Notes: generated by a model not told the origin, from the letters alone. Shown: positions 1 through 64,000, numbered from the stretch's first letter. The stretch: 64,000 nucleotides of DNA from an uncultured Gemmatimonadaceae bacterium (GCA_963781585.1 CAWAGQ010000007.1:64001-128000), one strand, 5' to 3'. Translations and numbers: made by a program.

Positions 1-357
1 GCCCGCCGTATTCGTGAGTCGCGTCTGGCCGGAGCCGTCGGCATTCATCACGTACAGGTCGAGGTGTCCCGCCCGATCGGAGGAGAACACAATGCGGTGG
101 CCGTCAGGCGACCAGTGGGGCTGCTCGTCGTTTGCGTCGTTCGTTGTCAGGGGCTGCAGTCCCGTGCCGTCCGCCGCTATGCGGTAGATGGAGAACTTGC
201 CTTCGAGCGTGGATTCAAAGACCAGCGTGCGCCCATCGGGCGACCAGTCAGGGTTGTAGTACGCGATGGGCGTGGTCGGCAGCGTGACCTGCGCCGGGAG
301 GCGCGCCCCGTACGCGACAGTCAGCACCGTGGTCATGACGACGAAGGACCTGAACAT
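1..357 (-). CDS. TolB-like PD40/WD40-like beta-propeller protein, N-terminal part (runs off window edge)
   Basis: Not in ORF track. Manual translation from ATG 357 (alternative ATG 369): MFRSFVVMTTVLTVAYGA..YNPDWSPDGRTLVFES..EQPHWSPDGHRIVFSSDRAGHLDLYVMNADGSGQTRLT; signal peptide plus PxWSPDG repeats. Confidence 0.85.
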   Translation of the reverse strand, partial: MFRSFVVMTTVLTVAYGARLPAQVTLPTTPIAYYNPDWSPDGRTLVFESTLEGKFSIYRIAADGTGLQPLTTNDANDEQPHWSPDGHRIVFSSDRAGHLDLYVMNADGSGQTRLTNTAG

Positions 358-505
358 GCGCAGTCCCATTACTATGGATGTGGACCAGACCAGACCTCAG
401 CAGGCTCCCAATTTGCGAACAACCGCGCCCGCCGCGTAGTGGATTGGTGCGCGAGTTGTCAGGGAGATGTGAAAAGCCGTGTTCCAGCAGCCGGAGGAGG
501 GTCCC

Positions 506-3139
506 CTACTCGCTCCGGATCGCGGCGAGCGGCGACACGCGCGCCGCGCGCCACGCCGGCACCAGGGCCGCAGCCGTCGCTGCAGCCAGAAGCATGGCCG
601 TCACGCCGGCGAACGCCACGGCATCGGTCGCCCCGATTCCGAACAGCAACGCCGCGATCCAGCGCGTAAGCACCAGCGCCGCGACAATTCCGACCGCGAC
701 GCCGATCGCAGCCCGCTGCAGCGCGCGACGCAGCACGATGCCGAGAATGCGCCACGTCCCCGCACCGAGCGCGCGCCGGATCCCGATCTCTCCCCGGCGG
801 CGCGAGACGTCCGCCGTGAAGACGCCGTAGATCCCGACGCCCGCCAGCAGCAGCGAGGTGAGCGAGAACGCGCCCAGCAGGAACGTGGTGAAGCGGTCGC
901 GCGCGAGCGACCGGTCCACCAGATCCTGCAGCGGCTCGACGTTGTAGACCGCGGCCATGGGATCGATCGCGGCGCTCGCCTGCCGCAGTGCCTGCATGAG
1001 TACGGACGCGTCGACGGTTCCTCGCACCACGACGTCATTCACAAGGTCGGGATACCGGGCGCTGGCCAGATACGCGGTCGGGCGCGGCGGTGTCCGCGGA
1101 TTCACGAGATGCACGTCGCCTACCACGCCGATGATCTGCGCGTGTATTCCCCCGTTGAGGGTGATGTCCACCGCGCGGCCGACCGGAGTTGCGGGCAGCT
1201 CGAGCGCCTGGACAAGCGCCTTGCTCACCACCACCCGTGGCGGCCCGTCCGGTTGCTCGTGCGCGGCGAACGGCGTGCCCGCCAGCACGGGAATGCGCAG
1301 CGTCCCGAACAGCGCCGAATCGGCAAAGCGGATGTCTGCGATGGGAGATTCGGTGCCGGGCGCCGGCGGATGCGTCGGGTCGGTCACCCTGGTGGAGGGG
1401 GCACCGCCGCGGAACGGCCGCACGGTCACCACGCTCGCTGACTGCACGCCTGGTGCGGCTCGCAGCTGCGCAACCAGCCGGTCGAAGAAGCGGCGCTGCG
1501 CGTCGGCGGATGCATAACGATCACCGGTCAGGGCCACGCGGGCCGCCACGACCTGGCGTGCGTCGAATCCCAGGTTCACGGCGCGGAGATTGGCGAAGCT
1601 CCGCGCCATCAGACCCGCCAGCACGGTGAGCACCAGCGACAGCGCGATCTCGGCGGTGATGAGCGAACCGCCGCCGAGGCGCGAGGTCGCCCGCATGCGC
1701 GTGGCTCCCACCAGTGTCGCCGGAGTATCCGCGTCGCCTGCTCCCCGAAACGCGGCGACCGTGCCGAACACCAGCGTGGCGAGTGCGGTCGCGACGATCG
1801 CCGCCAGCAGCACGGTTGAATCAACCCGGATGGTATCGACGCGAGGGACGCCGGGGGGCATCAGGATCGTCAGCACACGCACGCCTGACGCGGCCACGCC
1901 AAGTCCCGCCGCGCAGCCGAGCGCGCCAAGCAGCGCGCTCTGGGTGAAGAGCTGCCGCGCCAGACGCGATGTCGTCGCGCCGACGGCGCGGCGGACCGCA
2001 AGCTCGTGCTCGCGCCGGCGGGTGAGACCCAGCGTGAGGTGGGCGACGTTGGTGACCGACATGAGGAGCAGGAGCAGTACGCCGCCGAGCAGGAGAAGCA
2101 GCGGGAGACGCACATCACCTGTGATCTCGCGGGCCAGGCCGTTGGCGGCGATGGACCATCCCTTCTGCTCGGGATTCTCGACTGCCAGCTGCGTTCCGAG
2201 ATCGGCGAGTTCGGCGTTGGCGACGTCGAGCGATACACCCGGCCGCAGACGCCCGACCACGTGCAGCACGTGTCCCCAGGAGCGATTCTGCGGCGACGCA
2301 CCGAACGGCAGCCAGAAGTCCTGCTCGTCGATCCATCCGTAGCGCGGTGGGTCGAATCCTTCCGGCATCACACCCACGACGGTGACCGGCTGGGCGTCGA
2401 TGATCAGCGATTGTCCGACGGCAGCGCTGTCGCCACCGAACCGGCGCTGCCAGTACGCGTGGCTCAGGATCACCACGCTGGCGCCGCCGTTCGCCGACTC
2501 GGCATCCGTGAATTCACGTCCGAGGGCCGGCGTCACACCGAGCATGCCAAAGTAGCCCGGCGACACCTGCACGCCACTCACACGTTCCACGGTGGAGCCG
2601 GTGCGCACCGTCACCGGGTCGGGGATGAGCGCCGCCATTCTGGTGAACACGCGCTGGCGCGCGCTCAACGCCTCGAAGTTCGCCACCGAAACGACGTTGT
2701 ACGCGCTGCTTCCGGTCCGGCGCTCCCACACCGCGACCAGTTGCTGCGGGTCGCGATAGGGAAGGGGGGTGAGCAGCACCGCATTCACCACACTGAAGAT
2801 GGCCGTGGCTGCGCCGATGCCGAGCGCGAACGTCGCGACCGCGGCGAACGAGAAGCCGGGGTTGCGGGCGAGGAGTCGCGTGCCGAACCGGAGGTCCTTG
2901 AGGAAATCCTCGGCCGCGCTGTTGCCGCGGGCGTGGCGCCCTTCTTCCTTGAAGCGCTCGATGCCGCCGAAAGCGACGAGGGCCGCGCGCCGCGCTGCGT
3001 CGGGCGCCATTCCGCGCGCGACGTAGTCGGCGGTTTCGCGCGCGATGTGATCGCGCATCTCGGCGTCCATCTCGCGCTCGACGGCGTCGCGCCGCGCCAC
3101 GAGGTGGAGGCGGTGGCGGATGCGCAGGATCCAGGTCAT
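506..3139 (-). CDS. ADOP-family duplicated orphan ABC permease (MacB_PCD/FtsX x2) with permease-prefix domain
   Basis: Prefix EREMDAEMRDH..ARRAALVAFGG; DLRFGTRLLARNPGF..ALGIGAATAIFSVV; two FtsX halves (RREHELAVRRAVGA, RRGEIGIRRALGA); start re-picked at MTWILR. Confidence 0.92.
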   Translation of the reverse strand: MTWILRIRHRLHLVARRDAVEREMDAEMRDHIARETADYVARGMAPDAARRAALVAFGGIERFKEEGRHARGNSAAEDFLKDLRFGTRLLARNPGFSFAAVATFALGIGAATAIFSVVNAVLLTPLPYRDPQQLVAVWERRTGSSAYNVVSVANFEALSARQRVFTRMAALIPDPVTVRTGSTVERVSGVQVSPGYFGMLGVTPALGREFTDAESANGGASVVILSHAYWQRRFGGDSAAVGQSLIIDAQPVTVVGVMPEGFDPPRYGWIDEQDFWLPFGASPQNRSWGHVLHVVGRLRPGVSLDVANAELADLGTQLAVENPEQKGWSIAANGLAREITGDVRLPLLLLLGGVLLLLLMSVTNVAHLTLGLTRRREHELAVRRAVGATTSRLARQLFTQSALLGALGCAAGLGVAASGVRVLTILMPPGVPRVDTIRVDSTVLLAAIVATALATLVFGTVAAFRGAGDADTPATLVGATRMRATSRLGGGSLITAEIALSLVLTVLAGLMARSFANLRAVNLGFDARQVVAARVALTGDRYASADAQRRFFDRLVAQLRAAPGVQSASVVTVRPFRGGAPSTRVTDPTHPPAPGTESPIADIRFADSALFGTLRIPVLAGTPFAAHEQPDGPPRVVVSKALVQALELPATPVGRAVDITLNGGIHAQIIGVVGDVHLVNPRTPPRPTAYLASARYPDLVNDVVVRGTVDASVLMQALRQASAAIDPMAAVYNVEPLQDLVDRSLARDRFTTFLLGAFSLTSLLLAGVGIYGVFTADVSRRRGEIGIRRALGAGTWRILGIVLRRALQRAAIGVAVGIVAALVLTRWIAALLFGIGATDAVAFAGVTAMLLAAATAAALVPAWRAARVSPLAAIRSE

Positions 3140-3200
3140 GGCCGGTGCGTTTGACGAATGGGAGCGAGGTGAGGTGGCCCGCGATGGCGACCCGGGGCGC

Positions 3201-3252
3201 GATACATTGACATTCGACAATACGGGGCCGTATTGTCGAATGTCAAGGTATC
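3201..3252. promoter_or_regulatory. Long palindrome containing TTGACA on both strands; probable promoter/operator of the ADOP gene
   Basis: TTGACATTCGACAATACGG-GG-CCGTATTGTCGAATGTCAA is a perfect 19-bp inverted repeat (3207-3246), extendable by GATAC/GTATC; about 60 bp upstream of the ADOP start. Confidence 0.75.
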
Positions 3253-3428
3253 TGGGGGAGAGGCCGCGGAGCCGAGTCGGTGTTGGCCATTCCCCCGCAG
3301 GCTGCCTGGGCTACGCCAGGCTCGGGCGGGGTCATGGGCGATTCTCCACACCCGCCGCCCACGCGTCCATCGTGCACCACTCTCGTTGCGTCCGGGTACT
3401 CGCGTCCCCGCTGACTCCAGTTTCAGAC

Positions 3429-4628
3429 TTACGGCAACCACTGATCGGGGGTCCAGCTGGTCTCCAGTCGCCCCGAGAAGAGCAGGAATCCCAGGCACAC
3501 CGCGTTGAACGTGACCGCGAATCCAAGCAGTCGCCAGCTCGTGGACTTTCGGAGCCTGGGCCAGCGGCGCGTCCAGCGCACCACCATGCTGTGCCCGATC
3601 AGCAGGGTCGCGTGATAGAGGCCGTAGAGGATGTAGCGCTGTTCGAGTCCGTGCCACGCTCCCATCAGGAGAAACGTCACCAGGAATCCGATGTGAGACG
3701 CGATGTACCGGTTTCCGCCAAACCAGCGCCCTCTGGCCGCGGCCATCGCGAACCGCATGTAGATGTGGTCCCGGAACCAGGTCGAGAGACTGATGTGCCA
3801 GCGATTCCAGAAGTCCACGATATTCACGGCCGCGAACGGACGATTGAAGTTCCCGGGCGTTCGCACCCCGAAGAACCGACTGACTCCGGTCGCGATTGCG
3901 CTGTAGCCGGCGAAATCGAAGAAGAGATAGGAACTGTAGACGTACATGTACTTCACAACGCCCACGAATCCGGGGGATTCGGCCCGAGGGAGCACGAGTT
4001 TCTGGATCAGGGCCGCAATCACGAACTTGTAGAGCAGGCCGCGAAAGATCTGGCTCACGCCTTCGTCGAACCCGGCCAGGAACGTCTGGCGCTCCGGTAC
4101 CGCACGATAGTCCTCGGCGAACCGCCGGTAGCGGTCAATCGGGCCGGAGGAGATGGTGGCCGGGAACATGAGATAGGCCAGGTAGGTCCCCGGCTCGATC
4201 CGCGTCTCCAGCCGGTCCTGCACGATGATCAGGGCATCGACGGCGCGGAAAGTCACGTACGAAATCCCGATGAATGCCGGTCCGGCGCCCGAGCCGGACG
4301 CGGTCATCACCTTGACCATGATGAGCGGCGCAGCACTGAGGACGATGGCGGCAGCGAAGACCCCCGTCGACTTGCGATGGGCGCGTGATCGCGCGAACGC
4401 GGCCACGAGACCCAGCTGGAACGCCGCGAACGCGACAGCGATCGCGAGTTCCGGGATGGCGTGACCCCGGAGGACGGTGTGACTCGGGCCGAAGTTGACG
4501 ACCGCCATGAGGACGGTCGCCGCGAGGATCCACCCCCGCCGGGAACGCCCGGCCATACCCAGGAACACCGCCGGCAAGCCGACGGTCAGGATGACGACGA
4601 AATAGGGAAGGTCGGTATAGGGAAGCAC
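3429..4628 (-). CDS. dltB: D-alanyl transfer MBOAT protein DltB
   Basis: GISYVTFR, ISSGPIDRYRRF, YLFFDFAGYS, NFNRPF..DFWNRWHISLSTWFRD, catalytic MGAWHG; operon context. Confidence 0.95.
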   Translation of the reverse strand: MLPYTDLPYFVVILTVGLPAVFLGMAGRSRRGWILAATVLMAVVNFGPSHTVLRGHAIPELAIAVAFAAFQLGLVAAFARSRAHRKSTGVFAAAIVLSAAPLIMVKVMTASGSGAGPAFIGISYVTFRAVDALIIVQDRLETRIEPGTYLAYLMFPATISSGPIDRYRRFAEDYRAVPERQTFLAGFDEGVSQIFRGLLYKFVIAALIQKLVLPRAESPGFVGVVKYMYVYSSYLFFDFAGYSAIATGVSRFFGVRTPGNFNRPFAAVNIVDFWNRWHISLSTWFRDHIYMRFAMAAARGRWFGGNRYIASHIGFLVTFLLMGAWHGLEQRYILYGLYHATLLIGHSMVVRWTRRWPRLRKSTSWRLLGFAVTFNAVCLGFLLFSGRLETSWTPDQWLP

Positions 4629-4637
4629 GCCCGCTGC

Positions 4638-6107
4638 CTAACGCACCATCTGCGCGAGTGCCTGGCGATCCAGCTTTCCATTCGCGGTCATGGGCAGGGC
4701 GTCGAGGCAGAAGATCCGGCGCGGAATCATGTAGCCGGGCAGTCGTTCCGCCAGCCTGGCTTTGACAGACGCCGTGATGTCGCTCGCCCGGTCCGACGCC
4801 GGAGAATCCAGCACGACGAAGGCGGCCAGGGAATGCGGCAGACCGTTCCTCGGCACGACGACCGCCGCGGCGTGCTGGACGCCGGGCACGGCGCGCAACT
4901 GCGCTTCGACGTCGCCGAGTTCGATCCGATAGCCGTGCAGCTTGATCTGATCATCCTGCCGTCCATCGAAGAAAAGCAATCCGTCCTGGACGTGGCCCCG
5001 GTCCCCGGTGCGGTAGGCCCACTGCCCGTTCCAGCGAACGAACGCCCGGCCCGTCAGTTCGGGAGCGTGAAGATAGCCGGGGCTCACGTTGGGTCCGACG
5101 ACCAGGATCTCGCCCCGCTCTCCCGCCGGCTGCGACACCAGCTGGTCGTCAACCACGACGACCTGGCACCCTGGTGCTGGCCGGCCAACCGGAAGCGCCG
5201 GGTAACGGTGGAGCAGCCCCTGGTCGACACGCACCGAGGTGGTGGCGACGGTGGTCTCGGTTGGACCATACGTGTTCCAGACCTCGGCCGCAGGAAACCG
5301 CTTCAGCAGGGTCTCCGCGGTCCCGGGCGCGAGCGTCTCACCGCAGAAGAGCAACCTGGCAAGGCGCGGCAGCATCGCGGCATCGAAGCGCCGTTCGGTC
5401 AGACAGAACTGCGCGAAGGTCGGGGTGGATACCCAGGTCGTCAGGTCGGCGTTGGCCAGGATGCGAAAGGCCCGACGCGGATCCGCGACGTCTTCCCGGG
5501 TGAGACTCACGAGCGTTCCTCCCGTCACCAACGCCGGATACACGCTCATGACCGAGAGGTCAAAGGAGTAGACGGCCTGGTCGAGAAACCGCTCGCCGCC
5601 GGGAGCGAACCCGTGCTCCTCGACCATCCAGCCCACGAACTGCTCGAGGTTGGCGCGAGTAATGGGCACGCCCTTGGGGTCCCCGGTGCTGCCCGAGGTG
5701 AACATGATGTATTGCAGCTGCTCGCCGGCAGGCTGCACGGGGACTGCTGTACCGCCCTGGCGAACGATCCGGGCGATCTGGGAGGGGTCCAGGACGAGCG
5801 AGGCCCGAGCGAGCGCGATGATTCGTTGAACGCGCACGTCGGGGATTGCGCTATCGACCGGGACGTAGGGATGCCCGGCGAGCAGACAGCCGAGGAAGCC
5901 AACCAGCATCTCGGGCTCCTTGTGTCCCCGCACCAGGATCGGCGCACCCGGCGTCACACGTTGGGCGGCGATGAAACCGGCGACCGCGCGCGCGCCATCC
6001 GCCAGCGCTCCGTAAGTCAGCGTTCGACCCTCGCTTTCGAGCGCCGCGCGATCGGGAGTCGCTACGGCCCAGCGGTCCACGGCCGCGACGACATCGATCG
6101 GGATCAA
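4638..6107 (-). CDS. dltA: D-alanine--D-alanyl carrier protein ligase DltA
   Basis: YIMFTSGSTGDPKGV, YSFDLSVM, WVSTP, FCGE, NTYGPTETTVA, YRTGD, QIKLHGYRIEL, TANGKLDR. Confidence 0.95.
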   Translation of the reverse strand: MIPIDVVAAVDRWAVATPDRAALESEGRTLTYGALADGARAVAGFIAAQRVTPGAPILVRGHKEPEMLVGFLGCLLAGHPYVPVDSAIPDVRVQRIIALARASLVLDPSQIARIVRQGGTAVPVQPAGEQLQYIMFTSGSTGDPKGVPITRANLEQFVGWMVEEHGFAPGGERFLDQAVYSFDLSVMSVYPALVTGGTLVSLTREDVADPRRAFRILANADLTTWVSTPTFAQFCLTERRFDAAMLPRLARLLFCGETLAPGTAETLLKRFPAAEVWNTYGPTETTVATTSVRVDQGLLHRYPALPVGRPAPGCQVVVVDDQLVSQPAGERGEILVVGPNVSPGYLHAPELTGRAFVRWNGQWAYRTGDRGHVQDGLLFFDGRQDDQIKLHGYRIELGDVEAQLRAVPGVQHAAAVVVPRNGLPHSLAAFVVLDSPASDRASDITASVKARLAERLPGYMIPRRIFCLDALPMTANGKLDRQALAQMVR

Positions 6108-6235
6108 AAGCCCTGATAGATGAAGTTCGGCGGCGCGGCCGTCCGGAACGAGTCGACGGCCATGATCGCCAGCAGGATGGCGATGTAATAAGCGACGCGG
6201 AGCGTCAGGCTGGCGAGGCTAGCGAAGCGAATCAT
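6104..6235 (-). CDS. dltX: DltX small membrane acyl-shuttle peptide (43 aa)
   Basis: Manual translation MIRFASLASLTLRVAYYIAILLAIMAVDSFRTAAPPNFIYQGF*; one TM helix plus C-terminal FIYxxF motif; stop overlaps dltA TTG start, start overlaps dltD end. Confidence 0.9.
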   Translation of the reverse strand: MIRFASLASLTLRVAYYIAILLAIMAVDSFRTAAPPNFIYQGF

Positions 6236-7451
6236 GGTAAAACGCATTCAGGACAGAGTCGAGAACCACCCAGCCCTTGGACGTCGGGTGCTGAAAGGGA
6301 TCCTTGAGCAGCGACGGCTCATACTCCCGTTCCTCGAACGTCAGGCACTCGATCGCGTATGACGCGGCGACTGCACGCAACCGTTCGTGATATTGCTGCC
6401 TGGCCGATGCGGATATACCCCAATAGTCCATGAACGCACCCGGGAAAGGGATACTGAGCACCAACGTGCGCGCACCGAATGTGTGAAGGAGTCGGAACAG
6501 CAGATCCAGGTCCTCCCACCGAGGCTCGGTGCGCAAGGACCTGAGAAACTCCTCGTCCGATCGGACTCCCTTGAGGTTCCGGTATTCGCCCGACTGCTCG
6601 CTGAAGCGGTCCGGGAGAAACCCGAAAGCATGGTCCGGGACGCTGCGCGCATATCCTGCTTCGGCATCGCGCTTCAGGGCGTCCCAGTCCAGACGCGCGG
6701 GGTGCCGCCGTACCGGCGTACGATACTCGGGGTGCGTCCACAACAAGGCGAGCACGTTGGCCTGGTCGCCCGCTTCGAGGGCGACGTTCTGGAGGCGCCC
6801 TAGCAACTGAAGCGCGGGGTTCAGGAACCAGCGCCGCCAGTCACCGGCTGCCAGCCCTTCGAGCGTGACCCGAAGGAATGCGTCGCGTTCCAGAACCTCG
6901 GGAAACGCGAGAAGGCGGCGCGCCAGTTGCTGCTTGAACCGGGCATCCAGCCCGGGGTTGAACACCGCCTCTCCCGTCTGGAGCCGGGAGAAGTTCGCGA
7001 TGTAGCCTGTGCGACTCATCGGCATGGCAGTGAACATCAGCGGGGTGAGGATCACCACCACCCTGCGGTTCCGGAGTCCCTCGCCGACCGATGCCAACTC
7101 CGCAAGGGTCTCGAGGGTTTCTGTGGCCCGCGATCCCACCTGGAAGACCGCGAAGCCGGTCGGGAAACGCGCGAAGAACTCGGGGGCCCGATAGTCGCTT
7201 TCGCGGACCAGCTCCGAACTCCCGTACACCGGGAGCAATGCCGAATCTTCGAAGGCGGCACGCTGGAGCTCGACCCCATACGTCTTCCGGGTCAGCGTGA
7301 GCGGCGCGATCCGCTCGATGTGGGCCAGGGACTGGCGGCGGGAGACGACTCCCAGGCCTGCCACGATCGCGACCCAAAGGACCGCCGCAACGAGCGCGGC
7401 CGTCAGGTGCGGAAGCGCTCCCGGTCGCGGGGAGGCGTCCCGCGACATCAC
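6219..7451 (-). CDS. dltD: D-alanyl transfer protein DltD
   Basis: N-terminal TM anchor, LPVYGSSEL, VILTPLMF, C-terminal D..HPTSKGWV; operon context. Confidence 0.92.
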   Translation of the reverse strand: MMSRDASPRPGALPHLTAALVAAVLWVAIVAGLGVVSRRQSLAHIERIAPLTLTRKTYGVELQRAAFEDSALLPVYGSSELVRESDYRAPEFFARFPTGFAVFQVGSRATETLETLAELASVGEGLRNRRVVVILTPLMFTAMPMSRTGYIANFSRLQTGEAVFNPGLDARFKQQLARRLLAFPEVLERDAFLRVTLEGLAAGDWRRWFLNPALQLLGRLQNVALEAGDQANVLALLWTHPEYRTPVRRHPARLDWDALKRDAEAGYARSVPDHAFGFLPDRFSEQSGEYRNLKGVRSDEEFLRSLRTEPRWEDLDLLFRLLHTFGARTLVLSIPFPGAFMDYWGISASARQQYHERLRAVAASYAIECLTFEEREYEPSLLKDPFQHPTSKGWVVLDSVLNAFYHDSLR

Positions 7452-7729
7452 GAATCAGGGCCGCGGCCGGATGCCTGCGCAGCGTCGCGCAGATTCACGC
7501 GCCGTTCCACGTCCTCGATGATCGCGAGCGGTGTTGCCCACGCTTCGCGATCGAACTCCGCCGGAGAAATCTCGATATCGAAGACCTCGCACACCCTAAC
7601 GACGAGGTCGACGGTTTGAAGGGAGTCGACCACGTGCGTGGCGAACAATCTGAGATGCGGATCGCGGCGAACCTCGTCAGTCTCTGCGACGTCGGCCAGG
7701 ATGTCCAACACCTGCTCAGCAAGCGTCAT
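7448..7729 (-). CDS. dltC: D-alanyl carrier protein DltC
   Basis: VDSLQTV phosphopantetheine Ser motif and EFDREAWATP, typical of DltC; 4-bp overlap with dltD. Confidence 0.93.
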   Translation of the reverse strand: MTLAEQVLDILADVAETDEVRRDPHLRLFATHVVDSLQTVDLVVRVCEVFDIEISPAEFDREAWATPLAIIEDVERRVNLRDAAQASGRGPDS

Positions 7730-7774
7730 GCGCGTCCGTTCCGTGATGCCAAAGGCTGGGCGTTATCGACTGCC

Positions 7775-7797
7775 TCATCAAGACACCGTCTTGATGA
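7775..7797. promoter_or_regulatory. Perfect inverted repeat upstream of dlt operon (candidate operator)
   Basis: TCATCAAGAC-ACC-GTCTTGATGA; 10-bp arms, 45 bp upstream of dltC ATG. Confidence 0.55.
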
Positions 7798-8172
7798 TAG
7801 GATCCGCCCGCCGGGCCGAACGTTCTAGCGGCCCCTTCAATACTAGCGCCGCGCTGCTTTGCGAGGTAGGTCGAGAGATGGAAGGGCCATGGGTCAAAGT
7901 GACGGATTCGGCAAGACGGCCGGCGTCCACCACGTGTCCGGCGAGCTGCGCCATCGTTGCAAGGTGTTCACCAGACTCAGGATGGCCGTCGCCGCGCCGA
8001 CGGCGTCCGCGAGTCACGCCGCCCATCCCGAAGCCGGGTCTCAAGTGGAACGCTCCAGTCCAGCGGGCAATTGACAACGGGAGTAGAATACTCGCTCGCC
8101 ATCCACCTGCGCTCCCGGGCACTCCGACGGGAGGATCCCCTCCCCAGTCGGTCACCATCAGGCCAGGCCACG

Positions 8173-8661
8173 ATGCTCCGTACTCGCTACCCTCCTTTCG
8201 CTGTCATCCTCGCGATCCTCGCAGCCTGCAGCGGCAGCAAGTCCGGCGGCCCAACCGGAAACCAGGGCGGCGGCGGTACATTCACGGCGTCGATCGACAA
8301 CGTGGCCTTCAGCGCGTCATCCGTCGTCGCGTCATACGCCAGCAACGCGTTCACGATCAGCGGCTCGCAGGTCATAGCCGGAGTCACACGATCGATCACC
8401 ATTTCGGTGCCGAATGCGCCGGTCGCCGGCGTGTATGGACTCACGATCGCCGGGGCGTCGGCGACTTACACCGAGACTACGGGCGGTGTGACAGCCACCT
8501 GGTCGTGCCACATCACGCAGGGCAGTGGACAGGTCATCTTCACGGCGCTCTCGTCGTCGCGCATGCTCGCCACTTTCAATTTCCAGGCGCCCGCGGACGC
8601 GGGCGGCGGCGGGACGGGCACGAAAGTGGCGACCAGCGGTCACATCGACGTGAGGCCATAG
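8173..8661 (+). CDS. Hypothetical lipoprotein
   Basis: MLRTRYPPFAVILAILAAC lipobox, G/T linker, beta-rich body. Confidence 0.75.
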   Translation: MLRTRYPPFAVILAILAACSGSKSGGPTGNQGGGGTFTASIDNVAFSASSVVASYASNAFTISGSQVIAGVTRSITISVPNAPVAGVYGLTIAGASATYTETTGGVTATWSCHITQGSGQVIFTALSSSRMLATFNFQAPADAGGGGTGTKVATSGHIDVRP

Positions 8662-8748
8662 CGCCTGGCGCTGGACAACGTCCCTGGTGCAGCCTCCCGG
8701 CGTCGCGAGCCGGGCCACGGGTCGCCAGAGTCCGTCCCGCGGATCGGG

Positions 8749-10011
8749 CTAGCTGCCGGCCGGGTTGGTCGGCGGTGGCGCGTACCGCCAACCGGTGGCC
8801 CGCTGATACGCCCGGGCGAGCGCCAGCACCTGGTCGTCGCCACCCCGCGGACCGACGAACTGCACGCCTAACGGGAGACCGTTCGGGTCGACGCCACCCG
8901 GGATGCTGATGGCGGGCAGACCGAAGTAGTTGCAGAAGAAGGTGTTGTCGGCGGACACCGCCATCGCGCCCCGGGCACGCGCGTCGTCCACCGTGGGCGC
9001 CGGCGCGGTGAGGGTCGGCAGCATGATCGCGTCCACGTCACCGAACAACGACGCATTGATCGCCGCACGATCGCGCTCGATGTTGCTCAAATCGAACGAT
9101 GCGTCTTCGAAGGGGACGCTGAGCCCGCTCGTGGCAATTCTCAGCACCGCAAGATTTGCGGTAACCGCCGCGAAGGCGGCCTTCACTTGGTCGGTTGCCA
9201 CGAAATTCGAGACGATGCCGACGCGACGAACAGATGGGGGCTCCCCTGAAGACTCGTGGCGACGCACCGGACGGACTGATGCAGCGTCCGTGAGCGCATC
9301 GAATGCGAGTGCGACGTCGTCGGCGCTGCGCGCCGTCACGCACGGGTGGCTGAGCAACAGGATCGCCGGGTCCGCCTGTTCGCCGGCGAGAATCCCCGAT
9401 GTGCTCACGAGACCGAACGACGGCTTCAGGCACGAGACACCACAAATGGCGGCCGGGAGTCGTCCGGAGCCGACCGCATCCGTGTCCACGGTTGCGAAAC
9501 AGAGACCGGCCGCGACTGCCGCGGCCGATCCACCAGACGAACCGCCGGCCACGTGCCTCGCGCTCCACGGATTGACGACCGGCCCGAAATGGCTCTCCAG
9601 AGACGTCGTCCCCATGCCGAGCCTGTGCATGTTCGTCTTCCCAACCAGCACGGCGCCCGCTTCTCGAAGCTGCACGATGATTTCCGCGTCCTGAGTCGGC
9701 ACCCGATTCTCGAAATGCTCGAATCCAGCGGTGGTGCGAATACCCGCGGTGTCGTAGAAATCCTTGACGGCAACCGGCACGCCGTGCAGCGGGCCTCGCC
9801 AGTGTCCGCTTCGAATGTCGGCCTCTGCGCGGCGTGCCTGTTCGCGCGCCAGGTCGACGGTTATGGTGATGAAGGCATTGAGGATTGGATTGAGCGTCGC
9901 GATGCGCGCCAGACTATGCGCCACCAGAACGACAGGTGACAAGCTGCCATCCCGCAGCCGCGCACTGATGTCGACGATGGATGCGAACGAAAGGTCCAAT
10001 TCCTCCGCCAT
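8749..10011 (-). CDS. Amidase signature family protein
   Basis: GPLHGVPVAVKD, GKTNMH, GGSSGGS, TDAVGSGRLPAA; AGGAGG RBS before ATG 10011. Confidence 0.9.
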   Translation of the reverse strand: MAEELDLSFASIVDISARLRDGSLSPVVLVAHSLARIATLNPILNAFITITVDLAREQARRAEADIRSGHWRGPLHGVPVAVKDFYDTAGIRTTAGFEHFENRVPTQDAEIIVQLREAGAVLVGKTNMHRLGMGTTSLESHFGPVVNPWSARHVAGGSSGGSAAAVAAGLCFATVDTDAVGSGRLPAAICGVSCLKPSFGLVSTSGILAGEQADPAILLLSHPCVTARSADDVALAFDALTDAASVRPVRRHESSGEPPSVRRVGIVSNFVATDQVKAAFAAVTANLAVLRIATSGLSVPFEDASFDLSNIERDRAAINASLFGDVDAIMLPTLTAPAPTVDDARARGAMAVSADNTFFCNYFGLPAISIPGGVDPNGLPLGVQFVGPRGGDDQVLALARAYQRATGWRYAPPPTNPAGS

Positions 10012-10053
10012 GCATTTCCTCCTTCGGCGACGCCAGCAACGGCTCGCCCGCAC

Positions 10054-10803
10054 TCAGCGAAAAACGAACAGATCGATGGGCTCGGTAACCACGCGGTCAT
10101 CATCCTCGGTCGCGCGACGGCGCAGCGCGGCCAGGCCGTCCTCCAGATCCTGTCGGCGCAGTCGGGCGAGGACCGAATCCCCGCCCGCGGCGAGTTTCTC
10201 CGCGTAGGCCGCCCAACCCGGCGCGATGGTCTGCGTGATGAGTTTCGACGCCACCAGGTGAAATCCGGCGGCCTCGAAGGCCTCCCGTATGATGGCACTG
10301 TCCGGCAGAGTCTCCTCGAGCATAGGCACGCTGGCGGGAAAGAACGGCACATACGGGTACGTCCTGCTCCGCTCGCAGATTGCCGTTCGTACAAGCGCGG
10401 GTCCCGCCTCACGCAGCACCCGTCTGCACTCCTCTGTCGCGCGGTGCGGGTCGCTGAAGTGGTGAAAGCTCATCGACATGAAGATCATGTCGACCGACCG
10501 CGGCGCGAGAGGAATGGCTTCCGCGTGTGCGCGCTGGTAGTGAACGCGATCGGTGCGACGCTTGGCGCGGGCGAGCGCCAGCATCTTCGCTGAGGGGTCA
10601 ATGCCGATGACGTCGGCGTCGAATCGGAGCGCGAGCGCCTCGGAGAACCGGCCGGTACCGCAGCCCACGTCGAGTATCCGCGTGATCGCCCGACCATCGA
10701 GACAAGATTCGATGGTCTTCATCCAGAGGTCGAGGAACTCGGGCCCGTGGTCCCGGCCCCGATCGTAGCCCGCCGGAATGTCGGTCAGGTCGTAGTCCGT
10801 CAT
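10054..10803 (-). CDS. Class I SAM-dependent methyltransferase
   Basis: ILDVGCGTG, GIDPSAKML, SFHHF. Confidence 0.9.
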   Translation of the reverse strand: MTDYDLTDIPAGYDRGRDHGPEFLDLWMKTIESCLDGRAITRILDVGCGTGRFSEALALRFDADVIGIDPSAKMLALARAKRRTDRVHYQRAHAEAIPLAPRSVDMIFMSMSFHHFSDPHRATEECRRVLREAGPALVRTAICERSRTYPYVPFFPASVPMLEETLPDSAIIREAFEAAGFHLVASKLITQTIAPGWAAYAEKLAAGGDSVLARLRRQDLEDGLAALRRRATEDDDRVVTEPIDLFVFR

Positions 10804-10845
10804 TTCGGTTCGGGACGGATCGCAACGGCGGAGAGGCGGCAGGGG

Positions 10846-12267
10846 CTAGGCACGCGAAGGCATTGGGGCCAGATCCGTCGCGGCCACGGGAGCGACCGGA
10901 AGCGTCACGCGGAACTCCGTGCGGCCCGGCCGCGTCTCGACCGCGATCTGGCCGCCATGGGCCACTACGATACGGCGCACCAGGTCCAGCCCGAGCCCCG
11001 TTCCCTGACCTTGCGGCTTCGTGGTGAAGAACGGATCGAACATGCGAGGTTCCACCTCCCGCGGAATGCCCGGTCCATTGTCGATGACCCGAACCACGAT
11101 CTCATCGCGATCCCGGGTGGCCCGCACCTGTATCTCTCCCGACTCCCCCACCGCGTCGATGGCGTTGTCGAGCAGGTTCGACCAGACCTGGTTCAACTCG
11201 TCCCCCGCCATCACCAGAGGGAGCTCGGCGGGAACATCGAGTCGGACGGCGACGGACTTTGTCCGCGCCTTCACCGACAGTACGGTCAGTGTGTCGGCCA
11301 ACCCTTGCGCGATATCCATCGGCGTGGGGGACGCCGCGCGCCCCAGATTGGAGAAGCCCTTGACCGCTGATACGAGATCGTGAATCCGCACCGTGGCGCG
11401 CTCGACATCAGTGGCGAGCGACACCACAGCGTAGTCGGCCGCGATGCTGTGCAGAATGCGTTCGAGTGCCGCGCCACTCGCTGCCGCGGCCAGGCGGTCC
11501 AGCCCCTCGGTCGTGAGGGCACTGTCGGAGAGCACGTCGGCCAACGCTGGATCGACGCGATGGTCCTCGAGCCACCGGGTGATGCCTTCCTCACGGTCCG
11601 CTCGTTCAATGGCGGAATACACACCGGTGTGGGACGGCATCAGATTCTGCGCACTGAGTTCCCCCGCGGCGGCACGCTGATCGGCGGTGAGGTTTGCCGC
11701 GCCAAGCGCCGCGGCCGCGGCACTCGCCTCCTGCAATGCCTGACGAAGCAATTTTGCGCTTCGGACCGCCGCCGACGCGGGGTTGTTCAGCTCATGTGCC
11801 AGCCCGGCCGCCAGGCGAGCCAGCGACTGCAGTCTGTCATCCTCCACCGTGGTCGAGGACAAGACGCGGCTGCGGTCGATCATGAGGTGCACCAGCCGCT
11901 CAACCACGGTCGGGCACTCCCGGATCAGCTCCGGAAACATGTCCCGGTGCACGGCCAGGAGCTCTGTCTCCTCCTCCACTCGCCAGTCACCCAGCGAACT
12001 GACGACGCGGGAAAACGGAAGCAGCGCGGAAATGTCTCCGCCGCGCGTTTCGAGCGTAAAGCGCCTTCCGCTGCCGCGGTCCACTGTCGAGACGACCCGG
12101 CCGGTGAGCTGAATGATCATCTGATCGACGGGCTCGTTCTTCCTCGCCCCATATTCGCCAACCTGGTAACGGCGGACGGCACCGTGCGTCGCCAGCCACT
12201 CCAGTTCGCTGCGCGGGGCCCCAGCCAGAACCCTGTGTGCCGCCAATCGATCGACGATGTCCGACAC
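10846..12267 (-). CDS. Soluble sensor histidine kinase with N-terminal cNMP-binding-like domain
   Basis: AHELNNP H-box, NQVWSNLLDNAIDA, DNGPGI, FFTTKPQGQGTGLGL; no TM segments. Confidence 0.92.
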   Translation of the reverse strand: MSDIVDRLAAHRVLAGAPRSELEWLATHGAVRRYQVGEYGARKNEPVDQMIIQLTGRVVSTVDRGSGRRFTLETRGGDISALLPFSRVVSSLGDWRVEEETELLAVHRDMFPELIRECPTVVERLVHLMIDRSRVLSSTTVEDDRLQSLARLAAGLAHELNNPASAAVRSAKLLRQALQEASAAAAALGAANLTADQRAAAGELSAQNLMPSHTGVYSAIERADREEGITRWLEDHRVDPALADVLSDSALTTEGLDRLAAAASGAALERILHSIAADYAVVSLATDVERATVRIHDLVSAVKGFSNLGRAASPTPMDIAQGLADTLTVLSVKARTKSVAVRLDVPAELPLVMAGDELNQVWSNLLDNAIDAVGESGEIQVRATRDRDEIVVRVIDNGPGIPREVEPRMFDPFFTTKPQGQGTGLGLDLVRRIVVAHGGQIAVETRPGRTEFRVTLPVAPVAATDLAPMPSRA

Positions 12268-12326
12268 CGGTCTCCTCCGGAAATTCCATCCAGGTACCGC
12301 GTCGCCACCTCTCCGGGTACCCCAGC

Positions 12327-12740
12327 CTACCAGCTCGCGCTCGATCCGTCTCCCGCCTCCGCGTCGTCCGGAGGGCTGAGTAGCCGCACCTGGTCCGGCG
12401 ACCGCAGGATGATCTCCGGTTTCCCCTGATAGATCTGAACTTTGCCGCGCACGTCAATGGTCCTGCCTTCCCACTGGTGCGGCGACGTGAAGCGCGCGGA
12501 ATCGCGAACGAAGATCACCGCGTTGAACGTGTGGTTGGGAAAGGGATTGTCGAAGTTGACGAAGATGGTCCCCGCGCGTGAGGTCGACACCTGAGCGACC
12601 CGCCCGCGGACGATGACCTCGCGGCCGTCGTACCGCGCGGCTGCCGACGGCGCTATGACCGGCAGGCTGTCACCCTGGCCACGCGCGAGGCGCGGGGCGA
12701 GCACGACCGAGGCCAGCAGGAGCAGTTTCACGGGCGGCAT
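12327..12740 (-). CDS. Secreted OB-fold nucleic-acid-binding-like protein
   Basis: Signal peptide MPPVKLLLLASVVLAP, then VIVRGRVAQV..FVNFDNPFPNHTFNAVIF..VRGKVQIYQGKPEIIL. Confidence 0.75.
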   Translation of the reverse strand: MPPVKLLLLASVVLAPRLARGQGDSLPVIAPSAAARYDGREVIVRGRVAQVSTSRAGTIFVNFDNPFPNHTFNAVIFVRDSARFTSPHQWEGRTIDVRGKVQIYQGKPEIILRSPDQVRLLSPPDDAEAGDGSSASW

Positions 12741-12881
12741 GCGAAAACCATGTGTGAGCCGCCGGGTCCCCGCAAGCCTGCGCCGACACCGACGCCGCCT
12801 GACCCCGTGGAGTCGTCGCCGCCGAAGCCCACTTCGGCAGCTCCCTCTGGACAGCGGCCGCCCCGCGAGGAATCCCTTCTC

Positions 12882-14198
12882 ATGACCAAGCCACTCGGAC
12901 CCGCCATGACCAGTCGCAGAACGTTCCTGTCCTCGGCGCTCAACGCCGCCGTCGTCCTTCCGGTGCTGAACGCCCGCGCCTTCCGGCATCTGGAACGCGC
13001 CGGAGAACTCGCCGGCACGCGGCCCCCGCTCGGACTCGCCGATGACGAGGCGTACTGGGGAGAAATCCAGCGCGCCTTCGATCTCGACGACACCGTCATC
13101 AACCTCAATAACGGCGGCTGCAGTCCGGCGCCCACGCACGTCCTGGAGCAGATGATCCGGGACATCCGGTTCTCCAACGTCGTCCCGGTGGAGCACATGT
13201 GGCGCGTGCTCGAGCCTCGGGTGGAGAGCGTGCGACTGGATCTGGCCCGCGAGTTCGGCTGCGACCCGGAGGAGATGGCGATCACCCGCAACGCCAGCGA
13301 AGCCAACGAGAACGTCATCTTCGGCATCGACCTGGAGGCGGGCGACGAAATCATCGCCACCACGCAGAACTATCCGCGCATGGTGAACGCCTGGATGCAG
13401 CGCGGTCGCCGCGACCGCATCGTCTTCAGGCAGATCAAGCTGCCCACCCCGCCTCCATCGGACGACGAGGTGGTGGCGGCGTTCGAGGCGGCGATCACGC
13501 CGCGCACGAAGATGATCGAGGTGATGCACGTGAGCTGGCAGACCGGGTACGTCGCCCCGGTGCGCCGGATCGTGGATATGGCGCGGCGCCACAACGTGGA
13601 GGTGCTGGTGGACGGGGCACATGCGTTCGCCCATTTCCCGTTCACCCGCGACGAGCTCGGGTGCGACTACTACGGCACCAGCCTCCACAAGTGGTGCCTG
13701 GCGCCGATCGGGACCGGCTTTCTCTACGTCCGCCGCGAGAAGATCCCGCATATCTGGTCGATGTTCGCCGGTTCGCCTGACGAGGACGGGAATATCAGGA
13801 AGTACGAGGAGATCGGGACGCACCCGGCCGCGAACCACAACGCCATCTCGGTAGCGCTCGCGTTTCACCGGAGCATCGGCCCCGAACGCAAGATCGCGCG
13901 GCTGCGGTTTCTGCGGGACCGCTGGGCGAAGCGCCTCATTGCCGCCAGCGACCGGGTCCACATGATCACGCCGATCGGGCCGGACAAGAGCGGCGCGATC
14001 GGCGTGGTCGCCATCGACGGAATGGACTTCGGGAAGCTCGGCGGGTGGCTGGCTGCGCGGCACCACATCGTCAGCACGCCGATGGTGACTCCCGAGTTCC
14101 AGGGGTTGCGCGTCACGCCGAACGTCTATACCACGCTCGATGAGATCGATTACTTCGCGGATCGGATGATCGAGGCGGTCACCAGGGGTATCGCGTGA
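12882..14198 (+). CDS. Tat-exported class V PLP-dependent aminotransferase-fold enzyme (isopenicillin N epimerase-like)
   Basis: SRRTFL Tat motif, NLNNGG, VDGAH, SLHKW PLP lysine; alternative start 12906. Confidence 0.88.
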   Translation: MTKPLGPAMTSRRTFLSSALNAAVVLPVLNARAFRHLERAGELAGTRPPLGLADDEAYWGEIQRAFDLDDTVINLNNGGCSPAPTHVLEQMIRDIRFSNVVPVEHMWRVLEPRVESVRLDLAREFGCDPEEMAITRNASEANENVIFGIDLEAGDEIIATTQNYPRMVNAWMQRGRRDRIVFRQIKLPTPPPSDDEVVAAFEAAITPRTKMIEVMHVSWQTGYVAPVRRIVDMARRHNVEVLVDGAHAFAHFPFTRDELGCDYYGTSLHKWCLAPIGTGFLYVRREKIPHIWSMFAGSPDEDGNIRKYEEIGTHPAANHNAISVALAFHRSIGPERKIARLRFLRDRWAKRLIAASDRVHMITPIGPDKSGAIGVVAIDGMDFGKLGGWLAARHHIVSTPMVTPEFQGLRVTPNVYTTLDEIDYFADRMIEAVTRGIA

Positions 14199-14210
14199 CC
14201 CGTGGCGCGC

Positions 14211-14315
14211 CTAACGCGGAAGCGACCACCAGGCCACCGCGCCGCGAGGGGGCGTGCACGCGCCGGTCACCGCCAGGACCAGCACGGTCAGAAACCCGCT
14301 CATCGTTCGCGACAT
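14211..14315 (-). pseudogene. 34-aa lipoprotein-signal ORF (truncated lipoprotein or small lipopeptide)
   Basis: GGAGG RBS plus MSRTMSGFLTVLVLAVTGACTPPRGAVAWWSLPR*; lipobox-like TGAC; directly downstream of ADOP. Confidence 0.5.
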
Positions 14316-14336
14316 GCTACCTCCGGAGGAGGGCGA

Positions 14337-16748
14337 TCAATCCGCGCGCAACGCCTGCACCGGGTCGATCCGCGTTGCAAATCGCGCCGGCACGTACGCC
14401 GCGACCAGTGCCACCACCAGAAGGAGTGCGGCTGACCCCACCATCGCGATCGGATCCGCCGGACTGACTTCATACAGCAGGGACGTCAGCAAGCGCGACG
14501 CCGCGAGCGCGGCCGCCAGTCCGACGATCACGCCCACCCCGGTCACGACAAACGCCCGGGCGAGCACACCACGCCGCAGGCGTTCGGGCGACGCGCCGAG
14601 CGCCGACCGCACGCCGAGTTCACGCATGCTCGCGCGCACGGATGAGGCCATGACGCCGTACAACCCGATCGCCGCCAGCAGCATCGATACCAGGGCGAAG
14701 GCGCCCAGCAGCAGCGCGCTCACCCGCGGCTGCATCAATGGGGCGGCGAGGAGGTCGCGCATCGGCTTGGCGTCCCAGAGCGTGAAGTCGGGATCGATCT
14801 CGCGCGCCGCCCGGCGCAGCGCGGGAAGAACGGTCGCGAGGTCTGTGGAGGTGCGCACGGCGAAATTGCCCTGCCAGAACGATTGACGCCACGGCAGGTA
14901 CACTGACGGCGTCGCCTCACGCAGCGAGCGATAGCGGATGTCGCCCGCCACTCCGACGACCGTCCGCCAGGTCGTGGAGTCGGGGCCCCAGAAGTAGATG
15001 TGCTTGCCGATTGGGTCGCCGTCAGGCCACAGGCGTCGCGCGGTGGCCTCGCTCACGACCGCCACCATTGCAGCGTTTTCCCGGTCAGCGCTTGTGAAGG
15101 AACGACCGCGACGGATCGGGATCCCGAACGTGCGGAAGTAGTCCGCGCCGCCGGCTTCCATGGGGAAGAACGCGTTCGACTTCATCTCCTCGCGCGTTTG
15201 CCCCTCGACATCGAGCCGGCTGATGAAGACGCTGGCGCCGAAGAACGGCGGAATGACGACCGGTGTCACGGCGGTGATCCCCGGCACGGCGCGCAACGCC
15301 GGCAACAGCCGGTCCCCCAGCGCGTTGACCATGGCCTGGCTGAACTGACCGGCCGAATCGAGGTATGCGCGCGGCGGGAACGAAAACGAGAGCAGGGAAA
15401 GTCGATCGGGATTGTAGCCGAGCGCGATACCTTGCAGCCGCTCGAGACTCCGGCCGAGCAGCCCGGCGCCAGCCAGCATCATCAACGCCAACGCGACCTG
15501 CGAGGCGACGAGCGCCTCACGCATGCGCCGGCGCGCTCTGGTCTCGGTGCCGGCGCGTGAATCGAAGCGCAACGGGGACGCAAGAGACCCGCGTGAGGCG
15601 ATGAGCGCGGGGACGACCCCGAACAGCAGCACGGCGGTCAGGGTCACGCCAACAGCGATGCTAATGGGCGCCCCGCTCAGGCCGATGACGTCGGTGCGCG
15701 GGAGTTTCGGCGGCGCGTACGCGAGCAGGACGCCGGTGAGCGCGGACGCGCAAAGCAGCCCGAGTGCGCCGCCGGCCACCCCGAGGAGCCCGCTCTCCAC
15801 CACCAGCTGCCGCACGATGTCGCCCGATCCGGCGCCGAGCGCCCGTCGCACGGACAGCTCGCGACCGCGGCCTGCAGCGCGCAACAGCAGCAGGTTGCCG
15901 ACGTTCACACACGCGATGAGGAGGAGGAGCCCCACCGCCGCCGCCAGCATGACCAGAATGGGCCGGATGTTGCCAACGACCACTTGCGTGAACGAGGCGA
16001 CATGAACGCCGTCGTACGCGCGGTCCGGGAACAGATGCCGCATGGTGCCGAAGAACTCGGTCTGCGCCGCCAGCGGAGTCGCGTCAGGCGCGAGGCGCGC
16101 AATCGCAATCACCGACAGGTTAGCCGACGGCTGCCAGGCGGGCATCCAGAGCCCGACCCCCGACGGATAGTCGAGACCAGCGGGCGCCACCCCGACAATG
16201 CGGTAGTTCAGCCGCTGGTACGGCTCCATCAGTCGGCGACCGACTATTCCCGAATCACCCCCGAACACCGTGCGCCACGTGCCATAGCTGATCACAAGTA
16301 CGGGTTCGGCCCCGGCCACCTCATCGTTCGGTTGGAGGAGACGACCGAGCACCGGTCGCGCGCCGAGCACGTCGAAGAAGTTGCCAGTGACGGTCGTTCG
16401 ACTGATGACCAGCGACCGATCACCGTCGAGGAACGGGGCGCCACTCGCACCCCAGTGCGCGACCCCTGCGATGTCGCGCATCGTCCGGCTGGTCGCTGCG
16501 ACCTTGGGCAGATCCTCGCGCAGCAACCAGAAGTCGGCGTTGGGGTCGCCCCGGTACGTGAACAACTGGACGATACCACGGGCGTCACGCACCGGGAGCG
16601 GGCGCAGCAGCACGGCGTCGAACACGGTGAACATCGCGACGGCCATGCCAATGCCGATCGCCAGGATCAGCACGGCCGTCGTCGCGAACGACGGCGAGTG
16701 TCGGAATCCGCGGAGCGCGAGGCGGGCGTCGTGCGCGACGCGATTCAT
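14337..16748 (-). CDS. ADOP-family duplicated orphan ABC permease
   Basis: [64 protein letters not shown]. Confidence 0.92.
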   Translation of the reverse strand: MNRVAHDARLALRGFRHSPSFATTAVLILAIGIGMAVAMFTVFDAVLLRPLPVRDARGIVQLFTYRGDPNADFWLLREDLPKVAATSRTMRDIAGVAHWGASGAPFLDGDRSLVISRTTVTGNFFDVLGARPVLGRLLQPNDEVAGAEPVLVISYGTWRTVFGGDSGIVGRRLMEPYQRLNYRIVGVAPAGLDYPSGVGLWMPAWQPSANLSVIAIARLAPDATPLAAQTEFFGTMRHLFPDRAYDGVHVASFTQVVVGNIRPILVMLAAAVGLLLLIACVNVGNLLLLRAAGRGRELSVRRALGAGSGDIVRQLVVESGLLGVAGGALGLLCASALTGVLLAYAPPKLPRTDVIGLSGAPISIAVGVTLTAVLLFGVVPALIASRGSLASPLRFDSRAGTETRARRRMREALVASQVALALMMLAGAGLLGRSLERLQGIALGYNPDRLSLLSFSFPPRAYLDSAGQFSQAMVNALGDRLLPALRAVPGITAVTPVVIPPFFGASVFISRLDVEGQTREEMKSNAFFPMEAGGADYFRTFGIPIRRGRSFTSADRENAAMVAVVSEATARRLWPDGDPIGKHIYFWGPDSTTWRTVVGVAGDIRYRSLREATPSVYLPWRQSFWQGNFAVRTSTDLATVLPALRRAAREIDPDFTLWDAKPMRDLLAAPLMQPRVSALLLGAFALVSMLLAAIGLYGVMASSVRASMRELGVRSALGASPERLRRGVLARAFVVTGVGVIVGLAAALAASRLLTSLLYEVSPADPIAMVGSAALLLVVALVAAYVPARFATRIDPVQALRAD

Positions 16749-16870
16749 GAACGATGCTGCTCCGCTGGGGAAATGGGGGGGCGAATGGAATAGAGCACCC
16801 GCGTCCGACCCGCGCCACTCATGACGGCTCTCGCGGCCGGGTGTGGTACGTACCTCTACCCGCGGTGGGC

Positions 16871-17632
16871 CTACTGCGTCGCGCTGCCCGCGACCGCCTT
16901 GCGGGCCAACGCCAGACGCTGCCGCAGCTGCGGGACGGCGCCGGCGGCCGCCGGGTTCGACGCCAGGCGGTTCAACTCGAGGTTGACCGCATCCAGCCCG
17001 AGGTTTGCACCGAAGCGCGCCGACACCTGCCTGAGCGCGCTCTGGAATCCGGGATCGGAGTCCATCTCGGTCTGCCCCAGCGCCTGCGCCTTGGCGAGGA
17101 TGTCGGTGAGAACGACGACCGCCCGCTGCACGTTCTCGGGTGACGCGAGAGACTTCGAGTTTGCGAACTGGGCGACCTCCGGGAGGCTCGTCGCGAAGCG
17201 TTGCAGCGCCGCGGCCTGTTTCGCGTTACGGGGGTGATCCTGATGCATGACTGCCTGCGCCGCCGCCATGATGGCGAACGGCGCCATCGCCGCGTGGGTC
17301 AGCACCGGCACACCGGGGACGACTCCTGCCACCGGGGCAGCGACCAGCGCCAGTCCACCGATAACGTGCACGAGATGCAGCGCTTTTCCCTCGACCTTGA
17401 AGACGACTCGGGTCACGTCGCGTAGCGGCATGAACCCGAACGCCGCCGCTGTCGCCAGGCTTGCGAGCGACGCCGTTGAGTGGCCTTCCGCCCTGAAATG
17501 CTCGTACGCCGCGCAGGACCCGATGGCGATCACCAGAAAGCCTGCGTGCAGGAGGATTCTCAAACCCACTGATTTCGGCGAGGCACGGCGCACAGCCGCG
17601 CCCTCCGGCACGGGCTCTCCGAACGACTTCAT
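16871..17632 (-). CDS. Hypothetical membrane protein (about 4 TM plus helical tail)
   Basis: GGGAGG RBS, hydrophobic segments, high-GC codon usage. Confidence 0.7.
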   Translation of the reverse strand: MKSFGEPVPEGAAVRRASPKSVGLRILLHAGFLVIAIGSCAAYEHFRAEGHSTASLASLATAAAFGFMPLRDVTRVVFKVEGKALHLVHVIGGLALVAAPVAGVVPGVPVLTHAAMAPFAIMAAAQAVMHQDHPRNAKQAAALQRFATSLPEVAQFANSKSLASPENVQRAVVVLTDILAKAQALGQTEMDSDPGFQSALRQVSARFGANLGLDAVNLELNRLASNPAAAGAVPQLRQRLALARKAVAGSATQ

Positions 17633-17860
17633 GCATCCTCCCTTCGCTTGCCGTGCGTATGGTAGTCGGGCGACCAGGCCGAAGCGGTACTCGTGGCCGA
17701 ACCTGCATTATGGATGTGGCGCGTCGCGATCCGCGTCCAGTGGCCTCTCACGGCGTCCGGTGCGTGTGGGCCAATCTGTCAGCACCCAGAAAATCCAACC
17801 GAGCACCCCGGACCGGAATGCCCTCGCTGGACGGAACTGCTCAGGCGGGAGTGCGACGCG

Positions 17861-19222
17861 TCAGCGCACCGTGATCACCAGCGGCGGAAGCGACATCGGA
17901 TTCCGGTTGGTCGGATCGGTCGTCGGTGTCGGTGTCACGAAGGGCTTCCTCGTGGCGCTCGATGCCGAGCCGGCCACGTCGAAGAAGAACTGCTGTTGCA
18001 CCAACTGCCTGATCTTCCGTCCATTCAGCTCGGGGGAAACGAATCGCATGTTCGGCACCGCGGCGCGTACGGCCTGCGTGAACAGGGAGTCGGTGGAGCG
18101 CACGATTCTCAGCGATCCCGTCAGCACCTGCCCGCTACTGTCCACCACGAACTGCGTCAGCACCTGCCCCTCGACGCGCGCGCTCCCGAGCGTGGAGGGA
18201 TAGGCGGGGACTCCAGACCCCTGGAGCGGGATGGCTGGTGTCGCGCCGTTCGGCGCGAAGTAGGTCCCTTCCTGCGCGCTGCCGGCCGCGGTCCGGTTAC
18301 CCGAAGTGGAAGTGGCCAGATCCGTTCCATACTTGGTCGAGCAGGCCAGAGCAGCTGCGGTGATCAGACCCAGTACCACGACGCGAGCACTCGGGTTGGC
18401 GGGTCGGGGCGTATTCATCTCGGAGATCCTCCGGCTCAGGTCGGAATTCGATTCGGCGAGCATGGTGGCGACATTCGTGCGTGACTGGCGCTGGGCGATG
18501 AACAGCAGGAGCCGGCCGTAGCGCTCTGTATCGCCGGACGTGCGCAGCACACGCGCGTCACAGTCCAGTTCCAGGGCGAGGCGCAACCGCCGAGCGATCC
18601 ACCAGGCGCCGAGGTTCCAGGGCATCAGCGCCACGGCCACCGCGACCGCGAGCGTCAGCTGCGGGTCGCGCGCCCGACAATGCTCCTGTTCGTGCTGCAT
18701 CACCAGCGCCCGCAACGGCGCATCGAGGTCGAGCAGCCACCGCGGCACGAGCAACAGTGGGCGCCGGACGCCGAAGACGGCCGGACCCAGCGAGGGCGTG
18801 ATGCAGACCGGGACACCCGCGATGACGTCCTTGAAGGCTGCTCGCTCCACCGCCGACAGAGACCGCAGCGCGAAGGCGAGCCTGACGAGTAACAACACGG
18901 ACGCGAGTGCCCAGAGTGCCACCAGCACCGCATCGACGCGTGTGGTCCAGGCTGCGGGAAGGGCGGGCAGGGCGGGGGCGATTGTGCCGATCGTCGTCCG
19001 CACTGCCGGCAGCGCAATCGGTGCGCCGTTCACTTCCGGCGCGGGAAGCAGCGCGGCGGCGACGGGAGCGATGATGGGCCAGGCGACGGCCACTGCGAGC
19101 GCGACCAGCCATGGGCCACGCGCCTGACGGCCAAGAGTGCGCAGGGCCCGCTCGGCCGCCAGGGCCGCCACACCGAGCAGCAGCGAGAACAGCGTGGCCG
19201 CAGCCATCCACGAGGCGATCAT
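17861..19222 (-). CDS. M56 (BlaR1/MecR1-like) metallopeptidase fused to TonB C-terminal domain
   Basis: HEQEH zinc motif, ELDCD, LSRRI; C-terminal YPSTL..VEGQVLTQFVVDSSG..AVRAAV; ATGA overlap with upstream BlaI-family gene. Confidence 0.9.
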   Translation of the reverse strand: MIASWMAAATLFSLLLGVAALAAERALRTLGRQARGPWLVALAVAVAWPIIAPVAAALLPAPEVNGAPIALPAVRTTIGTIAPALPALPAAWTTRVDAVLVALWALASVLLLVRLAFALRSLSAVERAAFKDVIAGVPVCITPSLGPAVFGVRRPLLLVPRWLLDLDAPLRALVMQHEQEHCRARDPQLTLAVAVAVALMPWNLGAWWIARRLRLALELDCDARVLRTSGDTERYGRLLLFIAQRQSRTNVATMLAESNSDLSRRISEMNTPRPANPSARVVVLGLITAAALACSTKYGTDLATSTSGNRTAAGSAQEGTYFAPNGATPAIPLQGSGVPAYPSTLGSARVEGQVLTQFVVDSSGQVLTGSLRIVRSTDSLFTQAVRAAVPNMRFVSPELNGRKIRQLVQQQFFFDVAGSASSATRKPFVTPTPTTDPTNRNPMSLPPLVITVR

Positions 19223-19602
19223 CGATGACCTCGCCGTTTCTTCTCCAGACTGCGCACCCGTCGCGACAGGCGCCGCAGGTCGTCCGTGCCCAGCGCGCGA
19301 TCGTCCACCAGGCGCGCGAGGAGCTGCTCGTGCGAGCCCTGGAAGAGCGTGTTCACCAGGCGGGCGAGTGCGCTCCGCTGCGCCGCGTGTTGGGCGACGC
19401 GGGGAAAGTAGCGGTGCGCGCGTCCCTCCTCCTCGTGCGAAACGAATTCCTTGGCCTCGAGGTTGCGGAGGATGGTGAGCACGGTCGTGTAGGCCAGCTT
19501 CGCGTCGAGCCGTTCGCGCACCTCGCTGACCGTGCCGGAGCCGATCTCCCAGAGCACCGCCATCACGTCGAGCTCGCGATCGCCCAGCGTCGTTTCGTCC
19601 AT
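19219..19602 (-). CDS. BlaI/MecI/CopY family repressor
   Basis: LGDRELDVMAVLW..TVSEV..LAYTTVLTILRNLEAK..GRAHRY. Confidence 0.93.
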   Translation of the reverse strand: MDETTLGDRELDVMAVLWEIGSGTVSEVRERLDAKLAYTTVLTILRNLEAKEFVSHEEEGRAHRYFPRVAQHAAQRSALARLVNTLFQGSHEQLLARLVDDRALGTDDLRRLSRRVRSLEKKRRGHR

Positions 19603-19629
19603 GGGTCGCCAGTGCGGAAGGGGCGTTAG

Positions 19630-19691
19630 CAACTATCAGGATAGTAGTATCTACCATCCGCGGCCCCGCTTGTCAACTATGCCGATAGTAG
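19630..19691 (-). promoter_or_regulatory. Sigma70-type promoter flanked by two BlaI-type operator boxes
   Basis: CAACTAT-cag-GATAGTAG (19630-19647) and CAACTAT-gcc-GATAGTAG (19674-19691), each with an ACTAT..ATAGT palindrome; minus-strand TTGACA (19676-19671)-N17-TAGATA. Confidence 0.8.
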
Positions 19692-19833
19692 CCGAGGCGC
19701 GACCGCGTTCGTGATCGTCACCGGCGCCAGTTTCGTGCGCAGCACTGCACCCGCGCCGTACCTCCAGACCAGCGAGAACTGCGTGGCGGCCAGACGCGCT
19801 CCGTCGTTTGGCGTCAGGCGGCGCGGATCGGAC

Positions 19834-20421
19834 TCACCGACTCGGCCGCGGCAGCGCCGACGGCGGAATCATCCCCAGGAGTCGCATGTAACTCGCGACC
19901 TGGCTGTAGTGCTCGGCGAGATCCGTCACGAACGCGAGAAGGTAGCGCGTGCGTACGATCGTGCGACCCGAGCCGGCTGGACCTGCCGGCAGCGGGTCGT
20001 CGAGCATCGCGTCATCGAGCCGGGCGATCGCACTGTCGCAAAACGCCAACGACGCCTTCAGGCGCGCGACCAGCGTATCCTTCGGCCACATGGCCTTGAC
20101 CGTGTCGGCCACCGAGTCCCTCGCAGAACGCGGGGCGTTGGCCTCACCGAGAGACGCGCACAGCTGGTAGTTCGCGTCCTCGAGGTGCTGGGCGATGTAC
20201 CCGATCGACTGCTGCACCGGAGTCGGCTTGTAGGCGTACCCGGCGGCGGGGATCGAGTCGAACGCCTCGACCAGCCAGCCGCCGTAGTGCGCGGCGAACG
20301 CTCGGTACGAGAGCGTCATGCCGTTGGTCGTTGGCCGCGGGGGCGCGCCAGTGGGCTGCTGAGCGACCAGAGTCATCGGCCCGGCCAGCGCGGACAGAAT
20401 CAGGATGCGGATGCTCGGCAT
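19834..20421 (-). CDS. Secreted DinB family protein
   Basis: Signal peptide, YKPTP..SIGYIAQH, EHYSQVASYMRLLGMIPPS. Confidence 0.85.
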   Translation of the reverse strand: MPSIRILILSALAGPMTLVAQQPTGAPPRPTTNGMTLSYRAFAAHYGGWLVEAFDSIPAAGYAYKPTPVQQSIGYIAQHLEDANYQLCASLGEANAPRSARDSVADTVKAMWPKDTLVARLKASLAFCDSAIARLDDAMLDDPLPAGPAGSGRTIVRTRYLLAFVTDLAEHYSQVASYMRLLGMIPPSALPRPSR

Positions 20422-20718
20422 GGGCGCTTCGCGGGGCCGGCTGTCCGGCACGCACCACCCGTGCAGCGCGCGCGGAAACACCTCGACCTCGGCGCGAACG
20501 TTCGCGGACGCGAACGCCCTACGGAGGGTGTCCTTGACCTCGGGTTCCCGCCTGTCGTCGTCGGACGCGATCGCGAAATACAGGCGCGCCCTGATTCGCG
20601 GGGCGAGGAGATGCGGACTGTCCGGCTGTTTGGTGACCAGAAATCCACCGTGGAAGGGACGCGCCCGCCCCCACCCGGTCGGGCAGCGCCGCTGCGGTCT
20701 TGATCACGTACGCACCGC
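20422..20718 (-). pseudogene. Dienelactone hydrolase C-terminal relic with frameshift
   Basis: GAYVIKTAAALPDRVGAGAS / frameshift at about 20657 / FHGGFLVTKQPDSPHLLAPRIRARLYFAIASDD..VEVFPRALHGWCVPD; GxCxG nucleophile and N-terminus missing. Confidence 0.75.
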
Positions 20719-20897
20719 TCCGAATCCTCTGCGTCGTGTGTGTTCTCCACGGGATCCCCTCGCCGCGGGCCGGTGCGCCCAACGCGCGCTTCCACAATCG
20801 TCGTCGTGGCGAAACGGAGCGTCAAGTCCGAAACGCGGCTCGTGAGCCGCGCCGGCGCGTCGACGTGCTCGATGAGCGAGCATGTTACCTTGCCCGC

Positions 20898-21698
20898 GTG
20901 ACCACCGCGCTCACCATCGCAGTCGCCCAGACCATCCCGATCCGGGGTGACGTGGCGGCGAACACCGAGCAGCACCTGCGACTCGTTCGGCTGGCTGCGG
21001 GCGAGCAGGCGCGGGTGGTCGTCTTTCCCGAATTGTCGCTGACCGGCTATGAGCTGGATCTGGCGCGCGCGCTGGCGTTTACCGGGGAGGATCGTCGCCT
21101 GATGCCGCTGGTCGCGGAGGCGTCACTCCGCTCGATCACCCTCGTCGTTGGCGCGCCGCTCCGGATCGGAGTGGGGCTTCATATCGGCGCATTCATCATT
21201 TCGGCGGACGGCACAGTCGACGCGTACACCAAACATCGTCTGGGGGCCTTCGCAGCGAGTGCCAGCGCCGACGGCGTCGTTCCTCCCGCCGAGGCGACCG
21301 TCTTCGACGCCGGTGACCGGAATCCGCTCGTGAGGCTCGGCGACCATACCGCCGCGGTCGCCGTATGCGCCGACACGGGACGGGAGTCGCATCCGCGACT
21401 GGCCGCGGAGCGGGGCGCGACCACCTACCTCGCGAGCATGTTCGTCATTCCATCGGAATTCGAACGGGAAACAGCGACCCTCAGGGAACATGCCATCCGG
21501 TACGCGATGACGGTGGCGTTCGCGAACTACGGAGGCCCATCGGGGGGGCTCTCGTCAGGCGGAAGGAGCGCGATCTGGTCCGGGACGGGAGAAGTCCTGG
21601 CTCAGCTCGGCGCGTTCGGTGCAGGAGTGGCGGTCGCCGGCAAAGGCGATCCCGGCCGGGTCGGCAGGACGATCATGCTCGATCGCACCAGGGATTGA
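20898..21698 (+). CDS. Carbon-nitrogen hydrolase (nitrilase superfamily)
   Basis: VFPELSLTGY (Glu), YTKH (Lys), AVCAD (Cys). Confidence 0.9.
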   Translation: MTTALTIAVAQTIPIRGDVAANTEQHLRLVRLAAGEQARVVVFPELSLTGYELDLARALAFTGEDRRLMPLVAEASLRSITLVVGAPLRIGVGLHIGAFIISADGTVDAYTKHRLGAFAASASADGVVPPAEATVFDAGDRNPLVRLGDHTAAVAVCADTGRESHPRLAAERGATTYLASMFVIPSEFERETATLREHAIRYAMTVAFANYGGPSGGLSSGGRSAIWSGTGEVLAQLGAFGAGVAVAGKGDPGRVGRTIMLDRTRD

Positions 21699-21739
21699 GC
21701 ACGGCCTTCACCGGCTCCCGTGCTGCAGACTCGTGACGT

Positions 21740-22267
21740 CTATGGTCGCATGGGCGGCTGCACGATGAGAAGCGCCGTCGCGACAGAAGATCCGATGGTC
21801 GCGATGCCGAGCGCGACGAGCGCGAGAATATGGCCGATCACGCGCGCCTGAACCGGCCGACCAAGGAGGAGCTGGACATCGGCGGGTCGATCATCCCCGC
21901 CGAGTACGCGCAGTGTGTACGTCCCCGCGTGCCGAATCTCGAACGACCGCAGTTGCACCCGAACTCGCGTGAATGACCTGACGACGGTGCGGAAGACAAC
22001 GCGATGCATCGGGACGTCGCGTCCATCGGCGTCCGCGATCCCGAAATCGAGTCCGCCGAACCTCGCGGAAGTGGAACCCCCCTCAGCGTACAGGTCGTAC
22101 GAGCCGGCCGCGGCGAACGTCACGGTCTGCGCGACGGCGAGCGGCAGCGACGCGACGACCGATGATCGGAGCGTGCGAAGGAGACTCCTGATGGTGAATC
22201 CGAGGAGAATCGCAGCCACGACCGCGGCGGGTGCGCTCAGGAACACCCAATGCGATACCGGCTTCAT
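21740..22267 (-). CDS. Hypothetical 2-TM membrane protein
   Basis: N- and C-terminal TM helices around a beta domain; ATGA overlap with upstream gene. Confidence 0.7.
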   Translation of the reverse strand: MKPVSHWVFLSAPAAVVAAILLGFTIRSLLRTLRSSVVASLPLAVAQTVTFAAAGSYDLYAEGGSTSARFGGLDFGIADADGRDVPMHRVVFRTVVRSFTRVRVQLRSFEIRHAGTYTLRVLGGDDRPADVQLLLGRPVQARVIGHILALVALGIATIGSSVATALLIVQPPMRP

Positions 22268-22671
22268 GGGGTGTCGTGCACCGGGCGGCTGCCGGTTCGC
22301 GTCCGCTTGAGGAGGACGGCCAGCCGGCACTCGAAATCCGACGGGATGTAGATGTCCGTCTGATATGTCCGGTAGCCCGGAAATGAGATGCGCAGCGTGT
22401 ACTCGCCCATGCTCACCGGGCGAATGTCGTACGATCCATGGTCATCGGTGCGCGCGGTGTACACCACGTCCTTGTTGCCCTCCGCGCTGCCTCGCAGTTC
22501 GACTGTCGCATGAACGTCTTTCTCCTTCAGGTCGAGCCAGGTGACGCCCTCGAACTCCACGTAGCCGTGCATCAGCCCGCGGCCGGATTGATGCTCCGGA
22601 TGGCCCCCGCGGAGGATCAGCGTCAGAAGCAGTGCGCTTGCCGGGAGTGCGGCGCGAAACGATGTGAACAT
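22264..22671 (-). CDS. Carboxypeptidase regulatory-like domain protein
   Basis: ATVEL..TARTDDHGSYDI..GEYTLRISFPGY pattern; signal-like N-terminus. Confidence 0.75.
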   Translation of the reverse strand: MFTSFRAALPASALLLTLILRGGHPEHQSGRGLMHGYVEFEGVTWLDLKEKDVHATVELRGSAEGNKDVVYTARTDDHGSYDIRPVSMGEYTLRISFPGYRTYQTDIYIPSDFECRLAVLLKRTRTGSRPVHDTP

Positions 22672-22753
22672 GACAATCCCTCGGTGCCATGAGGAGGTGC
22701 TGGCGTGGGTGACACGCCAGATTCTGAATAGCGTCGCGGTGGTGCCGAAGCAA

Positions 22754-24427
22754 TCACCGGACGGGGCTGTGGCGGCTCGTGGCCTGGCTCTCGATGGCGG
22801 CCAACGCGTCGGCGATCACCACATCCGGATACTGCAGCAGCTTGAGCAAGGCAATGGCGTTCCGGGTGGACGAGGGCCCGGGCTGCAGCAGGTAGTCGAA
22901 CGTCAGCGCGTCACCATCGACCTGCTCCCGGAAATGATACGGTGTGTAGGCGTCACCCAGCATGTCGAGCATCTCCAGATCGTGCGTGGCAACCACCACG
23001 ATGTCAGCGCCGCGATCGAGGAACGACAGCACGGCGTAGGACGCCGCGATGCGCTCGGGAGTGTTGGTGCCCCGGAACAGCTCGTCCAGCAGGAAGAGCG
23101 CCTGACGCCCGTCCGCCTTGGCCTGGATCAGTGAGCGCACCGATTCGACTTCGGCGAGATAGTGACTCTTGCCGTCGACGAGGCTGTCGGAGCGGCCGAT
23201 CGACGAATGGACCTGAAGAAGCGGGGCGCGCCAGGTTTTCGCGCACACCGTGTGCAGCGTCTGCGCCAGCACCGCATTCACGCCGAGTGCGCGAACGAAC
23301 GTGGTCTTGCCGGCCATGTTCGAGCCGGTGATCAGCACGCTGGCGTCGCTGATCGTGATCGAGTTGGCGACGGGAGCGGTCAGCAGCGGATGATAGAGGC
23401 CGTCGGTGCGAAGTCCCTTTCGCGCTCCGGTGAATTCGGGTGCCGCGCAGTATCGCAGCGACCGCCGCCACGACACGATCGACTGCGCGGCGTCGATGTA
23501 GCCGATCGCGGCGAACATGGTCCGCAGCAGAGGACGTGCATCGCGCACGGCCTGGGTCCCGAACACGAAGGCGTTCACATCGAAGAGGAAGAGGAGGTTC
23601 AGGTACTCATAGATGGTGGCCGCCACCTCATTTGTCTGTCCCGGCTCGAACAACAACCAGCCGGTGGCCCGGCGAAGGAGTCCGAGTTGGCGCGCGCCGT
23701 CGCGTAGCGTCTCGACTTCCTCCTCGAGTCCGGGCAGCTGGAGTGCACCCAGCTGCCGCGCGACGCCAAGGAGCGCCGGGATTTCGTGGTACGCGGGCGT
23801 GAATGTCCGGACGCGCGGCTTGTAGTAGAGCTGCACGCAGATGTTGGTGGCGCACACGGCCAGCCAGATCACCGCGGCGCGCGGCCAGAACGCCACCAGC
23901 GCCAGGCAGCCGAAGGAGCTCGCGGTGAGAAGCGGGAAGATCCACCAGAGGCGCGGGCGGGAAGGGAGGTCGCCGAAGAGCAGCGCCACGATAAACGCGG
24001 CGCGGGGATCACGCAGTCGACCGAGGGCGTCGCGAAGCCGGGTCAGGACCGCGTCGTCGCCGGCCAGCGCCAGCACCGCCTGCTCGAGTCGCCGGAGCGG
24101 CGACGCCGAAAACCGGGGCGTGCGCAGCAGATGAAAGAGGTACTGGCGCCCGACCTGGCTCTCGGTGCGGTCGAGGGTGGAAAAGACCGCGTCCAGATCG
24201 AGGTCGCGCCAGGTGGCCTCGTCGATCGCGTCACCAGTCGCCGCTTCGGGCAGGCGGTCGTGATAATCGGCGACGTGTGACATGTCGGCCTTGCCTTCCT
24301 GCATACCGGGTCGCAAGCCGCGCATAACGCGAAAGGAGATGCGTCCCCGCGCGATGAGGCGCGGAATCAGCAGCCCGACGACGCCGACGAGGACGAGCGC
24401 GAGCAAGACGGGAGCAGCTTGTGTCAT
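22754..24427 (-). CDS. Membrane-anchored MutS-related ATPase (MutS domain V, no mismatch-binding domains)
   Basis: TWRDLDL, YHPLL..N, TGSNMAGKTTF, S(H)YLAE, LLDELFRGTN, ATHD, NAIALL; TM helices. Confidence 0.88.
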   Translation of the reverse strand: MTQAAPVLLALVLVGVVGLLIPRLIARGRISFRVMRGLRPGMQEGKADMSHVADYHDRLPEAATGDAIDEATWRDLDLDAVFSTLDRTESQVGRQYLFHLLRTPRFSASPLRRLEQAVLALAGDDAVLTRLRDALGRLRDPRAAFIVALLFGDLPSRPRLWWIFPLLTASSFGCLALVAFWPRAAVIWLAVCATNICVQLYYKPRVRTFTPAYHEIPALLGVARQLGALQLPGLEEEVETLRDGARQLGLLRRATGWLLFEPGQTNEVAATIYEYLNLLFLFDVNAFVFGTQAVRDARPLLRTMFAAIGYIDAAQSIVSWRRSLRYCAAPEFTGARKGLRTDGLYHPLLTAPVANSITISDASVLITGSNMAGKTTFVRALGVNAVLAQTLHTVCAKTWRAPLLQVHSSIGRSDSLVDGKSHYLAEVESVRSLIQAKADGRQALFLLDELFRGTNTPERIAASYAVLSFLDRGADIVVVATHDLEMLDMLGDAYTPYHFREQVDGDALTFDYLLQPGPSSTRNAIALLKLLQYPDVVIADALAAIESQATSRHSPVR

Positions 24428-24487
24428 GACGCTTACGTCCTTCACCGGGGGTTGATGGGTTCTGCAGCGATCCGTATTGTGGGCTCC

Positions 24488-25369
24488 ATGATACCCATCA
24501 AAACCTCCGCCTCCTTCGCTCTGATCGGAATCCTGGCTGCGCACGGAAATGCCGGGGCCCAAAGCGCGGCTCCGGCCACGGAAGTTACCCTTCCCGGAAC
24601 GGAGATGCGCTCGCTCCACTCCGATGTGACCGGGACCGACTACCGGATCTACGTCGCGCTCCCGCCTGACTACGCAACCAACAGGGAGGCGCGCTATCCG
24701 GTGGTCTATCTGGTGGACGGAGATGCGTTGTTCTCGCCCGCGATTGGGGCGCTCAATATCCTTGTCTCCGGCAAGCTGGCGCGCGGGGCGGTCCTCGTCG
24801 GCATCGGCTACCAGGCGCTGGATCAGAGGTCGGTATTACGATCGACGGAGTTGACCCCGACACGATGGCCGGCTGCCGACAGCGCGCTGAGCAAGGAATA
24901 CGGGTCGAAAGTCCGATCGGGTGGAGCCGAGAAGTTTCTGCTCGCTCTGAAGACGGAAATCGTCCCGTTCGTCGAAAAGACCTACCGTACCTCGCCCGAA
25001 AGGATGCTCGCGGGATACTCGTTTGGCGGACTGTTTGGCGTGTACGTTCTCTTCCACGAACCGAGCCTCTTCAAGGACTATCTGCTGGGCAGTCCGACGC
25101 TCGCGTGGGACAACGGGGTCGTGTTTCAGTACGAGAGCCAGTACGCGGCCGCCCACAAGGATCTGCCGGCTCGGGTCTTCCTGTCGTGTGGCTCGCTGGA
25201 GGACGCGCGAATGATCGGCCCCGTGCAGAAAATGGTAGAGACCCTCAAGGGGCGAAACTACGGTGGTCTCCAACTGACGGACCACGAGTTCGACGGAGAG
25301 ACGCACGTTTCCGGCATTCCCACCGCGATCAGCCGGGGTCTACGCGTGTTGCTCGCGTCCGGGGGATGA
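24488..25369 (+). CDS. Secreted alpha/beta hydrolase, IroE/BesA-like esterase
   Basis: Signal peptide, YPVVYLVDG, SGGAEKF, GYSFGG, ETHVS. Confidence 0.88.
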   Translation: MIPIKTSASFALIGILAAHGNAGAQSAAPATEVTLPGTEMRSLHSDVTGTDYRIYVALPPDYATNREARYPVVYLVDGDALFSPAIGALNILVSGKLARGAVLVGIGYQALDQRSVLRSTELTPTRWPAADSALSKEYGSKVRSGGAEKFLLALKTEIVPFVEKTYRTSPERMLAGYSFGGLFGVYVLFHEPSLFKDYLLGSPTLAWDNGVVFQYESQYAAAHKDLPARVFLSCGSLEDARMIGPVQKMVETLKGRNYGGLQLTDHEFDGETHVSGIPTAISRGLRVLLASGG

Positions 25370-25478
25370 GGGCGCTTTCCGGCACCCGCATGCCTTCCGC
25401 AGCCCGGACCGCGGCGGCCCGAAGCGGCCCGGCGAACGGCCTGAGAGGAGCGAGAAGCAGCGGCCAGACTGACTCGCG

Positions 25479-25982
25479 CTATCCCGTCCCGTCGTACGCA
25501 CGGCGCAGGGCGGCGATCTCGAGCTTTTTCATCCGCAGCAGCGCTTCCATGGCCCGCTGCGACCCCGGCGAATTCTCGTCCTTGAAGATGTAGTCCATGT
25601 CGGCGGGGACGACCTGCCACGAGACGCCGTACCGGTCCTTCAACCACCCGCATTGCTGCGCCTTCGGATCGCCCCCCGCGCCGAGCTTCGCCCAGTAGTC
25701 GTCGATCTCGGCCTGGGTGGCGCAGCTCACCTCGAGCGAGATGGCCTCGTTGAACCTGAACAACGGACCACCGTTGAGGGCGGTGAACGCTTGACCGTCG
25801 AGCTCGAACCCGACCGTCAGCACCGATCCGGCGGGTCGATGATGCGTTTCGAATCCGGCGGTCCCGTACCGGGTAATCGCGGTGATCCGCGAGTTCTTGA
25901 ATATCCCGACATAGAAGCGGGCCGCTTCCTCGGCCTCGTCCGCAAACCACAGGCAGGGTCTGATTCTCTGAATCGCGGCCAT
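25479..25982 (-). CDS. VOC/PhnB-like (3-dmu-9 3-mt family) protein
   Basis: PCLWFADEAEEAA, ALNGGP, CGWLKDRYGVSWQV. Confidence 0.92.
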   Translation of the reverse strand: MAAIQRIRPCLWFADEAEEAARFYVGIFKNSRITAITRYGTAGFETHHRPAGSVLTVGFELDGQAFTALNGGPLFRFNEAISLEVSCATQAEIDDYWAKLGAGGDPKAQQCGWLKDRYGVSWQVVPADMDYIFKDENSPGSQRAMEALLRMKKLEIAALRRAYDGTG

Positions 25983-26036
25983 GAGTTCGTCTCGGGTGAT
26001 GGTGACCCGAACAACACGAAATTCCGTCGTTGACGA

Positions 26037-26798
26037 CTATCCGACTCCGCTGACGCTGGCGAATTGCATCATGTCGAGACTGAAGTGGATGCACCAGAAC
26101 CACGCCACGTCCCGTGATCGCTGCAGCACGAGGATCACGGCCACGCCGAGGCCCGCGTCTCGCAACAGTCCGCCCAGCTCGGACCAGGTCGCGCCCTGCG
26201 ACACCATCGTGGGAACATGGCCTGCGGCAAACAGACAGGCGACGACAACGGTGGCCCAGCGGCTCCCGATGGCAGCGGCCAGGCGCACGAACAGGATGGC
26301 GATTGTCAGATCCTCGAGAAACACCTGCACCATCTCGTCAACGTGCTGATAGCGCCAGATTCTGACTGCCACGACCCATGGCGCGTCCGCTCCCGCTCGC
26401 AACCGGCAGTATGCGGTAACGGCGCCCATCGAGAGCACGAGCCCCACCAGAAGTCGCAGCGCGATTCGGCGCCGTGGCAGCCACGCCGTAGTCCACGACT
26501 GCCGGCGAACGAGCAGCACGAGAAGAATCGGCGCGAAAATCAGAATCTGGTTGATTGCACCCATGACCGGACCGAAGGAGCCCTGCTCCGGCAACCGGAT
26601 TCCCCTGGTCCACAGCTGACCCACCGCCACGATTCCGATCGCTCCGACCAGCGCGATCCCGAACTCCCTCCACGGCCGCGCAAAGCTCTCCACCGCCTCG
26701 AGGGGCCACACGCGCGGCCCGAAACGACTGACCACCAACCATCCGCCCACCCCGACCAGGTAGGCGAAGACCAGCGGAGGGTAGTGTTCCTGGAACAC
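26037..26798 (-). CDS. Polytopic membrane protein, CPBP/Abi-like
   Basis: AGGAGG RBS plus GTG; FLED, LFAAGH, CIHF motifs resembling CPBP; multiple TMs. Confidence 0.65.
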   Translation of the reverse strand: MFQEHYPPLVFAYLVGVGGWLVVSRFGPRVWPLEAVESFARPWREFGIALVGAIGIVAVGQLWTRGIRLPEQGSFGPVMGAINQILIFAPILLVLLVRRQSWTTAWLPRRRIALRLLVGLVLSMGAVTAYCRLRAGADAPWVVAVRIWRYQHVDEMVQVFLEDLTIAILFVRLAAAIGSRWATVVVACLFAAGHVPTMVSQGATWSELGGLLRDAGLGVAVILVLQRSRDVAWFWCIHFSLDMMQFASVSGVG

Positions 26799-26932
26799 GC
26801 GTTCCTCCTGTACGCTCCTCGCGCGCCTGGCGGCGTGCGCATCGGAGCAGTTTGCCGAGTCGCAAGTTGCGCCCGCGGATCGACCCTGGCTAGAATGCGC
26901 CCTCACGCGCGCCCGTACCGCGAGAACGACTC

Positions 26933-27313
26933 ATGCCGCCCACGACAGCGAACGGCAAGATCTGCTACATCGAAATTCCAGCGGTCGACATCGCTCGCTC
27001 GGCCGACTTTTTCGCCGGGGTTTTCGGCTGGCGCACGCGCAAGCGCGGCGACGGCGCGCTGGCGTTCGACGACGGGGTCGGCGAGGTCAGCGGCACCTGG
27101 GTCCTCGGCCGGCCACCAATGTCGGCAGTGGGGCTGCTCATCTACGTGATGGTCGACAGCGTCGCGGCCACGATTGACGCGGTGGTCGCCAACGGCGGGG
27201 TGATCGTGCAGCCGATCGGCGGCGACGCGCCGGAGGTCACCGCCCGATTCCGTGACCCGGCGGGGAACATCTTCGGGCTCTATCAGGAGCCGGGTCGCCC
27301 CGCATCCAGCTGA
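26933..27313 (+). CDS. VOC/glyoxalase family protein
   Basis: GKICYIEIPA, FFAGVFGW, FRDPAGN. Confidence 0.92.
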   Translation: MPPTTANGKICYIEIPAVDIARSADFFAGVFGWRTRKRGDGALAFDDGVGEVSGTWVLGRPPMSAVGLLIYVMVDSVAATIDAVVANGGVIVQPIGGDAPEVTARFRDPAGNIFGLYQEPGRPASS

Positions 27314-27325
27314 GCGCCGGGCCGC

Positions 27326-27967
27326 CTATCCGTCCGGTGGCGGCTGGACCGCGATGGCACGATACGAGGATCCCTGCACCAGCGGGCCATCCGGCTGCGG
27401 CTCCGCGTTCCTGAACACCATGGGAAGCGCCGGACACTGAGGCTGGGTGGCGAAGCCCGGCAGGCTCTCGCAGGCGTGAATCGAGAAGTGCAGGTGCGGA
27501 TGGTTCGCGGTATATCCGGTGTTGCCGCTCAGTGCCAGCGTGTCGCCCCGCACCACGACCTGTCCCGCCTGCACGCGCACTCCATCGTGCATCAGGTGTG
27601 AATAGACAGCGACCGTGGAATCGTCATGGCGGATCAGCACCAGGTTCGGTCGGGCTGTTGAATCGTGTGGCCCGTCGTCGCGCGCGGCACTGTAGGCGTA
27701 GTACACGGTTCCGCCACGGGCGGCGGTGACGATCGATCCCACAGGCATGTCGAAATCATAGCTGTACGCCCAGAAGCCGGAGTGCCCGTATCCGGAGCAG
27801 TTGCCTTGCACGACACGGTAGCTGGCTCCGATGGGATACGGCAGCGTGTAGGGCGACGCGCCCGCGGCCCCATATCCTCCGCACACCTCATGGATGGGAG
27901 CGGTCGCAACCTCGGATCGGCACCCGGCAGCACAGCCGGGCAACACCACGGCGGCAACCTGGTACAC
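27326..27967 (-). CDS. M23 family peptidase-like lipoprotein (start uncertain)
   Basis: AAGC lipobox-like, H..YDF, AARGGTV, YSHL, SGNTGYT, PHLHF. Confidence 0.85.
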   Translation of the reverse strand: MYQVAAVVLPGCAAGCRSEVATAPIHEVCGGYGAAGASPYTLPYPIGASYRVVQGNCSGYGHSGFWAYSYDFDMPVGSIVTAARGGTVYYAYSAARDDGPHDSTARPNLVLIRHDDSTVAVYSHLMHDGVRVQAGQVVVRGDTLALSGNTGYTANHPHLHFSIHACESLPGFATQPQCPALPMVFRNAEPQPDGPLVQGSSYRAIAVQPPPDG

Positions 27968-28008
27968 ACGCGAGAACGCGGCCCGCCGCACTCGAATCGG
28001 CCCGGTGA

Positions 28009-28314
28009 CTATTTCCCTTCCGCAAGCGCGCGGGCCAGCAGCGACTCCCACACGCCGTCCACGGCCTCGATCGCGCTCGTCGCGACCGAAGCGCCGTCCA
28101 GACGATTCAGGAGCCGGCGGCGATTACGGTGGAAGTGCTGCTGGTAGCGGGCGGTCGCCTGTTCAGGCGACAGGTTCCTCGCATACCAGGATGCGACGGT
28201 GGCGAGGGTGCTCTCGTTCCACGCTGTCGCGGGAAGCGACCCATCCTCGTACTGCATCACCAGTTCCCACTGCCACGCGCGGTGCTCCGCCGTGAACGAT
28301 CCGGGGTCCGTCAT
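28009..28314 (-). CDS. Hypothetical protein (101 aa)
   Basis: GAGG RBS; ordinary amino-acid composition compared with shadow ORFs. Confidence 0.6.
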   Translation of the reverse strand: MTDPGSFTAEHRAWQWELVMQYEDGSLPATAWNESTLATVASWYARNLSPEQATARYQQHFHRNRRRLLNRLDGASVATSAIEAVDGVWESLLARALAEGK

Positions 28315-28425
28315 GGTTCGTATCCTCGTCGTGAATGACGTACGTATTCAAAGCGTTGCACGAACACCTGCGGACCGGCCACGAGTGTCAGCGCCGTGAC
28401 GCATCGCGCAAAATAGTACGGGGAA

Positions 28426-29604
28426 TCACCTTGCCGCTGGCTTTCGCGAACGCGACGTCGCTTCGACCAGCCGCCAGAATTGCCGTTCACCGATGACCGT
28501 TACCCTGTGTCCGCGGGCGGCGAGGCGTCGCACTTCGATCAGCTTCGATCCTCCGTGCCTGCCGGCAATCTGCTGCGCGTTGGGCCGTCCGCGCACCAGC
28601 ACGTCGGTCGATTGTCCTGGCTTCGCTTGCACGATGGCGCCCGCCTTGCGCGCCGCGACCACCGCGTCCTGTCGTGGGCGGGAGAGAAAGCCCGTGAACG
28701 AGACGCGCTTGCCGGTCAGACTCGGCACTCGACCGAGGCGCGGCTGCCTGGGGCGCTGCCGCAGCGCCGCAATCAGCTCGCTCGCGGCCTCGTACCGCTT
28801 GCCGCGCGATCCGAGGCAACGATGAATGACTTCCTTGAGGTGATCGCCGCACGGAAGCCCGCGCACGTCCTTGCTGCGCATCGGGCTCGTGATGTCGCCG
28901 CGCAGCAGCATCGCCGCGATCAGTCCGATCTGGTAGACATCGTCGCGTTTCTGCCAGCGGCGCACGCGGCCCCACGCGATCTCATTCGGGACGTGAAACA
29001 GGTTGAAGCTGTCGGCGGTGACGCCGCGGCGGCTGAGCTGGTGCGCCGCGATCCCGAAGTCTCCAAGCTTCAACTGCTCGCCCTTGCAGACGAAGACGTT
29101 GAACGGCGTGAGGTCGCGATGCAGCGCCTGTCCGCGGTGCAACACGTCGAGGGTCCTCAGGATCGCGGCGATCTCGCGGCGGACGAACCGCTCTGACTGC
29201 GCGCCACGTCGAGCCAGCCACGCACCAAGGTCGCCGTGTTCCGCGTATTCCATCGCCAGGCAGTATCGCATCTGGCCACCATCCGCTTCGGCGAACCGAT
29301 CGAACACGCGAAGGGCGCGTTCCTCGCGGGCGAGGAGCTCGGCGAAGTAGGCCTCGCGAAGCCACCCCGCGATGCGGTCACTGATCTTGACGCACACCTG
29401 CGCGGGAACGCCGGAGGCCGGTGTGGGCGTCGCGAGGTAGACCTCGCCGAAGCCGCCCTTTCCGATCAGGCGATCCAATCGGTACGTGCGGTCCGATTCG
29501 GAGCTGTAGGCCGTCGCGCCTGCCGCGCGTCCGGAGGGCCGCAGCTCGGGACGCGTCGTGTGTCGGGCAACCCGGGAGGCGCGTGCAGGGTGCGAGGTCG
29601 GCAT
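28426..29604 (-). CDS. Hanks-type Ser/Thr protein kinase with C-terminal BRCT domain
   Basis: IGKGGFGEV, VCVK, HRDLTPFN, GDFG; C-terminal GKRVSFTGFL..R..A..AGA....TDVLVRG..GSKL..IGERQFWRL. Confidence 0.88.
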   Translation of the reverse strand: MPTSHPARASRVARHTTRPELRPSGRAAGATAYSSESDRTYRLDRLIGKGGFGEVYLATPTPASGVPAQVCVKISDRIAGWLREAYFAELLAREERALRVFDRFAEADGGQMRYCLAMEYAEHGDLGAWLARRGAQSERFVRREIAAILRTLDVLHRGQALHRDLTPFNVFVCKGEQLKLGDFGIAAHQLSRRGVTADSFNLFHVPNEIAWGRVRRWQKRDDVYQIGLIAAMLLRGDITSPMRSKDVRGLPCGDHLKEVIHRCLGSRGKRYEAASELIAALRQRPRQPRLGRVPSLTGKRVSFTGFLSRPRQDAVVAARKAGAIVQAKPGQSTDVLVRGRPNAQQIAGRHGGSKLIEVRRLAARGHRVTVIGERQFWRLVEATSRSRKPAAR

Positions 29605-29650
29605 CTGAAATCAGATCTGCTTGATGACCGGGCGGCAGCGAGGCGCTGAC

Positions 29651-30235
29651 CTAGTAAACGAAGGGAATCAGGCGCTTTCGCGTGCCCATGAACTGTCGAT
29701 ACGGCTCGCCGAGCACCGCCAGCAGCGTCCGCTCCTCGACAGCGATCCGATACATGTAGACTGCAAATGACGCTCCGCCGAGCAACAGTGCCGACGCCCA
29801 GCTCCCCAGTCCGATCCCAACGCCGGCATTCATCAGGATGCCGGCCGTGTACGCGGGGTGCCGGAGTATCCTGTAGGCACCGCGCGTGACCACCTCCTGA
29901 CCCACGCTGGCCCGGACGTCGCCGGTGAACGACGAACCGAGCATCCGCCAGCAATGCCGGCGTAGCAGGCTCCCCGCCACCATCGTGGCGACGCCCGCAA
30001 AGAACACGGCAGCCCGATGCGTCGGTGCGAGCTGCAGGGCGGAAACCCGGGCCAGCGGAAACGAAACGAAGAAGGCGACCGCCTGACCGACCATAATAAC
30101 CTGAAGTGATCTGGAGTCCGACGAGCCCTGGGTGCGCTGTGCACGACGCACAATGACGAATTCGGGCCAGTAGGCCCAGAGGAAGACGGCCCAGAAGATC
30201 AGCGCGTAGGGCCAGACATATGGCAGGGGTTTCAC
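29651..30235 (-). CDS. Isoprenylcysteine carboxyl methyltransferase (ICMT/PEMT) family protein
   Basis: VTRGAYRILRHPAYTA, RIAVEERTL, KRLIPF. Confidence 0.9.
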   Translation of the reverse strand: MKPLPYVWPYALIFWAVFLWAYWPEFVIVRRAQRTQGSSDSRSLQVIMVGQAVAFFVSFPLARVSALQLAPTHRAAVFFAGVATMVAGSLLRRHCWRMLGSSFTGDVRASVGQEVVTRGAYRILRHPAYTAGILMNAGVGIGLGSWASALLLGGASFAVYMYRIAVEERTLLAVLGEPYRQFMGTRKRLIPFVY

Positions 30236-30305
30236 GGATTCCTCAGCGGTGCCTAACGCGACGGTTCGACTGCCGGTGCGACAACAGACACGGGACGCAG
30301 CTGCA

Positions 30306-31061
30306 TCAGCGTGCCATGCGCCCGGCGTACACCTGCGTCGTGTACTCGAGCGTTACGGTCCCATTCGCGTTATGCGTTCGGAAGAGCACCTCGGCAGCTT
30401 GGCGCAGTTTGGCTGCCGCTTCACCGGCGTTCGGCATGTATGAGGAAGACAACAGTCGGCCGATCAATCCGTCGAGGTCGAGCGCCTGGAGGTTGGGGAA
30501 TTGCTGCTGTGTGAAGCCGCGGGCGCCGAAGAGAGCCTTGACCCGGTCAGGCAGGCTTTCGTCCGCCACCACGGGATATCGGATCCCATGGGTCCTCAGG
30601 ACCTCCTCATAGGCCGTCAGGAACGGCGTCCCCCGGACGTTGCGATTGTTCCAGATGAGGACGACCCATCCACCGGGCTTGAGCAGATGTGAGAAGGCTT
30701 CTCTCGCCTTCGCCATATCGAACCAATGAAACGCCTGCGCAGCCGTCACGACGTCGATGCTGCCATCTGGAAGCGACGGCGCTTCGGCCGTGCCCTTGAT
30801 GCTCCTGAAGTTCGGAAAGCCGTGCAACAACGATTCGGCGGCGCACCGCATTGGATCGTTGGGCTCGACCGCATAGACGGTGTTCCCGTGGCGGAGCAGC
30901 ATCTCCGTGAGTATCCCGGTGCCGGAGCCGATGTCGGCGATGACCGACGAACGCGTGAGCCCGATGTGCTGTTCGAGGAACGGCAGGATCTCAACCGGAT
31001 AGCGCGGACGAAACCGCCGATAGTTGTCGACGCGATCGGAAAAACGCTCGGTAGAGTCCAT
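30306..31061 (-). CDS. Class I SAM-dependent methyltransferase
   Basis: RFSDRVDNY..RPRYP, ADIGSGTG, AVEPN, AQAFHWF. Confidence 0.92.
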   Translation of the reverse strand: MDSTERFSDRVDNYRRFRPRYPVEILPFLEQHIGLTRSSVIADIGSGTGILTEMLLRHGNTVYAVEPNDPMRCAAESLLHGFPNFRSIKGTAEAPSLPDGSIDVVTAAQAFHWFDMAKAREAFSHLLKPGGWVVLIWNNRNVRGTPFLTAYEEVLRTHGIRYPVVADESLPDRVKALFGARGFTQQQFPNLQALDLDGLIGRLLSSSYMPNAGEAAAKLRQAAEVLFRTHNANGTVTLEYTTQVYAGRMAR

Positions 31062-31308
31062 GTCGGCCCGGGCAACTCCGGCTTGGTCGGTCCAGCAGAC
31101 CGGGGTGGCGTCGCAAGCGCATCATACGGAACGCCACCGCGGGGCGCCATCCGCCGAGGCGTGCCCGGGCCGGCTCCAGCCACATGCCGGCGAGCGGCGT
31201 GGATTCGTTGCGCGCCTCTCTGTGCACCACTGCCTGCCTGCAAATCAACGCAGAGCGATCATCTCGGCTGGTCCGAGATCGTCCACACGGCCTGTGCTGG
31301 TCGCACCG

Positions 31309-31675
31309 CTACCGGGTCAGCGCGTATATCCGTACAGTCTCGACACCGTCGGCGTTCCGGCGCACGCCTACAACGTAGTCGCGCCCCACGTCCGTCACGC
31401 GGAATCCCGTGGCGACAGCAACCCGGGCGATCGGGCTTCCGTTCGCCGAAAGCACGACATATCGCGCTGGCGCAGCTCGATTCGCGTCCGGGACCTGCAC
31501 CCACAACTCCCCGCTCGTGCCAGGCACGAGTGCCTGAAACGCGGGGAGGTGCCTGGGAAGGTACGTCGCGCTGTACTTCGTCTCGACGAGGTCACGCGTT
31601 GCCTGGTCGCGCACCAGTTCGACTTCCCGCGCCCGCGCCTCAGCGACCACGTCTGCGGTCACAGGAGCGCCCTCT
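31309..31675 (-). pseudogene. C-terminal relic of a beta-propeller protein
   Basis: LPAFQAL..SGELWV..YVVLSANGSPIARV..FRVTDVGRDYVVGV..DGVETVRIY; no credible start, and the upstream part is replaced by the divergent gene's promoter. Confidence 0.6.
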
Positions 31676-31698
31676 TGATCCCGTGGCCGACACAGGGC

Positions 31699-31715
31699 AC
31701 TTTGCAGTGCAAAGT
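31699..31715. promoter_or_regulatory. ACTTTG-N5-CAAAGT palindromic box 1
   Basis: ACTTTGCA-G-TGCAAAGT, perfect 8-bp arms, 60 bp upstream of ATG 31775. Confidence 0.65.
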
Positions 31716-31774
31716 ATGGGTGCCAGGCGGCAGCGCCATGAGAAGAGCCAGGAGCACGGGACCGTGAGGCAGTG

Positions 31775-32095
31775 ATGAAAAAGTGGCTGAGACGCATCCG
31801 CGGTGCGATTGGAATGGGCATGACTTGGGCTATTGGCTGGGCGGTCGTCGGAGTGCTGATCGGGATCAGCTGGAACCTCGGTGTTCCGATGGGCTGGTTC
31901 GTTGCGGTCTTTGATGCCCCGTTGCCGGCGCTGGCAGTACCCGGCTTCTTTTGTGGCGCGGCCTTCTCAATGGTGCTCGGGATTGCAGGGCGCCGTCGCA
32001 GATTCGACGAGCTGTCGCTCCCGCGGTTCGCCGCGTGGGGGGCGGCGGGTGGTCTCTTACCCCTCCACACCTTGAATCGCCGCGCCGAAAGCTAG
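31775..32095 (+). CDS. Membrane protein, probably C-terminally truncated paralog of 40239-40832
   Basis: RGAIGMGMTWAIGW..GRRRFDELSLPRFAAWGAAGGLLP aligns by eye with RGLWAVLRNAATWGAAW..GRRLADINPVRFAIVGAVVGGVGVP; lacks the last TM. Confidence 0.65.
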   Translation: MKKWLRRIRGAIGMGMTWAIGWAVVGVLIGISWNLGVPMGWFVAVFDAPLPALAVPGFFCGAAFSMVLGIAGRRRRFDELSLPRFAAWGAAGGLLPLHTLNRRAES

Positions 32096-33576
32096 GGAGA
32101 CGCGAAGGTCGCGTTCAGCGCCTGCCGCGCCCGGCTCCCGGCCAGATTCCACTCGTACCAGGTTCGTTGCCGAAGCACGTTGTGCGCGACGTACCGCTCC
32201 CGCACGGCGCGACGGAGGTCGGCGCGCAGCGGTTCGGGGAGTGAAGGGAGCCGCTCCGCGATCGCCGGGATGGCGTCAGCCGACAGATCGTGCGTGAGAT
32301 AGGCGATGTCGAGCTTACCCGTGCTCGCGAAACGGTCCATGTTCCGGTTCGCGATCCAGGCCTCGTGGTTCCAGTAGATGAGCGCGATGAAGAGGATCGT
32401 GGCCGCCGCAGCCGAGCGGCGAAAGAGACGGTCTGCATCGAAGTTTCTGGCCACCTCGAGGGAGAGCATCGCCAGGCCCACGGCAACCGCGCACATGTAG
32501 ACCTGGGCATACAGCCTCGCCGTGGTGAATCCGTAGGCCGCCTCGTACAGCAGTACCCGGCGGCAAGCGGAAGCGAGGAGCAGCAGCACCGCCGCGATGA
32601 CCGCGAAGGTCAGTAGGCGCAGGGTGTGCTTGCGACCATCGTCATCTCCGTATCGCTCCGAGGCAACGATGAGCAGTGCGCTCGCCGAGGCGACGATGGA
32701 TAGCTCGCCGAATCCACGCCGGGCATACTCGGCGAAGGTCATTCCGGAGGCAGGGATCCGGGGGAGGTTGCCAAAGAGATAGCCCACCTGAACCGCCAGG
32801 AACAGCCAGAACAGCGCAGCGACGCCGGCGAGCAGCATGAAGCGCTCGGTCGATCCCACCCATCGCACGGGGGCCTTGCCCGCGATCGCGGGGGAGCTTG
32901 CAGACTCGGTTGAAGCGTATCCATAGGCGCCGAGCACGATCACGAGGAGTGCCACGAAGAACACCACGCGCGGCACGAAGTCCCAGTTTGCGACGAGGTC
33001 TGCGACCGCGTCCCGCCACTCCGCGAAGACAGGATCTGCGTTCGCGAGCAGCAGCGCGAAGCCGACGAGCACTGGCAGCGTGATGGCGAGGCCCCGGACC
33101 CATGCCCGGGCGCGGGTCGATCGAATGAGGTACGTGGCTTCGACCGTGCGGCGCATCGCCTGAACCGCTGCGATCCGGAGTGCCACGAGTGGCGCAAGCG
33201 CAGCGAAACGGGCGGTGATGGCTCGGGGTGAAAGGCCGGCCGTCAGCAACATCAGCATCGCGAGGAAGAAGACGATCGCCACGCAAATCAGCTCCCACAG
33301 GAGCGGACTGGCGGTCACCGCCGTCGCGCCGGCAATCACGATTGGCGCGGCGGTCATGGCCAGGACGGATCGCGGAGGATGGGCGCGCGATCGGGAAGAC
33401 AGGAGCAGGCCGGCCACGGCCGCGCCGGTCCACATGATCCAGTTGATCCCCGGGAGGGCATCGTAGAGCATCCAGGCTCCGATGCCCGCCACCGCTGCCG
33501 CCGCGGCCCAGAGCAGCGTTGGCTCGCCCGTCACCGCCCCCGATGGCGGGCTGGAATCCTCAGACCTTGCGCACAT
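32092..33576 (-). CDS. DUF4173/DUF4153-type polytopic membrane protein
   Basis: FALLLANADPVF, YLFG, AEYARRGFGEL, YEAAYGFTTARL, DIAYL..LSADAIP. Confidence 0.85.
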   Translation of the reverse strand: MCARSEDSSPPSGAVTGEPTLLWAAAAAVAGIGAWMLYDALPGINWIMWTGAAVAGLLLSSRSRAHPPRSVLAMTAAPIVIAGATAVTASPLLWELICVAIVFFLAMLMLLTAGLSPRAITARFAALAPLVALRIAAVQAMRRTVEATYLIRSTRARAWVRGLAITLPVLVGFALLLANADPVFAEWRDAVADLVANWDFVPRVVFFVALLVIVLGAYGYASTESASSPAIAGKAPVRWVGSTERFMLLAGVAALFWLFLAVQVGYLFGNLPRIPASGMTFAEYARRGFGELSIVASASALLIVASERYGDDDGRKHTLRLLTFAVIAAVLLLLASACRRVLLYEAAYGFTTARLYAQVYMCAVAVGLAMLSLEVARNFDADRLFRRSAAAATILFIALIYWNHEAWIANRNMDRFASTGKLDIAYLTHDLSADAIPAIAERLPSLPEPLRADLRRAVRERYVAHNVLRQRTWYEWNLAGSRARQALNATFASP

Positions 33577-33614
33577 ACGTGGAATGTTCGCAAAGGCTCT
33601 CCGTCTCGTCAAGT

Positions 33615-33631
33615 ACTTTATGTCACCAAGT
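33615..33631. promoter_or_regulatory. ACTTTG-N5-CAAAGT-like box 2 abutting the -35 of the DUF4173 gene
   Basis: ACTTTATGTCACCAAGT next to minus-strand TTGACG (33612-33607). Confidence 0.55.
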
Positions 33632-33754
33632 TAGACGAATTGCCGAGCCTCTGCCGGGAGTCGCGCCAGTGCCAGGTGCGGTATGGCAGTGCCCAGCGAT
33701 CGAGGTACTGGAGATCGTCTTCATCGAGCCGGATGCCATAGACACGCCGGTGTG

Positions 33755-33815
33755 CCGCGCCCCACGACGCTGCCCGCGAGTGCGAGCAGAAGTCCGCTGT
33801 AGATCGGATGGCGCG
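33755..33815 (-). pseudogene. Very short ICMT/PEMT-family relic
   Basis: RHPIYSGLLLALAGSVVGRG, the ICMT signature segment, isolated in an intergenic scar. Confidence 0.4.
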
Positions 33816-34103
33816 TCCCGTTCCCGAACCCAACGACTGCCCCGAACAGCACTCGACGTATCGGGATCACGCGAATCGCCTGCCGATCGGCAGATGGATT
33901 TGACACCGGCGCCAGCCGGCATCAGGATGCCGACGCCATCTACCAGGCGATGCCGGTCGCGATCCGGGACGCCGGATCGAAGGCCGTGCCGCTCCTCCGG
34001 AACTGTGAGCCGGCCAAGGGACGCGACCTCGGCCGTAGCTGACGTCAGCACCGCGTGCTATGATTATCTCCCCACCGGGCAACCCTCATCGCTCGCGGTC
34101 CGA

Positions 34104-35450
34104 ATGTCGCGTCCAGGTGTGATCGTTGTTTTCGCGTGCGGCGTTGTCGCCGCCGGATGCAGCGCTCTCGCGGCGATAGTGGGCGCTCCGAAGATCGTGT
34201 CGGTCACCATCTCCGCCCCCGCGGGACTCCTCGTCGGCGAATCGGCGATCGTCACCGCGATCGCAATGGGTGACGACGGCAGAGATCACCCCGGGCACCA
34301 GAGACATTGGAGTAGCAGCGACCCCGCGGCGCTCTCCATCGACGCGAACGGGAAGATCATTGCGCTCATCGCTGGGCGAACCGTGACCATCAGGTGCGAG
34401 GTCGACGGCACCAAAGGGACGGCGACGGTCGTGGTAGCGAGCGACGATAACCGGTTCGGGTACGCCCTCGCCGACCAGCCGGCGGCAGCTGCCCCATATG
34501 TGCCTGCCGCCGCAACGCGCTTCAACTCGGGCGGGGGGACGATCGAAGTCACGCGGACGTCCACAGGTCTGTACTCGGTGCGCTTTGCCGGGCTGGGTCG
34601 AACACCGGGGCAGCGCGACAACGTGCAGGTGTCGGCCTACGACAGCGTGCCGGCCTACTGCAAACCGGGCCTCTGGATTACGAGCGGGGTGGATCTCGTC
34701 GTTCCCGTGGCCTGCCTGGACGCCAGCGGCAATCCCGCAGACAGTCGCTTCACCGTCATGGCGTTAGGCGCGTGGGCGTTCGGGAAGACGGCGCCACTCG
34801 GCTTCGCCCTGTACCAGTCTGACACCGGGAGTTTCCGGCTCGATACCCTTGCCACGTCCCGCAATTCGTCGGGAGGCCACGTCGACGGCGGGCGTATTTC
34901 CGACGGGAATTTCGCGATACAGTTCCAGGGTCTCGAGTCCGCGTGGCTGGCTGCTCCCGCGGCAATCCAGATGACTGGTGTCGGGTTCAACCTGAGACGC
35001 TGTCGGGCCACCGCGTATGACAAGGCCACTGCCAGCCTGGGGGTGTTCTGCACTCGCCTTGGCGGCGGTTTGGGCGACGCGCCATGGAGCCTGTTGTGGC
35101 TGCAGCAGGGGCGGCCGTCGATGCGCTTCGGCTTCAGCTGGACCACGAACGAAGCGTCGACCGTGGACTACATCACGTTCCCGGACTTCCGCATTAATTC
35201 GTCCGGCGGAACCGTCAAGGCACGCAAGACGGCGCTGGGCCGGTATCACGTGGTCTTCGCGGGTCTTGGCCGACCGCCCGGCGCGGCCGAGACCGTCCTC
35301 GTCTCTCCCCTCTTCACGACGAGCGATCGCATCTGCGACATCCTGTCGTGGGGGAATACCGGGGCGAGCGACCTGTTCGTGGATGTCTCCTGTTATGACA
35401 TCACAGGCACTCCGATCGACAGCCGCTTCGGCGTCATGGTGATCGAGTAG
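34104..35450 (+). CDS. Lipoprotein with Ig-like (Big_2) domain and three ~112-aa beta repeats
   Basis: AAGC lipobox; WSSSDPAALSIDANG; repeats NSxGG..R..GxYxVxFxGL..C..C..DSRF. Confidence 0.8.
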   Translation: MSRPGVIVVFACGVVAAGCSALAAIVGAPKIVSVTISAPAGLLVGESAIVTAIAMGDDGRDHPGHQRHWSSSDPAALSIDANGKIIALIAGRTVTIRCEVDGTKGTATVVVASDDNRFGYALADQPAAAAPYVPAAATRFNSGGGTIEVTRTSTGLYSVRFAGLGRTPGQRDNVQVSAYDSVPAYCKPGLWITSGVDLVVPVACLDASGNPADSRFTVMALGAWAFGKTAPLGFALYQSDTGSFRLDTLATSRNSSGGHVDGGRISDGNFAIQFQGLESAWLAAPAAIQMTGVGFNLRRCRATAYDKATASLGVFCTRLGGGLGDAPWSLLWLQQGRPSMRFGFSWTTNEASTVDYITFPDFRINSSGGTVKARKTALGRYHVVFAGLGRPPGAAETVLVSPLFTTSDRICDILSWGNTGASDLFVDVSCYDITGTPIDSRFGVMVIE

Positions 35451-35639
35451 CGGAGCACACGCCCTGCCTGCCCACGACCAGCACCAGCTCGACTCCACTC
35501 GAGCACCCGCACGTCGGAGCGCTGGAGTCGCGCATGCGACCCGCGCTATCTGCGAGGAACGGCAGGAGAAGGCACGACAGCTGAGGTTCAGATGAGCCCT
35601 CGCTTGCTCGCAACGGAAACGGCCGCGGAGCGGGAGTGG

Positions 35640-36021
35640 ACCGCAGGTCGCGATGCTCGTGCGCGAGTACTCCCTGCATCGGCCGCTCGAGCTCCGTCAG
35701 ACGTATCCCACGCTCGGAGATGTGCGCATGGACACCGTGGTCGGCCGCGAGTCGTACTCCGTGCAAGCGATGGCAGCGGATGGGGTGGCCGAGACCTTGT
35801 ACTTCGAACGCGCCCGGGGGCTGCTCACAGCATGGGACGTGACGATGGACGGCACGGAATTGAGGACCGGCCTGGATGACTACCGCGCGGTCGACGGTGT
35901 GATGGTGCCGTTCAGGGTCTCGCGTGAGCGACCGGACTTTTCCTGGAGCGAACTGATCTTCGAAGCTCGTCAGAACGTGCCCGTCGATTCTGCGCGGTTC
36001 AGGAAACCGTCCGGGAATTGA
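35640..36021 (+). pseudogene. N-terminally truncated periplasmic beta-sheet (lipoprotein-sorting-like) protein
   Basis: ETLYFERARGLL..DDYRAVDGVMVPF..NVPVDSARF C-terminal pattern; no signal peptide or RBS. Confidence 0.55.
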
Positions 36022-36246
36022 TCCGTCAGATGCCACGACAGCGACATCCCTGCAGGTCGCATGCCCTTGGCGGAACTCCCGGGTTTCGCCTAGACCAGAG
36101 CGGCAGGCTCACGTGCCACTGCACCATTTGCATCCGTGCACAAATCATTCATCCGTGGCCGCGGAGATCAATTCCAGGTGGGGGTCCGACGGCCTGCCGT
36201 CGACAAACCTGCCGGCGATTTCAGTCGCCCAGAGTGGCTGATTGGG

Positions 36247-36699
36247 TCACAGCCCAAACTGGCGCAGATGGTGATCCGTATGAACGTAGGCGTATCGGAG
36301 CCAGTCGCGGCGATCCATCCGACCAAAGGCAGGGTGGGCCGGGGCAAGGAGCTGTCCAGGCGTCGCAAGTTGCCGCAGGAGATCGATCGCACGTTCGCGG
36401 TCACCACCAAAGGCGGCCGCGTCCACCAGCCTTGAAGCCGGCTCCGCTCCGGACTTGATGCCGCGTGGGGAGCGCGGCAGCACATACAACGCGATGAAGC
36501 GAACCAGGCCGCGCGGCCCGGACCGTGGCCTCGACGAGAACGGGCGCTGGCCAAGCGCTGCGGCGTTTGCATCGCCAATGTGCACGAGCATCTGGTGCAC
36601 GTTCATGGTGCCCCAGCGACGGCGATCGTCGGGCGCAGCTCGACCGATTCGCGTTACGAGCGAGTCCAGGACCGCCTTGTCCCCGACGTGTCGACGCAT
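36247..36699 (-). CDS. DinB-superfamily DUF1569-like protein
   Basis: WGTMNVHQMLVH, HPAFGRM, HTDHHLRQFG. Confidence 0.88.
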   Translation of the reverse strand: MRRHVGDKAVLDSLVTRIGRAAPDDRRRWGTMNVHQMLVHIGDANAAALGQRPFSSRPRSGPRGLVRFIALYVLPRSPRGIKSGAEPASRLVDAAAFGGDRERAIDLLRQLATPGQLLAPAHPAFGRMDRRDWLRYAYVHTDHHLRQFGL

Positions 36700-37105
36700 G
36701 TAAGGCCGAGTGGTTCTGGACGGAGCACGGACCCGCTGCCCGGCTCCCAAAGCGCGATGGACGAGAACCGCCACACGGTATCCAGGCCGGTTCACGCTGC
36801 GAGCGATCAAGAACAAGGTGGCAGCGGGCGGAGCAAGGCGCCACGGGGCGACAGGGCCTCAGCCCACGAAGCAGCGTGGGCCGGAAGCGCTCTACCCCGT
36901 AGAACGGTCTGCGGTCGCTGCGTGGGCAGAGCTGCCCTTCTGCGCGACGCGAACGACTGTCGTGGGAGCGGTTCGCGCGGATTGATCGGGCCGGACCGGT
37001 GGTGATCGCCTTGTTCACCCCGGCGGCTCCCGGCCGCCGCTGTTCCTTCCGTCTCGCACCGCCTATCATACTATCAGTGCAAGTTTGCAGCCGCCCGGGG
37101 GACCG

Positions 37106-37435
37106 ATGCCACAGCATGCGCTTGGAGAGTTCGAGCATCTCGTGCTCCTCACGCTCGTGTGTCTGGGAGGACGGGGTCACGCGGCTCCGGTGGTGGCGGA
37201 GCTCGAGAAGGCCACGGGTCGGGCCGCGTCGCCGGCGGCCGTGTTCATCGCCCTGCGCCGGCTCGAGCAGCGAGGATTGACGCGTTCGTCCAAGCGCGAC
37301 CCGAGGCCAGGTGAAGGGGGACGCGGCCGCCGCGTGTTCCGGTTGACTCCGGCCGGCGAGACGAGGCTGCGTGAGGCGCGCCGGACGCTGGAACGGCTCT
37401 GGTCCCGAGGGTACACCGCGCCGGAGGCGACGTGA
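37106..37435 (+). CDS. PadR family transcriptional regulator
   Basis: [36 protein letters not shown] overlap with ADOP. Confidence 0.9.
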
Positions 37436-40104
37436 GGGAGGCGCCCCCGGCACTGGCCGTGCGACTCTTCCGCGCTCTCCTCCCCGTCGATCTGCGCGAC
37501 GACGCGGTGGACGATCTGGCCGATCAGTACGACGTCCGCCTGGCGACGAGCGGACGCGCGGCGGCGAACCGCTGGTACTGGCGCCAGGTGCCCGTCTTCG
37601 CGCTGCGCCTCCAGATCGCGACGGCACTTCGCGGCCCGCTGACTGCGTCCGGCCCGCGCCGCGCCGCCGACCACCCCAGAGAGCCTGCCATGCGGACGAC
37701 CTTGACCGACCTGCGCTATGGCGCGCGAGCGATGGCCCGGAACCCGGGATTCACGGCGATCGCCGTGCTCACCATGGCGTTAGGCATCGGCGCCACGGCC
37801 GCGATCTTCAGCGTGGTGCGCTCCATCCTGCTTCGTCCGCTGCCGTTCCCGGAGCCGGATCGGATCGTCCAGCTGTGGGAGACCCGTCCCGAGCGCGACA
37901 TGTTCCAGATCTCGTTCACCTACGCGAACTTCTGGGACGTTCACGACATGAACCGGACGCTCGACGCGGTCGGCGCCATTCGCTGGAGCTCGATGAACCT
38001 CACGGGCGCCCAGGAGCCGCTGCGCGTGAGCGTGGCGGGCGTCACCGAGGGGTTCTTTCGCGCCCTTCGCGTCACCCCCGTGATCGGCCGGATCTTCGTT
38101 CGGGGCGACGACGAGCCGGGCAGCGACGCGCGGATCGCGGTGCTGAGTCACAGCTTCTTTACCACGCGCTTCGGCGCTGATCGAGCGACGGTCGGCCGGG
38201 ACATCGTGCTCGACGGGCAGTCCTTCCGCATCATCGGTGTCCTGCCGCCTGGGACGCCGTGGCTCGACGCCGCCCAGGTCTTCGTGCCGTTCGTTCGCCC
38301 CGCCACGCTCAATCGCACCAGCTGGGAGCTTCCGGTCGTTGCCCGGCTTGCCCGCGGCGTCACGCTCGCGGCGGCGAAGGCCGACCTCGACGGGATCGCG
38401 CGCCGGCTCGCCGCGACGTACCCGGAGGCGAAAGGGATGGGCATTGCGGTCGAGGGGACCGACAGCTGGGTCGCGAGCGACAGCCTGCGGCGCGCGCTCT
38501 GGGTGCTGGTGGGAGCCGTGGGCTTCCTGCTGCTGATCGCCTGCGTGAATCTCGCGAACATGCTGCTGGCGCGAGCCACCACCCGCACCCGCGAACGCGC
38601 CACGCGATCGGCGTTAGGCGCCACGCGCGGCCGCATCGTGCAGCTGGCGCTCACCGAGTCGCTCCTGCTGAGCACACTGGGCGCCGCGGTGGGGCTCGCG
38701 CTCGCCTTCGGCGCCGTGCGCGTCTTTCGGACGCTCGACCCCGGCGCCATTCCGCGCCTCGCCGACGCACGCATCGACGGCTGGGTGCTGCTCGTGACCA
38801 TGGTCACGGCCCTGATCACGAGCGTCGTCACCGGACTGATCCCCGTGATGCGGACCCCGTACGCCGACATGGTCACCGCGCTTCGTGAGGCCGATCGCAG
38901 CGTGAAGGGGCACCGCAAGGGCGCCCGATTGCGGCACGCGCTCGTGACCGCCGAGGTCGCGCTCTCGCTCATGCTGCTCGTCGGCGCCGGTCTGCTGGTG
39001 CGGAGCTTCGGCCGCATCCTCGGCGTGGAGCGGGGATTCCGGAGCGACGATCGGGTGATGTTCGACATCGGGTTCCCCAGGGCGCGAACCGACTCGGCGT
39101 CGGCGCGAAGCGGCCAGGTCCTCGCGGACTTTCTGACCCACCTCCGGGCGCGCCCCGCGATCGTGTCGGCTGCGGTGGTGCACCTCCGGCCCCTCGAGGG
39201 ATCCGGTACCGGCATGGGGTTCGGGGCGGTCGACCGGCCGGACGCCACGGGCAAGGAGATTCCGTGGGCGGGATGGCGCGTCATCTCCAACGACTACTTC
39301 AGGACGATGGGCGTCCCGCTGCTCGCCGGGCGCGACTTCACCGGGCAGGACCGGATCGGCAAGCCGTGGAAGGTGATCATCAGCCATCGCATCGCCGAGC
39401 TGCTGTGGCCGGGGCAGAGCGCCATCGGCCACCACATGGCGTTGTGGAAGGGGCAGGGCTTTGATGACGGCGAGGTGGTGGGCGTGGTCGGTGACATGCG
39501 CGACTGGGCGCTCACCGACGATCCCACGTACTCGGTCTATCTCCCCGCGTACGGCTATGGCATGTCGCCGGCGCATGTGGTCGTGCACACGTCGCTGTCG
39601 ACGGGCGTGCTGGTCCCGATGGTCCGCTCGCTGTTGGCCGAGCTGGATCCCACGCTGCCGTTATCCGATGTGCGCACCATGGATGCGTTGGTCGGCGACT
39701 CCGTCGCGTCGCGCCGGTTCACGATGCTCCTGCTGGCGGCGCTCGCGGCGATCGCGTTGGTCCTGGCGCTGGCCGGCATCTACGGTGTGCTGTCGTATGC
39801 GGTGTCGCAACGCCGGTCGGAGATGGGGGTGCGCATGGCGTTAGGCGCCAGCGCCGGCAGCGTGCAGCGGCTGGTGATGGTGCAGGGCATGCGACCCGTG
39901 GTCGTGGGCCTGGTGGTGGGCATCGCGGGTGCCATGGCGCTGTCGCAGGTGATGTCGAGCCTGCTGTTCGGCGTCGCGCCGGGCGACTGGCCGACCTATG
40001 TCGTGGTGGCGATGCTGCTGCTGGGCGCGGCGGCACTCTCGTGCTTTGTGCCGGCCCGCAGCGCGCTGCGCGTGAACCTGTCGGCGGCGCTCCGGGAGGA
40101 GTGA
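37432..40104 (+). CDS. ADOP-family duplicated orphan ABC permease (PadR-coupled)
   Basis: DDLADQY..WYWRQV prefix, [39 protein letters not shown]. Confidence 0.93.
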
Positions 40105-40238
40105 GCCCTCCGGCGCACTACGCGTGAAGTAGTGTGCAGGACTGCGTGCTGGCGCTCGGGTCGGCGCCGTTGCCGTGGTCGGCCGCCGCTCATTCGCGTC
40201 GCCGCCCACGCAGGCTCGGCGTTGCGGCGCGCTGCTCC

Positions 40239-40832
40239 TCAGGTCAGCGCCGAGCGCGAGCGCTGCGAGATTGAACTCGCGGGCTGTTCCGCCTCTGGCA
40301 GGCCGTCCAACCCGTCCACCCCGTCCACCCTCTCGAGCTGATCAGGACGCGCTCCCGGCTGATGTGCGTCGGCGCGACGGGCCAGCACGATGGACCCGGC
40401 GGCAACGGCCGCGCCGAACACAGTCGCCCACCGGGCATCGTCCAGGACGAGGCCCCACGCGATCGGGCCATCGCCGAACAGCACGTTCATCGCCTGCAGA
40501 TAGAGCGGCACACCCACTCCCCCGACGACCGCTCCCACGATCGCAAAGCGCACGGGGTTGATGTCGGCCAGCCGTCGGCCCCGATAGCGAAACCGGATCA
40601 CGCTGGAGAACGCGGTTCCGATCACCGCGCCGGCGATCCCGAACCGGACGCCCCAGCCGATCCCGGACAGGATCGCCGCGCCGAGCCGCCCGAGCACCGA
40701 CCCGACCCCCGGACCGGGATTGAACAGGCTGATGGCGGTGGCGATGGCACCCCCGGCCACGGCCCACGCGGCGCCCCAGGTCGCGGCGTTCCGCAGCACG
40801 GCCCACAGACCGCGGAATCTGTTATCGGTCAT
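40239..40832 (-). CDS. Hypothetical membrane protein (about 4 TM)
   Basis: GGAG RBS before ATG 40832; paralog of 31775-32095. Confidence 0.75.
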   Translation of the reverse strand: MTDNRFRGLWAVLRNAATWGAAWAVAGGAIATAISLFNPGPGVGSVLGRLGAAILSGIGWGVRFGIAGAVIGTAFSSVIRFRYRGRRLADINPVRFAIVGAVVGGVGVPLYLQAMNVLFGDGPIAWGLVLDDARWATVFGAAVAAGSIVLARRADAHQPGARPDQLERVDGVDGLDGLPEAEQPASSISQRSRSALT

Positions 40833-40869
40833 CACACTCCTCGGAGGCGTCTCGGCTACCGGGCCGAGG

Positions 40870-40886
40870 GCTTTGTAGCGCAAAGT
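40870..40886. promoter_or_regulatory. ACTTTG-N5-CAAAGT-like box 3
   Basis: Minus strand ACTTTGCGCTACAAAGC, about 38 bp upstream of ATG 40832. Confidence 0.6.
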
Positions 40887-41132
40887 AGCCTCGCGGCCCA
40901 GCGTCGGCAAGCGCCGGCAATGTTCCACCGCGGAGTACCAGGGCCAGACCTTCCCCATCCCCAGCGTGAAGGGGGTCATGTGCACGCCACGCGATCACGT
41001 CACGGTGGTCGGAGAGTTGGGCCGGCACTCGCCCGCCTCCGCGGCGTCGTTCTACTGGCAGAGGGACGGACGGGTGGAAATGTTATGCGGTCCGGACCCG
41101 CGCCTCTGCGACTCCTTCCGCGAGGAAACAAC

Positions 41133-43943
41133 ATGCCGGTTGCCATTGAGCGGACCCGATGCCTGGTCGCCATGCTGTCAGCGGCACTGCTGGCGTCCCA
41201 CAGCGTTGCTCGTGCGCAGTCGCGCGCGCCGTTCGACCAGAGCCTGCTCAAGGGCATTCCGTTCCGGAACCTCGGCCCCTTCCGCATGGGCGCCCGCATC
41301 GCCGACATCGCGGTGCCCGACTCCCCGGCCAGGGCGCACCAGCACACCATGTACGTCGCACCGTGGACGGGCGGAATTTTCAAGACCACAAACAACGGCA
41401 CGACCTGGGCACCGATCTTCGACAACCTGAGCGCGCGCCTAACGGTCGGTGCCATCGCCATCGCCCACACGAATCCGAACGTCGTCTGGGCGGGAACCGG
41501 GGACGCCTTCACGTCGCGCTCGTCATATGCCGGCGACGGCGTCTACAAGTCCACTGATGCGGGGAAGACGTGGACACACCTCGGACTCGACGACACCCAG
41601 CACATCGCGCGAATCGTCGTCGACCCCACCAACGCGGACGTAGTCTTCGTTGCCGCGATGGGACATCTCTATTCCCACAACGACGCGCGCGGCGTCTACA
41701 AGACCATCGATGGCGGCACGCACTGGTCGAAGGTGCTCTACATCAATGACAAGGTCGGGGTTATCGACCTGGTCATGAACCCGGTGAATCCGCGGGTCCT
41801 CTACGCCGCGACGTACGACAAGGTCCGGCTGCCGTGGCAGCTTGTGAGCGGTGGGCCGGAGAGCGCCATTTACAAGACGGTTGACGGCGGCGCGCACTGG
41901 ACTCGGCTGCGCACCGGCTTGCCTTCCGGCCGCATCGGAAGAATCGGGCTGGCGCTCTATCCGAAGAACCCGAGCATCGTCTACGCACTCATCGAGAATT
42001 CCAACCCGCGCCCACCTTCGCAACAGGACAGCGCAGTGGCGCGGCGCACGGGGCAGCCAGCGCGCGAGCGAGAGCAGGGCGGTGAGGTCTATCGCACCGC
42101 CGATGGCGGCGCCACCTGGACGCGGATGTCACCCGACAGCGTGGACGTGAGCAGCAAGGGCCCCTACTACTTCAGCCAGATTCGCGTCGACCCGAACGAC
42201 GATCAGCACATTTTCACCACCGGCGTCTCGCTGGGCAACTCGATCGACGGCGGCCGCAGCTGGCACGACATCGACTGGCCTCCGCGCCGGCTCTTTCCGC
42301 AGAGCTTCGGCGACGTACGCACCGTGTGGGTCGATCCGCGCGATTCCGACCGCCTGATCCTGGGGAGCGACGGCGGGATCTTCCAATCGTACGATGGGGG
42401 AAAGACGTCGGATCATTACGCGAACCTGCCGATCGGCGAGGCCTACACGGTCGCCGTGGACAACGATGAGCCGTACAACGTCTACACCGGGCTCCAGGAC
42501 CACGAGAACTGGAAGGGGAGTTCGAACGGGCCGCATGGCTACACCACCACGTGGGACTGGACCGCGCTGGGCAATGGAGACGGAATCGTCACCGTACCGG
42601 ACCCCACCGACAGTCGCTGGGTCTACACGACGCTGAATTACGGCGGCCACCAGCGGCTCGATCAGAAACTCGGCATGCGACAGAACATCCAGCCGACTCG
42701 CGAGGCAGGCAAGCCGCCCTATCGCTTCATCTGGGATACGCCGCTCATCATCTCGCCGCACCACAGCGAGACCATTTACACGGGCGCGCAGGTGCTGCTC
42801 AAGTCCACCGATCGCGGCGACCATTGGGAGGAGATCAGCCCTGATCTGTCCACCAATCCGACGGACCGGATCATGCCCAATTCAGAAGGTGGCATTCCCG
42901 GGGGGATTCCCTGGTTCGGCATCTCGGCGATCGCCGAATCGCCGGTGACCGCCGGGCTGTTGTGGGTGGGGACGAGCGATGGGAAAGTGCAGATGACCCG
43001 CGACGGTGGTGCGCACTGGACCGATCTCACGGACAAGGTCGCCGAGGCGGGCGGTAGGGCCGACGCGTACGTGAGCCGGGTAGTCGCGTCGGAGCATGGC
43101 GAAGGGACGGCGTACGTGGCCAGGAGCGGCTACAAGCTCGACGACTTTCACTCGTACCTCTACAAGACGACCGATTATGGCGCCACGTGGACGTCGATCA
43201 GCGCCAACCTGCCGATGGAGCCGGTGAACGTAGTGCGCGAGGATCCCGGGAATCCGAGTTTGTTGTTCGCCGGCACCGATGACGGGCTCTATGTGACGAT
43301 CGACGGCGGCGCGCGCTGGGCGCGCATGACGAACATCCCGAACATGCCGGTGCGCGACCTCGCGCTGCAGGGTGCGACGCGCGATCTCGTGGTGGGGAGC
43401 TATGGCCGCGGGATCTTCATCGCCAACATCGCGCCGTTGGAGGAGCTCAACGCGACCACGCTCGCCGAGGACGTGCATCTGTTCCGTGTTCTGCCGACGG
43501 TACAGCGCATCCGGTGGCAGTTCGGGGCCAACGACTACTTGTTTGGCAACCGGAACGTGCAGACGGACAACGAACCTGACGGGATGTCGATCCGGTACTA
43601 CCTCAGGGTTGCGGCAGCCGACAGCGCCATCATCACGGTCGTCGATGCGAAGGGCGCGCAGGTCGCGACGCTCACGGGGCCGGCCAAAGCGGGGCTCAAC
43701 ACGGTCACGTGGAACACGCATCGCGCAACGCGCGGCGGACGAGGTCGCGGCGCGGGTGCGGACTCGAGCACCGGCCGAGGCGGGGGAGGGCGGGGGCGCG
43801 GGAGCCCGCTCGATGCACTGATGCCCGAGGGCGACTACATGGTCACGTTACAGGTGAAGGGGAGGACGCTGATGCAACCAGCCCGGATCACCGGTCCCCA
43901 GGGCTGGTCGATCGGGCCGTTTCCGTCGCGTCCGGAACGTTGA
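41133..43943 (+). CDS. Secreted VPS10/sortilin-like BNR (Asp-box) repeat glycosyl-hydrolase-like protein
   Basis: Signal peptide, FRNLGP, many S/TxDGGxTW Asp-boxes, GSYGRG, C-terminal FlgD-like Ig domain. Confidence 0.9.
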   Translation: MPVAIERTRCLVAMLSAALLASHSVARAQSRAPFDQSLLKGIPFRNLGPFRMGARIADIAVPDSPARAHQHTMYVAPWTGGIFKTTNNGTTWAPIFDNLSARLTVGAIAIAHTNPNVVWAGTGDAFTSRSSYAGDGVYKSTDAGKTWTHLGLDDTQHIARIVVDPTNADVVFVAAMGHLYSHNDARGVYKTIDGGTHWSKVLYINDKVGVIDLVMNPVNPRVLYAATYDKVRLPWQLVSGGPESAIYKTVDGGAHWTRLRTGLPSGRIGRIGLALYPKNPSIVYALIENSNPRPPSQQDSAVARRTGQPAREREQGGEVYRTADGGATWTRMSPDSVDVSSKGPYYFSQIRVDPNDDQHIFTTGVSLGNSIDGGRSWHDIDWPPRRLFPQSFGDVRTVWVDPRDSDRLILGSDGGIFQSYDGGKTSDHYANLPIGEAYTVAVDNDEPYNVYTGLQDHENWKGSSNGPHGYTTTWDWTALGNGDGIVTVPDPTDSRWVYTTLNYGGHQRLDQKLGMRQNIQPTREAGKPPYRFIWDTPLIISPHHSETIYTGAQVLLKSTDRGDHWEEISPDLSTNPTDRIMPNSEGGIPGGIPWFGISAIAESPVTAGLLWVGTSDGKVQMTRDGGAHWTDLTDKVAEAGGRADAYVSRVVASEHGEGTAYVARSGYKLDDFHSYLYKTTDYGATWTSISANLPMEPVNVVREDPGNPSLLFAGTDDGLYVTIDGGARWARMTNIPNMPVRDLALQGATRDLVVGSYGRGIFIANIAPLEELNATTLAEDVHLFRVLPTVQRIRWQFGANDYLFGNRNVQTDNEPDGMSIRYYLRVAAADSAIITVVDAKGAQVATLTGPAKAGLNTVTWNTHRATRGGRGRGAGADSSTGRGGGGRGRGSPLDALMPEGDYMVTLQVKGRTLMQPARITGPQGWSIGPFPSRPER

Positions 43944-44060
43944 GTCGCCTGCCCGTTAATGACCCTCTCCAGCGTGCCGTCCACGCTGACATGATCACCT
44001 GCATCAGCTCACCTTCCGGTAGCCATTCTTCACCGTCAACTCAAGCACGGAGACAGGAAC

Positions 44061-44447
44061 ATGGAACCACTCGTCGCCAGCGACCTTTCCATCGCCATCA
44101 CGGCCAGCGACATGAAGAAGTCGCTCCACTTCTATAGAGAAGGGTTGGGATTCGAGACGATGCGAAGCCGGGAAGATGGCGGCGAGATCGTCTTTGCGGC
44201 GCTCAAGGCGGGCGGCGCCGAGGTGTCGATCGGGCGCGATGACTTCAAGAAGGGCCGCGACCGCGTAAAGGGCGTCGGCATTCGCGTGTGGCTCCGCACC
44301 ACGCAGGACATTGTGGCGGTCGCGAATCGGGTGAAGGCGGCCGGCATTTCGCTCGCGGGCGAACCGGCGCCACTCCCGTGGGGACCGATGGCGTTTCAGC
44401 TCGTGGATCCGGACGGCGTGCAGATCACCGTCGCATCGGCGGGGTGA
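44061..44447 (+). CDS. VOC/glyoxalase family protein
   Basis: SLHFYREGLGF, PWG..FQLVDPDG. Confidence 0.9.
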   Translation: MEPLVASDLSIAITASDMKKSLHFYREGLGFETMRSREDGGEIVFAALKAGGAEVSIGRDDFKKGRDRVKGVGIRVWLRTTQDIVAVANRVKAAGISLAGEPAPLPWGPMAFQLVDPDGVQITVASAG

Positions 44448-44507
44448 CCACGAACCCAAGCCCGCCGCCCTGGGATCAGCAGGCCGCGAACATCCCCATC
44501 GGCCCCG

Positions 44508-45113
44508 CTATCGCGCCCGAATGGCGCGGTAGTCGCTCCAGATCCGCTCGAACAGCGCGCGTGCGTCAATGTGAAGCGGCGTGCGGGCACCGGACGGGAA
44601 CCACGCGAACGCGGAACGCACCGCATCCGGATGCTCCTGGTCCCGGCGCCAGCGTTCAATCAGTCGCGCGTCGACGTCGACCACCCAGTACTCGTCCACC
44701 GGCGACGTCATGTAATAGTCGCGCTTCTCGACGCGGTCGGTCCGGATGCTACTCGGCGAAATGACTTCGACCACGAGCAGCAGCGCGGTGATCTCCGCCC
44801 AGGTGAACCTGTCCTCGCGATCTACGGGCTCGTGACGTGGGACCACGAACACGTCAGGCTGCACAATACTTTCCGGCTGCAGCTGCAGGTCCGCCGGGGA
44901 CGTCAGCACGATCCCCAGGGGCTCTTCCTGCATGTACGTCTGCAGGAGAAACTGCATCGCATTGACCGCGACCTGGTGAATGCCGCCCGGAGCGGGGGTC
45001 ACGATCAGCTCCCCACTGAGCAGCTCGTAGCGCGGCCAGTGTCGCTCCGACTGTTCGATGAGGTTGCGGACCTGGCCGGCGGTCCACCGGCGACGGATTG
45101 CAGGCATGGCCAT
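44508..45113 (-). CDS. Uma2 family PD-(D/E)xK endonuclease
   Basis: RYELLSGELIVTPAP..HQ, VQPDVFV, VVEVISPSS..DRVEKR..Y..EYWVVD. Confidence 0.92.
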   Translation of the reverse strand: MAMPAIRRRWTAGQVRNLIEQSERHWPRYELLSGELIVTPAPGGIHQVAVNAMQFLLQTYMQEEPLGIVLTSPADLQLQPESIVQPDVFVVPRHEPVDREDRFTWAEITALLLVVEVISPSSIRTDRVEKRDYYMTSPVDEYWVVDVDARLIERWRRDQEHPDAVRSAFAWFPSGARTPLHIDARALFERIWSDYRAIRAR

Positions 45114-45245
45114 AGTCTGCTCGGCTCCGTGAAAGAAAAGCAAGGAGGCATGCGACAGCATCGGTCGATGCCTGCGTCGAGCCGTCATCACTGCGTTGCC
45201 GAACGCGGCTTTACAACGCCGCCTTTCATGAGAAAGCGCGTGTCA

Positions 45246-45902
45246 CTACCCGACGTAGGTGTAGGTAAAGCCCTTTTCCTGCGCGCGATTGGTGACGATC
45301 ACGCCTGCGGCAACCACCCGCGCGGTCGGCGTCACGAGATTCGCGCGAAGATCCTCCTCGACATCGGCCGCGTTCAGGCCGGCATCGCGCGCCACCGCGC
45401 GCGCGATGCGTGCGGTGGCCATGCCGCACACGGCCACGATCACGCCTCGCCTGGCGAGATCGTTCGCCGTAGCGGCGTGAGCGTTCTTCACGGCCGGCAC
45501 GCCGCCTTCCATCACCTGCTGCGAAGCGCCCAGCCTGTACTTCGCCCACATCGGGTCGTTGAAGCCGAAGACCGTCGCGAGATGGCGCATACAGACGATT
45601 GTGTTTATGTCGGCATCCTTGAGCTGGTAGACGGGGCCGGTGTTCGCCGTAAGAAAATTGCGCGCGAACGCCCAGCCGGTCGGTCCATTCGCGATGCTGG
45701 TGCAGTCGAAGATGTTCTTGTGCTGGCCGGTGAGATCGTCGAGCCACGCATCTGCCGGATGGGTCTGTCCCCGCGGAGACTGTGCGGCGACCGTTGATGG
45801 AGTGCCGCCGACCCCGCCGATCCCGGCGAGCGCGGCGCCGGCCGCGCCAAGGCGCGCCAGGAAGGAGCGCCTGACGACGGCTTCTCGTTTGGATGGGCTC
45901 AT
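45246..45902 (-). CDS. Tat-signal DsrE-like protein
   Basis: GGAGG RBS; RRSFL Tat motif; DAWLD..H..FD, GVIVAVCGMA, VAAGV..AQEKGFTY. Confidence 0.8.
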   Translation of the reverse strand: MSPSKREAVVRRSFLARLGAAGAALAGIGGVGGTPSTVAAQSPRGQTHPADAWLDDLTGQHKNIFDCTSIANGPTGWAFARNFLTANTGPVYQLKDADINTIVCMRHLATVFGFNDPMWAKYRLGASQQVMEGGVPAVKNAHAATANDLARRGVIVAVCGMATARIARAVARDAGLNAADVEEDLRANLVTPTARVVAAGVIVTNRAQEKGFTYTYVG

Positions 45903-45927
45903 GCTGGTTCCTCCAGGTTGGCGAGCT

Positions 45928-46040
45928 TCAGGGCTTCGTCGTCGACGCCGATCCGTCCGCGTTGATCTCGTACGCAATCCGCCACGGCCGTCGCTGCCCT
46001 TCTTCCAGTGATCCGCAAAGGGGTTGACTGGCTGTGATCT
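45928..46040 (-). pseudogene. C-terminal relic of an NTF2/SnoaL (DUF4440)-like gene, frameshifted
   Basis: PFADHWKKGSDG(R) / frameshift / WRIAYEINADGSASTTKP*; typical WKKxxDGxWRI ending. Confidence 0.5.
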
Positions 46041-46325
46041 ATCCGCTGCTTCGTGACGTCGGGCTGCGGTCGCCACGTCGCAGGTCGACCCGCGCGAAAG
46101 GGGCACTCCAACGTACTCCCAACCGGCAGCGCGTTCCAGATCGCCCGGAGTCGATCGCCCCGCGCAGGTCGTCGATCGGCGCTTCCGAAAGCACCGGCGG
46201 CATCACCAGAACTCAGGCCGGCCGCGTTACCGCTGGCGGAAATTGATGGGAACTGCATATTGATGATGTCTGATCGCTTGTTGTCGAAAGCGCTTCTCCT
46301 TCACCACCGTCCACATGAGGGCTTT

Positions 46326-46793
46326 ATGCGCAGAGTCGCCCTATTGATTGCAGCCGCATCCCTCGCCGCGTGCGCGAAGACCGAAACGGCGAAAACCGAC
46401 TCCGCGGCCATGGCTGCTCCACCCTCACCGCCGGCCCTCTCGGCGGCCGATGTCGCCGGAACGATGAACGGCCAGGTCATGGCGCAGAACTCCGATTCCG
46501 TGCTGGACCACTTTTCCTGCATGACAGCGCCCACGGGGAACGAGTCCAGGTGCGTAGGCCAGAGCGCGCCCAAGGACACGACGGTTTACACCTATACGCT
46601 CAGCGCCGACAGCGTCATGTGGACGTCCGCGCCGTACGCGCCGCCGACACCCCCCAAGAGCCCGGAACTCATTGATCACGTCGTCGGTCGGCTGTCCGGC
46701 GGCACGTGGACCGGAACGGTGGTCTCGGTGCTGGCAGCGAAGCCGGATTCGGTGGTCATGCGCGCGCGGTGGCAGGCCACGAAGGCTCCGTAG
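46326..46793 (+). CDS. Hypothetical lipoprotein
   Basis: GAGG RBS, MRRVALLIAAASLAAC lipobox. Confidence 0.8.
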   Translation: MRRVALLIAAASLAACAKTETAKTDSAAMAAPPSPPALSAADVAGTMNGQVMAQNSDSVLDHFSCMTAPTGNESRCVGQSAPKDTTVYTYTLSADSVMWTSAPYAPPTPPKSPELIDHVVGRLSGGTWTGTVVSVLAAKPDSVVMRARWQATKAP

Positions 46794-46818
46794 ACCGGAG
46801 CTGGCTGCGCCGGAAGCG

Positions 46819-46852
46819 AAGGGGGCCGCTCCGTTAGGCGGCCCCTCTTTGT
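46819..46852 (+). terminator. Rho-independent terminator
   Basis: GGGGCCGC(T)..(G)GCGGCCCC stem followed by TCTTTGT, 25 bp after the lipoprotein stop. Confidence 0.7.
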
Positions 46853-47060
46853 GCAGGGGCCGGTGGCGGTCTCTTCCAGCCACAGGATGACTTGACCCGC
46901 GCTCACCCTGTACCCCCTCGACCGGCCAGCTACCCACTGGGGCCCCCGAGGGATGCGCACCCCCTTCCAACGTCCCATCTTCCCTGAACGTCATCCAGTA
47001 GGGAAACCGCCTCACGGCCGACCCTGGACCAACCCTCGCCCCACCCCGCAGGAGCCCACG

Positions 47061-49313
47061 ATGCGCAAGTCCGCACTCGCCGTCGCCACCGCGATGCTGA
47101 CCCTTGCTCCCGCTTACCCTCGAAGCGCGGATATGGCCCGCTGGGAGCAGCAGGCCGCAAACATCACCATCGTCCGCGATGACTGGGGCATCGCCCACGT
47201 CACCGGCAAAACAGACGCCGACGCGGTCTTCGGCATGGTCTACGCCCAGGCCGAAGACGACTTCAATCGCGTCGAGACCAACTTCATCAACTCGCAGGGC
47301 CGCCTGGCCGAGGCCGAGGGCGAGAGCGCGATCTACCGCGACCTCCGGATGAAACTGTTCATCGATCCGGATTCCATGAAAGCGCTCTACGCCATGAGCC
47401 CGCAGTATCTCAAGACCCTCATGGTCGCGTGGGCCGATGGGCTCAATTTCTACCTCGCCAGGCACCCCGAGGTGAAACCGCGCGTGATCACGAAGTTCGA
47501 GCCGTGGATGGCGCTCACCTTCAGCGAGGGTTCGATCGGCGGCGACATCGAGCGCGTGAACGTGGGGCAGTTGGAAGCCTTCTATGGCAAGGGGCCCGTG
47601 AAGACGTCGGACATGCGGTCGGGCACGGAGTTCACGCGTGCCGCGCTGCGCGCCGACTCGCTTCGTGCCGCGGAAGACGCCAGGGAGAGGGAGCCGTCGG
47701 GCTCCAACGGCATGGCCGTCGCGCCGAAGAACACGACGAAGGGGCGGGCGCTTCTGCTTATCAATCCGCACACGTCGTTCTTTTTCCGCTCGGAGCTCGA
47801 GATGACGAGCGGCGAAGGCCTGCACGCCTACGGCGCCGCCACGTGGGGACAGTTCTTCCTCTACCAGGGCTTCAACGAGCACGTCGGCTGGATGCACACG
47901 TCGAGCGCCGTCGACGCCACCGATGAGTATCTCGAAACGGTCTCGGAAAGGAACGGGCAGTTCTTCTACAAGTTCGGTGACACCGAACGCCCCTTCATCA
48001 CGAAGAAGATCACCGTCCCCTACAAGACGGACGCGGGGATGGCGACGAAGGAGTTCACGGTCTACTACACGCACTTCGGGCCGGTCGTCCGTTCCCAGGA
48101 CGGCAAGTGGGACGCCTATCGCCTGATGCAGGATCCCCTGCACGCGCTGGAGCAGAGCTGGCTGCGCACCAGGGCCGTCAACCTGGCGGAGTACAGGAAG
48201 TACATGGACCTGCATGCCAACTCGTCGAACAACACGCTGTACGCGGACGACCAGGGGAACATCGCCTACTTCCACGCCAACTTCGTCCCGCGCCGCGACA
48301 CGTCGTTCAACTGGCGCCAGCCGGTGGACGGCAGCAATCCGGCCACGGAATGGAAGGGACTCCTCGCGTTCAACCAGGTGCCTAACGCGGTTAATCCGGC
48401 GAGCGGGTGGGTCTACAACTCCAACGACTGGCCGTGGGCCGCGGCCGGGCCGAGCAGCCCCAAGCAGAGCGACTTCCCGAAGTACGTGGACAACGGCGGC
48501 GAGTCGGCGCGCGGGCGCCATGCCGTGATGGTGCTCGAGCACAAGCACGACTTCTCCATCGAAGGCCTGCGCGCCGCGGCGTTCGACACCTATCTCCCCG
48601 GCTTCGACAAGTCGATCCCGAGCCTGATCGCCGCCTGGGACAACGCGCCGACGTCGAACCCGCTAAAAGCAGGGTTGACCGACCAGATTGCCATGCTCAG
48701 GAAGTGGGACCTGCGGTGGGGCGCGTCATCGATCCCGACCGCTGTGGCCATCTACTATGGTACGGAGCTCCAGCGGGCGGGGCGGGGGGCCCGCGGTCGT
48801 GGCGGCGCGCGTGGCGGAGGCGGGGGGGGCGGGGGCGGACGCCGTGGCGGCGGCGCCGGACCGTCGGATGACCAGCAGCTCGAGGCGCTCGATGCCGCAT
48901 GTGAGCGCCTGACGAGTGAGTTCGGAACGTGGAAGACGCCGTGGGGCGACATCAATCGCTTCCAGCGCGTACGCGACGACATCACCGCGACGTTCAACGA
49001 CGACGAGCCGAGCATCCCGGTGGGCTTCCCGTCGGCCACCTGGGGGTCGCTCGCTTCGTTCGGCGCCCGACAATACCCGAATACGAAGAAATGGTATGGG
49101 TCGAGCGGGAACAGCTTCGTCGCGGTGGTGGAGTTCGGGAAGGACAGCGTGCGCGCGATCGCGGTGACGGCCGGCGGCGAAAGCGGCGACCCGGGGTCGA
49201 AGCACTTCAACGACGAGGCACAACGCTACGCCACGGGGAATCTCCGGCCGGTGTATTTCTATCCCAATCAGCTCGTGGGGCACACGGAGCGGACGTACAA
49301 GCCGGGGAGCTGA
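47061..49313 (+). CDS. Penicillin acylase family (Ntn-hydrolase S45) protein
   Basis: AGGAG RBS, signal peptide, RDDWGIAHV, YAQAED, G|SNG beta-chain N-terminal Ser, LINPH, GNSFVAVVEF. Confidence 0.93.
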   Translation: MRKSALAVATAMLTLAPAYPRSADMARWEQQAANITIVRDDWGIAHVTGKTDADAVFGMVYAQAEDDFNRVETNFINSQGRLAEAEGESAIYRDLRMKLFIDPDSMKALYAMSPQYLKTLMVAWADGLNFYLARHPEVKPRVITKFEPWMALTFSEGSIGGDIERVNVGQLEAFYGKGPVKTSDMRSGTEFTRAALRADSLRAAEDAREREPSGSNGMAVAPKNTTKGRALLLINPHTSFFFRSELEMTSGEGLHAYGAATWGQFFLYQGFNEHVGWMHTSSAVDATDEYLETVSERNGQFFYKFGDTERPFITKKITVPYKTDAGMATKEFTVYYTHFGPVVRSQDGKWDAYRLMQDPLHALEQSWLRTRAVNLAEYRKYMDLHANSSNNTLYADDQGNIAYFHANFVPRRDTSFNWRQPVDGSNPATEWKGLLAFNQVPNAVNPASGWVYNSNDWPWAAAGPSSPKQSDFPKYVDNGGESARGRHAVMVLEHKHDFSIEGLRAAAFDTYLPGFDKSIPSLIAAWDNAPTSNPLKAGLTDQIAMLRKWDLRWGASSIPTAVAIYYGTELQRAGRGARGRGGARGGGGGGGGGRRGGGAGPSDDQQLEALDAACERLTSEFGTWKTPWGDINRFQRVRDDITATFNDDEPSIPVGFPSATWGSLASFGARQYPNTKKWYGSSGNSFVAVVEFGKDSVRAIAVTAGGESGDPGSKHFNDEAQRYATGNLRPVYFYPNQLVGHTERTYKPGS

Positions 49314-49453
49314 ACGAACTGTCCGAGCGATGCGCTCGTTGCCGCCAGCTATCGGTGCGGGGACGAGCGCGTTTCTCACGTACGCACTGCGTGCCTCACA
49401 CTCGGGAATCCACACAGAGAACCTCCCCGACCAAGGCGCCCGTCGCCGACGGG

Positions 49454-49482
49454 TTGACCATAGTACGTGACCATGGTAAGCT
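49454..49482 (+). promoter_or_regulatory. Promoter/operator of the TA pair
   Basis: TTGACC-N17-TAAGCT with TG extension; TGACCAT direct repeat (49455, 49468) and ACCATGGT palindrome; ATG only 5 nt after the -10. Confidence 0.7.
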
Positions 49483-49487
49483 TTGAT

Positions 49488-49739
49488 ATGGCTAAACACA
49501 TCGAGCGCATTCCCATCTCGGTATTCAAGGCCAAGAGCCTCGCACTGTTGGAGCGCGTGCGCCGCACTGGCCGGCCGATCATCGTCACCAAGCGAGGCGA
49601 GCCGGTGGCCGAGGTGATCCCGCCTTCGATCGAGACACTCGGCGCTGACTGGATTGGCTCCGCCAGGGGCACGGCGAAGCTTCGTGACAATCTGATCGCC
49701 CCGGCCGGCGATGCCGGTGACTGGGAGGCGCTGGGGTGA
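49488..49739 (+). CDS. Phd/YefM family antitoxin
   Basis: ISVFKAKSLALLERV..PIIVTKRGEPVAEV; GTGA overlap with toxin. Confidence 0.9.
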   Translation: MAKHIERIPISVFKAKSLALLERVRRTGRPIIVTKRGEPVAEVIPPSIETLGADWIGSARGTAKLRDNLIAPAGDAGDWEALG

Positions 49740-50131
49740 ACCTCCTGCTCGACACACACATCTGGATCTGGAGTCTGGTCGATCCCGACCGTCTCGGGCG
49801 CCGCGTGCGGCGTGAGCTGATGTCCTCTTCGAATCAAGTCTGGCTGTCGCCCATCTCGGTCTGGGAAACGATGCTGCTCATCGAGCGCAAGCGAGTCACT
49901 ATCGGCGGCGCACCGGAGGACTGGGTGCAGGAGCGCCTCCGGGCCACGCCCGCTCGCGAAGCGCCACTCACGCACGAGGTGGCGATCCGCAGCCGATCCA
50001 TGCCGCTCGCGCACGCGGATCCGGCCGATCGATTCCTTGCGGCAACAGCGGCGGTGCATGGACTAACGCTCGTCACGGCTGACGAGCGGCTGGTGTCCTG
50101 CAGCGACATCAAGACTCTGCGGAACAGCTGA
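49736..50131 (+). CDS. vapC: VapC PIN-domain toxin
   Basis: LLLDTHIWIW, SPISVWE, HADPADR, LVTAD. Confidence 0.92.
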   Translation: MNLLLDTHIWIWSLVDPDRLGRRVRRELMSSSNQVWLSPISVWETMLLIERKRVTIGGAPEDWVQERLRATPAREAPLTHEVAIRSRSMPLAHADPADRFLAATAAVHGLTLVTADERLVSCSDIKTLRNS

Positions 50132-50289
50132 CGATCGCCGGCAGGCCTTGCCGCGGGCGCCTCGCACGGATGCCTGACCCGATCTACGTCGTGAGGATGG
50201 CCGCGATGCCGGCGTACGTGGAGTCGGTCTTGCGCAAGGCAATTCCTGGTGTGGATCCGTCTCGCCCTGGACGCCACGCGCCACGCCCT

Positions 50290-51221
50290 GGATCGATGTC
50301 GCGGATCTGCAGGACGCAGACGGCCGCATCCTGTTCGGCAAATACGTCGCGCTGATGAGAGTCGGACAGGAGCTGTGCAATGATCCCGCGCTCGCACTGC
50401 ACTTCGGAGAAGCGGTCGATTCCTCCGAGCTTTCGATCGCGCACGCGGTGGGCGGGGCCAGGAACATCGGTGACGCCGTCGCGCAAGCGAATCGGTATGC
50501 ACCCCTCGGCATTGAGGTCGAGGCAGACGGCACGGGCGATCGCTTTCAGCTCCGCCGCGCCACGGGGCAGCTGTGGCTGGTCGATGCTCGCAGGAACCCG
50601 AACGACTTTCCGGAACTCACCGAGTCCGCCTTTGCACGCATGACGTGCACAACGCGCAGGCTGTTAGGCGACAGGCAGGCTTTCGGAGAGGTGCATTTCA
50701 CTCATGCCGAGCCGGCGTACCGCGCCGAGTATGAGCGGATCTTTCGCGCACCGCTGGTATTCGGAAGCCACTGGAACGCCCTGCGGATCGATGAAGCCGT
50801 GCTCTCGAGCTTCCAGTTTCCGTCGTCGCCACAGTACGTGACGAATGTCCTGAGGGCGCACGCAGAGGCCCTCCTCCAGAAGCTGGAGAGCTCACATTCG
50901 ACCCGGAACCGGGTCGAGACCCTGGTGTTGCCACTCCTGCACACCGGGGGCGTGAGAATGGACTCGATCGCCGGCCAGCTCGGACTCAGCCGCCAAACGC
51001 TGTTTCGCATGCTGAGGGTGGAGGGTGTCTCATTCGAAGAGGTTCTGGACGAGCTTCGCCACAGGCTGGCGCTCAACTACCTGAGTGTGCACAAGGTCTC
51101 CGTGAAACAGACGGCAAGGCTGGTTGGGTATTCCGATCCGGCGGCCTTCTCGCGCGCATTCAAGCGGTGGACGGGATCCAGTCCGCGCCTGTATATGTCC
51201 CGCTGTATGTCGTCAGCCTGA
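50290..51221 (+). CDS. AraC family regulator (Arabinose_bd_2 plus HTH), apparently N-terminally truncated
   Basis: DPALALHFG, EYERIFRAPLVF, LGLSRQTLFR, GYSDPAAFSRAFKRWTG; family-like sequence (IDVADLQDADGRI..KYVALM) extends in frame upstream of first ATG 50355 without a start codon. Confidence 0.8.
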
Positions 51222-51346
51222 CGTCCTGCCGGCACGGTGCTGGCGCCGGAGCCGTAGAGTGGCATCGGCAACGCCCGCGATGACACCGTTGTCCAACGGA
51301 TCGCTGCATCGTCCGTGTGCCGGATCAAGCCAACCAGGAGCCCAGC

Positions 51347-53791
51347 GTGGAAGCGTTTCTCCAGGATGTTCGCGTCACGTTGCGCGCTTTCCGCCGCGCG
51401 CCGGCGTTCCCGCTCACGGCCGTCGCCACGCTCGCCCTCGGAATCGGCGCCACCACCGCGATCTTCAGCACCCTCAGCGCCGTCCTCCTCAAGCCGCTCC
51501 CATATCCCGACCCGCAGGATCTCTACAGCCTGCGAACCGCACTCACCGACGGCCGCGTTACCACGGGGCTCCTCTCGGGGGGCGAGATCTTCCGGCTGAA
51601 TGATGGCAATCCGACCATCGAGCGAGCGGCCGCCTTCCAGTCGTTCGACCTCACACTCCTCGCCGACGACGGAACGCCGACGCACGTGCAGGTCAATGCG
51701 GTGACCGAGGGATTCTTCGAGTTGTTCGGGCTGCCGATGACCAAGGGCGGCTTCACGCACGACGACTTCACGCCGTTCCAGCCGCCTCCACCGGGCGCAC
51801 CGCCCCAACCAGGCCCGGTGCCCAAGGTCGTGATCTCCACCCGACTGTGGAAGAACCTTTACCACAGCGACGCGGCCGCGGTCGGCAAGCCGATTCACTT
51901 CGCCGAATTCAACACCACCATCGCCGGCGTCGCGCCGGCCGGCTTCGACATCCCGCACGGCGCTGACATGTGGGCTGCGCAGCGCACGCCCTTCAACGAC
52001 GTGAACCACGGGCAAGACGGGTTCATGCGGCTGCGGCACAACGTGACGATCGAGCGCGCGAAGGGGGAGATGGCCACCGTCATGGGCGGACTGGCCCACG
52101 ACTTCCCCGCGTCGGACCGCAACCGCATCTACGTCCCGCGCCCCCTGGTGGAGTCGATCGTCGGAGACCTGGGACCGATCCTGATCATCGTCATGTCGGC
52201 GACCGGACTGCTGCTCCTGCTGGCGTGCGTGAACGTCGCCAACCTGCTCCTCGCGCGGGGCGCCGAGCGGGCCCGCGAGATGGCCGTGCGGGCCGCGCTT
52301 GGCGCGGGATGGGCTCGTCTGGTGCGACAACTGCTCACGGAGTCGCTCGTGCTGGCCGCTGCCGGGACGGTCCTGGGCCTGGGGCTGGCGGCGGTCGGCC
52401 TCCGCGCGCTGCTCGCCCTCGGCGCGTCGAAACTGCCGCGCCTCGACGACGTGCCGTTCGACGCGAGCGTGCTCCTCTTCTCCCTCGCTGTCCTACTGGT
52501 GACTGGCGCGATCATCGGACTGGCACCGGCTGTCCGACTCCTGCGCAGCGACATGAAAACGCTGATGAACGACAGCAGTCGCTCCGCGAGCGCCGGTCAT
52601 GGCACGACGCGCTGGCTCGGTGCGATGACCGTGGCCGAGGTGGCATTGGCGATCATGCTGCTGGCCGGCGCCGGCTGGCTCGTGCGGGGATTCTCGAATC
52701 TCCGCAATACAGATGCCGGGTTCGTGTCGGATGGGAGGCTGATCTTTGATGTGTCCTTCCTGGGGCCGCGGTACCCATCATCGGACGCCGTGCGCCAGGC
52801 GCAGAGCGACCTCGTGAGCGGCGTGCGCAACGTCAGCGGCGTGACCAATGTGGGACTCGTATCCGCCTACCCGATGCGCGGCACCCTCGAGGGCTCGCTG
52901 CTCGCGCAATTTCACGGCGAACCGTTCGACGCGGCCAATGCGCCCGGGACCCGCCAGCGCTTTGCCGGCCCGGGACTCTTTGCCGCAATGGGCACAAAGA
53001 TCATCCGGGGCCGTGACTTCGGTTCGCAGGACGTCCAGGGCGCCGCGCCCGTCGCCATCGTCAATCGTGTCTTCGTGCAGCGGTACCTCAGGGGCCGCGA
53101 TCCGATCGGCGTGCAGTTTTCGGCGGGGTACCCGGCGCCCGATCCGAGGAATGAGGTGACGATTGTCGGCGTGATCGACGACGTGAGGCAGAAATCCCTG
53201 GCCGAGCCGGCCGAGCCGGCGTACTATCTGCCGCTCACGCAGTTCCCGTTCCGCCGCGCAACTGCCGTCGTGTCCGCGTCGCGGGTCGATCCACGCCTCC
53301 TCGAGGGGGCCATTCGCGCGGAAGTGAAGAAGCTTGACCCGGCGATGGCGCTCGACTTCGAGCTCGCATCGGACGTCGTCGGGGACACGCTTCGGAGGCA
53401 GGAGCTGGGGATGACACTGATGCTCATCTTCGGGGGCATGGCGATCGTGCTCGCGGCGGTCGGCATCTACGGGGTGGTGTCGTATGCCGGTTCACTACGG
53501 CGCAACGAAATGGCTACGCGTCTCGCCCTCGGCGCGTCGCCGCGCTCCGTGTTCTGGCTGATCATGAGGCAGGGCGGAATGCTCTCGCTGTTGGGCGCTG
53601 GCATCGGGGTGAGCCTGGCGTATCTGTCCGGTCGGGTTGTTTCCAACCGGGTGTACGCGATCCGAGCGTCGGACCCGCTCATGCTGGCCAGCGCCATTGT
53701 GCTGATCACCCTCATCACGATCGCCGCGACCACGATTCCTGCGGTGCGCGCAGCCCAACTGAATCCGGCGCGAGCGTTGCGGGCTGAGTAG
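51347..53791 (+). CDS. ADOP-family duplicated orphan ABC permease
   Basis: AGGAG RBS plus GTG; QDVRVTLR..LALGIGATTAIFS, LLLLACVNVANLLL, EMATRLALGA. Confidence 0.93.
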   Translation: MEAFLQDVRVTLRAFRRAPAFPLTAVATLALGIGATTAIFSTLSAVLLKPLPYPDPQDLYSLRTALTDGRVTTGLLSGGEIFRLNDGNPTIERAAAFQSFDLTLLADDGTPTHVQVNAVTEGFFELFGLPMTKGGFTHDDFTPFQPPPPGAPPQPGPVPKVVISTRLWKNLYHSDAAAVGKPIHFAEFNTTIAGVAPAGFDIPHGADMWAAQRTPFNDVNHGQDGFMRLRHNVTIERAKGEMATVMGGLAHDFPASDRNRIYVPRPLVESIVGDLGPILIIVMSATGLLLLLACVNVANLLLARGAERAREMAVRAALGAGWARLVRQLLTESLVLAAAGTVLGLGLAAVGLRALLALGASKLPRLDDVPFDASVLLFSLAVLLVTGAIIGLAPAVRLLRSDMKTLMNDSSRSASAGHGTTRWLGAMTVAEVALAIMLLAGAGWLVRGFSNLRNTDAGFVSDGRLIFDVSFLGPRYPSSDAVRQAQSDLVSGVRNVSGVTNVGLVSAYPMRGTLEGSLLAQFHGEPFDAANAPGTRQRFAGPGLFAAMGTKIIRGRDFGSQDVQGAAPVAIVNRVFVQRYLRGRDPIGVQFSAGYPAPDPRNEVTIVGVIDDVRQKSLAEPAEPAYYLPLTQFPFRRATAVVSASRVDPRLLEGAIRAEVKKLDPAMALDFELASDVVGDTLRRQELGMTLMLIFGGMAIVLAAVGIYGVVSYAGSLRRNEMATRLALGASPRSVFWLIMRQGGMLSLLGAGIGVSLAYLSGRVVSNRVYAIRASDPLMLASAIVLITLITIAATTIPAVRAAQLNPARALRAE

Positions 53792-53845
53792 GCGCGGTGC
53801 CGTCCCGCACGCCGACTGAAGTCGCCAGCCTGAGCCACCTTCTAC

Positions 53846-53882
53846 ATATGCCTTGACACGCATATGCACCATGGCGTATACT
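53846..53882 (+). promoter_or_regulatory. Promoter and operator of the ArsR operon
   Basis: TTGACA (53853)-N18-TATACT (53877), ATG 6 nt later; ATATGC-N8-GCATAT palindrome over the -35. Confidence 0.8.
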
Positions 53883-53888
53883 AGGACC

Positions 53889-54272
53889 ATGGAATCTGCC
53901 TTCGCAATCATTGCCGAGCCGAACCGCCGCGCGATTCTGAGCCTTCTGGTCTCGTCAGAGCAGTCGGTTGGAGCGATCGAGCGTCAGCTGCGCATGCCGC
54001 AGCCGACGGTGTCAAAGCACCTGCGGGTGCTGCGCGAGGCGGGCTTCGTGGAATCCACCGTGGACGCACAGCGCCGTCTCTACCGGCTGAAGCCGGAACC
54101 GCTTCAGGAGATCGATGCCTGGCTGGCTCCGTTCCGCCGGTTCTGGTCCGCTCACGTGGATGCTCTCGAACGCCACCTCGACCGCATCGATCAATCAACG
54201 CCAGCGAAGCAGAAGGCGAGGGGAGCACGGCGCGGCTCGGCCGGCGCGCGTGACAAAGGAGGAACGAAATGA
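53889..54272 (+). CDS. ArsR/SmtB family regulator
   Basis: AEPNRRAIL, QPTVSKHLRVLREAG. Confidence 0.93.
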   Translation: MESAFAIIAEPNRRAILSLLVSSEQSVGAIERQLRMPQPTVSKHLRVLREAGFVESTVDAQRRLYRLKPEPLQEIDAWLAPFRRFWSAHVDALERHLDRIDQSTPAKQKARGARRGSAGARDKGGTK

Positions 54273-54649
54273 AACGGATGCGTTGGACCGGCTGGCTGCT
54301 TTCCTTTTTCCCGGTCGCGGTGTTGCTGAGCAGCGCCTGGGTCAGGGTGACCCACCACGTCAATGCGGTCGCCGAAATCGTCACGGGGTACGGATTCCCG
54401 GAATCGGCCATCACGCGTATTGTCATTGCCGAATGCGCCCTGGTGGTGCTCTACCTCGTTCCGCAGACGTCGGTCCTCGCCACGATCGTGATGACCGGCT
54501 ATCTCGGCGGGGCGATTGCCACGCACTTGCGGATCGCGGACTCCGCGCGCGCGATGATTCCGCTGGTCGCCGGAATCCTGGCCTGGGGCGGCCTCTATTT
54601 GCGCGACGGCCGCATCCGCGAGCTGATTCCCCTCAGACGGTCGGCCTGA
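54269..54649 (+). CDS. DoxX-like membrane protein
   Basis: LYLVPQTSVL..TGYLGGAIATH..WGGLYLRD; ATGA overlap with ArsR. Confidence 0.85.
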   Translation: MKRMRWTGWLLSFFPVAVLLSSAWVRVTHHVNAVAEIVTGYGFPESAITRIVIAECALVVLYLVPQTSVLATIVMTGYLGGAIATHLRIADSARAMIPLVAGILAWGGLYLRDGRIRELIPLRRSA

Positions 54650-54703
54650 CGTCAGCCTGAACCCTCAATCAACGCCAACGACAGAGAAGGCAAGGAGAAC
54701 GAG

Positions 54704-55270
54704 ATGACCGCTCGCGAGCAGTACGTACCGGGTCCGGCCAGCGGGGCGCAGGTACAAAAGGACGGAGACAAGTGGACGCTCGTTCTCGTCAGGCAGCTGC
54801 GGCACTCGCCGGACAAAGTCTGGCAGGCGCTGATCGACCCGGCGCAGCTGCGCGAGTGGGCGCCGTTCGACGCCGATGGGAGCCTGGGATCGGTTGGAAG
54901 CACGGTGAAGCTCACCACGGTGGGAGCGCCCTCGCCGCGTGTTACCGAAACAACCGTCACGCGAGCCGACGCTCCCAGCCTGCTGGAATACAAGTGGGGC
55001 GGCTTCGACATGCGGTGGCAACTCGAAGCCGCTGGTGGGGGAACGCGCCTGACGTTGTGGACCAACATCGCCCGCAATTTCATCTCGATGGGCGCTGCGG
55101 GCTGGCACATCTGCTTCGATGTGCTCGATCGGCTTCTTGCCGGTCAGCCGATTGGGCGCATCGTCGGCCCGGAGGCCATGAAGTTCGACGGCTGGCAGCG
55201 ATTGAACGCCGAGTACGCAAAGCAGTTCGGCGTTGAGATCCCGGGTTGGGCCCCTCGCCCAGGACCTTGA
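54704..55270 (+). CDS. SRPBCC/AHSA1 family protein
   Basis: RHSPDKVWQALIDP..WAP, GAAGWH..D. Confidence 0.9.
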   Translation: MTAREQYVPGPASGAQVQKDGDKWTLVLVRQLRHSPDKVWQALIDPAQLREWAPFDADGSLGSVGSTVKLTTVGAPSPRVTETTVTRADAPSLLEYKWGGFDMRWQLEAAGGGTRLTLWTNIARNFISMGAAGWHICFDVLDRLLAGQPIGRIVGPEAMKFDGWQRLNAEYAKQFGVEIPGWAPRPGP

Positions 55271-55365
55271 CCTTGCCCGGACCAGAGGAATGGTCGGCGG
55301 GCGCCTGACGGGACGACCAGGTGAAACTTTTTCCGGTGTGAGGCGGCGAAGGTAGACGACGCGCC

Positions 55366-55782
55366 CTAGGACTTCGCCCTCTTCGAGCGTTTCGACTTGC
55401 CGGCGCTGTTGAGGGCGACCGCCTGGCGAACGAGCGTCTTGAAGGCGGACTCGTCGACTTGTTCCCGTTCGTGGATGTCGATCGCGCGGCGGGTGTTTCC
55501 CTCGAGACTCGAGTTGAAGAGACGGGCCGGGTCCTTCAGTGACGCGCCCCGGGCGAAGGTGAGCTTGACGACATCCCGGTAGGATTCGCCAGTGCAGATG
55601 ATACCGTCGTGCGACCAGACCGGATTCATCCACTTCCACTCCTCGACGACATCCCGGTCAGCTGCCTTGATGAGCCTGCGCATTCTGCTCAGGGTTTCCC
55701 CGCGCCAGTCCCCGAGTTCAGCGATTCTTTTCGTGATGAGCTCCGATGCCGACCGGCTTTGGCTCGCGCCTGACTTTTTCAT
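55366..55782 (-). CDS. DUF1801 (YdhG-like) protein
   Basis: [42 protein letters not shown]. Confidence 0.9.
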
Positions 55783-55884
55783 GTTCTCATCCTGACGCGC
55801 TGATCCGCGGGAGCGCGAGGATCCGACAGGACCTCGTCAATGAAGGGCACTTCTCTGGAAACCCACCGTCGCGACCGCGACCGG

Positions 55885-57042
55885 CTACTTCCCGATCATG
55901 AGGATGGTGAACGATCCGGGGATCGGCGGTGCGAAACCGCCCCGGCCCCCGCGCCCGGGCTGCGGCGGCGGCGCCGGCCCGCGCTCGACACTCATTACGA
56001 AGATGTGCCCCGTCTTCGTATCGAGGGTGAGCGTGCGCGCGCCATTCATCGTCTCGAGGTTCTGCTCGACCTCGAAGCTGGTCGGGCTCTTTTCCTTCAC
56101 GACCGTCAGCGTGCCGTTGCTGTGCGAGCTGAAGGCCTCCATGGTCACGGGATTGAAGACCGCGCCGTCGGAGCCTCCGGCGAGGGGCAGCGTGGTGATG
56201 ACCTTGCCGTCCTTCGCGCTCAGGATCACCATCGCCGGCTGCGATGGCTGTCCCGGCGTCCGCTGCTGCGCGCAGGCGGCGAACAGGATCTGGTTCTTCA
56301 CGTCGAGGGCGAGGCCGTTGCAGCGCCCGATGTCGCCGAAGGGGTAGTGCGCGGTCGTCTTCATCGCCTTCTCATCCACGACCGCGACGCTGCCGGCTGA
56401 GTCCTGCATCACGACGTACAGGGTACCCTTGCCGTTCGAGACGCTCTCCTCCGGGACTCCGCCGAGGTCGATCTTGCCGAGCACCTTGCCGTCCTGTGAG
56501 TCGAGAACGAGAAGATCCCGCGTGGGGTGACTTCCGATGTAGACCCGGTCGTTGGTCGGGTCGAAGTAGATGCCGTCGGGACTGAAGCGGGGGTTCGGCG
56601 CCTCGATTCCCTCGTTCGCCGGGATCGTCTTCATCAGCTGCATGGACTTCGTGTCGAACATCGAGGGGTCGGGGTGGCTGCTGGCGAAGCCGTGTCCCGT
56701 CTTCGCGTCCACGACGGCGCCGTTGCCGCCACCGTTGACGATCTCGCCGAGCGGTTTCAGGGTCTCGAGGTCGAAGATGGTGACGCGGCCCGGAACCGAG
56801 TCGCGCGCGGGCGTGCTGTCCGTGGCGGCCAGCGCACGTACCGCACCGCGCGTGATGTACAGCCGGCGATCGATCGAGTTCGCGTAGATGTAGTCCGTTC
56901 CGCCCTCGCCGCCGACGCGCGCGCGCATGAGCACCTTGTAGGGGCCGTCGGTGCCGGGCTGCTGGGCCGGGGTGGTGTGTGCGGTCGTCGCCGTGGCGAC
57001 ACCCGCGAACAGCAGGACGTGGGGGAAGGTGATGCGCGTCAT
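55885..57042 (-). CDS. Secreted YncE-family beta-propeller
   Basis: Signal peptide, GGEGGTDY, PDGIYFDP, GSDGAVF, GARTLTLD, PGSFTIL. Confidence 0.85.
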   Translation of the reverse strand: MTRITFPHVLLFAGVATATTAHTTPAQQPGTDGPYKVLMRARVGGEGGTDYIYANSIDRRLYITRGAVRALAATDSTPARDSVPGRVTIFDLETLKPLGEIVNGGGNGAVVDAKTGHGFASSHPDPSMFDTKSMQLMKTIPANEGIEAPNPRFSPDGIYFDPTNDRVYIGSHPTRDLLVLDSQDGKVLGKIDLGGVPEESVSNGKGTLYVVMQDSAGSVAVVDEKAMKTTAHYPFGDIGRCNGLALDVKNQILFAACAQQRTPGQPSQPAMVILSAKDGKVITTLPLAGGSDGAVFNPVTMEAFSSHSNGTLTVVKEKSPTSFEVEQNLETMNGARTLTLDTKTGHIFVMSVERGPAPPPQPGRGGRGGFAPPIPGSFTILMIGK

Positions 57043-57108
57043 GAATGTCTCCAGGGAATCGGATGCCGCAGCGGCGACGCTGTGATATGGTGGCTCGGTT
57101 TCATGGCG

Positions 57109-57456
57109 TCAACTCCCTTTCAGGCGGCGGCCGCGCCCAGACCGCTTCAAGCGTGTGTTGGGCCGCCGGCTACGCGTGCCCGGCTTCTGGTAGCGAAACT
57201 CGATGAGAAACACGCGTCGCCCACTCCCATGCTTGGCGATCTTGAGGAGTTCGATGACTCCGGCGAACCCCGAACGGCGGGCGAGCTCCGGGGTGATGTC
57301 GGCGATCGAGATCTCATAGAGAGACGTTACTACGATCTCCCCTGGAGGCAGGGAGTACCGACCCCCGACGCGGACGTGCGGCCGCTGCCAGAGTCGGACG
57401 CTGCACGTGATCTCCCCGCTGCGGATTCGGTCTCGCAAGCCCTTCAGGAATTGCAT
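57109..57456 (-). CDS. ASCH/PUA-domain protein
   Basis: MQFLKGLRDRIRSGEITCSVRLW..VRVGGRY..ITPELARRSGF. Confidence 0.8.
   Translation of the reverse strand: MQFLKGLRDRIRSGEITCSVRLWQRPHVRVGGRYSLPPGEIVVTSLYEISIADITPELARRSGFAGVIELLKIAKHGSGRRVFLIEFRYQKPGTRSRRPNTRLKRSGRGRRLKGS
57112..57163 (-). mobile_element. Degenerate integron attC left half-site (R'' plus L'')
   Basis: GCCCAAC-ACACG-CTTGAAGCGGTC (RYYYAAC-N5-L'' pattern) at the 3' end of ASCH; GTTAGGC core 8 bp upstream of the ASCH ATG; right half absent. Confidence 0.5.
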
Positions 57457-57515
57457 CGCCTGGTGCCTAACCAGCAGGATCCTGCCGGGTGAGCGTGTTC
57501 TTCACAGCCGGGACG

Positions 57516-58040
57516 TCACTTGAGCTTCGCGACCGCCTTCTTCATCACTCCGATGATCGGCTCGGTCGGGTTTCCGCTCCGCCGCAGCTCGATGGAGATG
57601 AAAGCGGTCCCCTTGATGACATGGAGCTCTGCGTGCTTGTCGTCATACCAGCACGCGAGGTCGCCCAGGCCGGCGAGGCCATCCTTGCCCTTCTTGTCGC
57701 ACATGATCCCACTGTACATCGGCACCGAGCTCGCCGGCAGACGCGTCAGGTTCAATTGGATAGAGTGAATGCCGGACCCCGTGTACTCGCAACCCGACAC
57801 GGTGGCACCGGCCCCATCCGACATGGGGCCAATCGCCTTGGGCCCCGTGACGGCTTCGCCCAGGGCCGTGGCGGCATCCTCCCTGGTCAGCAGCGAGCAG
57901 GCGTCGTCCGGAGCGAGCGCCCTGGCGGCTGCCAGCGAGATCCAGGACGAGGACATCATCAGGGTGGCAGTAATGGTCAAGCGGGCTGAGAGAATTGCGC
58001 TTCGCACGTTGGCTCCTCGCGTCACATTGCCGATCGGCAT
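57516..58040 (-). CDS. Secreted Cys-containing hypothetical protein (start uncertain)
   Basis: DACSLLT..ALGE, GCEY, GLGDLA..LHVIKG pattern after a signal-like segment. Confidence 0.65.
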   Translation of the reverse strand: MPIGNVTRGANVRSAILSARLTITATLMMSSSWISLAAARALAPDDACSLLTREDAATALGEAVTGPKAIGPMSDGAGATVSGCEYTGSGIHSIQLNLTRLPASSVPMYSGIMCDKKGKDGLAGLGDLACWYDDKHAELHVIKGTAFISIELRRSGNPTEPIIGVMKKAVAKLK

Positions 58041-58118
58041 CGTGGATGGTGTGAATCCCAGGACGAGTCGTGGCCTCAGGGAAGCATGATGAGGTGTCCC
58101 GGACCCCGAACAGACCGC

Positions 58119-59138
58119 TTACCGCTGGGAGCCCCAGGCAGGCGTGAGCGATGCGGACCGCGTAAGGCGAACCGGCGGCTGGCCTCCATCGTCGACGCTA
58201 TAGACCGCATCGAACCCATCGCGCCCCGATATGAACGCGATGCGCGTGCCATCCTGCGACCACGTGTAACTCCCGTCGTACGCGGGCGAACTCGCGAGCC
58301 GTGAACGCACACCATCAGAGAGCCGCACCACGCCGATTTCATAATTCTCACGGTCGGCGATCTGAAAAACGATGCGTGAACCGTCGGGTGACCACAGGGG
58401 TGGGTCCCTGGTCACGCTTGCCCCGGTCGTAAGGCGTTTGAGAGTCCGCCCGTCCGTGTCTATTGCATAAAGGTCCCGATCGGAAACAAAGACCAGGGCT
58501 TTTCCATCGGGAGACCACCGCGGCGCCACCGCCCCTGCGGCATTGTTCGTGAGTCGCCGCGCGCCGCTTCCCTCGGCACTCATGACGTAGATCTGCGAGG
58601 TACCATCGCGCGTCGACGAGAACGCCAACTGCGTATCGTCCGGAGACCAGCTCGGGTCGCGGTTCTCCCCTTGAGACGACGTCACCTGCTTCACCTGGCC
58701 AGATGATGCATCGACGGCAAAAATCTCGACATTGCTATCCGTCACCGCGGCAAATGCGATTCGTCTGCTGTCCGAAGACCAACCGCGGGTCGACTTCACG
58801 ACGAGGTGTGAGGCGAGGCGTTTCTGGTTGGTCCCGTCCGAATCCATGACCCAGAGTTCCCACGTGCCTCCGGCCAGCGAGCAGAACGCGATCCGTCGCC
58901 GGTCGGGAGACCAGAGCGGGAATCGATCCTCCACGTTTCGCCGCGTGAGCCGAGTTTGATTTCGCCCAGCGGCGTCCATCACGTAGACTTCCCAGTTGCC
59001 GTCACGACGGGACGCAAACGCGATATCAGCTGACGACGCCCTGACGGCACCGCTAGCTGCAGGGGTGGATGGTTGCGAGAGTGCAAACCAGGCTGCGTAC
59101 ACGGCGACGGCGGCGGCGCTGGCCAAGCGCATTGTCAT
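58119..59138 (-). CDS. TolB-like PD40 repeat beta-propeller
   Basis: IAFASRRDGNWEVYVM; six repeats of W-S-x-D. Confidence 0.9.
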   Translation of the reverse strand: MTMRLASAAAVAVYAAWFALSQPSTPAASGAVRASSADIAFASRRDGNWEVYVMDAAGRNQTRLTRRNVEDRFPLWSPDRRRIAFCSLAGGTWELWVMDSDGTNQKRLASHLVVKSTRGWSSDSRRIAFAAVTDSNVEIFAVDASSGQVKQVTSSQGENRDPSWSPDDTQLAFSSTRDGTSQIYVMSAEGSGARRLTNNAAGAVAPRWSPDGKALVFVSDRDLYAIDTDGRTLKRLTTGASVTRDPPLWSPDGSRIVFQIADRENYEIGVVRLSDGVRSRLASSPAYDGSYTWSQDGTRIAFISGRDGFDAVYSVDDGGQPPVRLTRSASLTPAWGSQR

Positions 59139-59159
59139 GGTGCCCTCCGTTCTCGTGGG

Positions 59160-59570
59160 TTATTCCTCTGCCATGGCGAGCAGAGCCTTCCACTGCGGCG
59201 CCGTCACCGGCATCACCGAAAGCCGGGGAATTCGCGTGAGGGCGAAATCGGCGAACCGCGTGTCCGCCTTGACCTGTCGCAGGGTGACCACCTGGGGCAC
59301 CGCCCGCACCGGCTGGAGATCCACCACGACCAGCTTCTCGTCGTGCGCTGCGGGATCCGGATACGCCGCTCTCGTCACCCGCGCAATCCCCACGATCGCC
59401 TTCTCGTCGCCGGTGTGATAGATGAATGCCTGATCGCCTTTCTGCATCGCCCGCAGATTACGGAGCGCCACCGGGTTCCTGACTCCGTCCCAGGTGGTTC
59501 GCTTCTCACCTTCGAGGTCCTGGTACGAGTAGGTCGAGGGCTCGGTCTTGAGCAGCCAATAAGCCGGCAT
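59160..59570 (-). CDS. EVE domain protein
   Basis: YWLLKTEP, WDGVRN, GDQAFIYH, AYPDP, RLSVMPV. Confidence 0.93.
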   Translation of the reverse strand: MPAYWLLKTEPSTYSYQDLEGEKRTTWDGVRNPVALRNLRAMQKGDQAFIYHTGDEKAIVGIARVTRAAYPDPAAHDEKLVVVDLQPVRAVPQVVTLRQVKADTRFADFALTRIPRLSVMPVTAPQWKALLAMAEE

Positions 59571-59803
59571 CGTCTGTGTCCGGTGCAAGAGCACAAGACG
59601 TTACTCCATGCCGCCATCTCCGACAATCCTGCACCACCGGAAATCGGCCGCTCGAGGTTGCCAGACAGGACGCCTCGTCGCGCCACGTTGCGACCGCTGT
59701 ACCTTCGCCCGCCTTGCGCGCCAGGCCTTCCGTCACGACACCTCGCGACGACAAGTTTGAATTCCGGCGGTACCAACACTGGCCGTCTTTGCGAGGACAG
59801 ATC

Positions 59804-61501
59804 ATGCGCCACGTTCCCGTGCTCGCCACCGCGCTCGCGGTCGTCTCACTGGCGGCCCTCCCCGTCGCGGCGCAGCAGGTAACCGTCACGCTCGACCGCT
59901 CGGTGGCCAGCGGTCCGACCACGGGACGTCTCTTCGTCATCTTCGGCCGCACGGACACGCGCGAGCCGCGCTTCCAGGCCGGCAGCTACGGCGGCAGCGT
60001 CCCCTTCTATGGAATGGACGTCGAAGGGTTGAAGCCAGGCGCGGCGACCATCGTCGGCCCGCATGTGCCCGGGTTTCCCTTCGAGGACATGGCGCACATG
60101 CCGGCCGGTGAATACGACGCGCAGGCGGTGCTCAATGTCTACACGCAGTTCCACCGCGCTGACGGCCACACGGTCTGGGTGCACGCCGACCAGTGGGAAG
60201 GGCAGCACTGGGCCTCATCGCCGGGGAACCTGGTGAGCGAGGTCGTGAAGGTGCACTTCGATCCCAAGTCGCCTGACGTGGTCCACCTGGCGCTCACGAA
60301 GAAGCTGCCCCCGGTCGCCCTGCCGTCGGACACGCGCTGGGTGAAGCACGTCAGGATGAAGAGCGAGATGCTGTCGACGTTCTGGGGCGCGCCGGTATAC
60401 CTCGGCGCCACGGTGCTCCTCCCGCAGCGCTTCGACTCGACGTCGAGCGAGCGCTACCCGGCGATCTACAGTCAGGGACATTTCGGACTGGGCGCACCGT
60501 TCGGCTTCGTCGATCCGGATGAGTCTGACGCGGGGCGCGGTGGCCGCGGCGGCGGGCGCGGACGTGGCGGTGAGCCGAGCGTGTGGGATCCGGTGCCCAC
60601 CAGCGCCCGCGAGAGCGGATCGGAATTCGCCAGGGCGTGGACGAGCGACGGATTCCCGCGGTTCGTCGCCATCACCTGGCAGCATCCCACGCCGTACTAC
60701 GACGACTCCTACGCGGTGAACTCGGTGAACAACGGGCCCTATCAGGACGCGCTGCTCACCGAACTGGTGCCCGAACTCGAGCGGCGGTTCCACCTGATCC
60801 CCGACGCCAACGCGCGCTTCCTGACGGGTGGATCCACCGGCGGCTGGGAGTGCGCTGCGCTCCAGATCCAGCGACCGGACTTCTTCGGCGGCGCGTGGTG
60901 CCTGTATCCCGATCCGGTCGACTTCCGGCGCAACCAGACCGTCGACATCTACACGGACTCGAACGCGTTCTTCCCCAACAACGCCCGGCCGCCGGTCCCG
61001 GAACGGTCGATGAGCCGGACGCCGGAGGGGCAGGATCTCCTCTCCTTTCGCCTGATGAGTCGTCTCGAGGCGGTGTTAGGCAGCAAGGCGCGGAGCGGAC
61101 AGCAATTCGATGCCTGGGACGCCGCGTACGGACCAGTCGGCGGCGACGGATACCCGGAGCGCCTCTGGGACCGTGCGACCGGTGTGATCGACAAGAGCGT
61201 CGCCGCGTACTGGCGCGATCACGGCGACGACCTGACGTGGAACCTTCGGCAGAATTGGTCCACCATCGGGCCGCAGCTGACGGGCAAGATGCACGTCTAC
61301 GTCGGTGACATGGACAACTACTACCTGAACCTCGCCGTGTACCTGATGGAGCAGGAGTCGACGAAACTCGCGAATCCGCCGGCGAACTTCACCTTCGAGT
61401 ACGGCCGGCCGATGAAGCCGCACGGGTGGCAGCCGTTCACCAACGCGGAGCTGGTGCGGATGATGGATGCCTTCCGTCGGACGCGGGTGACGGTGCCCTG
61501 A
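59804..61501 (+). CDS. Secreted alpha/beta-hydrolase-fold putative esterase
   Basis: GAGG RBS, signal peptide, DSYAVNSVNNGPY, GGSTGGW nucleophile elbow, GDMDNY, PHGW. Confidence 0.85.
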   Translation: MRHVPVLATALAVVSLAALPVAAQQVTVTLDRSVASGPTTGRLFVIFGRTDTREPRFQAGSYGGSVPFYGMDVEGLKPGAATIVGPHVPGFPFEDMAHMPAGEYDAQAVLNVYTQFHRADGHTVWVHADQWEGQHWASSPGNLVSEVVKVHFDPKSPDVVHLALTKKLPPVALPSDTRWVKHVRMKSEMLSTFWGAPVYLGATVLLPQRFDSTSSERYPAIYSQGHFGLGAPFGFVDPDESDAGRGGRGGGRGRGGEPSVWDPVPTSARESGSEFARAWTSDGFPRFVAITWQHPTPYYDDSYAVNSVNNGPYQDALLTELVPELERRFHLIPDANARFLTGGSTGGWECAALQIQRPDFFGGAWCLYPDPVDFRRNQTVDIYTDSNAFFPNNARPPVPERSMSRTPEGQDLLSFRLMSRLEAVLGSKARSGQQFDAWDAAYGPVGGDGYPERLWDRATGVIDKSVAAYWRDHGDDLTWNLRQNWSTIGPQLTGKMHVYVGDMDNYYLNLAVYLMEQESTKLANPPANFTFEYGRPMKPHGWQPFTNAELVRMMDAFRRTRVTVP

Positions 61502-61573
61502 GTCGGGCCGCACCCGTCCGGGGGTCGACTCCGCTTTCGGATTTCGCTCGGCCTGCGTCCTGCCCGGAGCCGA

Positions 61574-62518
61574 TCACCTGTCTCTGCCCCGCACCAGGTA
61601 CAGCTTCTGATTCGCGTAGTCGATCTCCACACGGAACTGCTCCAGCACGTTTCCCGCCAGCGAACCCTCGATCGGAGCCGCCATCATCCGCGACATGTAC
61701 TTCTCGAACACACCCTCCTGCTGTGAGGTCACCCCGGCGTCGGACACTTGCTGGCCGCCCCACTCCAGCGCCGGCAGGAACATCGTCTCGAGTGTCTGCC
61801 CGCCGAGCGTGGCGGCGTCGCCATACGCACCGGCATACCGCTTCCAGTCCGGATGGGCCGCGCCCCACGATTTCAGAAGCGCCTCCGACACCATCGTGAA
61901 CGACGCGCCCGTATCCAGCAGCATGCCGTGCACGTTCCCGTCCACCAGAATCTCGGTGCGTGCGAATCCGCTCCGTGGGTTGACCGCCATCGCGAGCGCG
62001 GCGCCGCGCGGCGTGAGCACCCCGGGTCTGGCCAGTGTCAGCGTGCGCGCCGGATAGTCGAACACCACGTGGTATTGCGACAACACGTGACCGGGGATCA
62101 TCCCATCCGCCTGCGCTCCGGAGGCTGTGGTCATGATATTCGTGCTTCCGATCGCCACGGCCACGCGCTGCGGGTTGAGCTGGAGCGGGAAGCCGTCGAT
62201 TCGCACGTCGGGCACCCGCGACGGCGCCGCGAACACGCCGTCCTCCCCACGCTGCGGGGTCCCCCACGTCAGGCCCAGGTCGCGCGCGAGAGGCTCGACG
62301 ATGATGAATGCGCCGCCGCCGGTGTCGAGCAGCAAACGCGCGGTGCGGGTGGTGCCGTCGGCCCGGCGGAACGTGACGTCGACGAACGGCCGATGATTGA
62401 CCATCACGAGGGGCACCGTGACGGCGTTCGGTGCGGTCTGGGCGCTCGCATGCGAGACCGGCGCCGGGATGAGCGGCACCAAAAGGAGCGGGATCAGTCT
62501 CTGTCTCGCGGTGCGCAT
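61574..62518 (-). CDS. Secreted two-domain retropepsin-like aspartyl protease
   Basis: Signal peptide, LLDTGGG and LLDTGAS, DGMIPG..VFDY, GSLAG..IDY. Confidence 0.85.
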   Translation of the reverse strand: MRTARQRLIPLLLVPLIPAPVSHASAQTAPNAVTVPLVMVNHRPFVDVTFRRADGTTRTARLLLDTGGGAFIIVEPLARDLGLTWGTPQRGEDGVFAAPSRVPDVRIDGFPLQLNPQRVAVAIGSTNIMTTASGAQADGMIPGHVLSQYHVVFDYPARTLTLARPGVLTPRGAALAMAVNPRSGFARTEILVDGNVHGMLLDTGASFTMVSEALLKSWGAAHPDWKRYAGAYGDAATLGGQTLETMFLPALEWGGQQVSDAGVTSQQEGVFEKYMSRMMAAPIEGSLAGNVLEQFRVEIDYANQKLYLVRGRDR

Positions 62519-62568
62519 GGTCGCTGCCGGTTCAGGGAAGGAGGGATTCGAATGCCCGTGAAGCCACG

Positions 62569-63999
62569 TTACCTGACCTGCTGCCTGCCGTAGCGCAGGG
62601 CGAAGTCGGGAATTGGTCGCGTCAGCGCCGGCGCATCCTTCACCGCGGCGAGCATCCATGCTGTGGCGAAGATCGTCTGCGTCACGCGCGTCATGCGCCG
62701 GATGTCGAGCTTGGACGCTTCGTCCCCGACGCGATGATAGTCCTCGTGCGTGCCGTTCATCCAGTTCACGGTGATCACGCCGCGCTCGAGCAGCGGTGCC
62801 GCGTCGGTGCGCGGATAGAAGAACTCCTGCGTCGCGACGTCGAAGCGGTGATCGAGCCCGATGGCAAGGTACTCGGCGTTGGTCCGCTCGAGAAGCGAGT
62901 CCAGTGACGAGCTGAGGACGCGCGGCCCCGCCAGCTGAATCTCGTCCGGCCCGGCGAGATCCTCCTCCATTGGCACGTTTGTCCCAGGCGCCTTGCTGCG
63001 GCCGATCATGTCGACGTTGTAGTACGCCACGACGCGGTCGAGCGGCACCGGCGGATGCGTCGTGAAATATCGTGACCCCCAGAGTGCTTCCTCCTCGCCG
63101 CTGTCCCAGAGGAACACGACGGTGCGGCGCGGGCGCGGTGCGCGCATCATTGCGCCGGCAACGGCCAGGAGCGCGACGCTGCCGGACGCGTTGTCGTCCG
63201 CCGCGTTGAAGATGGAATCCGCTGGGGTGCGCCGGACACCGATCGCCCCGTCGAGGTGCGCGCCGAGGACCACGGCTCCGTCGGCCGGGCCCCCGGAGCC
63301 GGGCACGATCGCCACCACGTTGCACGGCCGGAACACCTCGGCCGACGCGACGCCGATGTGGATCGTGGCCTTGCGCGTCTCGGGGAACGCGTACGACGGC
63401 GGATAGTCGCGGTTCACTTCCGCATTGGCGGCTCGCGTGGAACCACCCGGGAGGCCGGCCAGCAGAACCGTGGCGAACGCGGGCGTCACCTCCACGACGG
63501 GCACGGGCGCCGTGGCGTACGCCGACGGCACGGCTGGATACAGTTCTGTCGATTCACGCGCTCGTTCAACCATGAACGGGCTCTTCCACAACGCGACTCG
63601 GGACGCAGCGGCGATCTGGATTACCGCCGGCGCGTGCAGTTCCGGCGCCAGGTCCTCCGCCGCACTCCACTCCGTCAGGTACATGCCGAGCGACTCGAAC
63701 GACTCATCCTTCGGCATGGCAAGCGGGCCGTTGGCGACGAGGGCGCGGCCGACGGTCGCCACGTCGCGGTACGGATCGAGCTTCTTCGCCGGCGCGCGAA
63801 CGCCGTGCTGCACATACGTGAATGGCAGCGTCCACGTGCCGGAATCCGTGAACGACCATACGATGAAGTCGCGACCCGGCACGTAGCGACGACCGCCGAA
63901 GTCGATGAATGTCGCGGCAGAATCCAGCCGTAGCCGTCGCGTCGTGTAGTGTTGGCACCACCCGCCGCTGTCGCCGGCCGGGGTGAGACCGAGTTGGGC
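62569..63999 (-). CDS. M28 family metallopeptidase (5' end outside window)
   Basis: NVVAIVPG, GAHLD, NAADDNASG, SGEE, NVDMIGR, RTD, DYH; frame open to window edge. Confidence 0.9.
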   Translation of the reverse strand, partial: AQLGLTPAGDSGGWCQHYTTRRLRLDSAATFIDFGGRRYVPGRDFIVWSFTDSGTWTLPFTYVQHGVRAPAKKLDPYRDVATVGRALVANGPLAMPKDESFESLGMYLTEWSAAEDLAPELHAPAVIQIAAASRVALWKSPFMVERARESTELYPAVPSAYATAPVPVVEVTPAFATVLLAGLPGGSTRAANAEVNRDYPPSYAFPETRKATIHIGVASAEVFRPCNVVAIVPGSGGPADGAVVLGAHLDGAIGVRRTPADSIFNAADDNASGSVALLAVAGAMMRAPRPRRTVVFLWDSGEEEALWGSRYFTTHPPVPLDRVVAYYNVDMIGRSKAPGTNVPMEEDLAGPDEIQLAGPRVLSSSLDSLLERTNAEYLAIGLDHRFDVATQEFFYPRTDAAPLLERGVITVNWMNGTHEDYHRVGDEASKLDIRRMTRVTQTIFATAWMLAAVKDAPALTRPIPDFALRYGRQQVR

Positions 64000-64000
64000 C

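Follow-up and report, generated by a model that had tools for sequence, protein, structure and literature searches.

Organization of the dlt operon

The window, which is the whole stretch of DNA that was analysed (64,000 nucleotides), was found to carry a dlt operon on the minus strand. Its five ORFs were all open and followed the order dltC-D-X-A-B from position 7729 to 3429. The features were as follows:

dltC, 7729-7448, minus strand: 93 aa; D-alanyl carrier protein, with Ser36 in the DSL motif
dltD, 7451-6219, minus strand: 410 aa, GTG start; one N-terminal membrane helix and an SGNH-like D-alanyl transferase domain
dltX, 6247-6104, minus strand: membrane microprotein of 47 aa, or 43 aa from the second ATG at 6235
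dltA, 6107-4638, minus strand: 489 aa, TTG start; D-alanine adenylating ligase
dltB, 4628-3429, minus strand: 399 aa, GTG start; MBOAT acyltransferase
Inverted repeat, 7775-7797: perfect, 10 bp, 46-68 bases upstream of dltC; unique in the genome

The dltC/dltD and dltX/dltA pairs each overlapped by 4 bp, dltD overlapped dltX by 29 bp, or by 17 bp if dltX starts at its second ATG, and a 9-bp gap separated dltA from dltB. These results confirmed the original prediction of five intact, tightly coupled genes. The operon was present as a single copy in the host genome. The inverted repeat is a possible operator. Neither a sigma-70-like promoter upstream of dltC nor a terminator-like site was found, and an Rfam search of the window gave no matches.

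Family assignment and relay residues

DltC scored above the cut-offs of NF003464 (79.9 bits against 68) and TIGR01688 (78 against 52.35) and also matched PF00550. DltB exceeded the TIGR04091 cut-off (410.9 against 375) and contained His278 in RWHISL and His326 in WHG, the latter motif being kept in 63/64 non-Bacillota DltB. The PF12459 score of DltX was 15.9 bits, under the Pfam cut-off of 25. Its C-terminal end, FIYQGF, which includes Tyr44, matched the FxYxxF shuttle motif, and the F, Y and F were invariant in all 20 aligned sequences (the window copy and 19 other dltX). In DltA, the relay residues were Asp183 (SFDLS), Cys255 (FCGE) and the catalytic Lys478. The FCGE cysteine of DltA has a role in selection of the D-enantiomer, and the motif was kept in 50/53 non-Bacillota DltA. 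The best matches among solved structures were the DltA entries 3fcc, 3dhv and 3e7w, with E values from 1e-128 to 1e-121. The sequence supports a D-alanine pocket in DltA: the pocket residues agreed with those of Bacillus cereus DltA in an alignment, as in D-Ala ligases, and the NF003417 score was over its cut-off (511 against 476), whereas the TIGR01734 score was under it (498.9 against 559.85). Every relay residue predicted for DltC, DltB, DltD and DltA was seen, and both the phosphopantetheinyl transferase AcpS and the alanine racemase Alr were encoded in the host genome.

Fold and acceptor site of DltD

DltD scored 157 with TIGR04092 (cut-off 150). Its predicted model had a pLDDT of 94.5, and the best Foldseek matches were solved DltD structures with a TM of about 0.72; at the level of this model, the DltD fold is supported. 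The catalytic residues were Ser79 and His388, with Asp384 four residues before His388. The catalytic Ser was present in 54/54 non-Bacillota DltD, and conservation of the Asp384 column reached 90% or more across 112 homologues. The resulting segment, D-P-F-Q-H, has one residue more than the DxxH spacing seen in four solved DltD chains, which could lower DltD activity. We considered the one-residue insertion as a marker of the clade. The first set was clean (canonical spacing in 0/54 against 22/22), yet the Asp stood three residues before the His in 23/41 further Chthoniobacterales copies and in 21/159 DltD representatives, so the marker was rejected. Net charge of DltD was also set aside: it was low in the group to which the window copy belongs (-11 to +13), and lactobacilli had high values, yet Desulfosporosinus was low too, and genome composition confounded the comparison.

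A further difference was observed where solved DltD chains read SPQWF and the window DltD reads TPLMF, lacking the Gln-Trp pair. Docking places this pair against the glycerol-phosphate chain (PMC13653941). The pair was present in 19/22 Bacillota DltD and 0/54 others, with Gln in 3/52 further copies; the role of the pair is docking-based, and the SPQW motif served to infer which columns correspond to the L. plantarum numbering. This residue change points away from glycerol-phosphate chains as the acceptor.

Phylogeny and distribution

In the DltA, DltB and DltD trees, the window copy belonged to a subclade of Gemmatimonadota sequences, nested in a group that is separate from Bacillota. The split from Bacillota had SH-aLRT values of 97 (DltA), 99 (DltD) and 93 (DltB), all in quick trees with long-branch warnings. 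Recent transfer from Bacillota was rejected (p-AU 0.0005 for grouping the window copy with Bacillota). The trees omitted one phylum match (G219, also absent from later sets) and one weak match (G043). A DltD record search gave 14 records, all Bacillota, and no proteobacterial DltD. DltD carriers made up 41/201 Chthoniobacterales genomes searched (about a fifth), 18/105 Isosphaeraceae, 10/301 Chloroflexota and 8/401 Gemmatimonadota. Diderm cases had been described as only scattered; the trees instead revealed one group across four phyla.

The permuted gene order did not distinguish a diderm system. Among the orders counted, 23 loci had D-C-X-A-B, the commonest non-Bacillota order, 12 had C-D-X-A-B and 5 had D-X-A-B-C. 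The C-D-X-A-B order was shared by 3/3 Desulfosporosinus loci, and gene order was therefore rejected as a signature of the group.

Host genome and envelope genes

The neighbourhood had pointed to Gemmatimonadota or Acidobacteriota, and the host proved to be a Gemmatimonadales genome, 93.5% complete, with LpxC and KdtA. TagF and TagA/WecG each gave 0 matches in this genome, and no true LtaS was found (best score with the LtaS model 47.5 against 970 bits). The lack of ltaS and tag genes noted in the window extended genome-wide, and the host carried LPS genes rather than being a monoderm with LTA/WTA genes. Across the wider sets, the LtaS model was over its cut-off in 0/58 genomes, and TagF had 1 weak match among 50 dlt carriers. 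LpxC was found in 36/50 dlt carriers and in 0/6 of those labelled Chloroflexota, which excludes lipid A/LPS as the common acceptor of the group.

Both flanks of the operon were colinear with a congener, giving no sign of the chimeric mis-assembly that had been a concern, and mis-binning was ruled out by the agreement of contig and genome composition (r 0.999). The operon GC was 65.3%, and its tetranucleotide fit ranked at the 10th percentile among 290 windows. The 64%-complete congener G001, in which the slot content differs, lacked the dlt copy, indicating that the copy is dispensable. A DltD with 86% identity was present on an independent 35.7-kb contig.

Neighbours, paralogues and candidate partner genes

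No acceptor gene was found beside the window copy, and no conserved neighbour gene was found around dlt loci across phyla, so that the cassette is accompanied by no acceptor gene. Chthoniobacterales genomes contained up to four dltD loci each. Orphan dltD loci were rejected as glycan loci, with a glycosyltransferase near 1/19 (63/128 neighbour ORFs scanned). PF00144 serine hydrolases stood beside dltD in 5/19 orphan loci and 6/8 Isosphaeraceae-group loci; a DltE-like role was rejected, the match not being specific and DltE being low or absent among the solved matches listed. Additional extracytoplasmic domains were observed: an Ig-like domain was located at the end of 13/150 DltD representatives and 29/55 Chthoniobacterales DltB, and a lectin-like LamG domain ended 2 of the proteins. 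The Ig-like domain, absent from the host genome, had no Pfam name, its Atlas clusters were unnamed and its fold matches were generic (best Z 7.8); a search gave 15 matches, including TylF methyltransferase fusions. The several DltD paralogues and the Ig-like/LamG domains appear to fit varied polymer acceptors better than one lipid.

The candidate partners were Thr-type phosphotransferase-like enzymes, which are membrane-anchored members of the alkaline-phosphatase superfamily from GT-C glycosylation loci. The host genome had seven intact copies. In Gemmatimonadota, these enzymes were present in 8/10 dlt carriers against 11/59 non-carriers (Fisher p 0.0003; 5/6 lineages, p 0.003), with the caveat that kin are not independent. 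Their neighbours included GT-C, GT4, Wzc-like and flippase-like genes, and they adjoined dlt in 4 Isosphaeraceae loci and in L026, a related copy with a split dltA, and L108. They were present in 88/105 Isosphaeraceae with or without dlt, making the test uninformative there. With up to 23 candidates scored per genome, they were not found in 31 Verrucomicrobiota-group carriers, 7 Chloroflexota-group carriers or the genome of L001. Another candidate, L090 (C11), the one LtaS-like protein of the host, had six predicted membrane helices, a Thr where LtaS has its nucleophile and weak LtaS and OpgB scores. It was nearer Vibrio VP1736 (E 8e-73) than LtaS (E 2e-10), and it was rejected as a general Dlt partner because an LtaS-like gene occurred in 3/57 carriers.

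The acceptor of D-alanine

By analogy with the known pathway, the relay very probably runs from DltA to DltC, DltB, DltX and DltD; this mechanism is summarised in PMC12148441. DltA would adenylate D-alanine and load it onto the phosphopantetheine on DltC Ser36. DltB, through His326, would pass it on to Tyr44 of DltX on the other side of the inner membrane, and DltD would take it onto Ser79. The last step is the weaker one: DltD might then transfer D-alanine to a hydroxyl group, of a sugar or a polyol, in a glycan that is membrane-anchored or lipid-linked. Because teichoic-acid genes were not detected in the host genome, Dlt may well decorate a different envelope sugar polymer. Tentatively, at a chance slightly short of even, we propose that this complete non-Bacillota relay attaches D-alanine by an ester bond to an envelope glycan that faces the periplasm and is neither teichoic acid nor lipid A, probably lowering the negative charge of the envelope. 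The benefit could be cationic-peptide resistance, by analogy with Dickeya and Bordetella. Relatives in the three other phyla probably also decorate a non-teichoic envelope sugar polymer. That the glycan of this lineage bears phosphodiester substituents from the Thr-type enzymes is a lead, and a doubtful one. A broader version appears rather improbable: a teichoic-acid-free Dlt branch, inherited across the four phyla, would mark a teichoic-acid analogue in diderms, in which arrays of membrane-anchored Thr-type phosphotransferases would decorate an anionic periplasmic glycopolymer that is then D-alanylated, with swappable DltD paralogues and added Ig-like domains choosing the acceptor.

Several other acceptors were weighed against a glycan. 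A universal membrane lipid, for example phosphatidylglycerol (PG) or a small glycolipid, is a possible if unlikely acceptor, with Dlt acting like MprF to place D-alanyl-PG on the periplasmic leaflet. Such a lipid would explain a self-contained cassette without a conserved partner in hosts with and without LPS; D-alanyl-PG has been reported in B. subtilis lipids (PMC4837988), and PG has been modelled near the active His of DltB (PMC11035591). However, the PG head group is glycerol phosphate, and the Gln linked to glycerol phosphate is lost in DltD; the DltD paralogues and added domains also suit varied polymers better than PG. An acceptor of the kind proposed for soft-rot enterobacteria, lipid A or the LPS core, is quite improbable in the host. 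LpxC and KdtA in the host, LpxC in most carriers, the polymyxin phenotype of the Dickeya dltB mutant and the statement in PMC10931765 that lipid A of Gram-negatives may be modified with D-alanine favour it, whereas Chloroflexota-labelled carriers without LpxC share the Dlt group with the window copy, and the Bordetella acceptor is protease-susceptible according to the title of Taneja 2013.

The helices and nucleophile-position Thr of L090, together with its weak LtaS and OpgB scores, would suit a cryptic LTA-like glycerol-phosphate chain on which Dlt acts as in Bacillota. This is highly improbable given that L090 is nearer VP1736, that such genes are rare among carriers and that DltD lacks the Gln-Trp pair. 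It is also very unlikely that the cassette carries another small amino acid, such as glycine or D-serine, or that it is a passenger, inactive or in decay, at a genomic slot that varies: the low TIGR01734 score, the odd DltD spacing, the differing slot in the congener and the split dltA of L026 would agree with this, but the DltA pocket is as in B. cereus, the frames are open and coupled, a close DltD exists on another contig and Asp384 is conserved. The envelope glycan is retained as the preferred acceptor.

Significance and comparison with known systems

The Dlt machine itself is already known. The label of an undescribed system was too strong, since dlt acting on an unidentified substrate has been published for Dickeya (PMC3544676) and Bordetella (PMC4448142). 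New here are the group across four phyla, the DltD residue change, the exclusion of lipid A as the shared acceptor and a candidate partner family. Literature searches combining Gemmatimonadota with D-alanyl and teichoic acid, or dltD with Chloroflex and teichoic, gave no match; dltB with Planctomycet gave only unrelated matches, and neither Verrucomicrobia nor Udaeobacter appeared among the literature matches listed on dlt. A prior survey of diderm dlt may exist elsewhere. The question of Dlt without teichoic acids, raised by the Dickeya and Bordetella reports, now extends to four environmental phyla. These phyla include abundant soil bacteria (Ca. Udaeobacter, Isosphaeraceae and Gemmatimonadales). 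To identify the acceptor would be to uncover an envelope modification that is new, and perhaps also an unrecognized envelope polymer, among soil and freshwater bacteria that are seldom cultured.

Compared with Bacillota DltXABCD, the window operon has the same five components, relay residues, FxYxxF motif and coupling, and a similar DltD fold. It differs in that its host has an outer membrane, with tagA, tagF and ltaS not detected, its sequences group apart in all three trees, and its DltD lacks the Gln-Trp pair and has the longer Asp-His spacing; its relatives add Ig-like/LamG domains and several DltD paralogues. AlmEFG of Vibrio cholerae, which glycylates lipid A, likewise uses an adenylating enzyme and a carrier protein to aminoacylate a diderm envelope component. 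Its acyltransferase is unrelated and acts on the cytoplasmic side, with no MBOAT, DltX or DltD. PatA/PatB, AlgI/J and WssH/I combine an MBOAT, a tyrosine shuttle and an SGNH transferase in the diderm periplasm (PMC12148441), but they draw on acyl-CoA, and their shuttle motif sits on the MBOAT itself, whereas the window Dlt has an adenylating enzyme together with a carrier protein, and its shuttle motif is on a microprotein of its own. Further parallels are dlt of Dickeya, Pectobacterium and Photorhabdus, where a Dickeya dltB mutant was 99% killed by polymyxin (PMC3544676), and the dra locus of Bordetella pertussis (PMC4448142), which likewise pair Dlt-type genes in a diderm host with an acceptor that is unidentified, and which are linked to resistance to cationic peptides. 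Those hosts are host-associated Pseudomonadota, whereas the present group is made up mostly of environmental Gemmatimonadota, Verrucomicrobiota, Planctomycetota and Chloroflexota.

The dlt operon and its protein families

The five coupled dlt genes of the original prediction were confirmed, with all five reading frames open on the minus strand.

dltC, 7729-7448, minus strand: open reading frame; DltC above the NCBIfam cut-off
dltD, 7451-6219, minus strand: open reading frame; DltD above the NCBIfam cut-off
dltX, 6247-6104, minus strand: open reading frame; Pfam score below the cut-off; C-terminal FIYQGF
dltA, 6107-4638, minus strand: open reading frame; NF003417 passed, TIGR01734 missed
dltB, 4628-3429, minus strand: open reading frame; DltB above the NCBIfam cut-off

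The frames overlapped by 4 (dltC/dltD), 29 (dltD/dltX) and 4 (dltX/dltA) bases, and a gap of 9 bases separated dltA from dltB. In NCBIfam, DltA scored 511 against the NF003417 cut-off of 476 and 499 against the higher TIGR01734 cut-off of 560. Its best matches among solved structures were DltA, with SFDLS, FCGE and NTYGPTE aligned. The F, Y and F of FxYxxF, reported as an acyl-shuttle motif (PMC12148441), were invariant in 20 of 20 aligned dltX. The DltD structure model had a pLDDT of 94.5, and its top Foldseek matches were solved DltD chains (TM about 0.72). Judged from the sequences, the operon is predicted to work like Dlt, and its products belong to the Dlt protein families. By analogy with the known pathway, D-Ala would pass from DltA to DltC Ser36, DltB His326, DltX Tyr44 and DltD Ser79. 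We consider this relay highly probable; intact genes, residues, fold and supporting enzymes are all present.

Host genome and contig integrity

The host genome, 93.5% complete and with 7.2% contamination, comprised 17 contigs totalling 5.7 Mb. Three contig pairs (C5/C8, C2/C6 and C11/C17) resembled strain duplicates that shared large blocks at 88-91% identity, which suggests that the bin holds two related strains; the operon contig was not among them. LpxC, KdtA, alanine racemase and AcpS were found, and every legible organism name (7 names) among the best 120 matches of the host LpxC-FabZ was Gemmatimonadaceae, in agreement with Gemmatimonadota, one of the two phyla that had been suggested for the host.

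No sign of the chimeric mis-assembly that would have undermined the locus was observed. The composition of the contig agreed with the rest of the genome, and the congener G001 was colinear on both sides of the operon slot at 90-95% identity. Between the colinear blocks, the host carried 10.5 kb including the operon; in G001 the corresponding 9.3 kb held different genes, none of them matching dlt. Because these contents differ, the operon lies in a variable slot. A cNMP-binding histidine kinase gene (10846-12267), within a mosaic of gene-sized indels, was missing at the matching place in G001. Between dltB and an ADOP permease gene, a near-perfect inverted repeat (3201-3252, 25-bp arms), unique in the genome, bore a sigma-70-like TTGACA-18-TATTGT in each arm; it is possibly an operator, terminator or mobile-element scar. 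Upstream of dltC was a perfect 10-bp inverted repeat (7775-7797), with no second copy in the genome or fetched loci.

Distribution, gene order and trees

A DltB search of species genomes returned 502 relatives, and 58 of the best 80 carried non-Bacillota labels. Chthoniobacterales, Ca. Udaeobacter among them, made up most of these, followed by Isosphaeraceae-type Planctomycetota, Chloroflexota and Gemmatimonadales, with single Spirochaetales- and Alphaproteobacteria-labelled records. DltD occurred in 8/401 genomes of the host's phylum (one weak), 41/201 of the order of a Ca. Udaeobacter genome, 18/105 of the family of an Isosphaeraceae genome and 10/301 (one weak) of the phylum of a Chloroflexota genome. 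The gene orders were D-C-X-A-B (23), X-A-B-C-D (17, Bacilli), C-D-X-A-B (12) and D-X-A-B-C (5). Three Desulfosporosinus were among the 12, so the C-D-X-A-B order is not confined to the diderm system.

Quick trees were built for DltB (86 rows), DltD (76) and DltA (75), with 22 Bacillota rows; they were unrooted, carried long-branch warnings, were skewed to lactobacilli within Bacillota, left out proteobacterial sequences and genomes G219 and G043, and included one row (L081) from the unpublished genome G035. Non-Bacillota and Bacillota rows split in all three (SH-aLRT 93, 99 and 97 for DltB, DltD and DltA), and the former grouped largely by phylum. The window grouped with all Gemmatimonadota rows and locus L001 (84, 98 and 97, respectively), and placing its DltD among Bacillota was rejected (p-AU 0.0005). 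The split and the rejected placement point to an old branch, patchily lost or passed between relatives, and not to a recent import.

L001, the closest operon (DltB 59%, same gene order), is on a contig that bears a Spirochaetales label, where the high-GC neighbours of the operon look non-spirochaetal; a mistaken label or a move of the cassette between phyla could account for this. L035, labelled Alphaproteobacteria, fell inside Ca. Udaeobacter.

Neighbouring genes and appended domains

No neighbour gene was common to dlt loci of different phyla. Chthoniobacterales often had two to four dltD loci per genome; orphan dltD loci were rejected as glycan loci, with a glycosyltransferase near 1/19 among the 63 of 128 listed neighbour ORFs that were scanned. 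PF00144 serine hydrolase genes recurred beside dltD in two phyla (L137, L141, L149, L155, L161; L002, L007, L010, L011, L014, L071), recalling DltE/FmtA yet without specific closeness to DltE. An unnamed 100-residue Ig-like domain stood at the extracytoplasmic end of 13/150 DltD representatives and ended 29/55 Chthoniobacterales DltB versus 0/54 other DltB; it was absent from the host genome. This 'GWAWD' domain (at 29 Chthoniobacterales dltB ends, L052:4139-4447 being one; protein P0113, 445-550) is joined to DltB in one lineage and to DltD in others, and TylF-type methyltransferases carry it as a fusion too. LamG ended two DltD.

Candidate acceptors

The lack of ltaS and tag genes noted in the window extended genome-wide: TagF and TagA/WecG were not found in the 93.5% complete host genome, and the LtaS model scored 47.5 against a cut-off of 970. 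For wall teichoic acid, TagF gave one weak match in 50 carriers, and LtaS was above cut-off in 0/58 genomes; the host's LtaS-like protein (L090, in 3/57 carriers) was rejected as a general partner. A cryptic lipoteichoic acid is very improbable. LPS had been suggested as a possible acceptor, and the host has LpxC; LpxC occurred in 36/50 carriers but in 0/6 Chloroflexota-labelled ones, so lipid A was rejected as the acceptor shared by the whole group. In the host, lipid A or core is unlikely. Somewhat less likely still is another substrate or a dead cassette. A membrane lipid such as PG is a doubtful but more serious candidate, as D-alanyl-PG is reported in B. subtilis (PMC4837988) and PG near the DltB His (PMC11035591). 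We tentatively favour a periplasm-facing glycan, neither teichoic acid nor lipid A, which would be the final acceptor. The identity of the acceptor is testable.

One lead to such a glycan survived in part: an unnamed family of membrane-anchored, Thr-type enzymes of the alkaline-phosphatase superfamily, whose members combine four or five membrane helices with a sulfatase-fold domain bearing Thr at the nucleophile position (WTLPSH). Such a Thr is presumably incapable of formylglycine formation and fits phosphotransfer chemistry of the LtaS/EptA/OpgB type. In four Isosphaeraceae loci, and also in L026 and L108, these genes adjoined dlt; in genome G161 and in 1/5 loci examined in the host they lay next to GT-C, GT4, Wzc-like and flippase-like genes. 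The host has seven intact copies (C7:271231, C7:311831, C11:44092, C11:96065, C11:150487, C17:40779, C17:68417). The family was present in 8/10 Gemmatimonadota carriers (one being G035) versus 11/59 non-carriers (p 0.0003; by lineage 5/6, p 0.003, kin not being independent). With at most 23 candidates scored per genome, no member was detected in the 31 carriers of the Verrucomicrobiota group or the 7 of the Chloroflexota group, and the family occurred in 88/105 Isosphaeraceae irrespective of dlt. The family is worth study in its own right. Tandem arrays of 7-8 such genes stood in Gemmatimonadales glycosylation loci (G161 C3:1883426-1899224). At L026:3-6913 (dltA split) and L108:10629-17000, dlt was surrounded by genes for PAPS synthesis, for two Thr-type enzymes and for glycosyltransferases or epimerases.

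Comparison with known Dlt systems

Two Chthoniobacterales DltD (L147, L175) had GSCE in place of GSSE and lacked the aligned catalytic His, and are possibly inactive or of changed chemistry. The Asp-His spacing of the window DltD was one residue longer; as a group marker it was rejected, being inconsistent across the group. A literature search on the wider phylum range of dlt returned nothing relevant, and Schultz 2023, Taneja 2013 and Pandin 2016 may contain a survey. A 2026 review, in its accessible part, treats Dlt with teichoic acids only (PMC13721041). Dickeya dltB is reported as needed for polymyxin survival, with a substrate that 'remains to be identified' (PMC3544676), and the Bordetella dra locus as adding D-Ala to the outer membrane (PMC4448142).

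Outside Bacillota, FCGE was present in 50/53 DltA, WHG in 63/64 DltB and the catalytic Ser in 54/54 DltD. In reported docking on L. plantarum DltD, Gln133 and Trp134 lie against the glycerol-phosphate chain (PMC13653941). This pair, its column assigned through the SPQW motif of solved DltD chains, was present in 19/22 Bacillota versus 0/54 others, and its Gln in 3/52 further copies; the window DltD has Leu-Met there. With this replacement, and with no teichoic-acid route detected in the host, the predicted non-teichoic acceptor gained support, and on the two tested features the operon falls outside teichoic-acid alanylation. Compared with the Bacillota systems, non-Bacillota Dlt thus appears, from residue conservation, to have kept the donor side and to differ on the acceptor side.
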